Source: a virus
Lineage: Duplodnaviria > Caudoviricetes
IMG/VR virus record: IMGVR_UViG_3300047557_002530
Length of the DNA: 64,000 bases
Strand: one strand, 5' to 3'
The notes below the pieces were generated by a model. The model did no database searches, was not told the DNA's origin, and saw only the letters and a program-made list of their open reading frames with translations. This document shows, in pieces, positions 1 through 64,000 of this stretch; the first letter of the stretch is position 1; each line of letters starts with the position of its first letter. The translations under genes were made by a program, and so were the position numbers.

Positions 1-47
1 CACTATACTATTCTTCTGATCAACCATCTCGACCTTATTGAAAATAA

Positions 48-719
48 GTGATTATGAAACTCTCTGATAAAACTCTGACCCTACTGAAGAACTTTTCTTC
101 AATTAATCAGTCCATTCTTTTCAAGGAAGGTAGCAACCTACGGACAATTTCTGTGATGAAAAACATCCTAGCAGAAGCAACAATTGAAGAAGAACTGCCT
201 AAAGATTTTGGTATCTATGACTTGAACCAGTTTCTGAATGGTCTCAATCTCCACCAAAATGCTGAACTTGATTTCCAGAATGATGGTTATGTAGTAATTA
301 AAGAAGGCAAGTCTCGTTCTAAGTATTTCTTCGCAGACCCTAACGTAATCATTACTCCTCCCGAAAAGGATATTGTTCTGCCAAGTGAAGATGTTTGTTT
401 CCTTCTTGATACCAAAGAACTTGATAAACTGCTTAAAGCTGCTTCTGTCTATCAACTTCCTGACTTGTCTGTGGTTGGTGAAGCAGGTGTGGTGAAACTG
501 GTAGTTCGTGATAAGAAGAATGATACTTCTAATGACTTTTCCGTGATTGTTGGCGAAACTGATGAAGTATTCTCCTTTAACTTCAAGGTAGAGAATATCA
601 AGATTCTTCCTGGTTCTTATGAGGTAGTTATCTCACGTAAACTTTTGTCGCGCTTCAAGAATACTGGATTTGATGTTAGTTATTGGATTGCATTAGAACC
701 AGATAGTCAGTTTAGTTGA
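48..719 (+). CDS. gp45: DNA polymerase sliding clamp
   Basis: MKLSDKTLTLLKNFSSINQSI...YWIALEPDS is T4 gp45-like; sits upstream of the clamp loader. Confidence 0.95.
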   Translation: MIMKLSDKTLTLLKNFSSINQSILFKEGSNLRTISVMKNILAEATIEEELPKDFGIYDLNQFLNGLNLHQNAELDFQNDGYVVIKEGKSRSKYFFADPNVIITPPEKDIVLPSEDVCFLLDTKELDKLLKAASVYQLPDLSVVGEAGVVKLVVRDKKNDTSNDFSVIVGETDEVFSFNFKVENIKILPGSYEVVISRKLLSRFKNTGFDVSYWIALEPDSQFS

Positions 720-767
720 TATGAAAGTATCTTATTATATAAATAATAATGTAATAAGATACTTTTT

Positions 768-1334
768 ATGTTTATCTATAAAATAACCAATAGACAAACT
801 CAAGAGTTTTATGTAGGTCAAACTATAAAAAATATTGAGTATAGATTTAGAAAACATAAAGAAATATCTATTCGTGGTGGTGGATATAAACTTCATAGTG
901 CTATGAGAAAGTATGGTGTAGAAAATTTTATTATTGAAATTTTGGATACTGCTACTAACTTAGACGAATTAAATGAAAAAGAAATCTACCATATAGACAC
1001 ACTTAAACCTTATTATAACATTCTTCCCGGAGGTCAAATCAGATTATCTGAAAGTTCTATTAGAAAAATGCGAGAAAGTTTAACTGGAAAAAAACAACCA
1101 AAAGAACTCGTTGCAAAAAGATTTAAAAAATTAAGAGAACTTGAAAATGACAAACAATTCCTAATTGAGAGGGGAAAAAGTGTAAGTGAATCAAAGAAAA
1201 AAACATATTTAATAGAAAATGTTTATTTTACTGGATTGGAAGAAGTTGCTAAACATCACAACATAAGTTATACTTGTGCCAGAGCAAGAGTAAAATCATC
1301 TTCTTCTACTTGGGAAAATTGGATTAAACTTTAA
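768..1334 (+). CDS. Free-standing GIY-YIG homing endonuclease (Seg-like)
   Basis: N-terminal IYKITN...FYVGQT motif; AT-rich; TATAAATA late promoter at 738-745. Confidence 0.88.
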   Translation: MFIYKITNRQTQEFYVGQTIKNIEYRFRKHKEISIRGGGYKLHSAMRKYGVENFIIEILDTATNLDELNEKEIYHIDTLKPYYNILPGGQIRLSESSIRKMRESLTGKKQPKELVAKRFKKLRELENDKQFLIERGKSVSESKKKTYLIENVYFTGLEEVAKHHNISYTCARARVKSSSSTWENWIKL

Positions 1335-1344
1335 TTTCTATGTT

Positions 1345-1857
1345 ATGAACATCTTCGTTACTTCTCCATTTCCGGCTGAGAGTGCCATTTGTCTCCCTGA
1401 CAAACACATCGTTAAGATGCCCCTAGAGTGCTGTCAGATGCTCTCTATCGTGGCATCAGAGAAGTGGGGGCATGGGTATGGAACTCTCCCTAAGACGGAC
1501 GGAACCCCCTACAAGACGGACAGGGGAGCGTTCCGCAATCATCCCTGCACCAAGTGGGCACTGGAGAGTATCCATAATGCCTACTGGTTAATCAAGTGGG
1601 GATTGAACTTGTCTGATGAATACTGCCTGCGGTATAATAAAACCCACTCCTGTTACAAGACTCTTGTGGATGCATACTATTTGTTTCCCAAGGGTAAGAT
1701 TACAGAAGTGACTCCATTTGCTCGTGCTATGCCAGAGGAATGGAAGTTTGACGGCACTATTGACACATTTGAAGCATACAAAAGGTATATCGCATCCAAA
1801 CCTTGGGTGTCTGAAAACTATCTTCGTATGCCTGAGCGCAAACCTAACTGGGTCTAA
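1345..1857 (+). CDS. Pyrimidine-dimer DNA glycosylase (DenV-like) family protein
   Basis: MNIF...DKHIVKMPLECCQMLS and NHPCTKW motifs. Confidence 0.65.
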   Translation: MNIFVTSPFPAESAICLPDKHIVKMPLECCQMLSIVASEKWGHGYGTLPKTDGTPYKTDRGAFRNHPCTKWALESIHNAYWLIKWGLNLSDEYCLRYNKTHSCYKTLVDAYYLFPKGKITEVTPFARAMPEEWKFDGTIDTFEAYKRYIASKPWVSENYLRMPERKPNWV

Positions 1858-1860
1858 ATT

Positions 1861-2805
1861 ATGACAAGTGAATTTCTTTTTGTGGAGAAATACCGCCCTC
1901 AAGTAATTGAGGATTGTATTCTTCCTGATGATACTAAAAAAACATTTAAGGAGTTTGTGGAGAAGGGAGAGATTCCGAATCTTCTTCTCGCAGGACCTCC
2001 TGGTATTGGTAAAACTACCATTGCAAAAGCATTGTGTAATGAGTTGGGAGCAGATTTCTATGTCATCAACGGATCCGACGAAGGACGTTTCCTGGATACT
2101 GTACGGAACCAAGCAAAGAACTTCGCTTCGACCGTCTCACTTACGGGATCTTCTAAACACAAAGTCATCATCATCGATGAGGCGGATAACACAGGCAATG
2201 ACGTACAACTCCTACTACGGGCGAATATTGAGGCATTTTATAACAACTGCCGATTCATCTTCACCTGCAACTACAAGAACAAAATTATTGAACCTCTTCA
2301 CTCCCGATGTGCCGTTATCGACTTTACCATCAAAGGGAAGCAAAGAGTTCAACTTGCAGGAAGTTTCTTTCAACGACTTCAAACAATATTGGATGCGGAA
2401 AAGATTGAGTACGATCAAAAAGTCGTTGCTGAACTTGTTACAAAACATTTCCCCGACTTCCGTAGGGTTCTGAATGAAATTCAACGATACTCTACTGGCG
2501 GTAAAATTGATTCTGGTATTCTCGCATCTTTCTCTGATGTTTCCGTAAATGAACTCGTCAAAAATCTCAAAGACAAAAACTTTACAGAGGTTCGTAAATG
2601 GGTGGTCTCCAACCTGGATAACGATGCTAGTAGTCTACTTCGCCGGATTTATGACGCCTCTTTTGATAACCTTTCACCCCAATCTATTCCTGCTGCCGTT
2701 CTTGTTATTGCTAAGTATCAATACCAATGTGCGTTCGTGGCTGACCAGGAAGTAAATCTTCTTGCTGCTCTTACTGAAATTATGTGCGAGTGTGAGTTCA
2801 AATGA
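1861..2805 (+). CDS. gp44: Clamp loader large subunit (AAA+)
   Basis: EKYRP, Walker A GPPGIGKT, IIIDEAD, SRC motif. Confidence 0.96.
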   Translation: MTSEFLFVEKYRPQVIEDCILPDDTKKTFKEFVEKGEIPNLLLAGPPGIGKTTIAKALCNELGADFYVINGSDEGRFLDTVRNQAKNFASTVSLTGSSKHKVIIIDEADNTGNDVQLLLRANIEAFYNNCRFIFTCNYKNKIIEPLHSRCAVIDFTIKGKQRVQLAGSFFQRLQTILDAEKIEYDQKVVAELVTKHFPDFRRVLNEIQRYSTGGKIDSGILASFSDVSVNELVKNLKDKNFTEVRKWVVSNLDNDASSLLRRIYDASFDNLSPQSIPAAVLVIAKYQYQCAFVADQEVNLLAALTEIMCECEFK

Positions 2806-3659
2806 CTTCGAATAAATCATTAAAAACTGCCTTGCGTTACCCTGGCGGTAAGAGTAGGGCAGTCGCTAAGATGGGACCATACTTTCCAGACCTTCGCAAC
2901 TATGATGAGTTTCGGGAACCATTTCTTGGAGGTGGAAGTGTTGCAATTTATATCACTAAAAAATATCCCAGTGTAGATATTTGGGTTAATGATCTTTATG
3001 AACCACTTGTAAACTTCTGGCAGCAACTCCAGATTTTTGGATATGATTTGAAAAGTGAACTTGTTGACTTAAAGAAGGCAAATAATACTCCAGACAAAGC
3101 AAGAGAACTTTTCCTTCAATCAAAGGAACGGATCAATGACAAAACTGTGTCAAATTTTGATCGTGCTGTGGCTTTTTATATTGTCAATAAGTGTAGTTTC
3201 AGTGGTCTTACAGAGAGTTCATCATTTTCAGAGCAAGCATCCAATTCAAACTTTAGTTTGCGTGGAATTGAAAAACTACCTGAGTACTCTGTATTAATTG
3301 AAAAATGGCGTATAACTAATTATTCCTATGACTATCTGATGGATGGTAATAAGAGTGCTTTTATGTATCTCGATCCTCCTTATGATATTAAGGATAATCT
3401 CTATGGGAACAAGGGATCAATGCATAAAGGATTTGATCACGATAAGTTTGCTGCCGATTGTGATGCTAATAATATGGATCAATTGGTAAGTTATAACTCA
3501 GATCAACTTGTCAAAGATCGTTTTAAGAACTGGAACGCTGCAGAGTTTGATTTGACTTATACGATGCGTTCGGTTGGTGAATATATGCGCGAACAAAAAA
3601 ATCGTAAAGAATTGCTGCTATTTAATTATGGAATTGAAGGACTGGCTGAACTCAATTAA
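2802..3659 (+). CDS. dam: DNA adenine methyltransferase (D12 class)
   Basis: LRYPGGKS, EPFLGGGSV, YLDPPY. Confidence 0.92.
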   Translation: MTSNKSLKTALRYPGGKSRAVAKMGPYFPDLRNYDEFREPFLGGGSVAIYITKKYPSVDIWVNDLYEPLVNFWQQLQIFGYDLKSELVDLKKANNTPDKARELFLQSKERINDKTVSNFDRAVAFYIVNKCSFSGLTESSSFSEQASNSNFSLRGIEKLPEYSVLIEKWRITNYSYDYLMDGNKSAFMYLDPPYDIKDNLYGNKGSMHKGFDHDKFAADCDANNMDQLVSYNSDQLVKDRFKNWNAAEFDLTYTMRSVGEYMREQKNRKELLLFNYGIEGLAELN

Positions 3660-4005
3660 TTCTACAAAAGAAAATTTGATGGAGGATTCCTCCACAATCA
3701 AAGAATATTCTCCCTATGTTATTAATCGATGTTTATCTGGGTATATTGATTGCGTTCTCTTCGCAAATGAAATGAATATGAATCATAGTCTTGATAAAGA
3801 TATGCAATATTCATTTTATCTAAATATTATAAGAAAAAGGAAGAGATTTTCTCCCTGGCTCCGTAAAGATGAAATCCAAGACTTAGAATATGTAAAAAAA
3901 TACTATGGTTATAGTAACGAAAAGGCATATCAAGCACTGAAAATTTTGTCGAGAGAGCAAATCAACTTTATTAAACAACGACTTGAAACTGGCGGAACAA
4001 AATGA
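3628..4005 (+). CDS. gp62: Clamp loader small subunit
   Basis: MELKDWLNSIN...YSPYVINRCLS...RKRFSPW; ATG at 3628 preferred to the ORF-track start. Confidence 0.9.
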   Translation: MELKDWLNSINSTKENLMEDSSTIKEYSPYVINRCLSGYIDCVLFANEMNMNHSLDKDMQYSFYLNIIRKRKRFSPWLRKDEIQDLEYVKKYYGYSNEKAYQALKILSREQINFIKQRLETGGTK

Positions 4006-4442
4006 CAACCCAAACAATTGAACCACAAGTAAATTGGTCACAGGACCAAATGGTGGAAGTTATTCTAAATGAACCTGATGATTTTTTAAAGGTTCGTGAG
4101 ACTTTGACTCGTATCGGAGTTGCCTCTAGGAAGGAGAAAAAACTCTACCAGTCTTGCCATATTCTTCACAAACAGGGAAGATATTATATTGTTCACTTTA
4201 AAGAACTATTTGCTCTTGATGGCAAACATGCTAATCTTACTGTAAATGACGTTCAGAGACGTAATCGTATTGTTCGTCTTCTTGCTGATTGGGGATTGAT
4301 TACTGTGATTGATCAAGATAAGGTTGCTGATATTGCTCCCCTGAATCAAATTAAAGTTCTTGCTTATAAGGATAAAGGGGATTGGATTTTGGAACAGAAA
4401 TATAATATTGGTAAAAAAGGAAAAGCAGTAGATCCCGAATAA
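4002..4442 (+). CDS. regA: Translational repressor RegA
   Basis: DDFLKVRETLTRIGVASRKEKKLYQSCHILHKQGRYYIVHFKELF. Confidence 0.96.
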   Translation: MTTQTIEPQVNWSQDQMVEVILNEPDDFLKVRETLTRIGVASRKEKKLYQSCHILHKQGRYYIVHFKELFALDGKHANLTVNDVQRRNRIVRLLADWGLITVIDQDKVADIAPLNQIKVLAYKDKGDWILEQKYNIGKKGKAVDPE

Positions 4443-4492
4443 ATAGTAATGTGCCATTCGTGCGGCACTCTACAAAAGTCGGAACACCCTAA

Positions 4493-4528
4493 AGAGAAGT
4501 TCGGTTTTTACCGTTCTTCTCTTTTTTG
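4493..4528 (+). terminator. Intrinsic terminator between regA and hsp20
   Basis: GAGAAG...CTTCTC hairpin followed by a T run. Confidence 0.55.
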
Positions 4529-4601
4529 ATTTTTGGTTAAATAGTAATGGATGCCGAAAGGGTCCACACAACACAAACTCGCTTTTAAAGGAGCTACCAT
4601 A

Positions 4602-5036
4602 ATGACTAACCTAACAAGGTATACTGCTGCGGATCTTCCTGCTCTGATGGATAGAATTACGCGCAATTCAATCGGAATGGATGAATATTTTGATCGTCTA
4701 TTTCATCTTCACGAAACAACTTCTAACTACCCGCCATATAATCTAGTTCAAGTTAGTAACGTAGAATCGAGACTTGAATTAGCACTCGCTGGATTTAAAA
4801 AGAAAGAAGTTTACGTTTACACGCAAGATGGAAAACTTTTTATTGAGGGACAAAAGGAAGATAAGGAAACTGATACCAACTACGTCCATAAGGGATTGGC
4901 TCAACGATCTTTCAAGAGAGCGTGGACGATGGCAGATGATACAGAAGTCGCAGATGTATCCTTTGAAGATGGACTCCTCTCTGTCAACTTGAAAAAAATT
5001 GTTCCCGATCATCATAAGAGAAAAGATTATCTATAA
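4602..5036 (+). CDS. hsp20: Small heat-shock protein
   Basis: NYPPYNL...LELALAGF...HKGLAQRSFKRAW alpha-crystallin domain; AAGGAG RBS before ATG 4602. Confidence 0.93.
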   Translation: MTNLTRYTAADLPALMDRITRNSIGMDEYFDRLFHLHETTSNYPPYNLVQVSNVESRLELALAGFKKKEVYVYTQDGKLFIEGQKEDKETDTNYVHKGLAQRSFKRAWTMADDTEVADVSFEDGLLSVNLKKIVPDHHKRKDYL

Positions 5037-5133
5037 ATATAACTGAATATCGTCGGCGCGAGGGGACCCTGGCAAAATCCAGGTTGACTCCCCTCTTTTT
5101 TCTTGCTAGAATACTTAGAGGTATGGAGTAAAA

Positions 5134-5502
5134 ATGACGGTAAAACTTGCTCTTTTAAAATCGGGCGAAGACGTAATTGCTGACGTTCAAGAAATGGTAG
5201 TGGGTAAAGAACCCGAACAAAAAGTAGTTGGATATATTTTTAATAAACCTTGTAGCATTAAAATGCGAGTCAGGGAAGAAGATAATGATAAGGAAAAAAC
5301 TGATTCAGTAAAAATCAGATTGACTCCTTGGATCATACTAACAAAGGATACTAAAATCCCAGTATCTTTAGATTGGGTAATTACTCTTGTTGATCCAATA
5401 GATCAACTTCTAAAAATGTATCAAGAGGACATCTTAAACAATGGAAAAGATAATCAAAGTATTAGTTCTAATGAATCAGCAAATCCTGATATCTCAAATT
5501 GA
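5134..5502 (+). CDS. Conserved T4-like cyanophage hypothetical protein
   Basis: Intact ORF with GGAG RBS; MTVKLALLKSGEDVIAD. Confidence 0.7.
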   Translation: MTVKLALLKSGEDVIADVQEMVVGKEPEQKVVGYIFNKPCSIKMRVREEDNDKEKTDSVKIRLTPWIILTKDTKIPVSLDWVITLVDPIDQLLKMYQEDILNNGKDNQSISSNESANPDISN

Positions 5503-5701
5503 GGAAGTTGGTGCTGACATTGGAGAACCAGATTGCAAGCTAGTTACTCCTTTTGTCATAAAAAATGATATGATGTTGGAACCATTTCTTAGTCGATATA
5601 CAAAACAAAATACATTTATGATGAGTTCCGACAAGATTCTTACTCTTGTGGATCCTACGCCCAATTTACTTGAAAAATACCAGGACTTGATTAAAGAATG
5701 A
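5441..5701 (+). CDS. Conserved hypothetical protein upstream of gp43
   Basis: EEVGADIGEPDCKL; stop overlaps the gp43 start. Confidence 0.65.
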   Translation: MEKIIKVLVLMNQQILISQIEEVGADIGEPDCKLVTPFVIKNDMMLEPFLSRYTKQNTFMMSSDKILTLVDPTPNLLEKYQDLIKE

Positions 5702-8199
5702 CTCAACGCTTTTATACTAATGTTCAATTGATTGGAAATCAAATTCTTGTTCGTGGAGTTGAAAATGGAAAAAGATTTGAAAATAGAGATGAGTTTTACC
5801 CAACCCTATTTGTAAAAACCAAAAAAGATTCAAAATATCGAACCTTAAGTGGGGAATTTGTAGAACCAATAAAACCCGGAACAATTAAAGATTGTCGCGA
5901 GTTTTATAAAAAGTATGAAAGCGTAGATGGATTTGAGATCTATGGGAATGACAGGTACATCTGTCAATATATTTCCGAAAAATATCCAGAGGATGAAATT
6001 AAGTTTGATATTAGTAAAATCAAACTTGTAACTCTAGATATTGAGGTTGCTTCTGAAGGAGGATTCCCCGATGTAGAATCTTGTTCTGAGGAAATTCTTG
6101 CAATTAGTATTCAGGATTACACTACTAAAGAGATTATTACTTGGGGAGTTAAACCATTTAAACACAATCGTAAGGACTTGACTTACCATTATTGTCCTTC
6201 TGAATATGAACTTCTCAATAATTTTATCAATTATTGGATGTTTAATGTTCCTGATGTTATTACTGGGTGGAACATTCAACTTTATGATGTCCCTTATATT
6301 TGTAAGCGTCTCAATCGGGTTCTTGGTGAAAAACTAATGAAGCGTTTTTCTAACTGGGGACTTGTAACTGAAGGAGAAACTTATATTCAAGGAAGAAAGC
6401 ACACTACATTTGATATTGGTGGTCTTACTCAACTTGATTATCTTGACCTCTATAAGAAGTTTACATATAAGGCACAGGAATCATATCGTCTTGATTATAT
6501 TGCCGAAGTCGAGTTAGGACAGAAAAAACTTGATCACTCTGAGTTTGATACCTTTAAGGACTTTTATACGCAGGGGTGGCAAAAATTCATTGAATATAAC
6601 ATCATTGACGTAGAACTTGTTGACCGTTTGGAAGACAAGATGAAACTCATTGAGTTGGCACTTACAATGGCATATGACGCAAAGGTGAACTATGCCGATG
6701 TTTTTTACCAAGTTCGTATGTGGGATAACATTATCTACACCTATCTAAAGAAAAGAAATATTGTTATTCCCCCAAAAAATAAAACACAGAAGAATGAAAA
6801 GTATGCAGGTGCTTATGTAAAAGAACCAGTTCCTGGAATGTATGATTGGGTTGTGAGTTTTGACTTGAACTCACTGTACCCGCACTTGATTATGATGTAT
6901 AACATAAGTCCAGAAACTCTTCTGGAAGAAAAGCATCCAACGGTTAATGTTGATAAAATTCTAAATCAGTCTATTAACTTTGAGATGTATAAAGATTATG
7001 CAGTTTGTGCAAACGGGGCAATGTTCCGTAAAGACATTCGTGGATTTCTTCCTGAGTTGATGGAAAAGATCTATAATGAACGGGTGATCTTTAAGAAAAA
7101 GATGCTTGCTGCAGAGCAAGAATATGAAAAAACAAAAAACAAAGAGTTGATTAAAGAGATTGCTCGTTGTAACAATATTCAGATGGCACGTAAGATTCAA
7201 CTTAACTCTGCTTATGGTGCTATTGGTAATCAATATTTCCGTTACTACAAACTAGCAAACGCTGAGGCAATTACATTGTCGGGTCAGGTTTCTATTCAAT
7301 GGATTATGAACAAAGTCAATTCTTACTTGAATAAAATTCTTAAAACAGGAAGTGAGGATTATGTTATTGCTTCAGATACTGACTCCTTGTATATTAATAT
7401 GGGTCCTTTGGTTGAAAATGTATTCGAGGGAAGAGAGAAAACTACTGAAAGCATTGTTTCGTTCCTTGATAAGGTCTGTTCGATGGAATTTGAAAAATAT
7501 ATTGAAAGTTCTTATCAAGAATTGGCGGATTATGTGAACGCATATGAACAGAAAATGTTTATGAAGCGTGAGTGTGTCGCTGAGCGTGGTATTTGGACTG
7601 CAAAGAAACGATACATTCTTAGTGTTTGGGATAGTGAAGGCGTTAGGTATAAAGAACCTAAATTGAAAATTAAAGGTATTGAGGCAATTAAGTCTTCTAC
7701 TCCAGCACCTTGTCGTAAGATGCTGAAAGAATCTTTCAGCATTATGATGAGTGGAACAGAAGATGATATGATTAGTTTTATCGATAAATGTCGCCTTGAA
7801 TTTAGGACACTTCCCCCAGAGTCTATCTCTTTCCCAAGGTCAGCTTCTGACGTTCAGAAGTACTCTTCTTCATCTGACATTTACATTAAGGGAACTCCGA
7901 TTCATGTTCGTGGAGCACTTTTATTCAATCACTATATCAAACAGAATAAGTTGACTAACAAATATTCTCTTATTCAGAATGGGGAAAAGATCAAGTTTGT
8001 TTACCTTAAGAAACCAAATACTATTCACGAAAATGTGATTACATTCATCCAAGACTTTCCAAAGGAACTCAATCTTGACAAATATATAGACTATGAACTA
8101 CAGTTTGAAAAAGCATTTCTAGAACCACTTAAGATTATTCTTGATTCTATTGGATGGAATGTTGAAAAAACCTCAAGTTTGGAATCATTTTTCTTTTGA
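5698..8199 (+). CDS. gp43: Family B DNA polymerase
   Basis: Exo DIE and motifs SFDLNSLYP, KIQLNSAYG, SDTDS; no intron or intein visible. Confidence 0.98.
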   Translation: MTQRFYTNVQLIGNQILVRGVENGKRFENRDEFYPTLFVKTKKDSKYRTLSGEFVEPIKPGTIKDCREFYKKYESVDGFEIYGNDRYICQYISEKYPEDEIKFDISKIKLVTLDIEVASEGGFPDVESCSEEILAISIQDYTTKEIITWGVKPFKHNRKDLTYHYCPSEYELLNNFINYWMFNVPDVITGWNIQLYDVPYICKRLNRVLGEKLMKRFSNWGLVTEGETYIQGRKHTTFDIGGLTQLDYLDLYKKFTYKAQESYRLDYIAEVELGQKKLDHSEFDTFKDFYTQGWQKFIEYNIIDVELVDRLEDKMKLIELALTMAYDAKVNYADVFYQVRMWDNIIYTYLKKRNIVIPPKNKTQKNEKYAGAYVKEPVPGMYDWVVSFDLNSLYPHLIMMYNISPETLLEEKHPTVNVDKILNQSINFEMYKDYAVCANGAMFRKDIRGFLPELMEKIYNERVIFKKKMLAAEQEYEKTKNKELIKEIARCNNIQMARKIQLNSAYGAIGNQYFRYYKLANAEAITLSGQVSIQWIMNKVNSYLNKILKTGSEDYVIASDTDSLYINMGPLVENVFEGREKTTESIVSFLDKVCSMEFEKYIESSYQELADYVNAYEQKMFMKRECVAERGIWTAKKRYILSVWDSEGVRYKEPKLKIKGIEAIKSSTPAPCRKMLKESFSIMMSGTEDDMISFIDKCRLEFRTLPPESISFPRSASDVQKYSSSSDIYIKGTPIHVRGALLFNHYIKQNKLTNKYSLIQNGEKIKFVYLKKPNTIHENVITFIQDFPKELNLDKYIDYELQFEKAFLEPLKIILDSIGWNVEKTSSLESFFF

Positions 8200-8317
8200 T
8201 GGAAATACCCATAACTGAAAAAGAGTTTAAAAAGATTATAGAGATTCTTGAAAAAACCAATGAAAAGGATCTTTATAACAAATTGTGGACTTTTAATTTT
8301 AATAGGAAAAATAAATT

Positions 8318-9325
8318 ATGGACTTCTTAAAGGATATTGTAAAAGAGATTGGTGATGATTTCACTAAATTGGCATCAGATATTGATGAAACGGAAACTTA
8401 TGTTGATACAGGTTCGTACATTTTTAATGCACTGGTTTCAGGTAGCATATTTGGTGGTGTATCTGGCAATAAGATTACTGCTATTGCTGGAGAGTCTAGT
8501 ACTGGAAAAACTTTCTTCAGCCTCGCCGTTGTTAAGAATTTTCTTGATACCAATCCCGATGGTTATTGTCTCTATTTTGATACTGAAGCCGCTATTACTA
8601 AATCACTTGTAGAATCCCGTGGAATTGATACTTCTCGTCTGGTTGTTGTTAACGTTGTTACTATTGAAGAGTTTCGTACTAAGGCGCTCAAAGCAGTAGA
8701 CTTATACTTAAAAAAACCTGTAGAAGAACGCAAACCTTGTATGTTTGTGTTAGACTCTCTGGGAATGCTTTCCACAGAGAAAGAAATCACTGATGCACTC
8801 AACGATAAGCAAGTTCGTGATATGACTAAATCGCAACTTGTTAAGGGTGCTTTCCGAATGTTAACTCTTAAGCTAGGTCAAGCAAATGTTCCACTCATTG
8901 TCACAAATCATACATACGATGTCATCGGAGCTTACGTACCAACGAAAGAAATGGGGGGAGGTTCTGGACTCAAATACGCAGCGTCTACGATCATCTATCT
9001 CAGCAAGAAAAAAGAAAAAGATGGAACGGAAGTGGTTGGAAACATTATCAAAGCTAAGACTGCTAAATCGCGTTTGAGTAAGGAGAACAAAGATGTTGAA
9101 GTCCGTCTGTATTATGATGAGCGCGGTCTTGATCGTTACTATGGTCTTCTGGAACTTGGTGAGATTGGTGGACTCTGGAAGAATGTAGCAGGACGCTATG
9201 AGATTGATGGTAAGAAACTTTATGCTAAACAGATTCTAAAAGAACCTGAAGTATATTTCACTGAAGAAGTGATGCAACAATTGGACGAAATCGCACGTAA
9301 GGAATTTAGTTATGGAGAAAGTTGA
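8318..9325 (+). CDS. uvsX: RecA-like recombinase
   Basis: Walker [26 protein letters not shown]. Confidence 0.96.
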
Positions 9326-10688
9326 GTTTCTAATCCTTAGAAACCTTTTACACAATGAAAAATATATTAGGAAAGTAATACCCTTTATTAAATCTGAATA
9401 TTTTGAAGATCAAAATCAAAAAATTGTATTTGAAGAAATATTATCTTTTGTCCAAGAATATAATCAACCTGCAACAAAAGAAGTTCTCTGCATTGAGGTA
9501 GAAAAAAGAACAGATATTAACGAGCAGTCTTTTAAAGAAATCTCTCAAATTATTTCTTGTCTTGAAGATGTTCCCGCTGAGTTTAATTGGTTAATTGATA
9601 CTACTGAAAAGTGGTGTAGAGATCGTGCCATTTATTTGGCACTTATGGAGTCTATTCATATTGCAGATGGAAATGACGAAAAGAAGAATCGTGACAGCAT
9701 TCCTTCTATTCTTTCTGATGCTCTTGCTGTAAGTTTTGATAATCATGTCGGTCATGATTATCTCCAAGACTACGAACAAAGATATGAGTCTTATCACAAA
9801 AAGGAGGATAAAATTGAATTTGATCTTGAATACTTTAACAAAATCACGAAAGGTGGTCTCCCTAACAAAACTCTTAACATCGCTCTTGCTGGTACGGGCG
9901 TCGGCAAGTCTCTATTCATGTGCCATGTGGCTAGCTCCGTCTTGCTCCAAGGGAGGAACGTTCTGTACATTACGCTGGAAATGGCAGAAGAACGCATTGC
10001 TGAAAGAATTGACGCAAACCTCTTGAATGTTCCCATTCAAGATATTGTAGATCTTCCTAAGCAGATGTTTGAAAACAAGGTAACGAACCTTTCAAAGAAA
10101 ACTCAAGGAACCTTAATTATTAAAGAGTATCCAACTGCTTCCGCACATGCCGGACATTTTAAAGCGTTGTTGAATGAACTTGCACTTAAGAAATCATTCA
10201 GACCAGATATTATCTTTATTGACTACCTTAATATTTGTTCTTCTTCTAGGTATCGCGGCAATTCAAATATTAACTCTTACACTTTCGTGAAAGCAATCGC
10301 AGAAGAACTTCGTGGTCTTGCTGTAGAATTTAGTGTTCCTATTGTAAGTGCCACTCAGACCACTCGTTCCGGTTATGGTTCCTCTGATGTTGAACTAACT
10401 GATACCTCTGAGTCTTTCGGTCTTCCTGCAACTGCAGACTTAATGTTTGCTCTGATTTCCACAGAGGAACTTGAGGGTCTCGGGCAAATTTTAGTCAAGC
10501 AACTTAAGAATCGTTATAATGATCCAACCATTCATAAGCGATTTGTTGTTGGTATTGACCGTGCCAAAATGCGTCTTTATGACTGCGAACAATCTGCTCA
10601 ACAAGATATCCTTGACAATGGAAAGGATGAAGAGTATGATTATGAAGAAAAGAAACCAAAGAAAACATTTGAAGGATTTAAATTCTAA
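9312..10688 (+). CDS. gp41: Replicative DNA helicase (DnaB-like)
   Basis: [30 protein letters not shown]. Confidence 0.96.
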
Positions 10689-11092
10689 TGACTATTGACC
10701 TTAAAAAATACGTTGACTTTGTTGATGCAACTACGTCAAATCCTAGCAAACAATATAGTGATTTTCTCACACGTCTCCACAGTCTTGAAGTGGAGGGATT
10801 TCCTACCGAGCGACTGCTTACTGCTGCTGTAGGAATGTCTGCAGAAGCAGGTGAGTTTACTGAGATTGTAAAGAAAATGGTCTTTCAAGGTAAACCAGTA
10901 AATGAAGAAAATCTGTTTCACCTAAAGCGTGAACTTGGTGATATTATGTGGTATGTTTCTCAAGCGTGTATTGGACTTGATATTTCTCTTGAAGAAGTAA
11001 TCCAAATGAACTTTGAGAAACTAAGTGCCCGTTATCCTGAAGGTGCATTTAGTATTGAACGTTCTGAAAATCGTAAGGAGGGAGATCTGTGA
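10688..11092 (+). CDS. mazG: MazG-like nucleoside triphosphate pyrophosphohydrolase
   Basis: EAGEFTEIVKK...ELGDIMWY...NFEKLSARY. Confidence 0.9.
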   Translation: MTIDLKKYVDFVDATTSNPSKQYSDFLTRLHSLEVEGFPTERLLTAAVGMSAEAGEFTEIVKKMVFQGKPVNEENLFHLKRELGDIMWYVSQACIGLDISLEEVIQMNFEKLSARYPEGAFSIERSENRKEGDL

Positions 11093-11274
11093 CTAAAGAA
11101 AAGCAAGTAACAATCAAAATGGATGCTCGCACAGCAGCAGCAGTTCGCCAAGTTCTGTTTGATTCACAAAAAGGATATACTTACAATGAGGAAAGTGTTC
11201 CTCCTCGTATTGATGACATTCGTGGAGTGATCCAACAACTTGATGATAACATTGGTGCTGTTCTTGGTGCTTAA
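11089..11274 (+). CDS. Hypothetical protein
   Basis: GTG start overlapping the mazG stop; GGAG RBS. Confidence 0.6.
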   Translation: MTKEKQVTIKMDARTAAAVRQVLFDSQKGYTYNEESVPPRIDDIRGVIQQLDDNIGAVLGA

Positions 11275-11290
11275 ATAAATATTTTAAAAA

Positions 11291-11689
11291 ATGTCTTTAA
11301 TTGGAAAAAGAAAAGGAAGACCAACTACAAAATATCAGTTTGAGTTAATTTTAAAAAAGTTTTTGGTCTTTTTAAAAAGAGAACTTAAATTTAATTATAA
11401 TATTCCAATTATTCTTGTGGATGATGTTGATTTTTCTAAAAACAATAAAACATTTGGTATAATGTATCCAGATAAAATTGTTATTAGTATTGTCAATCGT
11501 CATCCTATAGATATTTTAAGAACAGTAGCACACGAATATATTCACCATAAGCAACAAAGTGAAGGTAAAAAACTAAATGGAAATGCAGGAAGTTCCAGTG
11601 AAAATGAAGCAAATGCAAAGGCGGGTGAGATAATAAGAAAATATGGAAATCTTCATCCAGAGTTATTTGACCTAATACCTATTAGATAA
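11291..11689 (+). CDS. Hypothetical protein with zincin-like HExxH motif
   Basis: RTVAHEYIHHKQ...ENEANAKAG. Confidence 0.6.
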   Translation: MSLIGKRKGRPTTKYQFELILKKFLVFLKRELKFNYNIPIILVDDVDFSKNNKTFGIMYPDKIVISIVNRHPIDILRTVAHEYIHHKQQSEGKKLNGNAGSSSENEANAKAGEIIRKYGNLHPELFDLIPIR

Positions 11690-11728
11690 TTTGTTTTTAT
11701 AAATAACTAAAAAGTATTTGTAAAAAAA

Positions 11729-12448
11729 ATGTCTAGACTCACTGGAAATGATGCATATGGTCTGATGGAAGCATATTCTGCTGTTTATCAACCAAGACTA
11801 GAATTGACTGAGGAAGAAATTTGGGAAGAAGTTGAAAACTTTGTAAATGAACTCATAGAGGAAGGATATGATCTGAGTGAGTATACTTGGGAAGATATGT
11901 ATGAAGCATATATCGAAGAGGCAAGAGCAGAAGGTGTAAAACCTTATAAACCACAGCCATTAAAACCATTACCTCAAGCAAAACCACTTTCTGGACAGAG
12001 GGGTGATGGAAGTGGATATAAAGATCGTACTGGAAAAACAGAAGGGCCTCTTATTACAGTAAATCCAGGAAATCCAGAAGAAGCAAGAAAAGCTTTAGAA
12101 AAAACTAAACAAAAACCACATACAAGAACTGGAAACCCAACTAGGATTATGAGCCCTAATCTTTCTACCACTAGAGAGGTTGATGCTGTTCGTGGAATGG
12201 TTCAAGGTAAAGCGATCAATAATCCAACAGCATCTAGTTTGCCTAAAGGGTCATCGGCAAAACCAAAACTTTCTAGAGAAATTATAAGAAGACCTCAAGC
12301 AGAGGAAGTAGATGTATATGATGTTATTCTTTCTCACTTGCTTGATGAAGGATATGCAAGTTCTGTAGATGCTGCAGAAGCAATTATGGTTAATATGAGT
12401 GAAGATTGGAGAGATATTATTATTGAAGAAATCCTTGGTGAAGCATAG
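11729..12448 (+). CDS. Putative head-packaged/internal protein
   Basis: TAAATA late promoter at 11700; LMEAYSAVY leader; YDVILSHLLDEGYA...AEAIMVNMSEDW module shared with 46854..47621. Confidence 0.55.
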   Translation: MSRLTGNDAYGLMEAYSAVYQPRLELTEEEIWEEVENFVNELIEEGYDLSEYTWEDMYEAYIEEARAEGVKPYKPQPLKPLPQAKPLSGQRGDGSGYKDRTGKTEGPLITVNPGNPEEARKALEKTKQKPHTRTGNPTRIMSPNLSTTREVDAVRGMVQGKAINNPTASSLPKGSSAKPKLSREIIRRPQAEEVDVYDVILSHLLDEGYASSVDAAEAIMVNMSEDWRDIIIEEILGEA

Positions 12449-12582
12449 GGTCTTGGTGGCGTAACCAAGAATCCTAAGAAACTCCGTAAGCAAAAAGCAA
12501 TGGGTGAGCACGGTTGAAAATCTAAATTATAAAATTTATTGACCCCCTCTTTCTAAATATAAGAAAGAGGGGGGATTTTTTT

Positions 12583-13266
12583 ATGTTTGCTCTAAGAGGA
12601 TTTCAATATGAAAAAAGTATTTTTAACATGTTGATGCAAAATAATCTGACGGAACAAAGGTATAGCCCTGCGGCAAGTTCCCACGAATCAGACACTGCAT
12701 TTAAAATTAAAAATAAAGTTTATAATTTAGAAGTTAAATTAGACCTAAACGCAGATTTTGGGCAAGGAACTTTAAGATATGATATCGATAATAAAACCTG
12801 GGTTACTTATTCTGACAATCGATCTATGAAAAAAATATTAGACTTTTTTGAAGTTGCTGATTTTGCGAATGAATCTTGGAAAGGGGTAATTCCATATAGT
12901 AACTATAAACACGTTGACATTTATAAAAAAAGACCTCCTCAAAAAAGATTGTTACCACATGAAGATCTTTCGGATAGGAGAAATTTTACAGATAATTACA
13001 AAAAATTAACTGGAAATCCAATAGCAGATTATTACAACAGCAAAGACGTGTATTATATTCAAATAGGAAAAAATAAAGGATTTTATTATATGGGGAAAGA
13101 TATTGCTAATTTAGGAGTTCCCGAATTCAATCCAACAGAGCAAAAAATAAGAATAAGAAGAAAAGAAGGTAGGTTTACTACTGCTATTCTTATAAGCACA
13201 AATGTCCCAAGCTCTTTATATAACTTAGATTATAATGCAATATTTTTGATCAATAAAAATAAATAA
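12583..13266 (+). CDS. Hypothetical protein, possible PD-(D/E)XK nuclease fold
   Basis: ESD...NLEVKL...ADFGQG spacing resembles PD-(D/E)XK. Confidence 0.45.
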   Translation: MFALRGFQYEKSIFNMLMQNNLTEQRYSPAASSHESDTAFKIKNKVYNLEVKLDLNADFGQGTLRYDIDNKTWVTYSDNRSMKKILDFFEVADFANESWKGVIPYSNYKHVDIYKKRPPQKRLLPHEDLSDRRNFTDNYKKLTGNPIADYYNSKDVYYIQIGKNKGFYYMGKDIANLGVPEFNPTEQKIRIRRKEGRFTTAILISTNVPSSLYNLDYNAIFLINKNK

Positions 13267-13286
13267 ATACTTAGAAACACTATAAG

Positions 13287-14573
13287 ATGAAGAAATTTTC
13301 CCAATTTATATTAGAAGCAAAAGAAACCAGAGCCTCCGAGCAAGCAAAAAAGCTTGGTCTGGTTGGTGATGGTCATGGGGATTGGTATAATTCTCAGGGA
13401 GAATTTGTTGCTAAAACTGTAGACGGGCAACTCAAATTCTTTAATCAAGGACAGAGAGTGGGACAGAGAGATATTCCTCCAAAACCAGGCAAAGGAAGAG
13501 GAGCAGCAACAGCACAACAGCAAATTTCTCCTCAACAATCTCAGGGACAGCAAATTTCTCCCCAAAGAATACCTATCGGACAAGAAGATCAAATGCCTGC
13601 TGATGATGAGTTTTTGACTATTGTTCTTGCCAAATTTAATCCACCATCAAAGGAACATAAGAAGTTATTTACTGCAGCAAAAAGAGTTTCTTTAGGTGGA
13701 GAAGTAAGGATATATCCCTCACAAATACAAGATAATAAAAAAAATCCATTAAGTGTGAATAGAAAGGTATATTATTTGAAAACAATGTTTCCAGAAATTA
13801 AAGATGATATCGTAAACAACCCAGAAATTAGAACTATATTTGATGTTCTAATTGCCGCAAATGAAGATGGATATTCGAATGTAAATATTGTGGTTGGATC
13901 TGATCGCCAAGCTGAAATTCAAAATTTAGCAAATAAACATAATGGGAAATTTTATCAGTATAATGAAATAAAAGTAATTCCTACTGGAACATTTGATTCT
14001 GAGAAAGATGTTTCTGGCATTTCTTCTGGTATGATGAGAAAGACTGCTGCTGATAATAATTTTAGAGAATTTAAAAGAGCAGTCCCTAAAACTATTGATG
14101 ATGTTGATGCTAGAAAATTGTTTAATGAACTTAGAAAGGCAATGGGATTTAAAGAAAATGTTAAAGAAAATTATAATCTTTGGGAAATCGCTCCAGAATT
14201 AGATTTTAAAAATCTGAGGGAAAATTATATTCAGAACAAAATTTTTAAAATAGGTGATATTGTTGAAAATATGAATACTGGATTAGTTGGTAAAGTTATG
14301 CGTAGGGGCACAAATTATTTAATTTGTGTTACCGAAAATGATGTTATGTTTAAATCTTGGATAAAAGACCTTGTTGAATATAGTGAAGTTAAAATGGATA
14401 AAATGTATAGAGAATCTGGGAAACCAAATACTCTTGTTGGTACAACTGGATATCTTAAGTATGCAGTTAAACAAACTCCAGGAGCTACTTTAGGAAAAGA
14501 AAATCTTCAACCTAAAGGTAAGGCATTTCTAAATTTCATAAATAAGTATAGAAAAAGTAAAGTAAGTGCTTAA
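13287..14573 (+). CDS. Cytidylyltransferase-fold (HIGH-like nucleotidyltransferase) protein with capsid-targeting-like N-terminus
   Basis: KFNPPSKEH, IVVGSDR, SGISSGMMR; N-terminus MKKFSQFILEA. Confidence 0.7.
   Translation: MKKFSQFILEAKETRASEQAKKLGLVGDGHGDWYNSQGEFVAKTVDGQLKFFNQGQRVGQRDIPPKPGKGRGAATAQQQISPQQSQGQQISPQRIPIGQEDQMPADDEFLTIVLAKFNPPSKEHKKLFTAAKRVSLGGEVRIYPSQIQDNKKNPLSVNRKVYYLKTMFPEIKDDIVNNPEIRTIFDVLIAANEDGYSNVNIVVGSDRQAEIQNLANKHNGKFYQYNEIKVIPTGTFDSEKDVSGISSGMMRKTAADNNFREFKRAVPKTIDDVDARKLFNELRKAMGFKENVKENYNLWEIAPELDFKNLRENYIQNKIFKIGDIVENMNTGLVGKVMRRGTNYLICVTENDVMFKSWIKDLVEYSEVKMDKMYRESGKPNTLVGTTGYLKYAVKQTPGATLGKENLQPKGKAFLNFINKYRKSKVSA
13517..13561 (+). repeat. 15-nt direct repeat with 30-nt period (QQISPQ twice)
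   Basis: ACAGCAAATTTCTCC at 13517 and 13547. Confidence 0.8.
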
Positions 14574-14578
14574 TTACG

Positions 14579-17071
14579 ATGTCTATTAATCCCCTGAATG
14601 ATATTTCTAGAGTCTATCTAGAACAGGTTGCAATTAAGGAAGCAGTCGATCAAGATACTGATGGAGATACTGATTTTGCTGATGTTAGAATTGCTAGGAT
14701 GATAGCATCTGGTGTTCCTAGAGAAGTTGCAATACAAAAAACGAGAAATAAACCATACAATAAAAAAATAAAGTCAGTAAGGGAATCCCTGATTGGCAAA
14801 CAGTCTGAAATTGATGCGAATAAGAATGGAAAAATTGATTCCCAAGACTTTACAATCCTTCGTTCAACTAAAAAGAAAAGGCAAGTAAAAGAAGGTTTCT
14901 CAAATTGGAGAGAAGATCTGATTGAAATTGTAGATAAAATTCCAAAAAATAAAAGTGAAGATGTAAGAATTACTGATAAGAAAGTTGATAATAAAATTGA
15001 TATTAATCCAAGACTTGATCTTGGAGAAGCAGTAGAAAGTCTTGGCGGAACTCTTATTGAGATGATTGAAATTGATGAAGTAGATTATATTGTTGAAAGT
15101 GTTTATGAAGAATTGCTTGGGGAAGGATATGAAGAGGATGATATTGAGGAAGCACTTGAGTATGCTTTAGTTGAAGCAAAAGTAACTTTCGGACACGATA
15201 CTTCTGAAACAAAAAAGAAAAAGGGAAGAAATCTTTTAGGTGCTGTTGGAAGACTTGCAAGACAAAAACTGTCTTCTAAATATCGTGGTGCTAAAAAAGC
15301 AGTAAGTTCAGCAGCTGTTAGTGGATTAAGAAACGTTGCTAGAGGAGCATTAGGTGCTGCTCGTAAATTAGAGGGAGACAAAAAACCAAGCCCAGTTCAT
15401 TCGCGAGCAGGGACAAGATCGCCTTCGGTGCATCGCGGTGCTGGAGTTGGACAAAGAGAAAGAGTAAGCAGTGGATCTTATTCTGCCCCAAAACCAGAAG
15501 CACCAAAACCATCAGCAAAACCAGAACAAAGAAAAGCATCAACTCCAGTTTCTGATCCTTGGGAGGGATCTTATACATCCCAATCAAAAAAACCATCACC
15601 AAAACCTCAGGCAAAGACAACCAAAGTTCCTGCAAAAACTTCAGAACCGGCACCAGCACAAGGATTGAGTGCTAAACAAAAGGCAGCAGCCATAAGAGCA
15701 CAACGTAGAAACATAAATATATCACCAGAAGATCTTCAGAGAGTTATTAGTAACGTAAAAGAAGATTACTGGAGTACTGTTGCTAAAGCATATAAGGAAA
15801 AATATGAATTACTTGAAAAAGCGGAAAGTGAGCAACAACAAAAACTTTTCGGTCTTGCTCTTTCTGTAAAAAGAGGACAAACTTCAAGAGATAAGGTAAG
15901 TGATAGAGTTCTTGAAATTGTTGATAGTATGAGTGAGAAAAAAATTCGTGACTTTGCTAAAACTCCCCATAAAGGACTTCCTCATAAAATTGAAACAAAG
16001 GAAGAAGCAATAAGACAGGAATTTATTGCCCGAATGGTGAGTAAAATTGAAGAGCAAAGTGGAGTTTATGTTGATGAAGAAAAACTTCAAAGTTCAATGA
16101 AGAAAGGTAAAAAAAAACTAGAAAGCAATACCCAAGTTTTTCACGATGTAGATGATAATCTTGTAGATCAGAGACATCCTGATGCTGCAAAAATTGATGT
16201 GATGAGAAAAACTGGCGGTGAGTGGAAAAGAGTACAATCATTAACACCTAGTCAGTTTGCTCATCATAGACTAAGAAAACCTGGAGAACCTGTAAAGAAA
16301 GAAAATGATCCCGGTGATAAGTATGGGTTTAACCAGTTTAGAGACACTGAAAAATTCAAAAAAACAACAAAACCAAATAAACCAGTAGTTAGATTGGGAG
16401 ATAGTTCAAGAAGACCAGCACAAAAAGAAGTTGTGACTGCTCGTGGCGGATCTAAATTTGGAAGTAAAAAACCAAGCACCCCTATGGATAACCCTGGGGA
16501 ATTTGCTAAAGATTTGAAAACTAGAATTGGTGTAAAAAATCTTGAAAGAAAGAACGTCCATTTTACTGGCGGAATGCGTAAGGGATCTGGACCTGAGAAA
16601 AAGGCTGAGGTTGTTAAAAAAATTGTGAAACCTGATGTTAAGAAAGTCATTGCAACTGATGATCACTTACAGAATGTAAGACATATGGCAGCAGCGGCAT
16701 CTGAGGTAGCACCTAAGGCAAAAGTTAGAGCATATCAATCAAAACCTGCTACAAAAGCAAAAGGTAAAGTGAGGTCTGGTGATATTGTTCCGGTAAGAGT
16801 TGGTAAGGAAAGTGATTTGAATGATCCTAAAATTGGAATTAGAAAAAATACTTCTCCTTCAGGGTCACCAAAAGAAACACAAAGAAGAAGAAAGCAACAA
16901 AAGATGGGTGAAGCAGTTGATCTAAATCAACCCCAAGAGAAACCCCAAAATCCATCTGCGGTCAATCAAGTTTTACAAGCAAAAATAAAAGCAGATTCTG
17001 CAAAAAAAGAATTTGCCACCAAACAAAGAATGGCGGCACAAAAGGGCGTTGATTTATCTTCAATTTCCTAA
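14579..17071 (+). CDS. Large modular putative internal protein (EF-hand-like motifs, DUF3008-like block, HAD-like domain)
   Basis: DQDTDGDTDFAD; DANKNGKID; AESEQQQKLFGLAL...DFAKTPHKGLP; FHDVDD...VTAR...KK...TDD. Confidence 0.6.
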   Translation: MSINPLNDISRVYLEQVAIKEAVDQDTDGDTDFADVRIARMIASGVPREVAIQKTRNKPYNKKIKSVRESLIGKQSEIDANKNGKIDSQDFTILRSTKKKRQVKEGFSNWREDLIEIVDKIPKNKSEDVRITDKKVDNKIDINPRLDLGEAVESLGGTLIEMIEIDEVDYIVESVYEELLGEGYEEDDIEEALEYALVEAKVTFGHDTSETKKKKGRNLLGAVGRLARQKLSSKYRGAKKAVSSAAVSGLRNVARGALGAARKLEGDKKPSPVHSRAGTRSPSVHRGAGVGQRERVSSGSYSAPKPEAPKPSAKPEQRKASTPVSDPWEGSYTSQSKKPSPKPQAKTTKVPAKTSEPAPAQGLSAKQKAAAIRAQRRNINISPEDLQRVISNVKEDYWSTVAKAYKEKYELLEKAESEQQQKLFGLALSVKRGQTSRDKVSDRVLEIVDSMSEKKIRDFAKTPHKGLPHKIETKEEAIRQEFIARMVSKIEEQSGVYVDEEKLQSSMKKGKKKLESNTQVFHDVDDNLVDQRHPDAAKIDVMRKTGGEWKRVQSLTPSQFAHHRLRKPGEPVKKENDPGDKYGFNQFRDTEKFKKTTKPNKPVVRLGDSSRRPAQKEVVTARGGSKFGSKKPSTPMDNPGEFAKDLKTRIGVKNLERKNVHFTGGMRKGSGPEKKAEVVKKIVKPDVKKVIATDDHLQNVRHMAAAASEVAPKAKVRAYQSKPATKAKGKVRSGDIVPVRVGKESDLNDPKIGIRKNTSPSGSPKETQRRRKQQKMGEAVDLNQPQEKPQNPSAVNQVLQAKIKADSAKKEFATKQRMAAQKGVDLSSIS

Positions 17072-17103
17072 ATAGAGAAGGATATCTTTTATAGGAGGTC
17101 ATT

Positions 17104-17277
17104 ATGGGAGTATTAGTAGAGGTCGTAAAACCACTTCTTTTAGCAGCAATGAATTCTTGCCATACAAAAAGACTTGTTTGTGAACTTCTTGATCGTTATG
17201 TAAATACTACTGATAATGATATCGATGATCTAATTGCAGGCACAGTGAGAACTGCGCTTCTTAAAGGTTGTAAGTGA
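17104..17277 (+). CDS. Small hypothetical protein
   Basis: AGGAGG RBS; MGVLVEVVKPLL...DNDIDDLIA. Confidence 0.65.
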   Translation: MGVLVEVVKPLLLAAMNSCHTKRLVCELLDRYVNTTDNDIDDLIAGTVRTALLKGCK

Positions 17278-17369
17278 TTGATTTTTTAAAATAAATTACA
17301 AAGGAGACCAAAAGTAAGGTCTCCTTTTTTTATAAATATTCATATCAAATAATTTTTACGGGAAAAAAC

Positions 17370-18140
17370 ATGGCACTCTGGGGAGACAAAGATAACATTT
17401 TTTCTGGTGGAACAGTATCTTTAGATTACCAAACTGGCGTTGTTACTGGAAGTGGTACAACTTTTGGTAATGTTGGTGCCGCTGGAACTGGAGATGTTAT
17501 CCGCTTTGGCGATGTTGTTGGTGGCACCTATTATGGTGATGCTGTAATCGTTGGTATTGCTAGCACCACTCAATTATCAATTGGTTCAACCAATGGTCTT
17601 AGTGGAGCTACCATTTCTGGAGCTCAGTTCACTGTAAACCAGGAACCAAAGTATACTATTCTTGATGTTTACTATAGTCAGAAGCACGAAGGTTCTGCTG
17701 GAGAGACAATCAATGCTGTTGTGACAACTGCATCTGCTCCTGGAGCATCAATCGGAACCAGCATCGTTGCTGTTGCTAGCACAACTGGAATTCTTGTTAC
17801 AGATACTCTTACTGCTAGTGGTGGAGTCAGTGCTGTAGTTTCTTCAATCGGTGCTACAACTGTTTCACTTGGATCAACAATTTCAGCAGGAATCACGACT
17901 GGTGCAACTATTACATTTACACGTGTAACTGGTGGGCGCAATACTTATGTTGCTGGTGTTGCAACTGAGGGTGTTGGTGCTTCTGCTGGAACTGTATATG
18001 AAATTGGTGCAGGATGGGTTGGAGTTACCACCTATAAGGATGCTGAAGGTAACTTGAGAGTTAAGAAGGAAATTCTTGTTGCAATGTCTGGTATCCAGAC
18101 TGGAAACGTTCCTATCTATGACGCAGATCCAACTGTATGA
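17370..18140 (+). CDS. Probable virion structural protein (Gly/Thr-rich)
   Basis: MALWGDKD...GWVGVTTYKDAEGNLRVKKEILVAMSGI; TAAATA upstream. Confidence 0.6.
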   Translation: MALWGDKDNIFSGGTVSLDYQTGVVTGSGTTFGNVGAAGTGDVIRFGDVVGGTYYGDAVIVGIASTTQLSIGSTNGLSGATISGAQFTVNQEPKYTILDVYYSQKHEGSAGETINAVVTTASAPGASIGTSIVAVASTTGILVTDTLTASGGVSAVVSSIGATTVSLGSTISAGITTGATITFTRVTGGRNTYVAGVATEGVGASAGTVYEIGAGWVGVTTYKDAEGNLRVKKEILVAMSGIQTGNVPIYDADPTV

Positions 18141-18152
18141 TATTAATAGAAT

Positions 18153-18545
18153 ATGTTATTTGATGAGTTGAATGAGGATAACTTTCTTTTATTTGCTATT
18201 AAACATTATGAAAATCCTCAGGCAGTAACAAAAGAAGACTTTGAAAAAGACTTAAATCACTTTAAGTATATTAAAAGATTATTGAAACGATATAAGAATA
18301 CAGGTCAGTTAAAATCTCATCTTCTTCTTAATCATTTTATTATTCTTTATAATATTTTTGGTGATGCAACAACTCCTATGCTTTTCTATAAGATAGAAGA
18401 GGATTTGTGGTCCGCAATGAAAACATTTATTATATTTCTTGGAAAACTGCCTGAGTATCCAAAATGTTATATTCACGACGTACAAGTTGATTTAAACTGT
18501 CTCTCCGAATTGTATAAAATCTACAATGAATCCCAAGAAACTTGA
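18153..18545 (+). CDS. Conserved T4-like hypothetical protein
   Basis: MLFDELNEDNFLLFAIKHYENP...LNHFIILYNIFG. Confidence 0.7.
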   Translation: MLFDELNEDNFLLFAIKHYENPQAVTKEDFEKDLNHFKYIKRLLKRYKNTGQLKSHLLLNHFIILYNIFGDATTPMLFYKIEEDLWSAMKTFIIFLGKLPEYPKCYIHDVQVDLNCLSELYKIYNESQET

Positions 18546-18738
18546 TAGAATTATTTCTATAATCAGAGAAGAAATGATGACAGCAAATCCTCCTGGAGGA
18601 TCTGGTGCTTTTTCTGATTCTGGAGATCCAAAAACTAGAGGTGGATTTAGTCCTGTGATGGGATTAAGAAGAAGACGAGGCCCACAAATCAAACTTCCAC
18701 CTGGTTCTCGTAAAAGGTGGAAGAAATCGGAACAATAA
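18526..18738 (+). CDS. Hypothetical protein
   Basis: Intact ORF overlapping the previous stop. Confidence 0.55.
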   Translation: MNPKKLDRIISIIREEMMTANPPGGSGAFSDSGDPKTRGGFSPVMGLRRRRGPQIKLPPGSRKRWKKSEQ

Positions 18739-18802
18739 ATAATAACAAAACTACTTGAGTTATTTGTTTCGGTAGTCTAGGAAATAATAACTCACTAAAG
18801 AG

Positions 18803-19210
18803 ATGTTTAATTCAAATACTTCTACAGACACTAAAATTGCTGTTTTAGAAGAAAGACTTTCTTCATATGAGATTATGATGAGAAAGATTGACGAAGCAAT
18901 ACAGATTATGGGTAAAACTAGTCAAAATATTAGTAAAATGCTTGCTGTTCATGAAGAAAGAATAGAACAATCTCATAGAGCAGACGATTATATTGGCAGA
19001 CTAATTGAAGAATTAAAATTAGAAAATAAAGATCAACATGATGCAGTAACTGAAAGAATAGAAAAAATAGAAAGTAAACTAGAAGAAGTTATAAAGTTTC
19101 GTTGGATAATCATTGGAGTTTTTGCTGTTATTTCCTTTGGACTTTCTCAATCTCATATGGTTATAGATCTTCTAACACCAGATTCTTCTCAAGTACAAAT
19201 AAAAAAATAA
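18803..19210 (+). CDS. Coiled-coil protein with C-terminal transmembrane segment
   Basis: KIAVLEERL...KFRWIIIGVFAVISF. Confidence 0.65.
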   Translation: MFNSNTSTDTKIAVLEERLSSYEIMMRKIDEAIQIMGKTSQNISKMLAVHEERIEQSHRADDYIGRLIEELKLENKDQHDAVTERIEKIESKLEEVIKFRWIIIGVFAVISFGLSQSHMVIDLLTPDSSQVQIKK

Positions 19211-19379
19211 ATAGTTGAGTGTTGGCGACAGGGCCAATGAAAACTAAAAATAAGACAACAATTTATTCCCTTCAAAAAATTACAAATTCAGTTATAAAGT
19301 GGACGTGTCTTATAACTGTTTTGTGTCTTGACAAGACCAGATAGTCTGGTAGAATAGATGGACACCTCACTGTATTGTC

Positions 19380-20348
19380 ATGGATTTTGTTGATGTTAAA
19401 TACATCAATTTGATATCTGGTAGATTTCAAAAGTTTAAAAAAGTAAAACCCAATCTTTATAATTTTCGTTGTCCTATTTGTGGAGATTCGCAAAAGAATA
19501 AAAATAAAGCAAGGGGATATTTGTATCAGGTAAAAAATAATACAAATTTTAAATGCCATAACTGCGGTATCAACATATCTTTTAATAACTTTTTAAAGCA
19601 GATTGATAGTGTAATCTATAAGCAGTATACTTTTGAAAAGTTTAAAGAAGGACATACTGGAAAAAACTTTACAGTAGAAGAACCTGTATTTAAATTTGAA
19701 ACGCCAAAGTTTAAATCAAAAATAAATTTACCTAAAGCATCATCAAACTTTGATGCAAAGAAGTATCTGGAAAGTAGAAAATTAAATCCAGATAACTATT
19801 ATTACGCCGAAAAGTTTAAGGAGTGGACCAACTCTCTTCGCCAAACATTCGACAGCACAGATAAAGATGAACCAAGGATTATTATTCCTTTGTTTTATCA
19901 AAATAATCTAGTCGGATTTCAGGGAAGAGCACTTGGTCCCAGTAAGGTTAAATACATCACTATAATGCTTGACGATGACGCACCAAAAATCTATGGTCTC
20001 GATGAAGTCCAAAAAAGTGAAACTGTCTACATCACCGAAGGTCCGTTCGACTCAACCTTCATTCGCAACGCAATTGCTTTGTGTGGAGCTGATGGTGATG
20101 TTACTAAGTGGGATATTCGCGATTGTGTTTGGATATACGATAACGAACCACGTAATACAGAAATCCTATCAAGAATTTCCCGTGTTATCGAGGATGGACA
20201 AAAAGTTGTCATCTGGCCTTCAACAATAAAAGAGAAGGACATCAATGATATGGTTCTATCTGGACTTGATGTTCAGAGTGTGGTAGAATCTAATATCTAC
20301 TCTGGATTAGAAGCAAAACTTAAATTTACTGCCTGGAAGAAAGTATGA
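19380..20348 (+). CDS. gp61: DNA primase
   Basis: Zn finger CPICGDS...CHNC; TOPRIM EGPFDS. Confidence 0.95.
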   Translation: MDFVDVKYINLISGRFQKFKKVKPNLYNFRCPICGDSQKNKNKARGYLYQVKNNTNFKCHNCGINISFNNFLKQIDSVIYKQYTFEKFKEGHTGKNFTVEEPVFKFETPKFKSKINLPKASSNFDAKKYLESRKLNPDNYYYAEKFKEWTNSLRQTFDSTDKDEPRIIIPLFYQNNLVGFQGRALGPSKVKYITIMLDDDAPKIYGLDEVQKSETVYITEGPFDSTFIRNAIALCGADGDVTKWDIRDCVWIYDNEPRNTEILSRISRVIEDGQKVVIWPSTIKEKDINDMVLSGLDVQSVVESNIYSGLEAKLKFTAWKKV

Positions 20349-22642
20349 GTAACGGTACAAAGGTTAAAAAACGTGATGGACGAATTGAGTCTCTTGACCT
20401 AGATAAAATGCATCTGATGGTCGAAGAATCCTGTAAGGGTCTTGCAGGGGTCTCTGCGAGTCAAGTTGAGATGACTTCTGGAATTCAATTCTATGATGGA
20501 ATCACTACTGCAGAGATTCAAGAAATCCTAATTCGTAGTGCAAGTGATCTAATTGATCTTGAACATCCCAACTATCAATACGTTGCTGCACGTCTACTTC
20601 TTTTTTCTGTGCGCAAGCAACTGTATGGAAAAATGAAAGAACTTCCCACACTTGAGCAGCACATTATCCAATGTGTTACTGAGGAAGTTTATGATAATGA
20701 CATTTATAATAAGTATTCTCAAGAAGAAATTAATCGCGCTGATTCTTATATTGACCATGACCGCGATTTCTTATTCACTTATGCGGGTCTACGTCAAGTT
20801 GTTGATAAGTACCTCGTACAAGATAGAAGTAGCGGTGGAGTATATGAGACTCCTCAGTTCATGTATATGATGATTGCTCTGACTATCTTTGCAGAGTATC
20901 CCAAAGAAACCAGAATGTCATATGTAAAGAGGTATTATGACGCAATCAGCAAGCACAAAATCAACATCCCTACCCCCATTATGGCAGGCGTTAGGACGCC
21001 ACTTAGACAATTCGCTAGCTGTGTTCTTGTTGATGTTGATGACACCCTCGATAGTATCTTTAGCAGTGATATGGCTATTGGTCGATACGTTGCACAAAGG
21101 GCGGGAATCGGCATCAACGCAGGTCGAATCCGTGGCATCAACAGCAAAATCCGTGGCGGAGAAGTGCAGCACACAGGTGTTGTCCCTTTCCTCAAAAAGT
21201 TTGAGGCAACTGTCCGATGCTGCACTCAAAATGGCATCCGTGGTGGATCAGCAACTGTCCACTTCCCAATCTGGCACCAAGAAATAGAAGATATTCTAGT
21301 TCTTAAGAATAATAAGGGAACGGAAGATAATCGTGTCCGTAAACTTGATTACTCTATTCAGATTTCTAAGTTGTTCTATGAAAGATTTATTCAAGATGGT
21401 GAGATCACGCTTTTCTCTCCGCATGATGTACCTGAACTTTATGATCGCTTTGGACTCCCTGGATTTGATGAACTCTACTGTGCGTATGAAAAAGATACGT
21501 CCGTTAAGAAAAAAACTGTTAAAGCACAGGAACTCATCCTTAACCTTCTTAAAGAACGTGCGGAAACGGGTCGTATCTATATTATGAATATCGATCACTG
21601 TAACTCACATTCTTCTTTTAAAGATAAGGTTGAAATGAGTAATCTTTGTCAAGAGATTACTCTACCAACTTACCCAGTTCAACATATTGATGATGAGAAT
21701 GGCGAGATTGCTCTTTGTATTCTTTCTGCAATTAATGTTGGTAAAGTCAAATCTGATGAAGAACTTGAGGAACTTTGTGATCTTTCTGTTCGTGGACTTG
21801 AAGAGTTAATTGATTATCAGAAGTATCCTGTACGTGCTGCAGAAATTGCTACAAAGGCACGTAGATCTCTTGGAGTAGGTTTTATTGGTCTCGCCCACTA
21901 TTTGGCAAAACTTGGATTCAATTATGACTCTCAAGAAGCATGGGATGCGGTCCATGGACTTTCCGAATCTTTCCAATATTATCTTCTCAAGGCATCTAAT
22001 CAACTTGCTAAAGAAAAAGGATATTGTGGATATTTTGGACGTACAAAGTATGCAGATGGTATTCTTCCTATCGATACTTACAAGAAAGACGTAGACGAAA
22101 TTTCTTCTATTAAATTGCAACATGATTGGGAAACTCTTAGAGCATCAATCCTGGAACACGGTCTCAGACACTCAACATTGTCCGCACAGATGCCATCGGA
22201 GAGCAGTTCCGTTGTGTCAAATGCAACAAATGGAATTGAACCCCCTCGCGGATTCCTGTCCATTAAAAAATCCAAGAAAGGTCCACTTAAGCAGATCGTT
22301 CCGCAGTACCAAACACTTAAGAACAATTATACGCTTTTGTGGGATATGCCTAGTAATACTGGTTATATTAATATTGTTGCTGTGATGCAAAAGTTCTTTG
22401 ATCAGGCAATTTCTGGAAACTGGAGTTATAATCCAGAAAACTATGATAATAATGAAGTTCCTGTGTCAGTAATGGCAAATGACTTTTTGACTACATACAA
22501 GTACGGGTGGAAAACTTCATACTACCAAAACACTTATGATATTAAGACTGATGAGGTAGTAGAAGAGAAACCCAATCTTCAAGATTTGCTAAGTGAGTTA
22601 AGTTCAGTAGAGGAGGGAGAGTGTGAATCCTGTGCAGTTTAA
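20345..22642 (+). CDS. nrdA: Ribonucleotide reductase class Ia alpha subunit
   Basis: ATP cone VKKRDG, SCVL, SNLCQEI, MPSESSS, C-terminal CESCAV. Confidence 0.98.
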   Translation: MSNGTKVKKRDGRIESLDLDKMHLMVEESCKGLAGVSASQVEMTSGIQFYDGITTAEIQEILIRSASDLIDLEHPNYQYVAARLLLFSVRKQLYGKMKELPTLEQHIIQCVTEEVYDNDIYNKYSQEEINRADSYIDHDRDFLFTYAGLRQVVDKYLVQDRSSGGVYETPQFMYMMIALTIFAEYPKETRMSYVKRYYDAISKHKINIPTPIMAGVRTPLRQFASCVLVDVDDTLDSIFSSDMAIGRYVAQRAGIGINAGRIRGINSKIRGGEVQHTGVVPFLKKFEATVRCCTQNGIRGGSATVHFPIWHQEIEDILVLKNNKGTEDNRVRKLDYSIQISKLFYERFIQDGEITLFSPHDVPELYDRFGLPGFDELYCAYEKDTSVKKKTVKAQELILNLLKERAETGRIYIMNIDHCNSHSSFKDKVEMSNLCQEITLPTYPVQHIDDENGEIALCILSAINVGKVKSDEELEELCDLSVRGLEELIDYQKYPVRAAEIATKARRSLGVGFIGLAHYLAKLGFNYDSQEAWDAVHGLSESFQYYLLKASNQLAKEKGYCGYFGRTKYADGILPIDTYKKDVDEISSIKLQHDWETLRASILEHGLRHSTLSAQMPSESSSVVSNATNGIEPPRGFLSIKKSKKGPLKQIVPQYQTLKNNYTLLWDMPSNTGYINIVAVMQKFFDQAISGNWSYNPENYDNNEVPVSVMANDFLTTYKYGWKTSYYQNTYDIKTDEVVEEKPNLQDLLSELSSVEEGECESCAV

Positions 22643-23813
22643 AATTTCTTCAACAGAAGAACCTCAAACAAACATCAAAGGAATGACCGTTTTTAACACT
22701 GAAAAAGTAGATACCAAAAAGCAACCAATGTTTTTTGGCAAACCTCTTGGAGTTCAAAGATACGATTCATACAAATATCCAATCTTCGACAAACTGACTA
22801 CCCAACAACTTGGATACTTCTGGAGACCCGAAGAGGTGTCTCTCCAGAAGGATCGTGGAGATTATCAAACACTTCGTCCAGAACAAAAACACATCTATAC
22901 TTCAAATCTGAAGTATCAGATTATGCTTGATTCTGTTCAGGGTCGTGGTCCTGGTATGGCATTCATTCCTTATTGTTCTTTGCCTGAACTTGAGGCATGT
23001 ATGGAAGTGTGGGGATTTATGGAAATGATCCACAGTCGCTCATACACATATATCATCAAAAACATTTATTCTGATCCTTCTGAGGTATTTGATACCATCA
23101 TTGGCGATGAGCGTATTCTAGAACGTGCTAAGAGCGTTACAGAGTCATATGATGACTTTATTCAATCAGCACAGCAATATGGTGTGTCTGATACCTGGAT
23201 GCATAATCTTGAAGGAGTATCATACGCAAAGGAAACAATCAATGACGTTAAACGAAAACTCTATAGAGCAGTCGCAAACGTTAATATTCTTGAAGGTATT
23301 CGCTTCTACGTTAGTTTTGCTTGTAGTTTCGCCTTTGGTGAACTTAAGCTTATGGAAGGATCCGCTAAAATCATCTCTCTTATCGCAAGAGACGAAAATC
23401 AACACCTAGCACTTACTCAGAACATTCTGAATAAGTGGAGAGAAGGTGATGATCCCGAAATGCAAAAGATTATGAAAGAAGAGGAAGAATGGACCTATAA
23501 GATGTTTGATCGTGCTGTAAATGAAGAAAAGAAATGGGCGGATTATCTGTTCAAAGATGGCAGTATGATCGGACTGAACGATAAACTTCTTCAACAATAC
23601 GTAGAGTGGATCGCAAATAGAAGACTTAAAGCAATTGGACTAAAACCCCAATATGATATTTCAGCAAACAACAATCCACTTCCTTGGACTCAGCACTGGA
23701 TTTCTTCTAAAGGTCTCCAGGTAGCACCCCAGGAAACGGAAGTAGAATCCTACGTTGTAGGAGGAATCAAACAAGATGTTACCAAAAATACTTTCTCAGG
23801 ATTCAAATTATGA
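22623..23813 (+). CDS. nrdB: Ribonucleotide reductase class Ia beta subunit
   Basis: FWRPEEV, EMIHSRSY, LEGIRF, RDENQH, QVAPQE. Confidence 0.97.
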   Translation: MNPVQFKISSTEEPQTNIKGMTVFNTEKVDTKKQPMFFGKPLGVQRYDSYKYPIFDKLTTQQLGYFWRPEEVSLQKDRGDYQTLRPEQKHIYTSNLKYQIMLDSVQGRGPGMAFIPYCSLPELEACMEVWGFMEMIHSRSYTYIIKNIYSDPSEVFDTIIGDERILERAKSVTESYDDFIQSAQQYGVSDTWMHNLEGVSYAKETINDVKRKLYRAVANVNILEGIRFYVSFACSFAFGELKLMEGSAKIISLIARDENQHLALTQNILNKWREGDDPEMQKIMKEEEEWTYKMFDRAVNEEKKWADYLFKDGSMIGLNDKLLQQYVEWIANRRLKAIGLKPQYDISANNNPLPWTQHWISSKGLQVAPQETEVESYVVGGIKQDVTKNTFSGFKL

Positions 23814-24120
23814 TGAATGGTGCGAACAGGAAATCCTGAACGCATACAGAGAGGCAGCAGAGTGTGATGAGTTTATGTTTGGAGATTATGATTATTGTAA
23901 AGAATGGTTAGGTACAAATAACTAATCGCACATAGATAGAGGAGGTTACGCCTCCTTTTTTTATGTCTAAAAATCAACTGACTAAAGATGAAATTAAAGT
24001 TCGTGTCTTAAAGTTAAAAGATAATCTTCATAAGGATCATATTAGACCCGAAATGGATATGAAAGGACTCGCTCATAAATATCTGAACGAAGTTCTTGAT
24101 ATTATTGATGAGTACAGATA

Positions 24121-24846
24121 TTAGTCTTTTACGAAAAATATAATTCCTTCTTCTAATTGCTTTTTATATTTTTGATGTCCTATTTTATTTTCTTTTAGAT
24201 AAGATACAACACTTTCCCAAGTTTTAGTTCCATCACTTACTTTTTTATTTCTTGATGTTGTAAGTGTTTTTTTATGTTCATCTGTAAGTTTTTTTCCATA
24301 CATAGGATTTCCTTCTCCTTTGTACATATCACTTAATTTTTGTCTTACCTCTGGTCTATAAACTGGATTGTATGATTTATCTTTCATCTTTTCACTTCTC
24401 ATATCACAAAATTTATCATTCTTCATAACAACCTCATAAATTCCTGCTCGTTCGCTTACAAAAAATCTTCCCTCAATATTTGTGTTATAATAATCATCAG
24501 TCATTAGAACATCTCTTTTGAATTGCTCCATAGTTTCGTAGTAGGACATAGATTTTTTATGAGGACATAGGTAAAGTATTTCTCTTTCAAATTTATCTTT
24601 ACCTATAAGTTTTACATCTTCATTCAATTCATCACAAGAACCAAAGTAATTTTTCCAATCACTTTCTTTTGTTTTTCTCCTACCAGTTTTTTTATCTTTT
24701 CTTCTTGTCCAAAAAGATTTTTTGCCAATATATTTTCTATTGTTTGTTAAATTTGTTATTAGATACACAAATCCCTCTATGCCTTTCGGAGCATCTACAA
24801 AATCTTCGTCATTATATTTCCAAGTCATAGAAATACTTTCTTCCAT
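24121..24846 (-). CDS. GIY-YIG homing endonuclease with NUMOD3-like tail
   Basis: FVYLITN...KYIGKK; NPMYGKKLTDEHKK; TATAAATA on the minus strand at 24853-24860. Confidence 0.8.
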   Translation of the reverse strand: MEESISMTWKYNDEDFVDAPKGIEGFVYLITNLTNNRKYIGKKSFWTRRKDKKTGRRKTKESDWKNYFGSCDELNEDVKLIGKDKFEREILYLCPHKKSMSYYETMEQFKRDVLMTDDYYNTNIEGRFFVSERAGIYEVVMKNDKFCDMRSEKMKDKSYNPVYRPEVRQKLSDMYKGEGNPMYGKKLTDEHKKTLTTSRNKKVSDGTKTWESVVSYLKENKIGHQKYKKQLEEGIIFFVKD

Positions 24847-24866
24847 TAAAACTATTTATACTGAAA

Positions 24867-25133
24867 ATGTTTTTAAAATTACTAAAAATTATCAATTGGT
24901 TCTTGACAAGACAGAAGAGTGCTCCTATAGTGGAGGAACCTGCTTCCGAAAAGACTATTATGAACGCAACGACTGAAGATATTGTTGCTCACGTTAGGTC
25001 GTGGTCTCTTGACCGTGCTGCTGATATGAGTGTAGATAAGGAAGATGCTCGCGCCATTCTTGCTGAATTTTATGAATGGATTGAACCAGAAAGTGATGAA
25101 CTTGAAATTGTTTCTCTAGAACCAGAAAGTTGA
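24867..25133 (+). CDS. Hypothetical protein
   Basis: Intact ORF; true start may be downstream. Confidence 0.5.
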   Translation: MFLKLLKIINWFLTRQKSAPIVEEPASEKTIMNATTEDIVAHVRSWSLDRAADMSVDKEDARAILAEFYEWIEPESDELEIVSLEPES

Positions 25134-25213
25134 CAGATTCTAAATAAAAACTTATAATGTTAAGATTCACAACTATGTGGATCTTTTTTATTATGAGATT
25201 TTGATTGAAATTT

Positions 25214-25280
25214 AGAGCCGTGGAAAGTGCCCTTTGAGAAAAGGGTGTACCCCCTTTCTATACGGATGTAGAGTTCTGTA
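25214..25280 (+). promoter_or_regulatory. Structured 5' leader upstream of the RlpA-like gene
   Basis: Nested stems AGAGC/GTTCT, CCGTGGAAAG/CTTTCTATACGG, GCCCTTT/AAAGGGT. Confidence 0.45.
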
Positions 25281-25287
25281 AAATTTA

Positions 25288-25650
25288 ATGCTTTTAAAAA
25301 CACTTTCAATTCTTGCCATTGCCGCTGCAGGATTAGCACCCCTACAAGCAAAGGCAGCGAGCGGATGTTCCCTCGCATCACATTATGGTATTGGTGACGG
25401 ATATCACGGGCAGACAACTGCCAATGGCGAAAGATACAATGCATATGGCAATTCAGTAGCACATAAATGGCTTCCTTTTGGAACTAGATTGCGGGTAACT
25501 AATCAATCTAATGGAAGAACAGTAATTGTGCGTGTTAATGATCGCGGTCCTTATGTCGCGGGTAGAGACCTTGACTTGTCTTACGGTGCATTCTCTACTA
25601 TTGCTTCACCCAGTCAAGGTGTTGCTAGGATTTGCTACTCGCGGGTATGA
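25288..25650 (+). CDS. RlpA-like double-psi beta-barrel (lytic transglycosylase family) protein with signal peptide
   Basis: ASHYG...TANGERY...AHKWLPFGT...VRVNDRGP...DLS. Confidence 0.88.
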   Translation: MLLKTLSILAIAAAGLAPLQAKAASGCSLASHYGIGDGYHGQTTANGERYNAYGNSVAHKWLPFGTRLRVTNQSNGRTVIVRVNDRGPYVAGRDLDLSYGAFSTIASPSQGVARICYSRV

Positions 25651-25705
25651 TGACCTAAAAGTTTAATAATAAATAGAGGAGAGCGGTTGCTACTCCTCTT
25701 TTTTT

Positions 25706-26116
25706 ATGTTTAATTTTAACTTCGGGAAGAAGAGACCAGATAAGAAGCAGATAATCCTTATAAGCGCCATACTCAGCGGTATCGTAGCGACCCTCTCCCA
25801 ATGCACTGGAGCGCCCCAGGAGCGCCTCTGGGACCTCTTAGACGAGGTTCAGAGGGTTCTGTTCCCAGGCACCATAATCAATGAGGTTCTGCTTCAAGAT
25901 CCTGGTGTGGTGGATAGGAGAGTTGAGCGTGATGTTGATAAAGCTATTCGTGAATATGAAAGCTTGACAAGAGACTCTGATCCACCTAGAGTACCTTTGT
26001 CGAGGTTGATAGAGAGGCCTTTAGATACTTCTAAGTGTTATACTGAAGAGTGTAAGAAACTTGGAGGAGAAATGAGGTTATGTGCTCCATGGCTTGACAC
26101 CTGTAAGAAGGAGTAG
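25706..26116 (+). CDS. Hypothetical protein
   Basis: Intact ORF after a terminator. Confidence 0.6.
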   Translation: MFNFNFGKKRPDKKQIILISAILSGIVATLSQCTGAPQERLWDLLDEVQRVLFPGTIINEVLLQDPGVVDRRVERDVDKAIREYESLTRDSDPPRVPLSRLIERPLDTSKCYTEECKKLGGEMRLCAPWLDTCKKE

Positions 26117-26208
26117 TACAATAATCATATGAGCAGTGAGGGTCCAAACCTCATATAAGTCTCACCCCTCCTATGCCTCTCATAGAAGCACAAACCAGGA
26201 GGTCTCTT

Positions 26209-26282
26209 GTCTCAGTAGCTCAGTTGGATAGAGCATCTGCCTTCTAAGCAGTTGGTCGGGGGTTCGAGTCCCTCCTGAGACG
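26209..26282 (+). tRNA. trnR: tRNA-Arg(UCU)
   Basis: Cloverleaf, loop CTTCTAA. Confidence 0.93.
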
Positions 26283-26711
26283 TTGACTTTTTTCTTAAAA
26301 AGTTTTATAAATAAAACACTTAGGTCGAAAACAATGTCTTACCAAATGCCCACCAAACAGATTAGTAACCTTGATTGCCGTGATTGGCATATTGAGGGTA
26401 CTCCCCTGTTTGCGGATATGGAAAGACATATGTAAGATGTAATCCATAAAAGCAAATAGAGGGGAGAGAAACCAAAAGTTTCCTCCCCTTTTTTGTTGCT
26501 TGGACCACTTTCCTAAGTGTCCACCAATCTCCCCACAGAGGACAAAATGGTAGTATATTACATGAGTCGGTGGGGGAACGAGACCCCAAACTGCCAAGTC
26601 CACTTTCGGAACTGGCACAAACCACTTTCCCCTCACTAGGTTCTGTGGTATTCTTAAAGGGTGGTTGAGAGACCACCAGCACCTTGACAACTCAATATTT
26701 ACCACATTATT

Positions 26712-26783
26712 GGGACATTAACTCAGCGGTAGAGTATTCGGCTTTTAACCGATTAGTCCTCGGTTCGAATCCGAGATGTCCCA
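26712..26783 (+). tRNA. trnK: tRNA-Lys(UUU)
   Basis: Cloverleaf, loop CTTTTAA. Confidence 0.93.
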
Positions 26784-26787
26784 CCTT

Positions 26788-26859
26788 GACTCTATAGTGA
26801 AGTGGTTATCACGCTACCCTGTCACGGTAGTATCACGGGTTCAAATCCCGTTAGAGTCG
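26788..26859 (+). tRNA. trnD: tRNA-Asp(GUC)
   Basis: Cloverleaf, loop CTGTCAC. Confidence 0.93.
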
Positions 26860-26907
26860 TTGCTGATTTGCGCTGGATCTGATAATCCAGAATGCCGTCA
26901 GCATTAA

Positions 26908-26982
26908 GGTCCTATCGACTAGCGGTTAGGTCATCACCCTTTCAAGGTGACGGCACGGGTTCGAATCCCGTTAGGACTACCA
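26908..26982 (+). tRNA. trnE: tRNA-Glu(UUC)
   Basis: Cloverleaf, loop CTTTCAA, encoded CCA. Confidence 0.93.
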
Positions 26983-27056
26983 CGGAATGTAGCTCAGTTT
27001 GGTAGAGCACTCGCTTTGGGAGCGAGATGTCGCAGGTTCGAATCCTGTCATTCCGA
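26983..27056 (+). tRNA. trnP: tRNA-Pro(UGG)
   Basis: Cloverleaf, loop TTTGGGA. Confidence 0.93.
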
Positions 27057-27057
27057 C

Positions 27058-27139
27058 TTGGAAATGTGTGGAGCACAGGGGAGTGGAGAGTTGATCGACT
27101 CTACTGCCTGACAGGTTCGATTCCTGAATTTCCAAACCA
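27058..27139 (+). ncRNA. tRNA-like RNA without canonical D/anticodon arms
   Basis: 8-bp acceptor TTGGAAAT/ATTTCCAA, T-arm CAGG-TTCGATT-CCTG, ends ACCA; long central hairpin. Confidence 0.6.
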
Positions 27140-27141
27140 AA

Positions 27142-27214
27142 CGGGGAGTAGCTCAGTTGGTAGAGCACATGCCTGAAGAGCATGGTGTCGGTGGTTCAAT
27201 TCCACCCTCTTCGA
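27142..27214 (+). tRNA. trnF: tRNA-Phe(GAA)
   Basis: Cloverleaf, loop CTGAAGA. Confidence 0.9.
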
Positions 27215-27217
27215 CTT

Positions 27218-27307
27218 GGGAAAGCACCTTGGTTGGTGAGCACGACGGTGTTAGAGACGGTTCGATTCCGTCCTTTGGCAATGGTGGTTCAAATCCACCT
27301 TTTCCCA
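27218..27307 (+). ncRNA. tRNA-like RNA with two T-arms
   Basis: Acceptor GGGAAAG/TTTTCCC; T-arms GACGG-TTCGATT-CCGTC and GGTGG-TTCAAAT-CCACC. Confidence 0.65.
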
Positions 27308-27311
27308 CAAC

Positions 27312-27383
27312 GGAACCGTAGCTCAGTGGTAGAGCACTCGGCTGATAACCGAGCGGTCACAAGTTCAAATCTTGTCGGTTCCA
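27312..27383 (+). tRNA. trnI: tRNA-Ile(GAU)
   Basis: Cloverleaf, loop CTGATAA. Confidence 0.93.
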
Positions 27384-27387
27384 CCTT

Positions 27388-27476
27388 GGAAGTGTGGCAG
27401 AGAGGTCTAATGCAGTGGATTGCTAATCCGCCGATGTCTTTATAGGCATCCGTTGGTTCGAATCCAACCACTTCCG
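27388..27476 (+). tRNA. trnS: tRNA-Ser(GCU)
   Basis: Loop TTGCTAA, long variable arm. Confidence 0.92.
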
Positions 27477-27479
27477 TTT

Positions 27480-27553
27480 GGCAGTATAGCTCAGTCTGGC
27501 AGAGCACGGGTCTCATATGCCTATGGTCGATAGTTCAAATCTATCTACTGCCT
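27480..27553 (+). tRNA. tRNA(CAU), Met or Ile2
   Basis: Cloverleaf, loop CTCATAT; weak anticodon stem; not an initiator. Confidence 0.75.
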
Positions 27554-27554
27554 T

Positions 27555-27625
27555 GTGTCGTTAGCCTAGTGGTAAGGCATCGGTTTGTGGAACCGACTAG
27601 ATGGGTTCAATTCCCATACGGCACC
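27555..27625 (+). tRNA. trnH: tRNA-His(GUG)
   Basis: Loop TTGTGGA, C discriminator. Confidence 0.9.
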
Positions 27626-27627
27626 CC

Positions 27628-27699
27628 GCCCTTATAGTTCAGTGATAGAACGCATTCTTGGTAAGAATGAGGCCGTGAGTTTGATTCTCACTAAGGGCT
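27628..27699 (+). tRNA. trnT: tRNA-Thr(GGU)
   Basis: Loop TTGGTAA; T-loop reads TTTGATT. Confidence 0.85.
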
Positions 27700-27773
27700 T
27701 GAGAAATCGTCTAATGGTAGGACACCTCCCTTTGAAGGAGTTTATCTAGGTTCGAGTCCTAGTTTCTCAGCCA
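27700..27773 (+). tRNA. trnQ: tRNA-Gln(UUG)
   Basis: Loop CTTTGAA, encoded CCA. Confidence 0.9.
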
Positions 27774-27848
27774 GTTGGGTTAGTCTAATGGTAAGATGCA
27801 GGTCTCCAAAACCTTGCGATGGGGGTTCAAATCCCTCACCCTTCGCCA
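27774..27848 (+). tRNA. trnW: tRNA-Trp(CCA)
   Basis: Loop CTCCAAA, encoded CCA, two acceptor mismatches. Confidence 0.85.
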
Positions 27849-27851
27849 AAT

Positions 27852-27923
27852 ACCCTGGTAACTCAGTGGAAGAGTGCTTCGCTACGAACGAAGAAGACGG
27901 TGGTTCAAATCCCCCTCAGGGTG
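27852..27923 (+). tRNA. trnR: tRNA-Arg(ACG)
   Basis: Cloverleaf, loop CTACGAA. Confidence 0.88.
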
Positions 27924-27924
27924 C

Positions 27925-27953
27925 TTGACAAATCTAAAAGGATTTGCTACTAT
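27925..27953 (+). promoter_or_regulatory. Sigma70-type promoter for the tmRNA
   Basis: TTGACA-N17-TACTAT. Confidence 0.75.
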
Positions 27954-27960
27954 ATACAAT

Positions 27961-28197
27961 GTTCAAGAGGATGCAAAGTCTGTTGCTTCGGACTGGGGTT
28001 CGATTCCCCACACTTCCATTTCGAGGGGGTGCATTGGTTTCGACGGGGTGGTAAGGTTGTATCTGTTGACGGAACAAACAAACAAACGCAAACAACATTG
28101 TTGCATTCTCTCGCAGTAATACTACTGCCCTTGTTTAGAGGGACGGGGTGATAACGGCCCTGTAAAGAAAGCGTTACGGGCAGTGAAATGCTGCCTT
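27961..28197 (+). ncRNA. ssrA: Circularly permuted (two-piece) tmRNA; tag ANNIVAFSRSNTTALV at 28088-28138
   Basis: T-arm and acceptor 3' strand (GGGGTTCGATTCCCCACACTTCCA, ends 28018) precede the 5' strand GGGGGTGCATTGGTTTCGAC (28025); G3:U70; resume codon GCA; ends approximate. Confidence 0.88.
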
Positions 28198-28198
28198 T

Positions 28199-28272
28199 GT
28201 CTGGTTGATGGAACTGGTATACATACTTGCCTTAGAAGCAAGGTTTTGCAGGTTCGAATCCTGTACCGGACA
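28199..28272 (+). tRNA. trnL: tRNA-Leu(UAG), short variable loop
   Basis: Loop CTTAGAA; 5-nt variable region. Confidence 0.85.
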
Positions 28273-28312
28273 CTTGACAATCAAACTTAAATAGTTTATG
28301 ATTGTCTTATAA

Positions 28313-28383
28313 GCGGGTATGGTGTAGCGGTAACACGCCATCCTTCCAAGTTGGAATCACCGGTTCGAACCCGGTTACCCGCT
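28313..28383 (+). tRNA. trnG: tRNA-Gly(UCC)
   Basis: Cloverleaf, loop CTTCCAA. Confidence 0.92.
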
Positions 28384-28385
28384 TT

Positions 28386-28457
28386 CCTCTGGTAGTCTAT
28401 TGGTAAGGACAGGCAGACAATGCACTTGGAAACTGGGTTCGATTCCCAGACAGAGGT
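28386..28457 (+). ncRNA. tRNA-like RNA or pseudo-tRNA with degenerate anticodon arm
   Basis: Normal acceptor, D and T arms; anticodon region GGCAGACAATGCAC cannot form a 5-bp stem with 7-nt loop. Confidence 0.6.
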
Positions 28458-28464
28458 AACTTTA

Positions 28465-28584
28465 TCCCAGTGACGCCGTTGGTAACGGTCATGTGGTCGG
28501 GTGGTGCCCCCGCATTCCAGAAGGGAGTTAATCTCCTGAGGTAGGTGACTAAAAAACTTAAGGTTCGAATCCTTATACTGGGAC
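28465..28584 (+). ncRNA. tRNA-like RNA with branched expansion in place of the anticodon loop
   Basis: Acceptor TCCCAGT/ACTGGGA, D-arm GCCG/CGGT, T-arm TAAGG-TTCGAAT-CCTTA, about 65 nt between D and T arms. Confidence 0.62.
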
Positions 28585-28590
28585 AAACAT

Positions 28591-28662
28591 TCCACAATAG
28601 CTCAGCGGTAGAGTCGGTGACTGTTAATCACTTGGTCCCTGGTTCGAATCCAGGTTGTGGAG
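28591..28662 (+). tRNA. trnN: tRNA-Asn(GUU)
   Basis: Cloverleaf, loop CTGTTAA. Confidence 0.93.
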
Positions 28663-28664
28663 TT

Positions 28665-28861
28665 GAAAGGGCACAAGTTCTTTCAAATTGAGAATGCTAA
28701 ACAAACTTCGGAGGTAAAATCTCTAGAGTCTCCCAACCCATTTGGTGTGTTCCTGAGAACAGGAAGAATAAGGTTCGGTGTTTTCTCTTATTCACTGCCC
28801 TCTAATGCAGTGAAAATTGCGTCAAGTGTCTGGCGCTGGTGATGGACATTCATCACCTTTC
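28665..28861 (+). ncRNA. Highly structured ~200-nt ncRNA, candidate manA-type RNA motif
   Basis: Outer stem GAAAGG/CCTTTC; hairpins TTCCTG/CAGGAA, AATAAG/CTTATT, CACTGC/GCAGTG, GGTGATG/CATCACC; between tRNA-Asn and tRNA-Val; family call from size and context only. Confidence 0.55.
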
Positions 28862-28933
28862 GGGCGATTAACTCAGCGGTAGAGTGCCTCCTTTACACGG
28901 AGTAGGTCGGCGGTTCGAATCCGTCATCGCCCA
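28862..28933 (+). tRNA. trnV: tRNA-Val(UAC)
   Basis: Cloverleaf, loop TTTACAC. Confidence 0.93.
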
Positions 28934-28961
28934 CTTGATAAATAAAAGTAAAAAGAGTATA

Positions 28962-29396
28962 ATGGAAAAACTTTATAAACTATTGAGTGATGCTCAGTCA
29001 TCGCTTTTTGTTTTATTCCATAAAACTTGGGCATTTCATTGGAATGTCGTAGGTGAAGACTTTACTCAACTCCACCAACTCTTTGGTGGTCAGTATGAGA
29101 CTATGTTTGAAGAGATTGATCGTCTCTCAGAACATATGCGTTATCTGAATGTAAAACCTCTCAGTTCTCTCTCTAGAATGCTTGAGGTAACTCAGATTAA
29201 AGAAGCAGCAAGTTCAACTGGGGCAAAAGAAATGCTTCAAGAACTTCTTGATAATAACACCAAGTTTTGTGAGTTAATGGCAGAGATTTCAGAAGAATCT
29301 GAAAATCAAAAGTCATATGCTACGGCAAATTTAGTTCAAGATTTAATGGAATCTCATGGTAAATTTGTTTGGCAGTTAAGAGCACATTTACAATGA
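28962..29396 (+). CDS. dps: Dps / ferritin-like DNA-protection protein
   Basis: FHWNVVGEDFTQLHQLF...EEIDRLSEHMR; ATG at 28962. Confidence 0.9.
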   Translation: MEKLYKLLSDAQSSLFVLFHKTWAFHWNVVGEDFTQLHQLFGGQYETMFEEIDRLSEHMRYLNVKPLSSLSRMLEVTQIKEAASSTGAKEMLQELLDNNTKFCELMAEISEESENQKSYATANLVQDLMESHGKFVWQLRAHLQ

Positions 29397-29411
29397 ATAG
29401 GATGAAAAATA

Positions 29412-29663
29412 ATGATTTCAATAAGATGCAAAGATTGCAATAGAGAATTATCAGGTCATTTATCAAAAACAGTGACTTGTGGTTGCCCTAATATGGCAAC
29501 GATTCGTGGAGATAAGATTTCAGCACTTGACTTATCTCGTATTATTATGCTAAACTCTTTAAAAGAAAATTCAAAAACAAACGTTTTAACCTCCCAAGAT
29601 ATTGCTTGGCAGGAAGCACGTAGACAACGTAAAGTTCGTCGTTTGGATTTTGAGGTTCGCTGA
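29412..29663 (+). CDS. Small Cys-motif hypothetical protein
   Basis: CKDC...CGCPN. Confidence 0.65.
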   Translation: MISIRCKDCNRELSGHLSKTVTCGCPNMATIRGDKISALDLSRIIMLNSLKENSKTNVLTSQDIAWQEARRQRKVRRLDFEVR

Positions 29664-29673
29664 ACCTCCTATT

Positions 29674-29759
29674 GGAAGCGTGGCCGAGTGGTTTATGGCA
29701 GTTGTCTTGAAAACAACCAACGTTAATAGCGTTCGTGGGTTCAAATCCTACCGCTTCCG
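29674..29759 (+). tRNA. trnS: tRNA-Ser(UGA)
   Basis: Loop CTTGAAA, long variable arm. Confidence 0.92.
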
Positions 29760-29872
29760 TTAAGTTAAGTTACAAATTTAACAATTTCTTCAACAGTGTT
29801 AAGATATCAACACAAAAAGTTGACTGCGAAATACCTGTGATTAGTATATAGTAGTATCACGGGGACGAACCG

Positions 29873-30022
29873 ATGGATCAACACACCTACGATAATTGGG
29901 TGAAGATCAAAGCAACTTTTGAATCTTCTGGGAACACAGATAATATGTTCTACAAAAGAGCAGTTGAAATCGTAAAAACCCGAAGAGACCCTCTTGCAAA
30001 ATTTCTTGGCGATGAAAAATGA
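29873..30022 (+). CDS. Small hypothetical protein
   Basis: MDQHTYDNWVKIKATFESSGNTDNMFYKRA; overlaps the next start. Confidence 0.55.
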   Translation: MDQHTYDNWVKIKATFESSGNTDNMFYKRAVEIVKTRRDPLAKFLGDEK

Positions 30023-30222
30023 TGCACGAACAAGAAGAATTTATCACACGTTCTGAAGTTCAGGAGATGATTGATGCTGCTATCAGAAGACACAACCGTA
30101 ATGCTTCTATCATTAGTATGTGCGTCGGTTGGGTGGTTCTTGCTTTATTTGCTGAGGGACTTTTAAGATTGGTTGGAGTTATTCCACCTTTACTTCCATT
30201 TCTTAAAATTACTTTAAACTAA
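30019..30222 (+). CDS. Small membrane protein
   Basis: EVQEMIDAAIRRHNRN followed by a hydrophobic helix. Confidence 0.65.
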   Translation: MMHEQEEFITRSEVQEMIDAAIRRHNRNASIISMCVGWVVLALFAEGLLRLVGVIPPLLPFLKITLN

Positions 30223-30330
30223 TGGTAACAATCACAGAAGAAGATTTGCATAAATTAAACCAAAGAGTTCTCCAGCAGAAAATGGATGAACTCTTTGAAG
30301 AACCATCTACTTACGAGGATGAAGAAGATG

Positions 30331-30426
30331 ATGATTAGAACAATAATATCAGCAGTTCTTCTTTTTTCCTCCATTGGTCTTTTTATACATTGGGGACTTA
30401 CACACGCATATCCAGAGGTTTTATGA
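30331..30426 (+). CDS. NdhQ-like single-helix protein (NDH-1 subunit candidate)
   Basis: MIRTIISAVLLFSSIGLFIHWGLTHAYPEVL resembles the cyanobacterial NdhQ core (ISAVL...IxWxLxxAY) as recalled; ATGA overlap with gnd. Confidence 0.5.
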   Translation: MIRTIISAVLLFSSIGLFIHWGLTHAYPEVL

Positions 30427-31457
30427 AGGTAGGATTAATTGGTCTTGGTAGAATGGGCGAAGGAATGTCTCGCCGTATGATGAAAGCAGGTATTGAAGTA
30501 TGGGGTTATCGAAGAAATTATGAAAAGGCACAGGAGGCATTTGAAAAGGGATTTGTTAATGGAATTACAACAGATATCGAAAACCTTGTTAAAGTAGTTA
30601 AACAAAATAATAAAGGTAGAACACAACCAGGCATCTTTCAAATGGTTGTTCCTGCCGAAACAGTAGAGGAAACAATCAATGAGTTACTACGATATTGTAG
30701 TGAAGGAGATATTATTATTGATCATGGCAATAGCAATTTTAAAGACAGTCGGAAAAGAGCAGAACGCTTGGCAAAATTTGGTATCCAATATATTGATTGT
30801 GGCACTAGCGGCGGTGTTTATGGTTTGGATCGTGGATACTGTCTTATGGTTGGTGGCGGAAATACTGCGGTCGCCACTTGTTCGCGCATTTTTGATGCCC
30901 TTGCCCCAGGAATCATCGCTGCCCCAAGGACTCAATTTGACTCGGATGTAACTTCTGCTGAGTTTGGATGGTTGCATTGTGGTGGTCCTGGTGCAGGGCA
31001 CTTTGTGAAGATGGTGCATAATGGTATTGAGTATGGAATAATGCAGGCATATGCAGAAGGATTCAATATCCTAAAGAACGCTAATAATGGAGCACAGTAT
31101 GTCAAAGAAGGTGATGCTGAGGTCGCTCCAATGGCAGATCCAGAATCCTATTGTTATGATATTGATGTTGCTGAGGTTGCTGAGTTATGGCGTCGTGGTA
31201 GCGTGGTTGGTAGTTGGTTACTCGATCTTACTGCTGATGTGCTACGCAGGGATGGTAGCCTTAAACAATTCTCTGGGGGAGTATCCGATAGCGGTGAGGG
31301 TCGTTGGACTGTTTCTGCCGCTGTGGACCTGGGGGTTCCCGCTCCTGTTATTACTACGGCACTATTTGAAAGATTTAACTCACGCAATCTCGGATCATTC
31401 GGAGCAAAAATCTTGAATGGTATGCGTTATATGTTTGGGGGACATCATGTTAGGTAA
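30423..31457 (+). CDS. gnd: 6-phosphogluconate dehydrogenase (decarboxylating, short form)
   Basis: GLIGLGRMG, DCGTSGG, GHFVKMVHNGIEY, VSDSGEGRW. Confidence 0.96.
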   Translation: MKVGLIGLGRMGEGMSRRMMKAGIEVWGYRRNYEKAQEAFEKGFVNGITTDIENLVKVVKQNNKGRTQPGIFQMVVPAETVEETINELLRYCSEGDIIIDHGNSNFKDSRKRAERLAKFGIQYIDCGTSGGVYGLDRGYCLMVGGGNTAVATCSRIFDALAPGIIAAPRTQFDSDVTSAEFGWLHCGGPGAGHFVKMVHNGIEYGIMQAYAEGFNILKNANNGAQYVKEGDAEVAPMADPESYCYDIDVAEVAELWRRGSVVGSWLLDLTADVLRRDGSLKQFSGGVSDSGEGRWTVSAAVDLGVPAPVITTALFERFNSRNLGSFGAKILNGMRYMFGGHHVR

Positions 31458-31566
31458 AGCACTTTTATTTGTTGCTATTCCTTTTGTACTGACTACACTG
31501 TATTTCGGAACACGAGGAGGGTACTATGATTCCGAAGACTATAAGGGAAATGGAACCGCACATTAA
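31447..31566 (+). CDS. ndhP: NDH-1L subunit NdhP
   Basis: MLGKALLFVAIPFVLTTLYFGTRGGYYDSEDYKGNGTAH: TM helix plus FGTRxGxYDxxxYxGNGxAH signature. Confidence 0.85.
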   Translation: MLGKALLFVAIPFVLTTLYFGTRGGYYDSEDYKGNGTAH

Positions 31567-31749
31567 GCAGAAATATTGGTTTGCAATGTCTGCTTTTTCA
31601 AGAATGTATGGAGTAAAGACTGCTGCTAATGATATACATATTAAACAGTTCTGTATTGAATGGTCGTATTGGGACATTCAATCCCCTTTACAGGGGCTTG
31701 ACGAAGTGGACCAATACATGTATTATGAATACAAGAACTGGAGAGGAAG

Positions 31750-31866
31750 ATGATTTTCCACTTAGTTGAAACACTAGCAGCAAGTCCTTTCTTTCTTTTT
31801 CTATGTGGATGTGGATTGACAATTGTACCATTTGCTGGTATTATGTTTATACACAGAAACAAATAA
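31750..31866 (+). CDS. Small membrane protein
   Basis: MIFHLVETLAASPFFLFLCGCGLTIVPFAGIMFIHRNK. Confidence 0.5.
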   Translation: MIFHLVETLAASPFFLFLCGCGLTIVPFAGIMFIHRNK

Positions 31867-31938
31867 CGGGGTGTAAGTCAGCGGTAGACGGCTTGCTTTG
31901 GGAGCAAGAAGACACTGGTTCGATCCCAGTCACCCCGA
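31867..31938 (+). tRNA. trnP: tRNA-Pro(UGG), second copy
   Basis: Cloverleaf, loop TTTGGGA. Confidence 0.9.
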
Positions 31939-31954
31939 TCATAAAACTCACTTT

Positions 31955-32185
31955 ATGAAAATGTATCCAGAACTTTCAGATCTCCAAAAATTTACAGTTC
32001 AAGAGTTTCAAGAAAATTTTGATAATCTAATACAAAGAGTAGAAAATGGTGAATCATTTATTATTACTGATGGGGAAAGAAACGCAGTGATAGTTCCATA
32101 CAACGAAACTATAAAGTTTGCAGTAGAATCTAATGTGGATGACGATGTGATACGAATACACACCGACCACGAAGAAGGTTCTTGA
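31955..32185 (+). CDS. Phd/YefM-like antitoxin-fold protein (orphan)
   Basis: FTVQEFQENFDNLIQRVENGESFIITDGERNAVIVP. Confidence 0.6.
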   Translation: MKMYPELSDLQKFTVQEFQENFDNLIQRVENGESFIITDGERNAVIVPYNETIKFAVESNVDDDVIRIHTDHEEGS

Positions 32186-32223
32186 CATAGAGTTCCAGGT
32201 CCTCTACAATAGATCTGGTTCAA

Positions 32224-32311
32224 GCGAGTGAGACTTGGTAGTCAGAGGAGTCTTATAAACTCTTTCCGCCAGATTAGCGGCTTTGAGGTGGTTCGAATCC
32301 ACCCACTCGTA
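32224..32311 (+). tRNA. Atypical tRNA with UAU anticodon and long variable arm
   Basis: Acceptor GCGAGTG/CACTCGT, loop CTTATAA, variable hairpin CCGC/GCGG, compact D-arm. Confidence 0.65.
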
Positions 32312-32315
32312 CCTT

Positions 32316-32388
32316 GCTCCTTTAGCAATCTGGTGAATGCAGCGAACTCATAATTCGCCTGAGGCGTGTTCGATCCACGCAAGGAGCA
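32316..32388 (+). tRNA. tRNA(CAU), Met or Ile2
   Basis: Cloverleaf, loop CTCATAA. Confidence 0.85.
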
Positions 32389-32441
32389 CTTGACAGAACC
32401 CCTGTCAAACCCTTATAATACTAAGGTCAACATTCAAAACA

Positions 32442-32657
32442 ATGACTCTCACAGCAAAATTCAAGAAAGACGTTCAAACCCTCCGTGGTGCAGCAAACGG
32501 TGATTTTTACCTTGATGTAAAGAATCCGAAACTTTATAAAAAGGTTCGTCGTTTTTATGAGAATGAAGGTGTAGTATTCTCTGGTGATCCTTTGGATGAT
32601 TATGAAATGCTTATGGAATATGTTCTTGCCGATCTTGAATCTGTTGAAGTTGCTTGA
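32442..32657 (+). CDS. Hypothetical protein
   Basis: TTGACA-N17-TATAAT promoter upstream; intact ORF. Confidence 0.7.
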   Translation: MTLTAKFKKDVQTLRGAANGDFYLDVKNPKLYKKVRRFYENEGVVFSGDPLDDYEMLMEYVLADLESVEVA

Positions 32658-32710
32658 TTAAATAGTCTCGGGATGACTATAAAAGCGTACTGGTCGGGAG
32701 CAAACCCCTT

Positions 32711-32944
32711 ATGTCTAGATCTGATCTACTTCGTTGGATTGGAAACATTCTCCTCATAATTGGTTATCAAACTATGCTATGGGGAGAATTTAAATATGGT
32801 TTAATGATAAAGGTTGTTGGGGGATTACTCACAGTACCCTTTGCAATTAAACTTAAACTTTGGGATGTATTATTTTTATGTGCCTTCTTTGGTATTACCG
32901 AGATATCAAAGTTAACCCAACTTTTCTTAGTTTCTCAAAACTAA
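32711..32944 (+). CDS. Small membrane protein
   Basis: Three hydrophobic stretches. Confidence 0.6.
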   Translation: MSRSDLLRWIGNILLIIGYQTMLWGEFKYGLMIKVVGGLLTVPFAIKLKLWDVLFLCAFFGITEISKLTQLFLVSQN

Positions 32945-32992
32945 GTGGTGGAGCCATTCATATAAATAATATTATGTAATAGTAAAATTTAT

Positions 32993-33541
32993 ATGAAGAC
33001 CTATTACACATATGCATACCTTCGTGAAAATGGAACACCATATTACATAGGAAAGGGAACTGGTCGTAGAGCATTTCATAAAAATCATAATGTTCCAAGA
33101 CCCACTAAAGATAAAATATTATTTTTGAAGAAAAACCTTTCTGAAGAGGATGCATTAAAACACGAAAAATATCTAATATCAATATTAGATAATCTTTTAA
33201 ACAGAAAAAGTGGTGGAAGTAAAGGAAGAACTCCATTAAGTGAAGAACATAAACTAAAAATTAGCAAAAAACTAAAAAAAGTTAGACCTTTACAAGTCAT
33301 TACTGAAGAACATAAAGATAATATCAAACACTCTGTAAAAAAGCATTGGGATTCTCTTTCTGAAGAAGAAAGAAATAAAAGAATTTCAAATTTTGTTAAA
33401 CCTTCAAAAAAAATTTTTATAGTTGATGGTAAAGAGTACATTGGTATTCAATCTATTATGGAACACTATAATATGACTAAAATGGAAGTTGCTAATAGAA
33501 TTTATAGTAAATCTAAAAAATGGTCTTCTTGGTGCCCGTAA
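32993..33541 (+). CDS. GIY-YIG-type homing endonuclease with NUMOD3-like repeats
   Basis: YTYAY...PYYIGKG; LSEEHKLKISK; TATAAATA at 32961. Confidence 0.82.
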   Translation: MKTYYTYAYLRENGTPYYIGKGTGRRAFHKNHNVPRPTKDKILFLKKNLSEEDALKHEKYLISILDNLLNRKSGGSKGRTPLSEEHKLKISKKLKKVRPLQVITEEHKDNIKHSVKKHWDSLSEEERNKRISNFVKPSKKIFIVDGKEYIGIQSIMEHYNMTKMEVANRIYSKSKKWSSWCP

Positions 33542-33562
33542 GATAAGGCACGTTAAATATTC

Positions 33563-33635
33563 TTGCTGGTGCGGATGGGACTCTCTCCCGCCTGGTTTCT
33601 TGCCTCCAGTCAAAGGGCAAGTGGCGAGCCTGAGT
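33563..33635 (+). ncRNA. wcaG RNA motif
   Basis: TGGTGCGGATGGG...CCCGCCTGGTTTC...CCAGT...AGTGGCGAGCCTG directly upstream of a WcaG-type epimerase. Confidence 0.7.
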
Positions 33636-33640
33636 TACGT

Positions 33641-33668
33641 AGGTGGGTTGCATAAACCCACCTTTTTT
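33641..33668 (+). terminator. Intrinsic terminator
   Basis: GGTGGGTT/AACCCACC plus T run. Confidence 0.75.
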
Positions 33669-33702
33669 TGTATAATATATACTAAGAGAAATTTATCAAT
33701 CT

Positions 33703-34770
33703 ATGAGTGATTATAAAAAAACAGCACTTGTTCTTGGTGCTGGTGGCTTTATTGGAAGTCATATGGTAAAACGACTACGTGCTGAAGGTTATTGGGTACG
33801 TGGTGTCGATCTTAAACTTCCAGAGTATTCTGAGAGTGAAGCACACGAATTTGTTATTGGAGATCTTAGAGATCTTAATTTTGTAGAGAGAACTCTCCAA
33901 TACAAAGGACCTTATCGCAATTTTTATAACTTTGTTCCTAGTAGGTACATTGAAACCTTTGATGAGATTTATCAGTTTGCTGCTGATATGGGTGGTGCGG
34001 GATTCGTTTTCACTGGCGAGAACGATGCAGATATTATGCATAACTCCGCAACCATCAATCTCAATGTCCTTGAGGCACAACGCCAACTAAATGATTTTAA
34101 AGGCGTAAATAAAACCAAGATCTTCTATTCTGGGTCTGCGTGCATGTATCCAGAACACAATCAGTTAGATCCTGACAATCCAGATTGTCGTGAAGAATCA
34201 GCATATCCTGCCAACCCAGACTCTGAGTATGGTTGGGAAAAACTTTTCTCTGAGCGACTATTTTTCGCTTATCATCGTAACTATGGGATCCCTGTTCGGG
34301 TTGCTAGGTATCATAATATCTTTGGACCTGAAGGAACCTGGGAAGGTGGAAGAGAAAAAGCACCTGCAGCGATCTGTCGTAAAGTCGCATATCTTCCAGA
34401 GAAAGGTGGAACCATTGATGTGTGGGGAGATGGTTTACAGACTCGTTCCTTCTTGTATATTGATGAATGCATCGAAGCAACCCGCAGAATGATGGATAGT
34501 AATTTTATTGGACCCGTTAACATTGGTTCTGAAGAAATGGTTACTATCAATCAACTCGTAGACACTGCTGCTAAAGTTGCTAGTAAGGTTGTAGAGAAGA
34601 ATCATATTGATGGACCTCTTGGAGTTCGTGGACGTAACTCAAATAATGATCTCATTCGCGAAAAACTTGGGTGGGACTATTCACAAAGTCTTGAAGAAGG
34701 TATTCGTAAGACTTATAATTGGATTAAAAAACAGATTGATAAAAAAACAGTAGCACATCACCCTGTATAG
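33703..34770 (+). CDS. NAD-dependent epimerase (GDP-mannose 3,5-epimerase-like)
   Basis: GAGGFIG, FAADMGGAGF, YGWEK, ARYHNIFGP, GREKAPAA. Confidence 0.9.
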   Translation: MSDYKKTALVLGAGGFIGSHMVKRLRAEGYWVRGVDLKLPEYSESEAHEFVIGDLRDLNFVERTLQYKGPYRNFYNFVPSRYIETFDEIYQFAADMGGAGFVFTGENDADIMHNSATINLNVLEAQRQLNDFKGVNKTKIFYSGSACMYPEHNQLDPDNPDCREESAYPANPDSEYGWEKLFSERLFFAYHRNYGIPVRVARYHNIFGPEGTWEGGREKAPAAICRKVAYLPEKGGTIDVWGDGLQTRSFLYIDECIEATRRMMDSNFIGPVNIGSEEMVTINQLVDTAAKVASKVVEKNHIDGPLGVRGRNSNNDLIREKLGWDYSQSLEEGIRKTYNWIKKQIDKKTVAHHPV

Positions 34771-34773
34771 AAA

Positions 34774-35433
34774 ATGGCAAAATTACAAAACGCAATTCAT
34801 CTTCGTCCAACATTCGAAGATTTTAATATTCAGCATTATATTGAAACTGGAACTGGTGGAATCCTAGATTCATATGGTCAGAATTCATTACTGCAAGTAT
34901 CCCAACTTCAAAAATCTGACCTGAAAATGCATTCTATTGAAATTCTTGATAGAATTTATAATGAAGCAGTGGATTATTTTAAAGATAATTCTAATGTTTG
35001 TATGCATCTTGGAAATAGTCACGATGAACTGCCAAAAGTTCTTGATGAATTGGATGAAAATCCCGCATTGTTTTTTCTAGATGCACATTTTCCCGATTCA
35101 TATCGCGACGAGCATAATCGTGAAGTAATTCGTGATGACCCAGATTATATTAAAATTCCTCTTGAAGGAGAACTACGTATTCTTTGTCAGAAGCGTGATG
35201 TGAGTAAGGATATTATTGTCATTGATGATATTCGTATTTACAAAGAAGGTCCATATGAGAATGGAAACTTTGAAAACAAAGCACTGCACGGAGGGGAGAG
35301 TCTCGATTTTGTTTATGAACTTCTAGATGAAACTCATATTGTTGTAGAGTCTTATCTTCAGGAAGGATATTTGATTTGCTTCCCTGTCAATACAGATGAG
35401 CAATCTCTTCGCAAATATGTTGTTGGTGCCTGA
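34774..35433 (+). CDS. Putative SAM-dependent methyltransferase
   Basis: YIETGT, HSIE, GNSHD, FLDAH, VIDDIR. Confidence 0.55.
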   Translation: MAKLQNAIHLRPTFEDFNIQHYIETGTGGILDSYGQNSLLQVSQLQKSDLKMHSIEILDRIYNEAVDYFKDNSNVCMHLGNSHDELPKVLDELDENPALFFLDAHFPDSYRDEHNREVIRDDPDYIKIPLEGELRILCQKRDVSKDIIVIDDIRIYKEGPYENGNFENKALHGGESLDFVYELLDETHIVVESYLQEGYLICFPVNTDEQSLRKYVVGA

Positions 35434-36293
35434 TGAAACTTTACAACTGTAAATATGTTGTAGCAAAAGGAACAACCGGTAGATATGCCGGTTGTGATTT
35501 ACTTGCTCATCCAGAGATTAATGAATTGTATTGTCTCTGGAATTGTGGTTTTTATTCAAATGAATTTCAAGTTTTTAATTCTCTTCTTGTCCTTTTGAAA
35601 CATGGAATTATTCCAGAAAGAATAGATTATTCCTTGGGATATCGTCATTTTAAGAAAGATCCAAATCAAGACATTTACTCTGATTTTCATAAAATTGATG
35701 ATAAAATAGATCTAGATTTATTTGTCGATATTCCCCTTCCTGATTCCAATAAATGTCAATTTGATCTTTATCGTTTTGATGTTTATAATAAAATTAAAGA
35801 TAGATTTTTTGGACCAAGTGATCTTATTTTAGAGAGAAAAAATATCTTGATTGATAAGTATAAATTTGATCCACAGAAAACTATTTCAGTTTTATACAGA
35901 GGAACTGATAAATCTACTGAGTTACAATTAGGATCTCCAACAGAATATTTGAAAGTTGTAAAGAATATTTTAAAAGACAACCCAAATTTTAAAGTTCTTT
36001 TGCAAACAGATCAGACTCAAGTTATTCAATATTTTTATGATCAACTTGGTGATATACTAATTACCTTTGAAGAAACTCCATCAACAGCATCAAATAAAGT
36101 TATTTGGAGTTTGATGGAACAGTCAGGCAAAGATTCTATTGATTGGTCTCAGTGGTTTGATGCAGCATTAAGATGTGTATCTGAATGTAAATATCTTGTA
36201 AACCATACAGGTAATGTCGCATTTTTTGCTAATTTATATCGAGGAAATGTAGATAAAGTCTATCAATTTAATGAAAATGGAGTTCTAATATGA
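35433..36293 (+). CDS. Putative fucosyltransferase (NodZ/O-FucT-like)
   Basis: VLYRGTDK and LLQTDQ motifs. Confidence 0.6.
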   Translation: MKLYNCKYVVAKGTTGRYAGCDLLAHPEINELYCLWNCGFYSNEFQVFNSLLVLLKHGIIPERIDYSLGYRHFKKDPNQDIYSDFHKIDDKIDLDLFVDIPLPDSNKCQFDLYRFDVYNKIKDRFFGPSDLILERKNILIDKYKFDPQKTISVLYRGTDKSTELQLGSPTEYLKVVKNILKDNPNFKVLLQTDQTQVIQYFYDQLGDILITFEETPSTASNKVIWSLMEQSGKDSIDWSQWFDAALRCVSECKYLVNHTGNVAFFANLYRGNVDKVYQFNENGVLI

Positions 36294-36868
36294 TTAGTAT
36301 AAAAGGTGAATTGAAAAAAATCTTGTCTCTTGAAACTATATCTTGGGACAATACATACTTTAAAAACGTCACTTCTCATGTTCAAAATGAAGGACTCTGG
36401 TTGGAGTTTGGAGTTTGTTCTGGAAGAACCATTAATTTAATATCAGAGTGTACTAATAATACGGTATATGGATTTGATAGTTTTTATGGTCTTCCAGAAG
36501 ATTGGGGGAATCACCAAGAAAAAGGAACTTATTCTAGAGAAGGAAATTTGCCTAGCGTGAATCATAATGTTGAGTTAGTTGTTGGGTTGTTTGAAGATAC
36601 TTTGGATTCTTTCTTGGAAGAGCACAAAGGTCCAATTGCATATCTTCATTTGGATGCCGATTTATATTCTTCAACAAAATTTGTTTTGGATAAACTTTAT
36701 GATAGAATAGTTGAAGGAACAGTCATATCTTTTGACGAAATCTATAACTATCCGGAGTATATGGATCACGAAATCAAAGCCTGGGTAGAATTTTGCAATG
36801 AACACAAAATTTCTTCAAAATGGATTTTGAAAACTCCTCATGAACAAGCAACTTGCATAGTAAAATGA
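36290..36868 (+). CDS. TylF/MycF-like O-methyltransferase
   Basis: LEFGV, GFDSFYGLPEDW, GLFEDTL, HLDADLYSS, FDE. Confidence 0.8.
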   Translation: MISIKGELKKILSLETISWDNTYFKNVTSHVQNEGLWLEFGVCSGRTINLISECTNNTVYGFDSFYGLPEDWGNHQEKGTYSREGNLPSVNHNVELVVGLFEDTLDSFLEEHKGPIAYLHLDADLYSSTKFVLDKLYDRIVEGTVISFDEIYNYPEYMDHEIKAWVEFCNEHKISSKWILKTPHEQATCIVK

Positions 36869-37659
36869 ATAAAATACCTGACCTAGTTTTTCATCACCAT
36901 ACTTCATTGGGTGATAATTTTATTTGCAATGGAATCGTACATACTTATGCTAAACAGTTATGTGAAAGACTTCACATTCCATGCCATCGTAGATACTATG
37001 AAACTGTAAATTGCTTGTATCAAGATTTTCAAAATATTATTGTTCATCCGTTTAATGATGATTGGGCAACTCTAGAGCAAGAAATGTTTCCTTGGGCACA
37101 AGAAAAAGGATGGCCAGTAACTAGAATTGGATTTGAAAAAGTTTATTATCGTCGTCTTCAGAGACTAAATTCTCCTCCAGAATTCTTTGCGGTTAACTTT
37201 GATAGGCAGTTTTATGAGCAAGCAGGAATACTGTTTAAAGAACGATATGATAAATTTACCTTGCCAAAGCAAATACCAGGAGTTGATGAAGTTTATAATA
37301 ACTTAGTTGGAGAAGAAAAAGAATATATTATAGTTCATAAGAACTCCAGCGCAGAAGGCGATTATCCAATTGACTTGTGGAATTGGAGAAGAAATCAAAT
37401 CGGATCTGTTCCTGATACAAAGATTGTTGAGATACAAATTGGGCAGACAACAAATATGTTGTCTTATATGAAACTTATTGAAAATGCAAAAGAGATTCAT
37501 TGTATTAATAGTAGTTTCTTTTGTTTAGTTGATAGTGTCGCTAAAAAAATTAAACCAAAACTTTTTTATCATGATATTCGCATGAACAATATAACTCAAA
37601 CAAATTGTGATGCTAATGGTAACCGTTGGACTGTTGTTGACTATCCATTCAAAAAATGA
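36865..37659 (+). CDS. Putative glycosyltransferase-associated protein
   Basis: HHTSLGDNFICNG...AKEIHCINSSF; within the sugar cluster. Confidence 0.5.
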   Translation: MNKIPDLVFHHHTSLGDNFICNGIVHTYAKQLCERLHIPCHRRYYETVNCLYQDFQNIIVHPFNDDWATLEQEMFPWAQEKGWPVTRIGFEKVYYRRLQRLNSPPEFFAVNFDRQFYEQAGILFKERYDKFTLPKQIPGVDEVYNNLVGEEKEYIIVHKNSSAEGDYPIDLWNWRRNQIGSVPDTKIVEIQIGQTTNMLSYMKLIENAKEIHCINSSFFCLVDSVAKKIKPKLFYHDIRMNNITQTNCDANGNRWTVVDYPFKK

Positions 37660-38534
37660 AAAAAATAGCAGTTTCTACTTGGTGTACTGATGATTATGCA
37701 GTCCATCTAAGACCAGATAGGTTGCAAAAACTAATTAATCACTTTCATCCAGAAATAGATTTTCATATTTTTGGAACAGAGGATACGAAAAATATAACAA
37801 AAGAATATTCTTGGCTTGGTGCCGAAAATGTTAGATTTTCTGATTGGATGATGGTAGCGACTTGTCTTCCTCTTGTTGAAGACTATGATATGGTTATTCA
37901 TATTGATGCGGACTCTTTTTGTATTGGCAGTCTTGATAAAGTTATTAATTCAAATGCAGAATTAATAGGAGTCAGAAACAATAACTTCTTTGGTAAAGCT
38001 GGGTCCGCACAACCATGTATAAGTCCTTTCTACGAACCCTATGGTGATGGTGGAATTATAGGAGTGAATGAATTTCTTAATGCGGGATTTATTGCTTCAA
38101 ATGATAAGCAGTTTTGGTATGAGTGGAGAGACTTTAATAAGTTTGTTGCTGAACAAAGTGATGGTAGAACCTTTACATATAAACCATGGCCTTTGATTCG
38201 CAATGAACAAGATACTTGGAATCATATATTTCACGCAAAAGATAAGTATACAAGTGAGATAGTTGATAGAGAGGGGAGTGGTGTGACTTATGGTATAGTT
38301 AATCAGTGGGGAGAAAAAGAACATTGTGAGAGTTGGAAAAATCTTTATATAAAAGATAATTCAGTTTACATTGATCATCCAATTACTGGAGAACCACTTA
38401 GAACAAGTATACTTCATGCTGCTGGTGTTGGAACAATGGAAACCATTAAACAATATGGTGATCATTATAACTGGTTATATGGTATAATTAAACCAGAAGT
38501 ACGCGACTACATTCAAACAATTTTAGGAGAATAA
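37656..38534 (+). CDS. Nucleotide-diphospho-sugar transferase (GT-A, GT8-like)
   Basis: HIDAD DxD motif, LNAGF, NEQD. Confidence 0.7.
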   Translation: MKKIAVSTWCTDDYAVHLRPDRLQKLINHFHPEIDFHIFGTEDTKNITKEYSWLGAENVRFSDWMMVATCLPLVEDYDMVIHIDADSFCIGSLDKVINSNAELIGVRNNNFFGKAGSAQPCISPFYEPYGDGGIIGVNEFLNAGFIASNDKQFWYEWRDFNKFVAEQSDGRTFTYKPWPLIRNEQDTWNHIFHAKDKYTSEIVDREGSGVTYGIVNQWGEKEHCESWKNLYIKDNSVYIDHPITGEPLRTSILHAAGVGTMETIKQYGDHYNWLYGIIKPEVRDYIQTILGE

Positions 38535-38535
38535 A

Positions 38536-39246
38536 ATGACAGTTATTTTAAAAACAATTAAAGATCTTGAGACATATGATCTTTCCAAATCTGAAAAGTT
38601 TTTGGAGCATCATAATACTCCTCATTCAAAAACAACTGCAATTCTTGAGCAGTTTCAAAACGGATTCTACTCATTTCTAGAGGATAACGAAGAGGTAGTC
38701 TTGGTAGACCTTGGGGCAAATATTGGATTGTTTTCTCTTTATATGAGTTCTATCTGTAAAGAAGTGTATGCAGTAGAGCCAACTCCATCTCATATTGAGA
38801 TTATGAAAGATCTTCTAAAAAAACTTAAAGTAAAAAATATCTTTCCACATCAAGTTGCGATTCATACGAAAAATGGCGAAGAACAATTTCAGTTGAACAG
38901 CAGCAATTCAACCATGAATTCTTTTCTTCGTCATGGTATTGATCCTGGTGGCACTGATAGTGTGATGGTTCCTACTACGACTCTTGCAGACTTCATTAAA
39001 AACACTGTGAAGAAGAGGGTCAATTTTGTTAAGATGGATATTGAAGGATTTGAGAATGTAGTAGTTCATGATCCATCATTTGAAGATGCTATCAAAGAAA
39101 TCGATGCCATTTATGTTGAGGTTCATGATTTTGAAGGTGTTGGTAAGATGGAAGAGAATGTGAATAAAGTTATTGAAAGACTTGAATCGCTTGGTAAAAA
39201 GACAATGAAACTCACTTATGATGGAGTTCTTGGTTATGATGGATGA
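38536..39246 (+). CDS. FkbM-family methyltransferase
   Basis: DLGANIG, AVEP, VKMDIEGFE. Confidence 0.88.
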   Translation: MTVILKTIKDLETYDLSKSEKFLEHHNTPHSKTTAILEQFQNGFYSFLEDNEEVVLVDLGANIGLFSLYMSSICKEVYAVEPTPSHIEIMKDLLKKLKVKNIFPHQVAIHTKNGEEQFQLNSSNSTMNSFLRHGIDPGGTDSVMVPTTTLADFIKNTVKKRVNFVKMDIEGFENVVVHDPSFEDAIKEIDAIYVEVHDFEGVGKMEENVNKVIERLESLGKKTMKLTYDGVLGYDG

Positions 39247-39859
39247 AAAATTATCTCAAAGACTTCTTGATATTTGTTATCGCAAACAACTTCATCACTT
39301 AGGAAGTTACTTTTCTTGTCTTGATTTGATTGACAAAATTTATAGTGAGATGAGTGAAAATGATATTTTCATTCTTTCAAATGGACACGCAGTAGTTTCT
39401 CTGTATGTTGTTCTTGAAAAATACTTTGGATTTAATGCCGAAGAACTTTTAGAAAAATATGGAGAACATCCAAAAAGAGATGAAAGTGTAAAACTTCATT
39501 GCTCAACTGGAAGTCTTGGTATGGGTATTACAGTTGCTGTAGGAAGAGCACTTGCAAATCCTAATCGTAATGTTTACTGTATGATTTCTGATGGTGAAGC
39601 AGCAGAAGGTTCTGTGTGGGAAGCATTGAGATTTGCTTATGAGAATAATCTGCACAATCTCAAAATCTATGTAAATGCAAATGGATGGGCTGCTTATGAT
39701 GCCGTTGACTTAGACTATCTTGAAAATAGGATTAAAGCATTCAATCCTCGGGTAAACTTTATCAGAACAACTGTAAATCATTATGGTCTAGAAGGTCTTC
39801 ATGCACATTATACAAACTTCAGTGAAGAACAATATAAATCTGCTTTGGAGGTGTTATGA
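39236..39859 (+). CDS. Transketolase-like, N-terminal ThDP-binding subunit
   Basis: HLGSYFS, LSNGH, TGSLGMG, SDGEAAEGSVWEA. Confidence 0.9.
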   Translation: MMDEKLSQRLLDICYRKQLHHLGSYFSCLDLIDKIYSEMSENDIFILSNGHAVVSLYVVLEKYFGFNAEELLEKYGEHPKRDESVKLHCSTGSLGMGITVAVGRALANPNRNVYCMISDGEAAEGSVWEALRFAYENNLHNLKIYVNANGWAAYDAVDLDYLENRIKAFNPRVNFIRTTVNHYGLEGLHAHYTNFSEEQYKSALEVL

Positions 39860-40326
39860 GAAGAACTTTTAGAGATTTATTGACTGCTGAAATGCGAGAG
39901 AATAATAATATTTCTCTCTTAGTTGGTGATGTGGGATATGGATTATTTGATGACTTAAGGAAAGAGTTTCCAAACAGAGTAATTAATCCAGGTGCTTCTG
40001 AACAACTTATGATTGGTATGGCAGTTGGTATGGCAATGGAAGGTATTATTCCTGTCGTATATTCTATTACTCCATTTGTTCTCTATCGTCCGTTTGAGTT
40101 TATCCGTAACTATGTAAATCACGAAAACATCCCTGTTAAACTTGTGGGTAGTGGTAGAGATGATGATTATGGAGTTTGTGGATTTTCTCATTATGCATGT
40201 GAAGATCAGCAAGTTCTTTCTCTATTTCCAAATATAAAAACCTTTAGACCTGAAAATAAAGAGGATATTGATATTAAAGAGTTTTTGTATAATTATTTTC
40301 CTTCTTATATTAACTTAAGTAGATGA
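39856..40326 (+). CDS. Transketolase-like, pyrimidine-binding subunit
   Basis: GDVG, NPGASEQLMIGMAVG, SHYACED. Confidence 0.88.
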   Translation: MRRTFRDLLTAEMRENNNISLLVGDVGYGLFDDLRKEFPNRVINPGASEQLMIGMAVGMAMEGIIPVVYSITPFVLYRPFEFIRNYVNHENIPVKLVGSGRDDDYGVCGFSHYACEDQQVLSLFPNIKTFRPENKEDIDIKEFLYNYFPSYINLSR

Positions 40327-41144
40327 ATATTCTTTTTACTGGACATCGTGGATTTTTGGGGAGAGAAGTTATACCACATCTCCTAAAAACTCACGATGTT
40401 TTTTATCCTGATATCGATTATACAAATAAAGAATCTGTTCAAATTTTCGTAAAAAAGAATAATATAGATTTTATTCTTCATGCTGCAATCAAAGGTGGTC
40501 GCAGAGTTCGTCAGGACATTCCTGACGATTTTTATGTAAATATGAAAATGTTTGAAAATCTTGCCGCACAAAAAGTTCCAATGATTAACTTTTGTAGTGG
40601 TGCTGCATTTGGCAGGCAAAAAGATATTTACCTCGCAGAAGAAAATCAAGTTGGTGAAATAATCCCAGAAGATTACTATGGATTTGCAAAGTCTCTTATA
40701 ACTCAGAGATGTCGTCAATTGGATAATGTTTATAACCTAAGATTTTTTAATGTCTTTGGTCCAGAAACTCCAGACAACATGTTTACTTCTGTCAATATAA
40801 AAAATTATATTGCCAAAAAAGAGATTGTTATTTTTAAAGATAAGTTTATGGATTTTTTCGGCATAAAAGACACTAAAAAAGTTATTGACTTATATCTAGA
40901 ATCAAAAGAAAATTTGCCAAAAGATGTTAACTTAGTTTATGAAACAAAAACAAAACTATCTGATGTTGCTAGGATCATAAACAATCTATCAGAATATGAA
41001 GTTCCTGTGAGTGTTCTAGAAGAAGGAATGGATAGGTCTTATTGTGGATCAGGTGAATTGTTAAAAACTTTTGAGATAGAGTTTGCTGGATTAGAAAACG
41101 AAATTGAGAACTGTTATGAACATTTTTGTAAACGGAACTTTTGA
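40323..41144 (+). CDS. NAD-dependent epimerase/dehydratase
   Basis: TGHRGFLG, LHAA, YGFAK, LRFFNVFG. Confidence 0.85.
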   Translation: MNILFTGHRGFLGREVIPHLLKTHDVFYPDIDYTNKESVQIFVKKNNIDFILHAAIKGGRRVRQDIPDDFYVNMKMFENLAAQKVPMINFCSGAAFGRQKDIYLAEENQVGEIIPEDYYGFAKSLITQRCRQLDNVYNLRFFNVFGPETPDNMFTSVNIKNYIAKKEIVIFKDKFMDFFGIKDTKKVIDLYLESKENLPKDVNLVYETKTKLSDVARIINNLSEYEVPVSVLEEGMDRSYCGSGELLKTFEIEFAGLENEIENCYEHFCKRNF

Positions 41145-41514
41145 TATTTTACATAGAGGTCACCTTGAACTTTTGAACTATGCAAAAAGTCTTGGTGACT
41201 ATTTGTGTGTTGGTATTGATACTGATGAAAGAGTAAAAGAAAAGAAGGGTCCTACGAGACCTATACATAATCAAGATGAAAGAAAATTTTTCCTAGAAAA
41301 TTTAAAGGCAGTAGATGAGGTAAGACTTTTTTCTAGTGATGAAGAACTTGAGGGTTTGGTAAAATCCTTTAAACCTGATATAATGGTTGTTGGTTCTGAC
41401 TGGAAAGATAAGTCTGTAATAGGTTCTTATTATGCTGCTGAATTAATATTCTTTGATAGGATAGGAGATTATGCCACTACAAAAACCATACAAGATATTA
41501 TTGATAGGCGATAG
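41116..41514 (+). CDS. RfaE/HldE domain II-like nucleotidyltransferase
   Basis: NGTFDILHRGH, KKGPTRP, VGSDW. Confidence 0.88.
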   Translation: MNIFVNGTFDILHRGHLELLNYAKSLGDYLCVGIDTDERVKEKKGPTRPIHNQDERKFFLENLKAVDEVRLFSSDEELEGLVKSFKPDIMVVGSDWKDKSVIGSYYAAELIFFDRIGDYATTKTIQDIIDRR

Positions 41515-42220
41515 TTGTATTGATGAATATGTTTATGGAACCTGCGAAAGATTAAATCCAGAAGCACCTGTTCCAATCCTTAAGTTTTATAGGAAGGAAA
41601 GTAAGAATGGAATGGCTTGGAATGTAAAAAATAATCTCCAAGCATTTGGTATAGAAGTCTATATGCTTACTAACAAGGAAAGAATAGTAAAAACCAGATA
41701 CATTGATGAAAAATATAATCAACAGATTTTACGAGTTGATGTAGAAAATATTCTTTCTCCTATGGAGTATGAAATACCGAATGAAACATATGATGCATTA
41801 GTTATTTCTGATTATGATAAGGGATTTATCACTCAACAAAAGTTGTTTGAATTAGTTTCTAATTCTAAAATTCCCGTATTTGTTGATAGTAAAAAAACCA
41901 TCCTTCCAGAGTCAAATTGTTTTATTAAAATTAACGATAATGAATCAAAACTATTAAAAAGTAAACATAATAATCTTATCGTTACTAGAGGTTCTAAAGG
42001 AGCGGAATATGATGGCGTAACTTATCCTGGAGAAAAAGTAAGTGTATTTGATGTTTGTGGAGCAGGTGATACATTTTTGTCTGCTTTAGTTTACTTTTAT
42101 CTAGAATATGGTACAATAGAAAAAGCAATACCTTATGCTAATAAAGCAGCTGCAATAGCAGTTCAAAACTTTGGAACTTATGTTTTAAGTGGAGATGACA
42201 TTAATGAAATACGTCGTTGA
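41471..42220 (+). CDS. RfaE/HldE domain I-like PfkB sugar kinase
   Basis: RLNPEAPVP, SDYDKG, DVCGAGDTF. Confidence 0.88.
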   Translation: MPLQKPYKILLIGDSCIDEYVYGTCERLNPEAPVPILKFYRKESKNGMAWNVKNNLQAFGIEVYMLTNKERIVKTRYIDEKYNQQILRVDVENILSPMEYEIPNETYDALVISDYDKGFITQQKLFELVSNSKIPVFVDSKKTILPESNCFIKINDNESKLLKSKHNNLIVTRGSKGAEYDGVTYPGEKVSVFDVCGAGDTFLSALVYFYLEYGTIEKAIPYANKAAAIAVQNFGTYVLSGDDINEIRR

Positions 42221-42527
42221 TATAGATGGAACTATTTGTGATAAAGATGAAGGTAAAGATTATGCATCTTCTGTACCAAAAAGAGATAGAATAAAAGTAA
42301 TTAATCAACTTTATGATGAAGGACATTATATCGTTTATCTTACTGCAAGAGGTATGGGTAGGTATGATAATAATGCAAAACTTGCAGAAGCAGATTTGAG
42401 ATATATAACAGAACTACAACTTAAAGAGTGGGGTTGTAAATATCATAAACTGTTTATGGGTAAACCTGCGGGTGATGTCTACATAGATGACAAAGGAATT
42501 AATGCAAATGACTTCTTCGGAAATTAA
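42204..42527 (+). CDS. HAD-family phosphatase (capsule biosynthesis type)
   Basis: VDIDGTI, TARG, GKP, YIDDK. Confidence 0.85.
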   Translation: MKYVVDIDGTICDKDEGKDYASSVPKRDRIKVINQLYDEGHYIVYLTARGMGRYDNNAKLAEADLRYITELQLKEWGCKYHKLFMGKPAGDVYIDDKGINANDFFGN

Positions 42528-42864
42528 ATTTGTCCCTAAAGGATGGGGATTCGAAAAATGGATTGTTAATTGTGAAGAGTACTGTGGAAAACTTCTTTAT
42601 TTTGTAAAGGGGAAAAGATGTTCTTGGCATTTTCATAAACTGAAAGATGAAGTTTTCTATTTACAATCTGGAAAAATTTTGTTAAAATATCATCATGAAG
42701 ATGATATTGCTTTGGCGCATGAACTAATCTTGGAAAAAGGTGATAGGTTTCATGTTTATCGTGGATTAAGACATCAAATGTTTGCTCTTGAGGATACTGA
42801 ACTTTTCGAATTCTCAACACAGCATTTCGATGAAGATAGTTATCGTGTAATTAAAGGAGATTGA
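42502..42864 (+). CDS. Cupin-fold sugar isomerase/epimerase
   Basis: KGWGFE, SWHFH...KDEVF, HQM, EFST. Confidence 0.78.
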   Translation: MQMTSSEIKFVPKGWGFEKWIVNCEEYCGKLLYFVKGKRCSWHFHKLKDEVFYLQSGKILLKYHHEDDIALAHELILEKGDRFHVYRGLRHQMFALEDTELFEFSTQHFDEDSYRVIKGD

Positions 42865-42865
42865 A

Positions 42866-44413
42866 ATGAGTTTTGAGATTAAGCTAGTTGAGGGAATGCA
42901 TCGTGGATTTCTCTCAAACTATCTTACTATTTTGACAAGTTTTAGAACACTTGAAAATAAAGGAATTGATTTAAATCAAGTCTGTGTTTCTCCATCAATG
43001 TTCATGTTGTATGGAACTGCAGATCATTGGTTTGATTCTTCTCGCGTATCTGATGATGCTAGTAAGGCATTTAATGCTCAAGATGGATGGGATTGTGATT
43101 ATCCTTGGGCATCTTTTAGAGACTTTGATTTGAATAAGTATCGTAAGTACTTACCTTATAATGAAAGAATGCAAACGAAGATTGATAGTATTCCTAAAGA
43201 AAAATATAAAAATGCTTTGGGTGTTCACTATCGAGGAACTGATGGTGTAGGGCATACTGAATTTGTCGCTATTGAAAAATACTTAAAGGCGACAGAAGAA
43301 GAGTTTAATACTGGTGAATATGATTGTATATTTCTTACAACAGACCAAAGTAATGTGATTGGTGAGTTTAAAAACTATTTTCCTGAGGTTACAATTCACT
43401 ATCATGATCACCAACGTACCATGAGTACTGCTGGTTTGCATTACTCTATTCAAGCAGAACCCAATAGTTCTGAAAGAATTCTTGCAGGTGATGAAGTTTT
43501 AATTGATGCAACTACGCTATCAATGTGTAAAACTATCATTGGTAAGTCTTCAAATATTACTAACTATGCACGTATTCTAAATCCTTATGTTGAAATTCTT
43601 TATCAAGATTTGAATACTAGTAATGACCACGGAGACCACGCAGACCTTAATAGTAGAGGCTACCTAGAAAGGTTTCCTCAAATCAGAGTAAAAGATATTC
43701 AACCCTTTATTTTTAACTGGAATCGTCAGTTTGAAAAAACTTGTGCAATTGAAGACGCATTAAAAGAAGTATTTGGTGAGGTTACAGTCATCAATAGTGA
43801 CGATAACAATACTAGAGAGGGGTGGATTAACCTTGGAGATTCTGCTTACTTCACATCTCAATTTACTAAGGCACTAGAACTTTTTAAGGATGATAAGAAG
43901 GTTTTACTTCATATTCAGGGAGATACTGAATATAATGATTGGAAACAACTTGTTGAAGATGCAAGAAAGTATTACAATCTTTATGAGTGGGGAGTCTATG
44001 CTCCAGATGTGACTAACGTTTGGTATACTCCAGATCAAACTGATATTGAAGGATTAGAATCTGAAGATCCTAATATTAAAATGGTTGCTTGTACTGATGA
44101 AACAGTATGGTTTATTCATAGAGATGTAATTGCTGATTTTCGTAAGAGAGATCTTTCGAAAATTATGACCCCAGAAACAATGAAAATGGGATGGGGATGG
44201 GATCTTGTAATGAATGCAATCTCTTTTATTATGAAGAGACCTGTAATTAGAGATTATAATCATCAAATCCAACACGCACAGGGAACAAACTATAATAAAG
44301 AGACTGCAGGACAAGAAATGGCAAATCTATGGAATGGTCTCCCTAGTGATCTAAAAGAATGTATCGCCTATATCAAAGGTGACAGAGAAAAAATCGTTAA
44401 GTATTTTGAGTGA
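42866..44413 (+). CDS. Two-domain glycosyltransferase (NodZ-like N-terminal domain plus second domain)
   Basis: GVHYRGTD, FLTTD, DATTLS; second domain INSDD...GWGWD. Confidence 0.6.
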   Translation: MSFEIKLVEGMHRGFLSNYLTILTSFRTLENKGIDLNQVCVSPSMFMLYGTADHWFDSSRVSDDASKAFNAQDGWDCDYPWASFRDFDLNKYRKYLPYNERMQTKIDSIPKEKYKNALGVHYRGTDGVGHTEFVAIEKYLKATEEEFNTGEYDCIFLTTDQSNVIGEFKNYFPEVTIHYHDHQRTMSTAGLHYSIQAEPNSSERILAGDEVLIDATTLSMCKTIIGKSSNITNYARILNPYVEILYQDLNTSNDHGDHADLNSRGYLERFPQIRVKDIQPFIFNWNRQFEKTCAIEDALKEVFGEVTVINSDDNNTREGWINLGDSAYFTSQFTKALELFKDDKKVLLHIQGDTEYNDWKQLVEDARKYYNLYEWGVYAPDVTNVWYTPDQTDIEGLESEDPNIKMVACTDETVWFIHRDVIADFRKRDLSKIMTPETMKMGWGWDLVMNAISFIMKRPVIRDYNHQIQHAQGTNYNKETAGQEMANLWNGLPSDLKECIAYIKGDREKIVKYFE

Positions 44414-45213
44414 TGGATAAAAACAAATCAGTATTTAAACTTAAAGGTCTTCCTCAGATCTATTGGTTAAATTTAGACGCAGATACTCATCGTCGTGAGT
44501 ATATGGAATCTCAATTTAAATATTGGGAGATTGAAAATCATACACGTATTTCTGGTTATGACGGTAGAGTTGATGATGTATCCTCTCATTTGAAAGGGAG
44601 GATCCCTGATAATGTGTCGCAAAATGAGTTGGGATGTTGTATGTCTCACCTTAAAGCAATACGTCATTTTTATGAGAATACAAATGATGACTATTGTTTG
44701 ATTTTGGAAGACGATGTAAACCTTGACATTGCCAAATACTGGAACTTTACCTGGTCGGAGTTTTTCTCACTTCTCCCATATGATTGGGATTGCGTACAAC
44801 TCACCACTATTTGTACGGGAGATATTCACGTAAAACTACACTTAAAGTTTATTAATGATTTTTCTGCAGCAATCTACTTGATCAGTAGACATCATGCTGC
44901 TAAACTTATGAAACACCATATTCGGGGTGAAAAATATAAACTTGACAATGGGGTAAAACCAAGAGCAGTTTCTGAAGACACTATTTTGGAAACGGGAAAA
45001 ACGTATACGATTCCATTGTTCTTGTATAACTTGGATATGGGATCTGCTATTCATACTGACCACCTTAATATTTTCCATAAAGGTCCTCATGATGCTTTAT
45101 TAAACTGGTGGCAACAGTCTGGAGCAGATGTTGATATTAGAGAATATATGAATTATGATCCATATCTGGGTAGGATAACTGAAAATTCTGCCGCCCAATC
45201 CCAAAATGCTTGA
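44410..45213 (+). CDS. Glycosyltransferase family 25
   Basis: YWLNLD...RR, ELGCCMSHL, ILEDD. Confidence 0.88.
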   Translation: MMDKNKSVFKLKGLPQIYWLNLDADTHRREYMESQFKYWEIENHTRISGYDGRVDDVSSHLKGRIPDNVSQNELGCCMSHLKAIRHFYENTNDDYCLILEDDVNLDIAKYWNFTWSEFFSLLPYDWDCVQLTTICTGDIHVKLHLKFINDFSAAIYLISRHHAAKLMKHHIRGEKYKLDNGVKPRAVSEDTILETGKTYTIPLFLYNLDMGSAIHTDHLNIFHKGPHDALLNWWQQSGADVDIREYMNYDPYLGRITENSAAQSQNA

Positions 45214-45306
45214 CACTCTTTTGGTTTCTCATTATACTAAATAAGTACTTAAGAATTCTGTTGTAATTCTTAACCTTTGTCCTATAGTACAAACAAAAAC
45301 AAATCT

Positions 45307-46773
45307 ATGAAATTCTTTCAACAACTGATGCTTGCACCTGTTGCTCTGGGAATGGTTGCTCCTGCTGCGATGGCGGCAGATCTTAATATGAGTGGAGTTA
45401 ACCAATATTCTTCAGATCAAGTTACAAGCGTCACTCAATTTTCTGATGTTCGTCCTACTGATTGGGCATATCAAGCACTCAGCAATCTTGTAGAGCGTTA
45501 TGGTTGCGTTGCTGGTTATCCTAATGGCACCTTCCGTGGTGAGCGTGCAATGACTCGTTATGAGGCAGCAGCACTTCTTAATGCTTGCCTAGATCGTGTA
45601 ACTGAAGTTACCGATGAACTTAAGCGTCTCCAAGCAGAGTTTGCACAAGAACTTGCTGTTCTTCGTGGTCGTGTAGACAAACTGGAAGCACAAGTTACAA
45701 CTCTTGAGGCACAACAATTCTCCACCACTACCAAACTTCGTGGTGAAGCAAACTTTGTTCTTGGTGGTGTTGATAACTACCAAACTAAAGGTGGTGATGT
45801 AACTCATACCGCATTCAACTATGATCTGCGTCTAAACCTGGATACTTCGTTCACTGGCGCTGATCTTCTCCGCACTCGTCTGCGTTCTTCTAACTTCAGC
45901 AGCAATCCTTTCGGTTCCAGTTCTTCAATCTTTAAGCTGGATAAAGCAGACAACACTGTTAGTGAAGTTGGCAACAACGTAGTTATTGACCGTCTGTATT
46001 ATCAGTTCCCTGTGTTCAACGGTAGCACTACCTTGACTGCTGGTGCTCTGGTTCGTAACACTGAAATGTCCTGGATTCCTACTGCTTATAAGTCAAACAT
46101 TCTTGACTTCTTTGCTGTTGCTGGTGCTCCTGGCGTTTATAACAAGGCAACTGGTTCTGGTTTCGGTATCCAGTATGGCAAGAAAGGTCTTGTTGCTGGT
46201 GTAAACTATGTGGCACAGAATGGTGCTGATAGTTCTACTGGTGAGTTTGACAAGTCTGGTGCTCTTAACACCTTGGCGCAGATTGGTTATCGTGGTACTA
46301 ATTGGGGTGCTGCATTTGGTTATCGTTATGGTACTGAAGGCACTCGTGTTCGCACCTACAATGGTCTGAATGGTGCATCTGGTGCCCTGGTTCCAGGACA
46401 AACCTCTAATGGTTATGCTATCAACGCATACTGGCAACCTACTCAATCTGGTTGGGTTCCCTCTATCTCTGGCGGTTATGGCTGGAACACTGTAAGTGGT
46501 ACTCAAAGTGCTGCTACCAACAGTCAGTCCTGGTTTGCTGGTCTGACTTGGGATGATGTGTTTGTTGATGGTAACTCTGCTGGCGTTGCTATCGGTCAGG
46601 CACCCACTGGTTCCGACCTAGAAAAGGCAACTATGCTTGAGATCTTCTACAAGTATCAAGTATCTGATAACATCAGCGTCACTCCTGCTATCATCTATGG
46701 TAGCGATAATCAACGTCTGGTTGGTAACTCTTCCAATTGGGGAGGAGTTGTGCAAACAACCTTCAAGTTCTGA
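45307..46773 (+). CDS. Cyanobacterial-type outer-membrane porin (SLH domain plus OprB-like barrel)
   Basis: Signal peptide; FSDVRPTDWAYQALSNLVERYGC; FSTTTKLRGE; C-terminal QTTFKF. Confidence 0.92.
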   Translation: MKFFQQLMLAPVALGMVAPAAMAADLNMSGVNQYSSDQVTSVTQFSDVRPTDWAYQALSNLVERYGCVAGYPNGTFRGERAMTRYEAAALLNACLDRVTEVTDELKRLQAEFAQELAVLRGRVDKLEAQVTTLEAQQFSTTTKLRGEANFVLGGVDNYQTKGGDVTHTAFNYDLRLNLDTSFTGADLLRTRLRSSNFSSNPFGSSSSIFKLDKADNTVSEVGNNVVIDRLYYQFPVFNGSTTLTAGALVRNTEMSWIPTAYKSNILDFFAVAGAPGVYNKATGSGFGIQYGKKGLVAGVNYVAQNGADSSTGEFDKSGALNTLAQIGYRGTNWGAAFGYRYGTEGTRVRTYNGLNGASGALVPGQTSNGYAINAYWQPTQSGWVPSISGGYGWNTVSGTQSAATNSQSWFAGLTWDDVFVDGNSAGVAIGQAPTGSDLEKATMLEIFYKYQVSDNISVTPAIIYGSDNQRLVGNSSNWGGVVQTTFKF

Positions 46774-47649
46774 TAATCTACTTATAAGTGAATTGGACCA
46801 CCTCAAAGGGGTGGTCTTTTTTTATATATAAATACCTAAAAAGTATTAGTAAGATGGACGCACAAGATTTTCGTAGTCTTCAAGAAGCATACTTGGATGT
46901 TTATGAAAGTTCTATTGGGAATAGAGCAAGAAATGCTGTTGCTGATGATAGACTTTCTGCAGACCAACAAAGTACAGATGCTTCAATGAATAAACTTAGA
47001 GCACAAGACAGGAGACATAAAAAGAGCACTGCTTTAGCAAGAGCACAAGCAACAATTGCTGCAGGGAAATCAGAAAATACGGCAAGAGCAATGCATCCAA
47101 ACCCAGGAGTTGGTGGTTATCGCATGGAACAAGCAGACTCCTACGACATCATCCTTTCACATTTACTTGATGAAAGATATGCAGAAACTATTGAAAGTGC
47201 AGAAGCAATTATGGTAAATATGAGTGAAGAGTGGAGACAAGATATTATGGAAAAAGAAAATAGTGAATATGAAAGAGCATCTGATGCAGCATTAGATTCA
47301 AGATATGGATATGGTAGAGCATCTGGTGATAAGCGTTCTTTCGGTAGAGCAGCAAATCGTTCGTCTGCTGCCGCAGCTCTTCGTGCTTTAAGAAGAGGTA
47401 AAAGAAGTGGTAGTGGAACTTCTACAGAAGCAGGCGCTGATGCAGTTCATCAAGGTTGGGCAAGAACTGCTAAAACAAGCACAGACCAAACACCAGAAAA
47501 GAAAGAAAGAAGAGCAAAACTTGCAAATACTCCATATTCACAACTTCCAGACGATGAAAAAGAAAAAGACAGAGTTTCTTTTAATGCTGTGAAGGCAGTT
47601 TATAAGAATAGAAATAGATAATCCACTTATAAGTGAATTAGATCACTTC
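46772..47649 (+). repeat. 33-nt direct repeat (46772-46804 and 47617-47649), each running into a terminator, flanking one gene
   Basis: GATAATCTACTTATAAGTGAATTGGACCACCTC vs GATAATCCACTTATAAGTGAATTAGATCACTTC, 29/33 identical. Confidence 0.8.
46854..47621 (+). CDS. Putative internal protein with RyR-like C-terminal motif
   Basis: LQEAYLDVY leader; YDIILSHLLDERYA...AEAIMVNMSEEW; AVHQGW...PYSQLPDDEKEKDR. Confidence 0.55.
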   Translation: MDAQDFRSLQEAYLDVYESSIGNRARNAVADDRLSADQQSTDASMNKLRAQDRRHKKSTALARAQATIAAGKSENTARAMHPNPGVGGYRMEQADSYDIILSHLLDERYAETIESAEAIMVNMSEEWRQDIMEKENSEYERASDAALDSRYGYGRASGDKRSFGRAANRSSAAAALRALRRGKRSGSGTSTEAGADAVHQGWARTAKTSTDQTPEKKERRAKLANTPYSQLPDDEKEKDRVSFNAVKAVYKNRNR

Positions 47650-47674
47650 TTTTTTGAAGTGATCTTTTTTATTG

Positions 47675-47715
47675 TTTAATGAAAACCTTAACCAAATCTT
47701 AGTTGACCTTAAGAT
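47675..47715 (+). promoter_or_regulatory. Candidate Pho box upstream of pstS
   Basis: Tandem YTTAA-like units (TTTAAT, CTTAAC, CTTAGT, CTTAAG) at 10-12 nt spacing. Confidence 0.45.
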
Positions 47716-47755
47716 TGTCTTCTAGTATTATTACTTACGAAGTTATTCACTTTTT

Positions 47756-48718
47756 ATGAAACTCAAAAACTTTATTGCTGTTGGTCTGATTGCTGCTCCT
47801 GTTGCTGCAGTTGCTGGACCTGCTCTGAATGGTGCAGGTGCCACCTTCCCAGCACCCATTTATCAACGATGGTTTCAAGACTATGCACGAACTACTGGGA
47901 ATAGGGTTAATTATCAGTCCGTTGGTTCTGGTGCTGGTGTTCGTCAATTCCTTGCGGGAACGGTTGACTTCGGAGCAAGTGACGAATCAATCTCCGCAGC
48001 AGATGCCGCCAAAGTAAAGCGTGGTGTCGTTCAAATTCCTATGGTGGGTGGAACGATTGCTGTTGCTTATAACAAACCTGGATGTTCTCTGAAACTCACT
48101 CAGAAGCAAACTGTTGATATTTTTGCTGGTCGCATCAAGGATTGGAAAGCACTTGGATGTGCTGCTGGTCCTATCACCACTGTGTACCGCTCTGATGGTT
48201 CTGGAACCACCTATGCATTCACTAACTCTCTTGATGCTTTTGGTGGATGGGGTCCAGGTGTAGGTAAGGCAGTTAAATGGCCTACTGGTGTTGGTGCAAA
48301 AGGAAATGAAGGTGTTTCTGGTCGCATCCGTCAAACCCCTGGTTCTATCGGTTATGTGAATACTGGATTTGTAAAAGCAAATCGTATTCAAGCAGCAGCA
48401 ATTCAAAACAAGGCAGGTAAGTTTGTTCTTCCCACTGCCGCAACTGGTGCCGCTGCTCTGAATAACATCAAACTGGACGCAAACCTTGCTGGGGAAAATC
48501 CAAATCCTGCTGGTGCAAATGCATATCCTATTTCTACTCTGACTTGGGTTCTTGCATATCGCACTGGTAATGGTGCTAAGACTGCCGATATTCGCGCTGC
48601 ATTGAACTATGCTCTGAGTTCTAAGGCACAATCTATTGCTGATGACTTGGGTTACGTTCCTCTTAGTGGTTCTATTTTGAATCGTTCAAGGATTGCTGTT
48701 GGTCGTATTAGTCAGTAA
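47756..48718 (+). CDS. pstS: Phosphate ABC transporter substrate-binding protein
   Basis: GAGATFPAP, YQSVGSGAG, DFGASD, RSDGSGTT, GNEGV. Confidence 0.96.
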   Translation: MKLKNFIAVGLIAAPVAAVAGPALNGAGATFPAPIYQRWFQDYARTTGNRVNYQSVGSGAGVRQFLAGTVDFGASDESISAADAAKVKRGVVQIPMVGGTIAVAYNKPGCSLKLTQKQTVDIFAGRIKDWKALGCAAGPITTVYRSDGSGTTYAFTNSLDAFGGWGPGVGKAVKWPTGVGAKGNEGVSGRIRQTPGSIGYVNTGFVKANRIQAAAIQNKAGKFVLPTAATGAAALNNIKLDANLAGENPNPAGANAYPISTLTWVLAYRTGNGAKTADIRAALNYALSSKAQSIADDLGYVPLSGSILNRSRIAVGRISQ

Positions 48719-48812
48719 TTCCTAACAAAAATAAGTATAAATGACTACTGGGGTGCTTGACACCCCTTTCTTTTTCCTATATAATTGTGTAACAATTCGT
48801 AATAAAACGAAA

Positions 48813-49022
48813 ATGACTGTAACTAAAAATGAGTTCGGGCAAATGAATATGTTTGCCAAAGAACCCGCGATGTATATGACCAAGGAAGACCTTGAGCGTT
48901 ATGGCATTGAACCCTATGCAGAAAAAGCGGAGAAAATGAATGGACGCACTGCCATGATTGGATTTGTGTGTGCTATTCTTTCTTATGCTCTTACTGGCAA
49001 ATTGTTCTTTGGTATTGTCTGA
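48813..49022 (+). CDS. hli: High-light inducible protein
   Basis: AEKMNGRTAMIGF chlorophyll-binding motif. Confidence 0.88.
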   Translation: MTVTKNEFGQMNMFAKEPAMYMTKEDLERYGIEPYAEKAEKMNGRTAMIGFVCAILSYALTGKLFFGIV

Positions 49023-49109
49023 TGGGATATTTTGCTCTTTCTTCTATCGTATTGTTCATTATTATTTCAGTAATATATTAATACCTATCATTATAAATAC
49101 AAATAGAAA

Positions 49110-49634
49110 ATGGTAGGTATAAAAATGAGAAATAAAACTTTTAATATTGGCGATAAAGTATGGATGCTGACTATTGTTGGGCATTCTTTATTAGAACAAA
49201 ATAATGGAAGAAAAAGAAATTACTATCAATGTAAATGTGATTGTGGAAGTGAAAAAATAGTTTACGTTGAATCTTACAAACTAAAAAGTGGGAGATTTAA
49301 ATCTTGTGGATGTAAAAGAGCATCCACTGGTGGCATATCTAACACTAAAAAGTATAGAATGTGGAAATCTGCACAAGAGCGTGCTATTAAAAAAGGATTA
49401 GAATTTTCTATACGAGTGGAAGATATTGAAATACCAAAAACTTGCCCTTTATTGAACATAACACTCATCGAAGGTGATAGAGAATGTACTCCTTCACTTG
49501 ATAGAATTGATAGTAAAAAAGGATATACTCCAGACAATGTGTGGGTTATATCTCATAGAGCAAATCAAATAAAAAATGATGCTACACTTGAAGAATTAAA
49601 ACTCATAACAGAAAACCTATCAAAAATAACTTGA
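49110..49634 (+). CDS. HNH homing endonuclease
   Basis: CDC...SCGC; SLDRIDSKKGY...NVWVISHRAN..KND; TATAAATA at 49092. Confidence 0.85.
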   Translation: MVGIKMRNKTFNIGDKVWMLTIVGHSLLEQNNGRKRNYYQCKCDCGSEKIVYVESYKLKSGRFKSCGCKRASTGGISNTKKYRMWKSAQERAIKKGLEFSIRVEDIEIPKTCPLLNITLIEGDRECTPSLDRIDSKKGYTPDNVWVISHRANQIKNDATLEELKLITENLSKIT

Positions 49635-49722
49635 CAATGACTTCACTCTTGTTTACAATGACATCCGTTGCCTTCTTCGTTCTGTTGGCAGCATCCGTTG
49701 AAAAACTTTGCGAGACTTACTA

Positions 49723-50016
49723 ATGGCTACTTTTAACGTCACTCTCCAATCTCCCGATGGCACTGAAACCACTATCGAATGTGCTGATGACCAGTACATC
49801 CTTGAAGCAGCAGAAGAGGCAGGTGTTGACCTCCCTTCATCGTGTAAAGCAGGCGCTTGCTCCGCTTGTGCAGGAAAACTCATCTCTGGTACAGTTGACA
49901 ATGAAGAACAGTCGTTCCTTGATGATGACCAACAAGCAGAAGGTTGGGTTCTCACTTGCGTTGCTTATCCCACAAGTGATTGTGTAATTCTCACCGAACA
50001 GGAAGAGAATCTGTGA
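49723..50016 (+). CDS. petF: Plant-type [2Fe-2S] ferredoxin
   Basis: [10 protein letters not shown]...LTC. Confidence 0.96.
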
Positions 50017-50324
50017 TTGGAAACCTTGAACCAGAAGAAACTGTTATGGGGACTGGTGGTATGTTAGGGCAGTTTGCAATTGCCCTTGAAAAACTTGGAT
50101 GGGATGCTAATGATGAAATCTCTGTAGAAATTGGAGGAGTAGCAGTAACAGGAACTGCTACTAGTCCAAATGCAAATCCAAAATGGGCAAAACCTTTTGG
50201 AACTGTATCCTACCAAAACGATGCTTTCATCGTAATTAAAAACAAGTCAAGGAACCCAGTTGTTCCTTCACAACCAAATCCTGAACTTAAACAAAAACAC
50301 CCTTATCAAGGAGAACAAAAATGA
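49980..50324 (+). CDS. Hypothetical protein
   Basis: Likely GTG start near 50013; [14 protein letters not shown]. Confidence 0.6.
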
Positions 50325-50428
50325 ACGAACGCGCAGAACGTATTAATGGTTGGTTTGCAATGATCGGTATTGTTGCGGCAATTGGGTCTTATGCCTTTAC
50401 TGGGCAGATCATTCCCGGAATTTGGTGA
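50321..50428 (+). CDS. hli: High-light inducible protein (35 aa)
   Basis: [35 protein letters not shown]. Confidence 0.92.
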   Translation: MNERAERINGWFAMIGIVAAIGSYAFTGQIIPGIW

Positions 50429-50477
50429 ATTAATGTTTAATATTTTTAAAAAGAAAGAAAGTACTATGGAGGTTAAA

Positions 50478-51005
50478 ATGCGTAAAGAACAATATCAAGT
50501 TCCGCAAGTACAATTTGTATTTCGCGAGAATGGTGAATTTGTAACTCGTACTTCTTCAGAATTGTTTGATGAGAAGCGTGTGGTCCTGTTTAGTTTGCCT
50601 GGTGCTTTCACTCCTACTTGCAGTTCCTATCAGTTACCTGGATTCGAAGAGAAATATGACGACTTTCTTGGTCTCGGCATTGACGATATTTACTGCATCT
50701 CTGTTAATGATGGGTTTGTCATGAATGCCTGGGCTCAAGATCAGAACATCAAGAATGTAAAACTCATTCCAGACGGCAATGCATATTTTACACGTTCTAT
50801 GGGTATGCTCGTCAATAAGTCTAACCTTGGTTTCGGTGATCGCTCTTGGCGTTATGCTATGGTCGTGGATAACGGAGTCATCGAAAAACTATTCGTTGAG
50901 GCAGGTCAGCGAGACAATGCAGACACCGACCCTTACGAGACGACTACTCCAGAAGTGGTTTTTGATTATGTGAAATCTACAGTTCGAGAAACTGCAACTG
51001 TTTGA
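50478..51005 (+). CDS. Peroxiredoxin (Prx5/type II)
   Basis: LPGAFTPTCS, SVNDGFVM, RSWRY; GGAGG RBS. Confidence 0.92.
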   Translation: MRKEQYQVPQVQFVFRENGEFVTRTSSELFDEKRVVLFSLPGAFTPTCSSYQLPGFEEKYDDFLGLGIDDIYCISVNDGFVMNAWAQDQNIKNVKLIPDGNAYFTRSMGMLVNKSNLGFGDRSWRYAMVVDNGVIEKLFVEAGQRDNADTDPYETTTPEVVFDYVKSTVRETATV

Positions 51006-51069
51006 AGAATACTCAAAGCGTCCGAAAGGGCGCTTTTTTAATAAATAAAATATCGAATGAGTAGGAAAG

Positions 51070-51759
51070 ATGAGAGTAGATCTTCATAACTTTTTTCAAT
51101 ATTATGATCCAAAGAATCCTAAGCACGTTGCAGCAGTTGAGCAACTAGAAGTAGATCTTAAGGATTCTCCACTTCTTGACGATAGTTCTAATTGGGTCAA
51201 AATTTACAGGACAAAACCAACTGTTCCTGGTGTTCTATCTGTTCCTTTTTATCCACAGACAGATAATTACAGAGATGCGCAAAGAACTTGCAATTCATCT
51301 GCTTGTGCTATGTGCTTAGAGTATTTCAAACCAGGCACTCTCCAAGGAGCAAAGGGCGATGATGCCTACGTTCGAAAAGTTTTTGCGATTGGTGATTCAA
51401 CTGATCACACCGTCCAGACAAAAGTTTTGGAAGGTTATGGAATTAAGTCACGCTTTAGTTACAATTTATCTTTTTCTGATCTTGATCGTGAGTTATCTGC
51501 TGGGAGACCTGTCGTTATTGGTATCTTGCACCGCGGCTCTTTATCTAATCCTACTGGTGGGCACATGGTTGTAGTGATTGGTAAGAGAGGTGAGGATTAT
51601 GTTGTGAATGATCCCTATGGTTCTCTCAATGATGGTTACACTGGACCTGTAACAAATGGTAAGGGTGCAGTCTATAAGAAGTCTGATCTTACTTATCGTT
51701 GGTTAGAAAGAGGTAAAGATAAGACTGGTTGGGGTCGTATCTTTGACGCAAAAAAGTAG
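51070..51759 (+). CDS. Peptidase C39-like domain protein (putative peptidoglycan hydrolase)
   Basis: Q...RTCNSSAC, GGHMVVVIG, VNDPYG triad-like motifs. Confidence 0.75.
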   Translation: MRVDLHNFFQYYDPKNPKHVAAVEQLEVDLKDSPLLDDSSNWVKIYRTKPTVPGVLSVPFYPQTDNYRDAQRTCNSSACAMCLEYFKPGTLQGAKGDDAYVRKVFAIGDSTDHTVQTKVLEGYGIKSRFSYNLSFSDLDRELSAGRPVVIGILHRGSLSNPTGGHMVVVIGKRGEDYVVNDPYGSLNDGYTGPVTNGKGAVYKKSDLTYRWLERGKDKTGWGRIFDAKK

Positions 51760-51806
51760 AAACGCCAACTAACATTAATAATGCCAATGAAGTGCCGTTG
51801 GTTGGC
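51750..51806 (+). promoter_or_regulatory. Putative -1 programmed ribosomal frameshift signal
   Basis: A_AAA_AAG at 51750-51756, 7-nt spacer, 10-bp stem 51764-51773/51797-51806; -1 frame open into the lysozyme. Confidence 0.7.
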
Positions 51807-52250
51807 ATTAATTTAATTAAAGAGTTTGAAGGATGTCATTTGAATGCTTATCCAGATCCTTTAACAAAAGGACCACCTATTACAATAGGTTGGGGAAGCA
51901 CTAAAGACTTTGACGGAACACCATTTAAAATAGGTAGAGTGATTACTCAAAAGTATGCAGACACTCTACTTGAGTTTGATTTAAAGAATAGATTTTTACC
52001 AGCACTTCAAAGAATACCTTATTGGAGCGAAATGAATGAAAATCAACAAGGCACAATTCTTAGCTTTGCTTATAATCTTGGTGCTAATTTTTATGGAAGC
52101 TCTAATTTTAATACGATAACTAGAGTTCTTAAAAACAAAGAATGGACTAAAGTACCTGATGCCTTATATCTTTATCATAACCCAGGAACAAGTGTAGAAG
52201 CAGGATTGAAGAGGAGGAGAGTTGCAGAAGGTAAACTTTGGAGTTCTTAA
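51792..52250 (+). CDS. GH24 lysozyme domain (probably a frameshift extension of the upstream ORF)
   Basis: IKEFEGCHLNAYPDP...TIGWGST...SFAYNLG...GLKRRRVAE; frame open from 51747; no clear RBS. Confidence 0.88.
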   Translation: MPLVGINLIKEFEGCHLNAYPDPLTKGPPITIGWGSTKDFDGTPFKIGRVITQKYADTLLEFDLKNRFLPALQRIPYWSEMNENQQGTILSFAYNLGANFYGSSNFNTITRVLKNKEWTKVPDALYLYHNPGTSVEAGLKRRRVAEGKLWSS

Positions 52251-52492
52251 TCGTCCATCTTTGCTTTTAATCCAAGCAATGCCGTAAACAAAGTAAACAA
52301 AGCATCATATCCTCTTCTTTCAGATTCTTTGCAATCTAAGGGAGGGGAATTTTTTAATCCACCTAGTGCATCTGCTCTTTCCATAGAACCTGGAACCATA
52401 AAGTTACAGTTGGCAAAAGTAACACCAACGTATCCAAGTGTTCCTACTACAATAACGACGATTAACTTATCAATTAGTTTTAAGTTTTTCAT
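52247..52492 (-). CDS. Small membrane protein
   Basis: N-terminal TM helix; CNF...DC; C-terminal hydrophobic segment. Confidence 0.55.
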   Translation of the reverse strand: MKNLKLIDKLIVVIVVGTLGYVGVTFANCNFMVPGSMERADALGGLKNSPPLDCKESERRGYDALFTLFTALLGLKAKMDD

Positions 52493-52680
52493 CTTCCTTC
52501 TTGTTTATGAATCCAAGTTTTCAATTCGTGCAAATATTGCCTAAGTTCATCTGCTTTACGAAGATGCCACGAATCACCACTCTTGAAATACTCTTGAGTG
52601 TGATTATCAATTGCTTTTAGAATATTATGTATTGGTGCGTTCCATCGCTCACGCTTCGGAGTATTCCATTCGCGTGGCAT
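52489..52680 (-). CDS. Hypothetical protein
   Basis: MPREWNTPKRERWNAPIH; GAGG RBS. Confidence 0.6.
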   Translation of the reverse strand: MPREWNTPKRERWNAPIHNILKAIDNHTQEYFKSGDSWHLRKADELRQYLHELKTWIHKQEGR

Positions 52681-52686
52681 AATTCC

Positions 52687-52800
52687 TCACTTCTTCTTGC
52701 CACCATTCTTTGCTTTTTTCGCAGTCGCATTACCTTGATTTTGTTTGGATTGCTTGCCCCCAGCAGAACCCTTCTTACCTTTGTTTGCAGACTTTGACAC
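52687..52800 (-). CDS. Small Lys/Gly-rich basic protein
   Basis: GTG start; MSKSANKGKKGSAGGKQSKQNQGNATAKKAKNGGKKK. Confidence 0.55.
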   Translation of the reverse strand: MSKSANKGKKGSAGGKQSKQNQGNATAKKAKNGGKKK

Positions 52801-52961
52801 TGCACCGCCCCATATGATACAATGATATTTAGGAAAAACTGTTCCTATTTATACTGTGCCACCTAGGCAATTCGACCTATTGACACCGCTTTCTGGTCGT
52901 GCTATCATAAATAGGTAAACAAATGTTACGAAACGCTAACGATTCTTAACATTGTTAAACA

Positions 52962-53035
52962 CCCGCTAACCGAGACCTATGGGTGTATAAAAACGTCTCT
53001 CATACCCACAGTGGAGGGTGCTGTGGGGAATAATC
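52962..53035 (+). ncRNA. PhotoRC-II-type psbA leader RNA
   Basis: CCGAGACC...GTCTCTCATACCCACAG TGGAGGGTG CTGTGGG directly upstream of psbA. Confidence 0.65.
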
Positions 53036-53080
53036 GTATCAGTTCGTCCCCCCGAACTTTTAACTAACTCTCTTAAACAA

Positions 53081-54160
53081 ATGACTGCTACAATTTCACG
53101 TCAACAACAATCGAATACTTGGGAACAATTCTGCAACTGGGTTACTAGCACTGATAACCGTCTCTATGTAGGTTGGTTCGGAGTCCTGATGATTCCAACA
53201 TTGCTCGCCGCAACAATCTGCTTCATCATCGCATTTGTCGGTGCTCCCCCTGTAGACATTGATGGAATCCGTGAACCAGTCGCTGGTTCTCTAATGTATG
53301 GAAACAACATCATCTCTGGTGCTGTTATTCCTTCGTCCAACGCGATTGGACTGCACTTCTACCCCATCTGGGAAGCTGCTTCACTTGATGAGTGGCTTTA
53401 CAACGGCGGACCTTTCCAACTGGTAGTGTTCCACTTCCTCATCGGCATCTATGCTTATATGGGTCGTGAATGGGAACTCTCATACCGCCTAGGTATGCGT
53501 CCTTGGATCTGTGTTGCTTACTCTGCACCTGTTGCTGCTGCCAGCGCAGTGTTCCTAGTCTATCCTTTCGGTCAAGGTTCTTTCTCTGATGCAATGCCTC
53601 TGGGTATCTCTGGTACCTTCAACTACATGCTTGTTTTCCAGGCAGAACATAACATCCTGATGCACCCCTTCCACATGCTTGGAGTTGCTGGTGTCTTCGG
53701 TGGTTCACTGTTCTCTGCAATGCACGGTTCTCTAGTTACTTCCTCACTGGTTCGTGAAACCACCGAGCAAGAGTCGCAGAACTATGGTTACAAGTTCGGT
53801 CAAGAAGAAGAGACTTATAACATCGTTGCAGCACACGGTTATTTCGGTCGCCTGATCTTCCAATATGCTTCCTTCAATAACTCTCGTTCGCTACACTTCT
53901 TCCTTGCTGCTTGGCCTGTTGTCGGTATCTGGTTCACTGCTCTTGGTGTTAGCACCATGGCCTTTAACTTAAATGGCTTTAATTTCAACCAGTCTCTGCT
54001 TGATAGTCAGGGTCGTGTAGTTAACACCTGGGCTGATGTTCTTAACCGTGCTGGACTGGGAATGGAAGTGATGCACGAGAGAAATGCACATAACTTTCCT
54101 TTGGACCTGGCTGCTGCCGAAGCAACTCCTGTTGCTCTAACTGCACCTTCTATCGGTTGA
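53081..54160 (+). CDS. psbA: Photosystem II D1 protein (no intron)
   Basis: [13 protein letters not shown]...[14 protein letters not shown]. Confidence 0.99.
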
Positions 54161-54254
54161 GTTTCGTAAAAACTGAATAATCTAAAAGGAGGGACTTGCA
54201 AAAGTCCCTTTTTTGCTATATAATAATTGAAGTTAAGAAATCAAAGATTGAATT

Positions 54255-54683
54255 ATGAAAACTTGCAACATTTGTGGAGAAACGAAATCACTTGATGAGT
54301 ATTATATCAATAATTTTGGATACCCTCACGGTAAATGTAAAAAGTGCTATGTTAAAAAACAGCAAGAAAAATATGACCCAATGAAAAAAAGAAACGAAAA
54401 CTTAAAAAGATGTTATGGAATAACACTCCAAGAATATAATGAAATGTTAGATAATCAAAATGGTAAATGTGCCACTTGTGGAACTACTGAACCAGGAGGT
54501 AGAAAATCTGGTAGGGGCGGTGGTGCTGATGTATTTGTAGTAGATCACTGCCACGATACTGGTAAAGTTAGAGGTCTTCTTTGTCATAGTTGTAATAGGG
54601 CTATGGGACTATTAGGAGATAATGTAAGCGTTATTGAAAGTATGATTAAATACCTTGAGCAGCACGAAATTAATGTCTCATAA
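54255..54683 (+). CDS. Endonuclease VII-family homing endonuclease (F-CphI-like position)
   Basis: CNIC, CKKC, CATC, VDHCHDTGKVRGLLCHSCN; directly downstream of psbA. Confidence 0.85.
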   Translation: MKTCNICGETKSLDEYYINNFGYPHGKCKKCYVKKQQEKYDPMKKRNENLKRCYGITLQEYNEMLDNQNGKCATCGTTEPGGRKSGRGGGADVFVVDHCHDTGKVRGLLCHSCNRAMGLLGDNVSVIESMIKYLEQHEINVS

Positions 54684-54795
54684 TACTCAACACGAACCTA
54701 TGCCTAACTGGGTAATCTGGGTAGGCGTAGGTATGATGGTATTTACGGTTCTTGTTTTTGTCTTATTCACTCTTGGGCAAATTTACTGGGGATAA
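54673..54795 (+). CDS. Small membrane protein
   Basis: MSHNTQHEPMPNWVIWVGVGMMVFTVLVFVLFTLGQIYWG. Confidence 0.55.
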   Translation: MSHNTQHEPMPNWVIWVGVGMMVFTVLVFVLFTLGQIYWG

Positions 54796-54808
54796 GTGCT
54801 AATACTCA

Positions 54809-54837
54809 TTGACTCTTATTATGAAGTATTGTAAACT
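54809..54837 (+). promoter_or_regulatory. Sigma70-type promoter in front of the psbD remnant
   Basis: TTGACT-N17-TAAACT. Confidence 0.6.
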
Positions 54838-54863
54838 AAATATGAGAAATCACATAGGAGGCT

Positions 54864-55010
54864 ATGACTTCTTCAACACTTTCACAACCAATTCAACAAA
54901 GGGGGTGGTTTGATGTCCTGGATGACTGGCTTAAACGAGATCGCTTTGTATTTGTGGGTTGGTCTGGACTATTACTTTTTCCCACTGCTTATTTGGCCCT
55001 TGACTGGTAG
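54864..55010 (+). pseudogene. psbD: Truncated 5' remnant of psbD (48 codons)
   Basis: [48 protein letters not shown]-stop; same GGAGGCTATGACTTCTTC start as the intact copy. Confidence 0.92.
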
Positions 55011-55122
55011 GACTGCTGAATGACTTTTCTGGGATTGTATCTAATCTTTATTGGTGTGAAGGGATTGTTTAGAGATTTACAGAGATACAGAGAACAAACT
55101 GATAATAGGTAAAAATATAAAA

Positions 55123-55180
55123 GACACTTTCTAAACTGGAACAGGGGCACTTCGCAGGTGCCCTTTTTGATGGTATAATA
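55123..55180 (+). promoter_or_regulatory. Cyanomyovirus early-type promoter
   Basis: CACTTTCTAAACTGG upstream element, GGGCAC/GTGCCC hairpin, TATAAT. Confidence 0.5.
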
Positions 55181-55203
55181 CTCTCATATACAAAGAGTTT
55201 CAA

Positions 55204-55599
55204 ATGCTAAAAACTAAAACTGTAAAGATAGTAAGTGTGAGTGATTGGGATGACTTTGTAATCCTTATCTATGGAAAGCATTACAGTTTTCAACAACAAG
55301 ATGGGTGTAAATCAAGAGGAACTGCTTATTTTACTGTTCCAAATCAATATGATGCGGAAGAGTTTGATAGTGAGGCAACTACAATCCCATTTGAAGTTAA
55401 TGGTGAAGAAATGGGTGTGAGTTTTGAAACTTGGTTGAATACAAATTTGGAGGATACTGCTTCACACTTTGAATCTGATTGGGAGAATAAGTTGTTCTGG
55501 GAAAGGAATTTTTATCCAGATGTAAACACAATTGTTTGGGACTTATACAAACGAGGATTGCTTGAAGAAGGTGAATATATGATTGATATTGATTGGTGA
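55204..55599 (+). CDS. Hypothetical acidic protein
   Basis: Intact ORF behind the early-type promoter. Confidence 0.65.
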   Translation: MLKTKTVKIVSVSDWDDFVILIYGKHYSFQQQDGCKSRGTAYFTVPNQYDAEEFDSEATTIPFEVNGEEMGVSFETWLNTNLEDTASHFESDWENKLFWERNFYPDVNTIVWDLYKRGLLEEGEYMIDIDW

Positions 55600-55660
55600 C
55601 TAAAAAGTAAAAATATTCATTTGTATAAATAATAATGTAGTTAACACAGTAGTAGTAAGA

Positions 55661-56242
55661 ATGAAACATAAGCACCATATTATTCCAAGACATATGGGTG
55701 GTAGTGATGACCCATCAAATCTTATTGAACTGACTGTGGAAGAACACGCAGAGGCACACAGAAAGTTGTGGGAGCAATATGGTAATATCAAAGATTATTG
55801 TGCTTGGAAAGGTTTAGAAGGAACTATTGGTAAAGAAGAGATTGTAAGGTTGCTGATGGACCCAACTGGAAGAGTTCATACAGAAGAAACCAAGAAGAAA
55901 ATGAGTGAGGCACATAAAGGCAAACCAAAGCATACACCTGAAAGTAAAGAAAAAATAAGTGAAGCAAGAAAAGGAAAGCCTTTGAGTGAGGAGCATAAAA
56001 GAAAAATAGGTGAGGCAGGTTTAGGTAATAAAAGATGTCTTGGAAATAAACTAACAGAAGAGCACAAAGAAAAACTTTCTAAAAGTATGAAAGGAAATAA
56101 AAATGCTTGTGGTCCTCAAAAAGTTAGTGAAGAAGCAAAGAAAAATAGAAGTGAAGCAACCAAAGAAAGATGGAGAAAATATAGAGAACAAAAAGGATTT
56201 GACCCTAACAAACCTATTGATGGTAGATACTCTAAAATATAG
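55661..56242 (+). CDS. HNH homing endonuclease with NUMOD3 repeats
   Basis: [29 protein letters not shown]; repeated HT/LS-EE-KKKMS; TATAAATA at 55624. Confidence 0.85.
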
Positions 56243-56342
56243 TGCCCGCAAGGGCACCTGCCGAAGGCAGTAAGTATAAATACACTTCCCTTTTTATCCA
56301 GTTTCCATTACAATAAATATGTAAAGTAATGTAAAGGAGGCT

Positions 56343-57407
56343 ATGACTTCTTCTGTTTTACAGACACCCTCCCAATCACAGCGTGGATGGTTTGATGTCC
56401 TTGATGATTGGTTGAAAAGGGACAGATTTGTGTTCGTAGGTTGGTCTGGCCTACTTTTATTTCCAACAGCATACCTCGCACTTGGTGGGTGGCTTACTGG
56501 TATTACATTTATCACTAGTTGGTATACACACGGTATTGCTTCAAGTTTTTTAGAAGGTTGTAATTTCTTAACAGCTGCGTTGAGTACCCCAGCAGATGCT
56601 CTCGGACATTCCCTTCTACTTCTCTGGGGTCCTGAGTCTCAAGGGGATTTCATCAGGTGGTGCCAACTTGGGGGACTCTGGACTTTTGTGGCGCTCCACG
56701 GATCTTTCTCTCTGATTGGATTCATGCTTCGTCAGTTTGAGATTGCTCGTCTTGTAGGCATTCGTCCTTATAATGCTATTGCATTCTCTGGACCCATTGC
56801 GGTCTTTGTGAGTGTCTTCCTGATGTATCCTCTGGGTCAATCCAGTTGGTTCTTTGCACCATCGTTTGGTGTTGCTGCTATCTTCAGGTTCCTTCTGTTC
56901 CTTCAGGGTTTCCACAACTGGACCCTCAACCCCTTCCATATGATGGGAGTTGCTGGTATACTGGGTGGAGCACTGCTCTGTGCTATTCACGGAGCAACCG
57001 TAGAAAACACACTATTTGAAGATGGTGACCAAGCAAATACCTTCAAAGCATTTGAACCGACACAGGAAGAAGAGACCTACTCTATGGTTACTGCTAACAG
57101 ATTCTGGTCTCAAATCTTCGGTATTGCGTTTAGTAATAAGCGTTGGCTTCACTTTTTTATGCTATTTGTTCCTGTTATGGGTTTGTGGACTTCCAGCATC
57201 GGTATCATTGGTCTTGCCCTTAATCTTCGTGCTTATGATTTTGTAAGTCAGGAGATTCGTGCTGCAGAAGATCCGGAATTTGAGACCTTCGTAACAAAGA
57301 ACATATTATTGAATGAGGGAATTCGTGCTTGGATGGCACCTGTAGACCAACCTGGAGCAAACTTTGTATTTCCAGAGGAAGTTTTGCCTCGTGGAAATGC
57401 TTTATGA
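56343..57407 (+). CDS. psbD: Photosystem II D2 protein
   Basis: [14 protein letters not shown]...[13 protein letters not shown]...[10 protein letters not shown]. Confidence 0.98.
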
Positions 57408-57436
57408 TATAAATAATTCTATCGTGCGGTAGAATT

Positions 57437-57883
57437 ATGGAAAAGATGGGAATGCTTACCATTCTTGATGAATGGTCTGATAAGGTTCACAGATACTGTA
57501 AAGTTCAGTGTGAATGTGGAACTATAAAAACAGTTCGCAGATCATCTATGAAACCTGGACAAACAGTATCTTGTGGATGTTATAGACGAGAACTTGATAG
57601 AAAGAAGGGGAGAGATCTTCGTTCACCTATGTGGTCTCGGGCAAAATATAGAGCAAAACAAAAGGGTCTGGATTTTAATATCACAAAAGAAGATATTGTT
57701 ATTCCAGACACCTGCCCTTTGTTAGGCACTCCTATGGAATCGCCATCATTAGATCGTATTGATTCTTCCAAAGGATATATCAAAGGTAATGTGTGGGTCA
57801 TCAGTAATAGAGCAAATACTTTAAAAAATGATGCTACATTACAAGAACTCAAAACATTAGTTGAAAATCTGGAGAAACTATGA
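57437..57883 (+). CDS. HNH homing endonuclease (paralog of 49110..49634)
   Basis: CEC...SCGC; SLDRIDSSKGY...NVWVISNRAN..KND; TATAAATA at 57408. Confidence 0.85.
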   Translation: MEKMGMLTILDEWSDKVHRYCKVQCECGTIKTVRRSSMKPGQTVSCGCYRRELDRKKGRDLRSPMWSRAKYRAKQKGLDFNITKEDIVIPDTCPLLGTPMESPSLDRIDSSKGYIKGNVWVISNRANTLKNDATLQELKTLVENLEKL

Positions 57884-58026
57884 AAGATACTTCTACAAAT
57901 CAACTTCCACCAAATCAAAAATACATTGGGTGGAAAGAAGTAAATGAAAAAGAATTTGATGAGTTGTTTCCTCCCATCCAAAAGAAAAATCGTGAGGAAG
58001 TTCTACCGCGAGGTAATGCACTCTAA
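57880..58026 (+). pseudogene. Small ORF ending in the stranded psbD 3' end ([10 protein letters not shown])
   Basis: GAGGAAGTTCTACCGCGAGGTAATGCACTCTAA at 57994-58026, followed by a terminator. Confidence 0.8.
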
Positions 58027-58245
58027 AAATAAATAAAAGGAGTTCTCTGAACTCCTTTTTTTATGCTCCTTATTCTTATTCTTTTTCAACTCTTTGGAAT
58101 CCTAATGTTTATATTATCTGTTATGCAAGACCTATGATAACTTCTACAACACCATATAAATTGGCAGAGATCATTAGAGATACTTGGCCAAACCTTTACA
58201 GACCGCCAATAAAGACTTATAATCAATCAAAAGCACAAGAAAAGA

Positions 58246-58530
58246 ATGTATGACTATTGGGTGGTGACAGACAAAACCACAGGTAGAGTAATCGCTCATT
58301 GCGGGGAAGAGAATGATGCATTGATGTTAGTTGGATTTGATAAAGATAAAAGAAATTATCGTAAACAAAAGTTTATTCTGGATCAGGTCATTACAGTAAC
58401 ATCAACAACAGATAAACAACTTCCTGGTCAATTGGGTTTACCTGCAGCAAAAGAAGAACTTCCTCCTATGGATCTTCAACAACAAGTATGGTTGCCTGAG
58501 GGACAGGGAATTCCAGTTAACGCTAAATAA
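58246..58530 (+). CDS. Hypothetical protein
   Basis: MYDYWVVTDKTTGRVIAHCG; intact ORF. Confidence 0.6.
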   Translation: MYDYWVVTDKTTGRVIAHCGEENDALMLVGFDKDKRNYRKQKFILDQVITVTSTTDKQLPGQLGLPAAKEELPPMDLQQQVWLPEGQGIPVNAK

Positions 58531-58550
58531 CTTTCAGTTTTATAACAATT

Positions 58551-58787
58551 ATGAAATTTACAGTTTATTCAAAAGACGGTTGCCCATATTGCACAAAGGT
58601 TCAACAAGTGCTAGAGTTGGCACAACTACAATACGTAGTCTACAAATTGAATACTGATTTTACTCGTGATGAGTTTTATGCTGAGTTTGGAGAAGGTTCT
58701 ACCTTTCCTCAAGTAATTATTAATGACAAACACATTGGTGGGTGTTCGGATACCGTTCAATATCTACAGGAGCAAAAATTAGTTTAA
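58551..58787 (+). CDS. Glutaredoxin
   Basis: CPYC, TFPQV, IGG. Confidence 0.92.
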   Translation: MKFTVYSKDGCPYCTKVQQVLELAQLQYVVYKLNTDFTRDEFYAEFGEGSTFPQVIINDKHIGGCSDTVQYLQEQKLV

Positions 58788-59146
58788 TGAATACGAACAT
58801 TCACGAAGTTTACAACGATGTAGAAAAAGCAATTGATTATGCATTCAATGGTCAGTTTGTTTTAAAATTTTATGACTATCTAAAAGTTCGTGGAACAAAA
58901 AAAGTAGAAGTCGAACAATTTATTGAAAGTTCTACTGCTACTGAAATTAGTAATCTTGTAATGGATTTGGATGATTATCTTGAAGGTGGATCAGATGAGA
59001 TTCATAAACAACTTCGCGAAGGATACGGGCACATTCCAAAACCACAGGCAAGAAAAATAAGAAATTATCTATATGGTATTCTTGAAGATGCCTGGAGATA
59101 TAATCATGATAAACGACCAGGAAGAAGAAAGAAGCAAACTAAATAA
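58787..59146 (+). CDS. Conserved cyanophage hypothetical protein
   Basis: MNTNIHEVYNDVEKAIDYAF...EGYGHIPKPQARKI. Confidence 0.7.
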   Translation: MNTNIHEVYNDVEKAIDYAFNGQFVLKFYDYLKVRGTKKVEVEQFIESSTATEISNLVMDLDDYLEGGSDEIHKQLREGYGHIPKPQARKIRNYLYGILEDAWRYNHDKRPGRRKKQTK

Positions 59147-59327
59147 GTCAGAACCCCAAATCAATAGGGGCGTTGAATTATTACTACGCAATAGGAGGAG
59201 ATCATCTGCACCAAAGACTTTTCAAGTGAAGTTTGGTAAAATGATCTCTCTTTTTCGTAGGGAGTTTCATTTCTTTATAGAATTTAACTTTGATGTAAGA
59301 AAAAAATAAACTCTCTGGAGAAAACAA

Positions 59328-59564
59328 ATGGAAACAGCATATGTAGTAACATTCATTACAATGTTTACCTTGCTCTTTTTTATGGTAGGAGGTATAATAG
59401 GCTGGTTAACTTACCGACATTTGCTGGAATCAAGACCTCCATATTTGCATCCAGAGTTCTTTGACGAAAATGGGCAGGTTATTCCTGACGAAATAGTATC
59501 TGTACGATTTGAAAACAATTACGACTATGACTACGACGACGAAAACGAAGAGAGCGACGACTGA
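59328..59564 (+). CDS. Small membrane protein
   Basis: TM helix then HPEFFDENG. Confidence 0.7.
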   Translation: METAYVVTFITMFTLLFFMVGGIIGWLTYRHLLESRPPYLHPEFFDENGQVIPDEIVSVRFENNYDYDYDDENEESDD

Positions 59565-60099
59565 AAAACCGATTGAAACTCTTCCGACAAACCCCTTTGT
59601 TTTTGAGATTCTAGAACTTGCATCAAAGCAAAGAAGCGATGCAAAGAAGGTTGAAGTTCTTAAAACTTATGAACATGATTCTCTAAAGACTATTTTTATT
59701 TGGAACTTTGACGAATCTGTTATTTCTCTTTTACCTGAAGGAGAAGTTCCCTATGGCGATGTGAAAGATCAAAATGTATATTCTGGATCACTTTCAACAA
59801 ATCTCTCCATGGAAGCAAGGGGAGGAGAGTCTGCTACCGGTCAAGATCTAGATGGTAGAGGAAGAACTTCTTTGAGGAGAGAATATCAAAACCTATATCA
59901 CTATGTAAAAGGTGGTAACAATACTCTATCTACGATCCGTAGAGAGATGATGTTTATTAATCTTCTCCAGGGACTTCATCCTAGGGAAGCGGAAGTTTTG
60001 ATTCTTACAAAAGATAAAAAACTCCAAACTAAATACAAGATAACTCTTGAGAATGTAAAAGAAGCATACCCCGATGTTCAGTGGGGTGGTCGTTCATGA
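59509..60099 (+). CDS. Conserved T4-like hypothetical protein
   Basis: SLLPEGEVPY...RREMMFINLLQGLHPREAEVL. Confidence 0.72.
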   Translation: MKTITTMTTTTKTKRATTEKPIETLPTNPFVFEILELASKQRSDAKKVEVLKTYEHDSLKTIFIWNFDESVISLLPEGEVPYGDVKDQNVYSGSLSTNLSMEARGGESATGQDLDGRGRTSLRREYQNLYHYVKGGNNTLSTIRREMMFINLLQGLHPREAEVLILTKDKKLQTKYKITLENVKEAYPDVQWGGRS

Positions 60100-60434
60100 G
60101 TGTAGCAGTAGGAGAAAAGAAAAAAATGGCAGAAAATAAAACTAAGATTAATAAAGTTCTGCCTCATGAATATGGATGTGAAATTCTTTTAGAAAAAACT
60201 ACTGTAGAAAAAGCAAAAGATTCTTCACTTCCTAATGATGCATACTTGATTTGGTATGTTGTGGGGGGTGAAGAGCACATTGATCTAACTCGTTGCCCCA
60301 AGCGAGTGAATCTTTTTGATATGTATTATGATAAGTATGGTCCAGGTGCAGTTAAAAAGATTGATTTTGGATATGGTAGAACTAATCCAAAACTTTGGGG
60401 ATACAAACAACCAGAGAAGAAAAAAAGAAAATGA
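60096..60434 (+). CDS. Hypothetical protein
   Basis: YGCEILLE...GYGRTNPKLW. Confidence 0.65.
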   Translation: MSVAVGEKKKMAENKTKINKVLPHEYGCEILLEKTTVEKAKDSSLPNDAYLIWYVVGGEEHIDLTRCPKRVNLFDMYYDKYGPGAVKKIDFGYGRTNPKLWGYKQPEKKKRK

Positions 60435-60610
60435 GTCAAGGATTTGATGTAGAAATTGAAATGCCGAAGTCTGACATTGACAGACTTCTTAAGCAATATA
60501 AAAAAGTAAAAAAATATCAAAAATCATCTCTGTACGCTATCAAAACAATGGACGGAACAGAAGAGATTGTTAGTTCATTGGTGAAGGAAGCGGAGGAGAA
60601 TCCACTGTAA
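60431..60610 (+). CDS. Hypothetical protein
   Basis: MSQGFDVEIEMPKSDIDRLLK. Confidence 0.55.
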   Translation: MSQGFDVEIEMPKSDIDRLLKQYKKVKKYQKSSLYAIKTMDGTEEIVSSLVKEAEENPL

Positions 60611-60937
60611 ATGGGAAAGCATTATCTACTTAACTTGTATGGATGCTCGTTTGTTCTTTTGGACGACGAGCGTTGTCTTATAGACTTATTGGAAAACGCA
60701 GCAGTTGCAAGCGGTGCTACTGTGGTTCAAACTATCTCAAAGAAGTTTGAACCACAGGGAGTCACTGTGATTTGCCTGTTATCTGAAAGTCATATTAGCA
60801 TTCATACTTGGCCTGAGGAAGGTAAGGCAGCAGTGGACGTTTATACTTGTGGTGATTGTAATCCAAAGATTGGGTGTGATATTATCATTCAACAACTTTA
60901 TGCAACTAATCACACGTTAAGTTACATAGAACGGTAA
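60611..60937 (+). CDS. speD: S-adenosylmethionine decarboxylase proenzyme family
   Basis: GKHYL, FEPQGVT, LLSESHISIHTWPE, DVYTCG. Confidence 0.92.
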   Translation: MGKHYLLNLYGCSFVLLDDERCLIDLLENAAVASGATVVQTISKKFEPQGVTVICLLSESHISIHTWPEEGKAAVDVYTCGDCNPKIGCDIIIQQLYATNHTLSYIER

Positions 60938-60947
60938 CAAAAGTTAC
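60934..60947 (+). promoter_or_regulatory. Candidate NtcA box
   Basis: GTA-ACAAAAGT-TAC, upstream of TTGCAT-N17-TATAAT. Confidence 0.5.
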
Positions 60948-60990
60948 AGAACTTTTTGCATAACTATACTAACAGGTCTATAATGACCTT

Positions 60991-61085
60991 ACGTTCATCC
61001 CTATGGGACGGAAGTAAGCCGACGCGGAACGGAACGTTCATTCGCTATTCGCAAATAGCGAACGCAAACGCCGACTGAAGGAACG
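60991..61085 (+). ncRNA. Tandem glutamine riboswitch (glnA-type) aptamers
   Basis: Two CGTTCA...GGAACG units with internal hairpins and GGAAGTAAG / CGCAAA...CTGAAG loops. Confidence 0.8.
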
Positions 61086-61117
61086 CTCTTTAACCTAAAC
61101 CATTAAGGAGAGCCCTA

Positions 61118-61255
61118 ATGTCTAAAGTAGTATATCGCGGTGTTGAGTATGACACCCAAAAGCGTCTTGAGTATCAACAACAAATGATGCAGCAACCCCA
61201 ACAATACAATGAAACCTATCGTGGTGTTAAGTTTGTAAAGGAGGGGCACAAATGA
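61118..61255 (+). CDS. DUF4278-like small protein
   Basis: Two YRGV motifs; AAGGAG RBS; downstream of the riboswitch. Confidence 0.8.
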   Translation: MSKVVYRGVEYDTQKRLEYQQQMMQQPQQYNETYRGVKFVKEGHK

Positions 61256-61350
61256 AAAAACTCAATGTACTTCAACTCATTAAAGAGCAGAAGCAAAAAG
61301 AAGAGAGGCGTCGTAAGGCATCTCTTGCTATTCTGGTAGCAGCAAAATAA
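61252..61350 (+). CDS. Small basic peptide
   Basis: MKKLNVLQLIKEQKQKEERRRKASLAILVAAK; ATGA overlap. Confidence 0.6.
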   Translation: MKKLNVLQLIKEQKQKEERRRKASLAILVAAK

Positions 61351-61414
61351 TTTAGAGGAGTGCTTGACACTCCTCTTTTTTTTGTCTATAATACCTTTGT
61401 CGAGGTTGATAAAA

Positions 61415-61597
61415 ATGGATAGAGAAAAGATTAAGCTAATTGTCAGAAACCTTGAGTCTCTGGTAGAATGCTTGAAGGCAGAGATTGAACCTGAGATTGA
61501 AAATGAGGTAAAGGATCCTGTCTATGATGAGATTAAAACTTTTTTAACTGACTACGACGAAGTATTTTATGACGAGGAAGATGAATACGATGTATGA
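61415..61597 (+). CDS. Hypothetical protein
   Basis: MDREKIKLIVRNLESLVECLK. Confidence 0.65.
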   Translation: MDREKIKLIVRNLESLVECLKAEIEPEIENEVKDPVYDEIKTFLTDYDEVFYDEEDEYDV

Positions 61598-62300
61598 TGA
61601 CTTTGAGTTTATGAAACCAGAAGTAAAACTCATTAGTGTTACTCCTGACGCAGAAAAGCACATGGCATATTGTGCTCGGGTAAGTAATCCTGCTAATCAG
61701 GATAATGAAAAGTTTTCTGGTCTACTTAAGTATTGTATTCAACATCAACACTGGAGTATCTTCGAACAAGCTTCAATGACTGTTGAGATCAATACTACTC
61801 GTGGACTGGCAGCTCAAATTCTTCGACATCGTTCATTTACATATCAAGAATTTTCACAACGTTATGCTGACACGAATCTTCTGAATAATATTATTCCTCT
61901 TCCTGAACTACGTCGTCAGGATACTAAGAATCGTCAGAACAGTATTGATGACATTCCTGACTATTTGAAACTGACTCTGACAGAAGACATTCGCGTTCAT
62001 TTTGAGCAGGGTCTACGCCTCTACAACCGCCTTCTAGAGAAGGGTGTAGCAAAGGAGTGCGCGAGGTTCGTATTGCCCCTAGCGACGCCCACAAGACTCT
62101 ATATGACCGGTTCTGTAAGGTCGTGGATACATTACATTGATCTTCGCTCTGCACATGGTACGCAGAAGGAACATATGGAGATTGCAGAACTTGTCCGCTG
62201 TATCTTTACTTGCCAGTTCCCTGCTGTATCTGAAGCACTTGGTTGGACTCGTGATGGGTGTATTGAATGCAATGATGCACCTTCCATTACTATTGAATAA
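61590..62300 (+). CDS. thyX: FAD-dependent thymidylate synthase
   Basis: HWSIFE, QILRHRSFTYQEFSQRY, ECARFVLP. Confidence 0.96.
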   Translation: MYDDFEFMKPEVKLISVTPDAEKHMAYCARVSNPANQDNEKFSGLLKYCIQHQHWSIFEQASMTVEINTTRGLAAQILRHRSFTYQEFSQRYADTNLLNNIIPLPELRRQDTKNRQNSIDDIPDYLKLTLTEDIRVHFEQGLRLYNRLLEKGVAKECARFVLPLATPTRLYMTGSVRSWIHYIDLRSAHGTQKEHMEIAELVRCIFTCQFPAVSEALGWTRDGCIECNDAPSITIE

Positions 62301-62329
62301 ATATCCTTACATACGATGGAGGTGTAACA

Positions 62330-62578
62330 TTGGCAACATATCCAGTTTATAATAAAGTTACTGGTGAACAAAAAGAAGTCTCTATGAGTGTTCACGATTG
62401 GGATCAGTGGAAACAAGATAATCCTGATTGGGATAGAGATTGGTCTGACCCATCAACTTGCCCTAACTCTGGGGAAGTTGGTGAGGTTTATGATAGACTT
62501 AAGAAGTCTCACCCAGGATGGAATGATGTTCTTAAGCGAGCATCACAAGCACCAGGTTCAAAAGTAAAACCAGTTTAA
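62330..62578 (+). CDS. Conserved hypothetical protein
   Basis: MATYP...GWNDVLKR...PGS. Confidence 0.7.
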   Translation: MATYPVYNKVTGEQKEVSMSVHDWDQWKQDNPDWDRDWSDPSTCPNSGEVGEVYDRLKKSHPGWNDVLKRASQAPGSKVKPV

Positions 62579-62584
62579 TTCTAT

Positions 62585-63340
62585 ATGGCAAGAAAAAGAA
62601 GAGTAGAAGATCAACCAATTGGTGTTGGAATGACTGCCAAACAAATGAAACGCAAGAAACCAATTGGTCTTGACTTAATGAGAGATATTGAACCTCTCAC
62701 AGATAATCAGAAACTTCTATATGAAGCATATGAAAAGGGACAAAACCTTGTTGCTTATGGATGTGCGGGAACAGGTAAAACATTTATCACTTTATATAAT
62801 GCCCTTCAAGATGTACTAGATGAAAGAAGTCCTTACGAAAAAATCTATATTGTAAGATCTCTTGTTGCTACTCGTGAGATTGGTTTCCTACCTGGAGACC
62901 ATGAGGACAAGTCATCGCTTTATCAGATTCCTTATAAGAATATGGTGAAGTATATGTTCCAAATGCCAGATGACGCATCGTTTGAAATGCTCTATGGAAA
63001 CCTCAAAACTCAAGGTACGATTAGTTTTTGGAGCACTTCTTTTATTCGCGGAACTACTCTGGACAATGCAATCATTATCGTAGACGAGTTCCAAAACTTG
63101 AACTTTCATGAACTTGATAGTATCATTACTCGTGTTGGTGAGAACTCAAGGATTATGTTCTGTGGTGATGCTACTCAATCTGATCTTATCAAAACAAATG
63201 AGAAGAATGGAATTGTTGATTTTATGAAAGTTCTTCGTATTATGCCCTCCATTGATACTATTGAATTTGGCGTAGATGACATTGTTCGTTCTGGTCTAGT
63301 TAAGGAATATATTCTCGCAAAAATGGAAGTTGGTGTATGA
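62585..63340 (+). CDS. phoH: PhoH-family ATPase
   Basis: GCAGTGKT, IGFLPG, FIRGTT, DEFQN, GDATQSD. Confidence 0.96.
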   Translation: MARKRRVEDQPIGVGMTAKQMKRKKPIGLDLMRDIEPLTDNQKLLYEAYEKGQNLVAYGCAGTGKTFITLYNALQDVLDERSPYEKIYIVRSLVATREIGFLPGDHEDKSSLYQIPYKNMVKYMFQMPDDASFEMLYGNLKTQGTISFWSTSFIRGTTLDNAIIIVDEFQNLNFHELDSIITRVGENSRIMFCGDATQSDLIKTNEKNGIVDFMKVLRIMPSIDTIEFGVDDIVRSGLVKEYILAKMEVGV

Positions 63341-64000
63341 CCTTTAATCATTGTAATTTTTTGGGTGATCTTGAACTAGAAAAGAAAGAAACAAATGGCA
63401 TCCGCTTGTATAATCTTCCCGATGGTCAGTGGGTGCCTTCTATCACATCTATAACCTCTTTCTACAATCGACAGATCTTTGTTGAATGGAGAAAGAGGAT
63501 TGGTGAAGAAAAAGCAAATGCAATTACAAGAAAAGCAACTGCAAGAGGAACTGACTTTCACCAAGTCTGTCAGGACTACTTGGAAAATAAAGAACTTGTT
63601 TGGGATGATTATCAACCCATGACAAAGTTCATGTATATTCATGCAAAGCCTTATCTGGATAAGATAAATAATATTCACGCCATTGAAAGGACTCTCTATT
63701 CTGAATACCTTGGACTTGCTGGACGAGTTGATTGTATCGCAGAATATGAAGGAGAATTGGCAGTTATTGACTTCAAAACTTCAGACAAGATCAAACCAGA
63801 AGAATGGATTGAAAATTACTTCGTTCAAGAGACATTCTACGCCGCTGCATATTACGAACTCACTGGTCAAGTTGTTAAAAAACTCATCACACTAATGGTA
63901 ACTCCTGGCGGCGAAGTTAAAGTATTTGACAAAAGGAACAAGGGGGACTATATTAAACTATTAGTTCGTTATATCAAAGAATTTGTACATCACAATACTA
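63337..64000 (+). CDS. PD-(D/E)XK (Cas4/RecB-like) exonuclease, runs off the window end
   Basis: PSIT, RGTDFH, LAGRVDCIAEYEGELAVIDFKTS. Confidence 0.88.
   Translation, partial: MTFNHCNFLGDLELEKKETNGIRLYNLPDGQWVPSITSITSFYNRQIFVEWRKRIGEEKANAITRKATARGTDFHQVCQDYLENKELVWDDYQPMTKFMYIHAKPYLDKINNIHAIERTLYSEYLGLAGRVDCIAEYEGELAVIDFKTSDKIKPEEWIENYFVQETFYAAAYYELTGQVVKKLITLMVTPGGEVKVFDKRNKGDYIKLLVRYIKEFVHHNT

Follow-up and report, generated by a model that had tools for sequence, protein, structure and literature searches.

A programmed −1 ribosomal frameshift, stimulated by an RNA stem-loop just downstream, very probably joins a 229-aa cysteine peptidase to a GH24 lysozyme in a freshwater T4-like (Kyanoviridae-like) cyanomyovirus, so that one locus would yield both the free peptidase and a 393-aa two-enzyme fusion. 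The locus lies in a 64,000-nt stretch of viral DNA from IMG/VR (the whole stretch analysed is called the window here) that also carries, nearby, psbA, petF, a peroxiredoxin gene and a cluster of 23 tRNA genes; its closest isolates, S-SRM01 and S-PM2, have a DNA identity of only ~70%. In the window phage and many of its relatives the lysozyme frame is most likely reached only by a −1 slip, and the comparative evidence given below strongly supports programmed −1 ribosomal frameshifting. The features of the locus are as follows:

51018..51039, + strand: terminator-like hairpin (GCGTCC-GAAA-GGGCGC then T6) that ends the upstream peroxiredoxin-like gene, read from the sequence
51041..51047, + strand: T4-late-promoter-like motif ATAAATA, 22 nt 5′ of the peptidase ATG, from a motif scan
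51070..51759, + strand: 229-aa zero-frame ORF in which a ~50-aa N-terminal module precedes a papain-like C39-type cysteine peptidase, from Pfam, alignment and AlphaFold
51744..51746, + strand: −1-frame TGA, the upstream limit of the region in which a shift can yield the fusion, from the sequence
51750..51756, + strand: slippery heptamer A_AAA_AAG in the zero-frame register (X_XXY_YYZ), from the sequence and relatives
51757..51759, + strand: zero-frame stop TAG directly 3′ of the heptamer, from the sequence
51764..51806, + strand: predicted frameshift-stimulating stem-loop with its 5′ arm at 51764-73 and its 3′ arm at 51797-806, from folding, RNAalifold and relatives
51779..51810, + strand: alternative hairpin that shares the same 3′ arm and competes with the proximal stem, from folding
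51756..52250, + strand: −1-frame coding part after the shift, a linker (VETPTNINNANEVPLVG) and then the GH24 lysozyme, 164 codons plus TAA, from the ORF and Pfam
51792..51800, + strand: GTG 51792 and TTG 51798, two possible internal start codons of the lysozyme frame that fall within the stem-loop, from the sequence

The hairpin at 51018..51039 has no entry in the consensus terminator scan. That scan flagged 51791-51809 as terminator-like, an assignment we reject since its tail is weak and the corresponding stems of relatives have no T-run. The ATAAATA motif is strongly oriented in the window, with 28 of its 30 copies on the + strand and several directly 5′ of ORF starts, and from what is known of T4-like phages we take the copy at 51041..51047 to be a putative late promoter; the window motif scan found no copy between the peptidase and lysozyme ORFs.

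The two enzymes had been named a C39-like peptidase and a GH24 lysozyme in the initial annotation of this locus, and Pfam bears out both names. The zero-frame product matches Peptidase_C39_2 (PF13529) at E 5e-12 (47 bits against a cut-off of 24), and residues Q63, C74 (51289-91), H165 (51562-64) and D181 (51610-12) are invariant in an alignment of 40 sequences. Sequence searching gave no solved relative of the peptidase, the AlphaFold model (pLDDT 92.7) has a papain-like fold, and the PDB neighbours found by fold search include the Bacillus C39-like peptidase 3erv and the peptidase domains of PCAT1 and ComA, as well as the glutathione-cleaving Alr0975 of Nostoc and the pseudomurein endoisopeptidase PeiR. 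Model and alignment thus identify the protein as a predicted papain-like cysteine peptidase (clan CA) with a Gln/Cys/His/Asp set. Its substrate would be the peptides of peptidoglycan, since distant members of the peptidase clade are recurrently fused to GH24 (in either order), to GH108 plus PG_binding_3, or to GH73 domains. The lysozyme matches Phage_lysozyme (PF00959, GH24) at E 3e-20 (73 bits against a cut-off of 22), has the EFEG...DP...TIGWG motifs with the catalytic Glu of FEG at 51828-30, and has the PDB relatives 9kbq, 6et6 and 2anv (the P22 lysozyme) at E 4e-15 to 1e-9. In the complete 222-kb genome of a relative, PF00959 matches this lysozyme and nothing else. The product would be an endolysin rather than a virion-borne lysin.

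The 3′ end of the peptidase ORF reads GAC GCA AAA AAG TAG, and direct reading and folding of this region reproduce what had first been seen there, namely A_AAA_AAG at 51750-56 at the very end of the ORF and a 10-bp stem beginning 7 nt further on. The −1 frame is likewise open from 51747 through the linker into the lysozyme, as initially described, and ends with TAA 52248-50. Its overlap with the zero frame is only 13 nt, and a ribosome that shifted at the heptamer would add 164 residues to the 229, a fusion of 393 aa.

Such a heptamer is by itself within chance expectation: the ORFs of the window contain six in-register copies of A_AAA_AAG where codon usage predicts ~8.5, so the test for avoidance across these ORFs gave no signal. 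Since the sequence is unavoided in other ORFs of the window, the heptamer alone may shift little in the host of this phage. What goes beyond chance, as judged from related sequences, is the position of the heptamer together with the stem and the comparative data. The loci compared came from 6 isolates, 80 IMG/VR sequences related to the peptidase, 4 further isolates and 25 IMG/VR sequences around S-CAM7, and the first set comprised 83 loci that contain both domains downstream of each other. In 67 of these 83, the peptidase ORF ends with an in-register A_AAA_AAG, and in every one of the 67 the lysozyme is in the −1 frame. Their zero-frame stop may be TAG, TAA or TGA, either adjacent to the heptamer or one codon later, and because the frame overlap is only 13 nt in most heptamer loci, a shift would be pinned to the heptamer. 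Conservation of the heptamer in homologous cyanophage loci had been proposed as a test of the frameshift, and we find it kept in register in 73 related loci in total (S-PM2, S-SRM01 and IMG/VR contigs, with peptidase identities of 53–100%), a count that overstates the independent support through shared ancestry, the independent units being the distinct stem families and the S-CAM7 clade (below).

The codons around the slippery site are constrained in a way that depends on the layout of the locus. The codon that precedes AAA AAG is GCA, GTA, ATA or ACA, which specify four different amino acids but always end in A; the split loci are fixed as NNA AAA AAG, whereas in-frame fusions of the same two domains freely use GCG/GCC/GCT and AAA/AAG/GAA/ACG at this place. 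S-SRM01 retains the heptamer and has no stem, and its lysozyme has its own ATG that overlaps the stop (an ATGA overlap); because of this case, part of the heptamer conservation may reflect ancestry or the Ala-Lys-Lys peptide. A GGGG, contributed by conserved GWG codons, lies ~15 nt 5′ of the heptamer and is equally present in non-shifting loci. The phage encodes a tRNA-Lys(UUU) at 26712-26785 that decodes both codons of the heptamer, and the window's 23 tRNAs include no tRNA-Lys(CUU).

In the window the stem is formed by pairing of GCCAACTAAC (51764-73) with GTTGGTTGGC (51797-806), ten base pairs of which nine are Watson-Crick and one is G.U, with a 23-nt loop and a 7-nt spacer from the heptamer. 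On folding, this stem is the centroid structure, with −13.7 kcal/mol and a z-score of −2.6 relative to shuffled sequences. The same 3′ arm can also pair with 51779-88, and the resulting alternative hairpin (−14.1 kcal/mol, the minimum free energy structure) is equal in energy to the proximal stem; beginning 22 nt after the heptamer, it is too distant to stimulate a shift. The linker contains several ACCAAC/GCCAAT repeats complementary to the 3′ arm.

Comparison of junctions was made after removal of identical ones, which left 37 distinct heptamer junctions and 11 distinct junctions that have no heptamer. The best downstream hairpin averages −13.8 kcal/mol in the former and −0.6 kcal/mol in the latter. 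A stem of 8–13 bp (one of them bulged) is present in 36 of the 37 heptamer junctions and starts 0–11, mostly 4–8, nt downstream; the one heptamer junction with no stem at all is that of S-SRM01. Relatives that do not have the heptamer, whether organized as an ATGA overlap, as separate genes or as in-frame fusions, have no such stem. Minimum-energy hairpins are an unclean control for the in-frame fusions, whose higher GC content produces irregular folds that average −9.6 kcal/mol, and we therefore replaced this measure by the longest uninterrupted helix that starts 3–9 nt downstream. The median of this length is 10 bp in heptamer loci (range 6–13), 5 bp in ATGA or separate-gene loci, 4 bp in natural in-frame fusions (whose helices are 4–6 bp) and 6 bp in shuffled sequences, 3.5% of which reach 9 bp. 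One heptamer locus, L084, scores low on this measure solely because its 13-bp stem is bulged.

At least ten different stem sequences occur, in different registers and with compensatory changes; examples, given as 5′ arm/3′ arm, are AGTTCTACTCC/GGAGTAGAACT, the S-PM2 stem AGCTCTACT/AGTAGAGCT, CAACATCACA/TGTGGTGTTG, CGACATCACA/TGTGGTGTCG and CCCACTAC/GTAGTGGG. In three stem families RNAalifold found compensatory changes at 3 of 11, 2 of 9 and 1 of 10 pairs, the last of these being the window's own family, with few broken pairs. Covariation of the stem in homologues, the other comparative test that had been suggested at the outset, is thus seen both as compensatory change and as complete replacement of the sequence with a stem retained. 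Codons immediately preceding the conserved LIKEFEG supply the 3′ arm, and the variable linker supplies the 5′ arm; it is therefore the linker that appears to evolve so as to remain complementary to the 3′ arm.

Could the lysozyme simply be an independent gene? Under this explanation it would start at GTG 51792 or TTG 51798 in the window, its relatives would use non-canonical codons or termination-reinitiation, and the heptamer would be nothing but Ala-Lys-Lys codons. Gene callers do give two ORFs at such loci everywhere, in-frame GTG or TTG candidates exist in 19 of the 67 heptamer loci (the window included), and S-SRM01 has its ATGA overlap besides the heptamer. In the remaining 48 of the 67, however, the stretch from the last −1-frame stop to the catalytic EFEG motif contains none of ATG, GTG and TTG; in S-PM2, for example, the first possible lysozyme start removes the catalytic Glu, and only a 72-aa "putative lysin" fragment is annotated in GenBank. 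Loci that do not have the heptamer all possess a lysozyme ATG (16/16). The initial annotation had described the GTG as the only start and as one that has no clear ribosome binding site; no Shine-Dalgarno (SD)-like sequence for GTG 51792 is indeed found in the window sequence, but it is not the only start, as TTG 51798 follows in frame 6 nt later, likewise with no SD-like sequence. Both codons fall within the stem-loop, in its loop or 3′ arm, and are found only in the window's stem family. The −1 frame also specifies a linker peptide upstream of any start, VETPTNINNANEVPLVGINLIK in the window and VTSSTSR in S-PM2. Independent starts leave unexplained the third-position A across the four preceding codons, the free codon choice in the in-frame fusions, and a covarying stem at a spacing of 4–8 nt that occurs only with the heptamer. 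Independent initiation, which would give a 152-aa lysozyme, is a possible additional route in the window, but it does not explain the family-wide pattern, and as a full account of the locus we judge it very improbable. The N-terminal extensions of the ATGA-type lysozymes were compared by BLASTP with the N-terminal module of the peptidase and have no similarity to it, and for this reason we do not claim that module for every free lysozyme.

The frame could also be changed before translation, if RNA polymerase inserted an extra A on A6 (or an extra U on the T8 of S-CAM7, below) and so made a minority of single-ORF mRNAs. The homopolymers do sit exactly in the frame-overlap region, and T8 nears lengths known to slip, so transcriptional slippage is possible in the S-CAM7 U8 clade. 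A6, however, is short for bacterial RNA polymerase, which slips on homopolymers of ~8–9 or more, as known from bacterial insertion sequences and Thermus dnaX. A polymerase positioned on the run has not yet made the downstream stem, so that the strict association of this stem with the heptamer fits a shift by ribosomes rather than by polymerase; conservation also extends to the final G of the heptamer and to the codon register. In the one RNA-library contig that spans the A run there is no indel, which is weak evidence since contigs drop minority variants. The RNA-library contigs (X15-X17) cover parts of both ORFs, none of them bridging the heptamer with at least 31 nt on each side; DNA carry-over is possible in them, and they are uninformative on a single transcript, on expression level or on translation. 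Slippage by the polymerase is, in our estimate, very improbable as the general mechanism. It is extremely improbable that the broken frame stems from a misassembled or misread A run, or from a recent inactivating mutation, the true gene then being a single ORF or a decaying one. Homopolymers are error-prone and in-frame fusions do occur in other phages, and a miscounted A had been named at the outset as an observation that would undo the frameshift. No such error is found: an IMG/VR contig is identical to the window across the junction, and a different study yielded a 1259-nt DNA contig that spans 51531-52300 gap-free and has the same A6. The same A6G plus stop recurs in all 73 loci, from many independent assemblies and isolate genomes, and the full-length lysozyme ORF is open in 65 of the 65 heptamer loci that are not cut by a contig end, across that same span of peptidase identity. 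The error or pseudogene explanation is thereby refuted as far as sequence data can refute it.

Programmed −1 frameshifting predicts a two-domain protein, and in sister phages a homologous protein exists as a single ORF. Peptidase and lysozyme are encoded by one ORF of ~405 aa in ACG-2014f (gp211) and in IMG/VR loci (L093-L101), and S-CREM1 (gp9) has an in-frame two-domain ORF with the reverse domain order. The in-frame fusions have the junction ...GWGRIFDAKVEE... (...IFDAKVEE...), a homologue of the ...GWGRIFDAKKVE... (...IFDAKKVE...) predicted for the trans-frame product, and these natural fusions so show, at the level of homology, that the fused protein is a real and selected form.

A second slippery site is present in S-CAM7 and two IMG/VR relatives, where the end of the peptidase ORF reads GTT TTT TTT CCA CAG TAG and thus contains U_UUU_UUU in register within a T8 run. 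Here too the −1 frame is open and has no lysozyme start, and the clade has its own 8-bp stem, GTAGAACC/GGTTCTAC, 5 nt downstream; in GenBank the S-CAM7 product is a truncated "lysin". In a maximum-likelihood tree of the peptidase domain, which has a midpoint root only, the S-CAM7 clade (100/100 support) is nested within the clade of in-frame fusions (100/100). The other large clade is that of the A_AAA_AAG loci, within which ATGA-type loci are nested. Because the two kinds of slippery site fall in these different clades, recoding in the peptidase-lysozyme gene probably arose at least twice.

Our working model of the programmed frameshift is as follows. The locus would be one transcription unit, probably late, that encodes a two-enzyme cell-wall hydrolase. 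Most ribosomes would read the zero frame and terminate at TAG 51757, giving the 229-aa protein made of the N-terminal module and the peptidase. A fraction would pause while decoding A_AAA_AAG, as the stem-loop 7 nt ahead meets the mRNA entrance, both tRNA-Lys would re-pair one base back (tandem −1 slippage), and reading would continue in the −1 frame through the Ser/Thr/Asn/Pro-rich linker into the GH24 lysozyme, giving the 393-aa fusion with the junction ...IFDAKK|VETPT.... That ribosomes actually shift at A_AAA_AAG, and the efficiency with which they do so, we infer from the sequences compared.

The components of this signal are familiar. The tau/gamma site of E. coli dnaX and the orfAB junction of IS3-family elements (IS911, IS150) consist of A_AAA_AAG and a simple stem-loop 5–8 nt downstream, and the cyanophage locus resembles them in the in-register heptamer, the downstream stem-loop and the two products per mRNA. 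The shift in dnaX truncates the protein, whereas the cyanophage shift would extend it into a second enzyme, as orfAB does in IS3; dnaX also has an upstream SD-like stimulator, whereas the GGGG ~15 nt upstream in the cyanophages is shared with non-shifting loci. The gene class differs as well, a lysin here and a replication (dnaX) or transposition (IS3) gene there. In tailed phages −1 frameshifting is conserved in the tail assembly chaperone genes (lambda G/GT and analogues), which make a short and an extended product with a common N-terminus. The cyanophage locus would follow the same two-product logic, but gene, function and genome position are different, both of its parts are enzymes, and its extended form also exists as an in-frame fusion in sister phages. 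Those in-frame lysins (ACG-2014f gp211, S-CREM1 gp9 and L093-L101) have homologous peptidase and GH24 domains and a homologous junction, but each is a single ORF in which heptamer and proximal stem are both absent, and in S-CREM1 the domain order is reversed. Among lysins, the split "lysin A" of Gordonia actinobacteriophages consists of a protease C39 gene and a glycosyl hydrolase gene in adjacent ORFs (PMC12821328, PMC10868165); the likeness, drawn from the described activities, is that of the same activity pair in two adjacent ORFs, and the Gordonia pair is described as two gene products, with no recoding. A literature search, with most subscription journals outside its coverage, turned up no account of frameshifting in a cyanophage lysin. 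The mechanism is textbook; new, to the extent of our search, are the gene class, the breadth of occurrence and the mis-annotation of S-PM2 and S-CAM7.

Multimeric endolysins of phages of Gram-positive hosts are built from internal starts, and the frameshift might similarly set the stoichiometry of a heteromeric lysin. The N-module-peptidase on its own and the fusion, which would have a common N-terminus, would then assemble or act in a set ratio, this ratio would be tuned during infection by the phage tRNA-Lys(UUU), and the arrangement would have evolved at least twice from in-frame fusions by way of different slippery sites. We regard this combined proposal as unlikely.

If programmed −1 frameshifting does operate here, a lysis-type gene would need re-annotation in the model cyanophage S-PM2, in S-CAM7 and in hundreds of metagenomic relatives, in which the lysozyme is currently annotated as a catalytically dead fragment or left startless. 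Such frameshifting would also add a widespread, conserved −1 frameshift to phage genes beyond those for tail chaperones, capsids and transposases. Recoding in cyanobacteria has, to our knowledge, been little studied, and the more than ten natural stem variants would be ready for tests of frameshift stimulation in these hosts. The gene family would offer a natural series for the evolution of recoding, made up of in-frame fusion, A_AAA_AAG plus stem, U_UUU_UUU plus stem, ATGA coupling and separate genes.

The linker within the loop (window 51764-51796) consists of ACCAAC/GCCAAT-like repeats that encode a T/N/A-rich peptide, and in relatives (the junctions of loci L016, L048 and L073) these repeats are longer by 12-21 nt. 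Every copy of the repeat can pair with the 3' arm of the stem (51797-51806), so several alternative 5' arms are available to it. Both codons of the A_AAA_AAG heptamer are read by a tRNA that the phage itself encodes:

window 26208-32389, tRNA cluster of 23 genes
window 26712-26785, tRNA-Lys(UUU), a member of this cluster

No tRNA-Lys(CUU) is present among the 23 genes. ARAGORN also called a permuted "tmRNA*" at 27929-28229, overlapping a tRNA-Leu, which may be a false call.

Heptamer and stem have both been lost in a sub-group inside the A_AAA_AAG clade of the peptidase tree (L017, L022, L043, L045, L074-L077, L079-L082 and L086), where the 204-205-aa lysozyme has its start codon in an ATGA overlap. 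The ~45-aa extension at its N-terminus (MTIKFIDAVKNHKDLPHQNDAW...) is a different one, with no similarity by BLASTP to the ~50-aa N-terminal module of the peptidase protein. In-frame proteins of 422-432 aa in two more distant cyanomyoviruses join the peptidase to another type of C-terminal domain, which is not GH24 according to tblastn:

S-B68 (locus L089) 1495-2793, in-frame protein with peptidase
S-N03 (locus L090) 1483-2751, in-frame protein with peptidase

None of the GenBank/RefSeq records of S-PM2, S-CAM7 and S-SRM01 has a ribosomal_slippage join. In the S-SRM01 RefSeq record both ORFs are labelled "endolysin", and the "lysin" CDSs annotated in the other two are fragments that start after the catalytic Glu of the lysozyme:

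S-PM2 (locus L002) 2454-2672, S-PM2p157, 72 aa
S-CAM7 (locus L088) 2445-2717, gp246, 90 aa

Two further ORFs lie on either side of the peptidase and lysozyme genes:

window 52247-52492, minus strand, 81-aa ORF convergent with the lysozyme
window 49110-49634, 174-aa ORF with HNH-endonuclease-like motifs (...DNVWVISHRANQIKND...)

The 81-aa ORF contains a conserved PPLDCKESERRGY motif, and its N-terminal segment is hydrophobic; homologous ORFs occupy the equivalent position in S-SRM01 and in S-PM2 (L002 2669-3001). As a candidate for the lysis module, it may encode a small membrane protein, perhaps holin- or spanin-like. The 174-aa ORF, directly upstream of the ferredoxin gene, is one of several endonuclease-type ORFs that this part of the phage carries.

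The peptidase protein itself begins with a separate module:

window 51070-51225, N-terminal module (first ~50 aa), consensus DLHNFF.YYD..NP.H..A...L....W..IYR

This module is found between lysozyme and peptidase in S-CREM1 and in the middle of the S-B68 in-frame protein. The stand-alone 222-224-aa lysozymes of DSL-LC03 and DSL-LC02 (L005 2274-2942 and L003 2686-3357) have their own copy of it (48% identity, E 2e-16), and the module may be what the lysozyme gains from the fusion.

Follow-up and report, generated by a model that had tools for sequence, protein, structure and literature searches.

Both ends of a freshwater cyanomyovirus psbD gene appear to have been invaded independently by free-standing homing-endonuclease cassettes

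How can a nuclease gene settle within the reading frame of a protein gene and leave that gene whole? The question is raised by the psbD locus of a freshwater cyanomyovirus, located on a stretch of viral DNA of 64,000 nucleotides (the window), in which an intact psbD lies between second copies of its own two ends. The gene order is psbA, an EndoVII/F-CphI-like nuclease gene, orf46, a 5′ remnant of psbD, orf30, orf131, an HNH-NUMOD3 nuclease gene, the intact psbD, a gene for a 148-aa beta-beta-alpha-Me nuclease, and a psbD 3′ remnant with the native terminator. All features discussed below are on the + strand, and those described in the first-pass annotation of the locus were recovered at unchanged positions. 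We compared the region with about 160 related metagenomic loci (numbered with L). The reading that we favor, with a probability of about 0.8, is that free-standing homing-endonuclease cassettes, spreading by intronless homing, invaded the two ends of psbD independently of each other.

The psbA gene (D1; 53081..54160), recognized from its open reading frame (ORF) and translation, is uninterrupted, is 92–97% identical in amino acids to psbA of related loci, and forms the upstream context of the psbD region. It is followed by a third free-standing nuclease gene (54255..54683) of the EndoVII family (Pfam Endonuclease_7, 82.9 bits; PHROG endonuclease VII), which corresponds in family and position to F-CphI of S-PM2, with 41% amino acid identity. 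The small membrane-protein gene orf46 (54655..54795; phrog_7358) is the native left flank of psbD and is located directly upstream of psbD in the empty-site loci L007, L013, and L020. The intact, putatively working psbD (56343..57407; Pfam Photo_RC, 242.5 bits) is full length and encodes a D2 protein of 354 aa with 92% amino acid identity to that of S-PM2. RNA-library contigs in the comparison belong to related psbD alleles. No record in the phage isolate collection covered 80% or more of the region (S-PM2 was the best psbD match, with 82%), indicating that the phage of the window and its close kin are absent from sequenced isolates. The description of psbD as an essential gene proved too strong, as it is an auxiliary gene missing from 4 of the 16 cyanomyoviruses tabulated in PMC3037559.

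The stranded native 5′ end (54864..55010), identified by psbD alignments, allele comparison, and a tree, comprises codons 1–47 and the native ribosome-binding site (RBS). As first noticed, its start context, GGAGGCT-ATG, is identical to that of the intact gene, and over codons 1–47 the two copies share 89% of their amino acids but only 68% of their nucleotides, with 24 synonymous and 5 non-synonymous codon differences. The nucleotide identity of the remnant was 92–94% to nuclease-free alleles versus 67–77% to nuclease-linked alleles, and it grouped with the former (Mann–Whitney p = 1e−5). When a tree was built from the initial 141 nt, the remnant was nested among nuclease-free alleles, and the intact 5′ end fell in a clade (99% SH-aLRT) composed of nuclease-linked alleles only; the refuting outcome named in the first-pass annotation, intact termini grouping with the psbD of relatives in place of the remnants, thus did not arise. 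The nuclease label required 1 change on the 5′ tree versus 9 on the core tree. The psbD homology of the remnant stopped at 55002 in every comparison and was followed by ACTGG and a stop codon, where ACTGG is possibly psbD resuming past an 11-nt deletion. Loose ends in runs X1 and X4 showed native psbD continuing past 55002. The exact junction was recovered from 2 independent metagenome contigs, and a search of the viral contig collection for it gave no match. The 48-codon ORF at 54864 is a psbD gene stump, not a new gene. Besides the junction at psbD nt ~141, a second type was found at nt ~78 (L047, L084–86), so that the proposal of one exact cleavage site at the remnant end is unsupported as stated.

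The body of the 5′ cassette (55003..56312), which is ~100% identical in L164, L083, and L163, contains the junction, orf30 (55020–55112; conserved in L116, L084, and L047), a hairpin with a promoter-like site (about 55140–55179), orf131 (55204–55599), the HNH-NUMOD3 homing-endonuclease gene (55661..56242), and a spacer. A variant of the cassette without orf131 was found in run X4. The early promoter described for orf131 corresponds, by pattern match only, to a consensus sigma-70-like site with an extended −10 upstream of the ORF. The presence of an HNH gene before the intact psbD was confirmed: residues 4–35 of ORF 55661–56242 carry an HH..GG..D..N..H motif that is conserved in alignment with the HNH domains of solved proteins, and three NUMOD3 repeats (Pfam NUMOD3, 67.3 bits) follow C-terminal to the nuclease domain. 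The ORF matched phrog_655 (homing endonuclease) with 82.9 bits and Pfam HNH with 21.2 bits, just under the gathering cut-off of 21.4. Judged by its motif and repeats, the product is a predicted HNH homing endonuclease of the T4 Mob-like or I-HmuI-like class. Downstream of the cassette body lies the imported, recoded psbD start (56313..56688), consisting of the RBS and the first ~230–346 nt of the gene, which was 100% identical to L083 until ~56574 and to L164 until ~56688, and 80–88% beyond. Population-wide, nuclease-linked alleles diverged from the nuclease-free consensus at the psbD start over nt 16–255 only. A candidate hairpin upstream of the intact psbD start was rejected, folding no better than shuffled sequences (z = −0.9).

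At the other end of the gene, the imported, recoded 3′ end (57348..57407) was delimited by its identity to L003, which was 97–100% from 57348 on and 67–87% before. The difference between nuclease-linked and free alleles at this end lay mainly in the last 30 nt. Two departures from the D2 consensus had been noted at the termini of the intact gene: QPGAN indeed belongs to the imported block, common with the cassette-bearing relatives L003 and L004, and occurs also in L013 and L015, but FVTKN, a private variant of this genome, falls beyond the tract identical to L003 and was rejected as part of an imported block. Past the psbD stop codon, folding and conservation revealed an element (57408..57438) composed of TATAAATA, a T4 late-promoter-like site (57408–57415), and an 11-bp hairpin, whose 5′ arm overlaps TATAAATA and which pairs with the AU of the start codon of the 148-aa nuclease gene. 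The hairpin folded at −10.7 kcal/mol (z = −3.4), a compensated version was present in L013, and the element was conserved across cassettes.

The nuclease gene itself (57437..57883) was assigned from phrog_3322 (endonuclease, 112.8 bits), an AF2 model, and structure search, which predict a Zn-ribbon/SH3-like N-domain and a beta-beta-alpha-Me C-domain. The model had a pLDDT of 90, with a strand-strand-helix at 103–132. Residues 58–148 gave modest structural matches to PacI (Z 6.5), Hpy99I (Z 5.0), Gme HNH (Z 4.5), and McrA (Z 4.0), and Foldseek matched the protein to PacI with a probability of 0.99 and an E value of 0.019. Searches for Pfam HNH, NCBIfam, and PDB sequence matches were negative, so the link to beta-beta-alpha-Me nucleases is made only through fold prediction and structure search. 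In 27 homologues, D106 and N127 are invariant, and D106 is followed by R, K, or Q; the canonical D-H general base is therefore absent, the first HNH histidine being missing. In PacI, a tyrosine has been proposed to substitute for the canonical histidine, and the invariant Y114 could stand in for it here. The original call of a second HNH gene thus holds as regards a beta-beta-alpha-Me nuclease, supported by PHROG and the predicted fold, but lacking the first histidine and a Pfam HNH match the protein is better filed as HNH-like than as canonical HNH.

Behind the nuclease gene follows a cassette tail of 114 nt (57880..57993), of unassigned origin, which is 100% identical in L013–L015 up to the junction. 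It opens a 48-codon ORF that reads into the native 3′ remnant; this ORF at 57880 is a fusion of cassette and psbD stump, not a new gene. The stranded native 3′ end (57994..58026) encodes 10 residues and the stop codon, and 27–30 of its 33 nt match most nuclease-free alleles. Compared with the intact 3′ end, 9 of 33 bases differ, all synonymous except in the stop codon, in agreement with the earlier observation of recoding. The remnant is contiguous with the native psbD terminator hairpin (58035..58059; an 11-bp stem and a T run), which also follows the psbD stop in L083, L093, L095, L116, and L164, and window positions 57994–58600 align at 87% to the psbD 3′ end and downstream flank of L083. 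Empty-site contigs from runs X1 and X4 break exactly at the remnant (57993/57994). The junction after GAGGAAGT is common to the window, L013, and L014, with a different native psbD end following in each, and the junction of the window was found in L013–L015. In other types, the nuclease ORF is fused in frame to the psbD end peptide (L010, L011, L016, and L017), the remnant has 28 codons (L032), or the join is at the stop codon (L003–L009). With at least four 3′ junction types, a single exact cut site is unsupported as stated at this end too.

That one contig holds two copies of each terminus might suggest that the psbD ends were duplicated in tandem within this genome and then diverged, or that the assembly is chimeric. 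Such an origin has a negligible probability and we consider it refuted, because the copies share 68% identity and differ at many synonymous sites, each is 92–100% identical to sequences of other genomes, and the junctions were reproduced by independent contigs and by the assemblies of several studies.

The two cassettes also occur separately. L164 and L083 carry the 5′ cassette alone (100% amino acid identity) without the 3′ nuclease, and L003 and L013 carry the 3′ cassette without the 5′ one. In addition to the loci with orf46 directly before psbD, the empty 3′ site, with the psbD stop directly followed by the terminator, was found in L083 and L164, and uninterrupted alleles co-occurred in the same lake samples (runs X1 and X4), with loose ends at 55002 and 57993/57994. 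Fixed psbD sites are therefore polymorphic, filled or empty, as is characteristic of mobile-ORF (mORF) and HEG-island elements, and at both ends the native copy resembles that of relatives and the in-gene copy is foreign. The window was ~100% identical to L164 over 54769 to about 56688, to L083 from about 55159 to 56574, to L003 over 57348–57804, and to L013/L014 over 57805–57995. The mapped crossovers delimit two separable imported blocks, and despite these ~100% identical termini the psbD core was 80–88% identical to all cassette-bearing relatives. Trees and crossovers agree with the central proposal of the first-pass annotation, that each nuclease cassette brought a replacement psbD end. 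The same data bear on whether a foreign HEG-island with a complete psbD and both nucleases replaced the interior of the resident gene in one step, leaving both native ends. Such an event would account for both remnants bordering an uninterrupted insert, some loci do have psbD between both nucleases (L047–54, L084–86, and L094), and HEG-islands have been proposed to move as units (PMC10055350). It is nevertheless unlikely, since the two blocks have different closest relatives and occur singly, the intervening core matches neither donor, the 3′ cassette was put together by recombination between two lineages, and L164, which like L083 comes close to being the lineage of the window with only one cassette, shares the identical 5′ junction but lacks the 3′ cassette.

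Both nuclease families adjoin psbD directly in many cyanophage contigs: relatives of the HNH-NUMOD3 nuclease were directly upstream of psbD in 21 of 77 informative cases, and those of the 148-aa nuclease directly downstream in 52 of 77, the isolate S-SKS1 among them. L163 represents a different background, with psbA 85% identical in nucleotides and the EndoVII nuclease 47% identical in amino acids to those of the window. From nt 1 to ~125 of the remnant, L163 has an allele of its own; from that point on, across the junction and the cassette, L163 and the window are 100% identical. Crossovers at shared junctions thus fall inside or at the remnant, in differing backgrounds. The psbD core also recombines among cyanophages with no nuclease involved there, and one could suppose that the nucleases are passive, the region from psbA to beyond psbD being a general recombination hotspot with illegitimate duplications unrelated to psbD-specific cleavage. 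The mosaic core, the variable cargo between remnant and nuclease, the varying junctions, and the occupation of the same slots by other nuclease classes (e.g., a GIY-YIG-like gene upstream of S-PM2 psbD) point that way. This explanation is unlikely, slightly more so than the one-step replacement. In tens of diverged contigs, two specific families are tightly linked in position to the respective ends of psbD, the divergence of linked alleles is limited to the gene ends beside each nuclease, and identical junctions with crossovers at them occur in different backgrounds.

Under independent invasion, each cassette would combine a nuclease gene with a diverged version of the psbD terminus next to it, and would spread by double-strand-break repair. 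The 5′ cassette would supply the RBS and the first ~230–350 nt of psbD, and the 3′ cassette the last ~60 nt and the stop codon. As the cassette carries the adjacent terminus, the gene would stay whole without an intron or intein, and the displaced native terminus would be kept beside the cassette. The remnant resembles naive psbD alleles far more than the imported terminus does, and would therefore serve as the homology arm on its side when the cassette enters another genome. On the remnant side, the original joining was probably an illegitimate event of the kind known from repair with one-sided homology, and later spread would proceed by homologous recombination.

We infer that the nucleases cut naive psbD near the junctions, at about nt 141–255 and about 27 nt before the stop, and the imported termini would presumably resist cutting. 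For the HNH-NUMOD3 enzyme, cleavage of the nuclease-free allele and preferential inheritance are suggested indirectly by the filled and empty sites, the near-identity of cassettes in diverged backgrounds, and the mapped crossovers. Free-standing nucleases of T4 usually cut hundreds of base pairs away (PMC2988022), so the psbD junctions need not mark the cut sites, and the remnant junctions, differing among lineages, could reflect later deletions. As the native target persists in the 5′ remnant, either the genome tolerates it or the target spans or lies past nt 141. A stronger version, to which we lean somewhat less than to its opposite, is that both cassettes are intron-like, site-specific, splicing-free elements cutting naive psbD within a few bases of the insertion point; the recoded terminus, with its own expression signals, would be immune to cleavage and so diverged that recombination could no longer remove the element, the native terminus would be kept as a homing arm, and psbD would itself be mobile, with the cassettes acting from both ends as a main driver of its known mosaicism among cyanophages.

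A splicing-free strategy, as originally suggested, is supported, but it is not new. In fungal mitochondria, mORFs carry a foreign gene C-terminus, as in atp6 of Allomyces macrogynus and atp6, atp9, cox2, and nad3 of Glomus (Beaudet et al. 2013, PMC3630166, citing Paquin et al. 1994). Like the 3′ cassette, they combine an endonuclease ORF near the 3′ end of a gene with a diverged replacement C-terminal segment, and the native C-terminus stays downstream as a duplicate; the native copy resembles that of close relatives and the inserted copy is about 63% identical, a pattern matched by the 3′ cassette. Their nuclease ORF is sometimes in frame with the remnant, as in L010, L011, and L016. However, mORFs encode LAGLIDADG or GIY-YIG enzymes in organelles, whereas the 3′ cassette encodes a beta-beta-alpha-Me enzyme in a phage, as a separate gene located past the stop codon of psbD and equipped with a late-promoter-like site and a hairpin of its own. 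Moreover, mORFs replace the C-terminus only, and psbD has in addition a mirror-image 5′ cassette providing the gene start and RBS.

HEG-islands, described in ICP1-like vibriophages and other phages (Barth, Dunham and Seed 2023, PMC10055350), fit the psbD region in all four points considered: essential or core genes are bracketed by homing-endonuclease genes, the islands remain >90% identical in phages that have diverged elsewhere, pieces of the cargo gene present as small ORFs are proposed as recombination substrates, and nuclease classes are interchangeable at one slot. They were not described for cyanophage photosynthesis genes, and the psbD cargo is an auxiliary metabolic gene. The role of remnants is a suggestion in that paper, whereas L163 shows a crossover inside the remnant.

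Intronless homing by T4 Seg and Mob enzymes, including one-sided-homology illegitimate repair, has been reviewed by Edgell, Gibb and Belfort 2010 (PMC2988022). The likeness extends to a T4-like genome with free-standing HNH genes, to the co-conversion of markers beside them, to donor resistance via target polymorphism, as presumed for psbD, and to microhomology joins where one flank has no homology. The late promoter and inhibitory hairpin of I-TevI, segB, and mobE have the same layout as the element at 57408..57438, and by analogy we infer that the 148-aa nuclease may be expressed late via its promoter and hairpin. T4 enzymes are, however, usually intergenic, cut hundreds of base pairs off, and have no partial gene duplicates. 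The psbD cassettes, inserted inside the reading frame and with a remnant-side co-conversion tract of ~20 nt or less, are nearer to intron-encoded enzymes, whose cut lies no more than 25 bp from where the intron is inserted. For the psbA intron site of S-PM2, F-CphI (Zeng, Bonocora and Shub 2009, cited in PMC3037559) is likewise a free-standing nuclease beside a cyanophage photosystem gene which it targets; its target is psbA, it cooperates with an intron, and no duplicated gene ends are involved. Its family differs from those of both psbD nucleases.

We found no report of homing-endonuclease gene-end duplication in psbD, nor of a 5′ version in which the gene start is replaced together with the RBS, in the open-access papers retrieved, a limit that makes this weak evidence of novelty. 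The principle is already known from fungal mORFs and phage HEG-islands, and psbD is a new case with an unusual 5′ version.

The locus provides a natural series for homing that shows how endonucleases can colonize the interior of a protein gene without an intron or intein, as empty and filled sites can be compared next to each other, together with several types of junction and the mapped crossovers. L163 gives direct comparative support to the idea that leftover gene fragments beside nucleases act as recombination arms, and both nuclease families are candidate site-specific nucleases with a defined natural target region. For cyanophages, the cassettes suggest a specific mechanism by which photosystem genes could have become mosaic and been exchanged, as has long been noted, and phylogenies built from psbD ends would track nuclease cassettes, not the phage.

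In this region lies the psbA-psbD block of a T4-like cyanophage, its genes on the + strand. The psbA gene (53081-54160), without an intron in the window, is directly followed 3' by an EndoVII-family nuclease gene (54255-54683) whose product shares 41% identity with F-CphI of S-PM2, located at the same position; according to a work cited in PMC3037559, F-CphI is a characterised homing endonuclease. Next come orf46 (54655-54795), a 48-codon ORF (54864-55010) with the psbD start as its codons 1-47, orf30 (55020-55112), orf131 (55204-55599; phrog_27943), an HNH-NUMOD3 nuclease gene (55661-56242), the complete psbD (56343-57407), the gene of a 148-aa nuclease (57437-57883), another 48-codon ORF (57880-58026) with the psbD end as its last ten codons, and a terminator hairpin (58035-58059). 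The block holds three nuclease genes. The two 5' copies of psbD have the RBS and the first 11 bases in common and are 89% identical in protein vs 68% in DNA; of the codons that differ, 24 are synonymous and 5 non-synonymous. The ten residues encoded by the 3' copies are identical, with 9 of 33 bases differing. Every item reported in the first-pass annotation (the ORFs, the two stranded psbD remnants, the intact psbD and both flanking nucleases) was borne out at the sequence level.

The exact 33-nt sequence spanning the 5' junction was also found in two further metagenome contigs, L163 and L164, and the 3' junction in the related loci L013, L014 and L015. At least half of the stretch was present in public sequencing runs of at least seven studies, and in run X1 both junctions were spanned by contigs with zero mismatches. 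The cassette architecture is real. The samples containing 54700-58200 (runs X1-X14) were freshwater or lake metagenomes, with one crustacean-associated exception, and the nearest isolates in the phage collection, with about 80% identity, were Synechococcus phages of marine origin. The stretch probably comes from a myovirus of freshwater picocyanobacteria to which no sequenced phage is closely related.

The best-supported reading is that psbD was invaded twice, independently, by free-standing homing-endonuclease cassettes. Each cassette would bring a diverged replacement terminus, so that psbD stays whole, and its insertion would strand the native terminus. The 5' remnant was 92-94% identical to nuclease-free psbD alleles vs 67-77% to every nuclease-linked allele (p = 1e-5), and together with its upstream flank it was 88% identical to S-PM2. 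The working 5' end was 100% identical to L083, L089 and L091, 96.5% to L084-86 and 65-75% to all others. In the tree of the first 141 nt, one branch separated all nuclease-linked alleles, the remnants of the window and L163 fell inside the nuclease-free set, and a clade with 99% SH-aLRT support held the working 5' end on a long branch. The tree of the psbD core (nt 259-1002) needed nine changes for the nuclease label, and there the closest relative of the window was only 88% identical. At the other end, the 3' remnant shared 27-30 of its 33 bases with most nuclease-free alleles and also had their terminator, and the working 3' end matched cassette-bearing alleles. The remnants were thus of the free-allele type and the working ends of the cassette type, not the reverse arrangement in which intact ends would group with the psbD of relatives, and the first-pass interpretation of the working ends as imported stands.

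The first pass had also described the D2 termini as departing from consensus. At 57288-57302 the window encodes FVTKN, and the 50-odd related loci all have FYTKN apart from one FTTKN; relatives' contigs from runs X4 and X15 carry TAT (Tyr) at this position. The change is private to the window's genome and lies outside the imported 3' block. The QPHEN position varies among cyanophage D2 proteins (QPGAN, QPGER, QPHEQ and others).

The 5' and 3' cassettes are independent of each other. In L164 (a contig of 93 kb) and in L083, orf131 and the HNH-NUMOD3 gene are present at 100% amino-acid identity and the downstream nuclease is absent; psbD has a 3' end of the native type there, and the terminator comes next. 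Conversely, L003/L004 and L013-L015 have the downstream nuclease and lack the upstream cassette. The 5' site is empty in L007, L013 and L020, where orf46 directly abuts psbD. Homology to the 5' remnant ended at 55002 in all comparisons. Among loose ends in runs X1 and X4, uninterrupted native psbD continued from 55002 and ordinary psbD sequence led into 57993/57994, indicating that empty and filled alleles occur side by side in the same samples.

For each nuclease, the position of psbD was looked up in 80 viral-contig loci, 77 of which were informative. The 148-aa nuclease family lay directly downstream of psbD in 52 of the 77 (48-97% identity), as does a nuclease of this type in the isolate S-SKS1, and the HNH-NUMOD3 family lay directly upstream in 21 of the 77 (72-100% identity). 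Both families are tied to psbD. In the HNH-NUMOD3 nuclease, the HNH motif is clear and NUMOD3 repeats are present. The downstream gene was first annotated as a second HNH gene. In the high-confidence model of its product (pLDDT 90), the C-terminal domain is of the beta-beta-alpha-Me type, and its top structural matches were PacI, Hpy99I and Gme HNH (Z 6.5 to 4.5), but a Pfam search gave no HNH match and the protein lacks the canonical first histidine, with D106 invariant and followed by R, K or Q. We therefore classed it as HNH-like.

A paralogue of the 148-aa nuclease, 46% identical to it, is encoded at 49110-49634, some 400 bp downstream of the gene for a pstS-like phosphate-binding protein (47756-48718), and may mark another nuclease-targeted auxiliary gene. 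In S-PM2 (AJ630128.1), S-PM2p178 (1973-2602), annotated as hypothetical, is directly upstream of psbD; given its GIY-YIG-like motif at the start and its NUMOD3-like repeats, this slot seems to hold a nuclease gene of a different class. Within the 5' cassette, orf131 is optional cargo: a variant contig in run X4 (joint 55121 to 55620) joined orf30 straight to the upstream region of the HNH gene, and the slot holds unrelated sequence in other 5' cassettes.

Directly after the working psbD stop, TATAAATA (57408-57415) shares bases with the 5' arm of an 11-bp hairpin (-10.7 kcal/mol, z = -3.4), in which the start codon of the 148-aa nuclease is paired at its first two bases. L013-type cassettes have a different yet equivalent hairpin. 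In T4-type phages, such a layout allows I-TevI, segB and mobE to be translated from late transcripts only (PMC2988022), and we infer that TATAAATA and the hairpin would confine expression of the 148-aa nuclease to the late phase.

The extent of shared sequence locates the crossovers. Identity to L164 was about 100% from 54769 to about 56688 (psbD nt ~346), and that to L083 was about 100% from about 55159 to about 56574 (psbD nt ~230); past these blocks, it dropped to 72-93%. Across all loci, nuclease-linked alleles differed from the nuclease-free consensus over psbD nt 16-255, the difference being gone at nt 256; with the downstream nuclease, the differences clustered in the last 30 nt. From 57348 to 57804 the window shared 97-100% identity with L003, and from 57805 up to the junction after GAGGAAGT it shared 97-100% with L013/L014, indicating that the 3' cassette is itself recombinant, two lineages meeting in the conserved catalytic region.

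L163 has a different background (psbA 85% and EndoVII-like protein 47% identical to the window), and its remnant starts with some 125 nt of an allele of its own; from about 20 nt before the junction and on through the cassette, it is 100% identical to the window. The tail of the 3' cassette is an exact match among the window, L013 and L014, which directly past GAGGAAGT split into three different native psbD ends and terminators. This pattern is expected from remnant-guided break repair, by which a cassette would enter a naive psbD with the remnant as homology arm. The remnant resembles naive alleles and would be used instead of the imported terminus, whose identity to them is only about 68%. 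A similar recombination role was suggested for cargo-gene fragments by Barth and colleagues (PMC10055350), and, as far as sequence comparison goes, the psbD locus gives support to this idea.

L047 and L084-86 have another type of 5' junction, at psbD nt ~78, with a longer part of the cassette's left end retained than in the window, so a simple deletion would not turn either type into the other. On the 3' side, L010, L011, L016 and L017 have an in-frame fusion of the nuclease ORF to the ten-residue psbD end and stop; L032 has a 28-codon psbD remnant after the nuclease and an extra ORF; the join is at the psbD stop in L003-L009 and lies within the next gene in L020. The differing 5' and 3' junction types do not mark one single cut site, and their variety makes the first join on the remnant side look illegitimate; such joins are known from one-sided-homology repair in T4 (PMC2988022). 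In L052 (2895-3455) and L055 (1140-1688) the downstream nuclease ORF terminates in ...SQKGNPL, perhaps the trace of an in-frame fusion to the old psbD end (...LPRGNAL) that has since decayed. The psbD of L043 (2982-3839) apparently lacks codons 58-117, which could be a deletion allele or a misassembly.

Since the 5' remnant keeps native sequence, the target of the upstream enzyme would have to span or lie beyond nt 141, or else be tolerated. The first-pass description of psbD as essential was too strong: the gene is important but auxiliary, and some cyanomyoviruses do without it (PMC3037559). Splicing-free homing on psbD is supported, but its principle was already known. In fungal mitochondrial mobile ORFs (Allomyces atp6; Glomus atp6, atp9, cox2 and nad3), a close analogue of the 3' cassette, a foreign C-terminus is inserted and the native one left downstream; the inserted copy differs from the native one to a similar degree (63.5% identity in Glomus atp6), and the native copy matches close relatives, as do the psbD remnants (PMC3630166). 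The whole psbD region, cargo-gene fragments included, also fits phage HEG-islands (PMC10055350). It fits T4-type intronless homing as well, but the psbD insert sits within the reading frame and the remnant-side conversion tract is very short, as with intron-encoded enzymes (PMC2988022). In the open-access literature searched, we found no report of psbD gene-end duplication by nucleases and no description of the 5' form, in which the gene start and RBS are replaced. The psbD case is an unusually well-resolved new instance of a known principle, on a photosynthesis gene of freshwater cyanophages.
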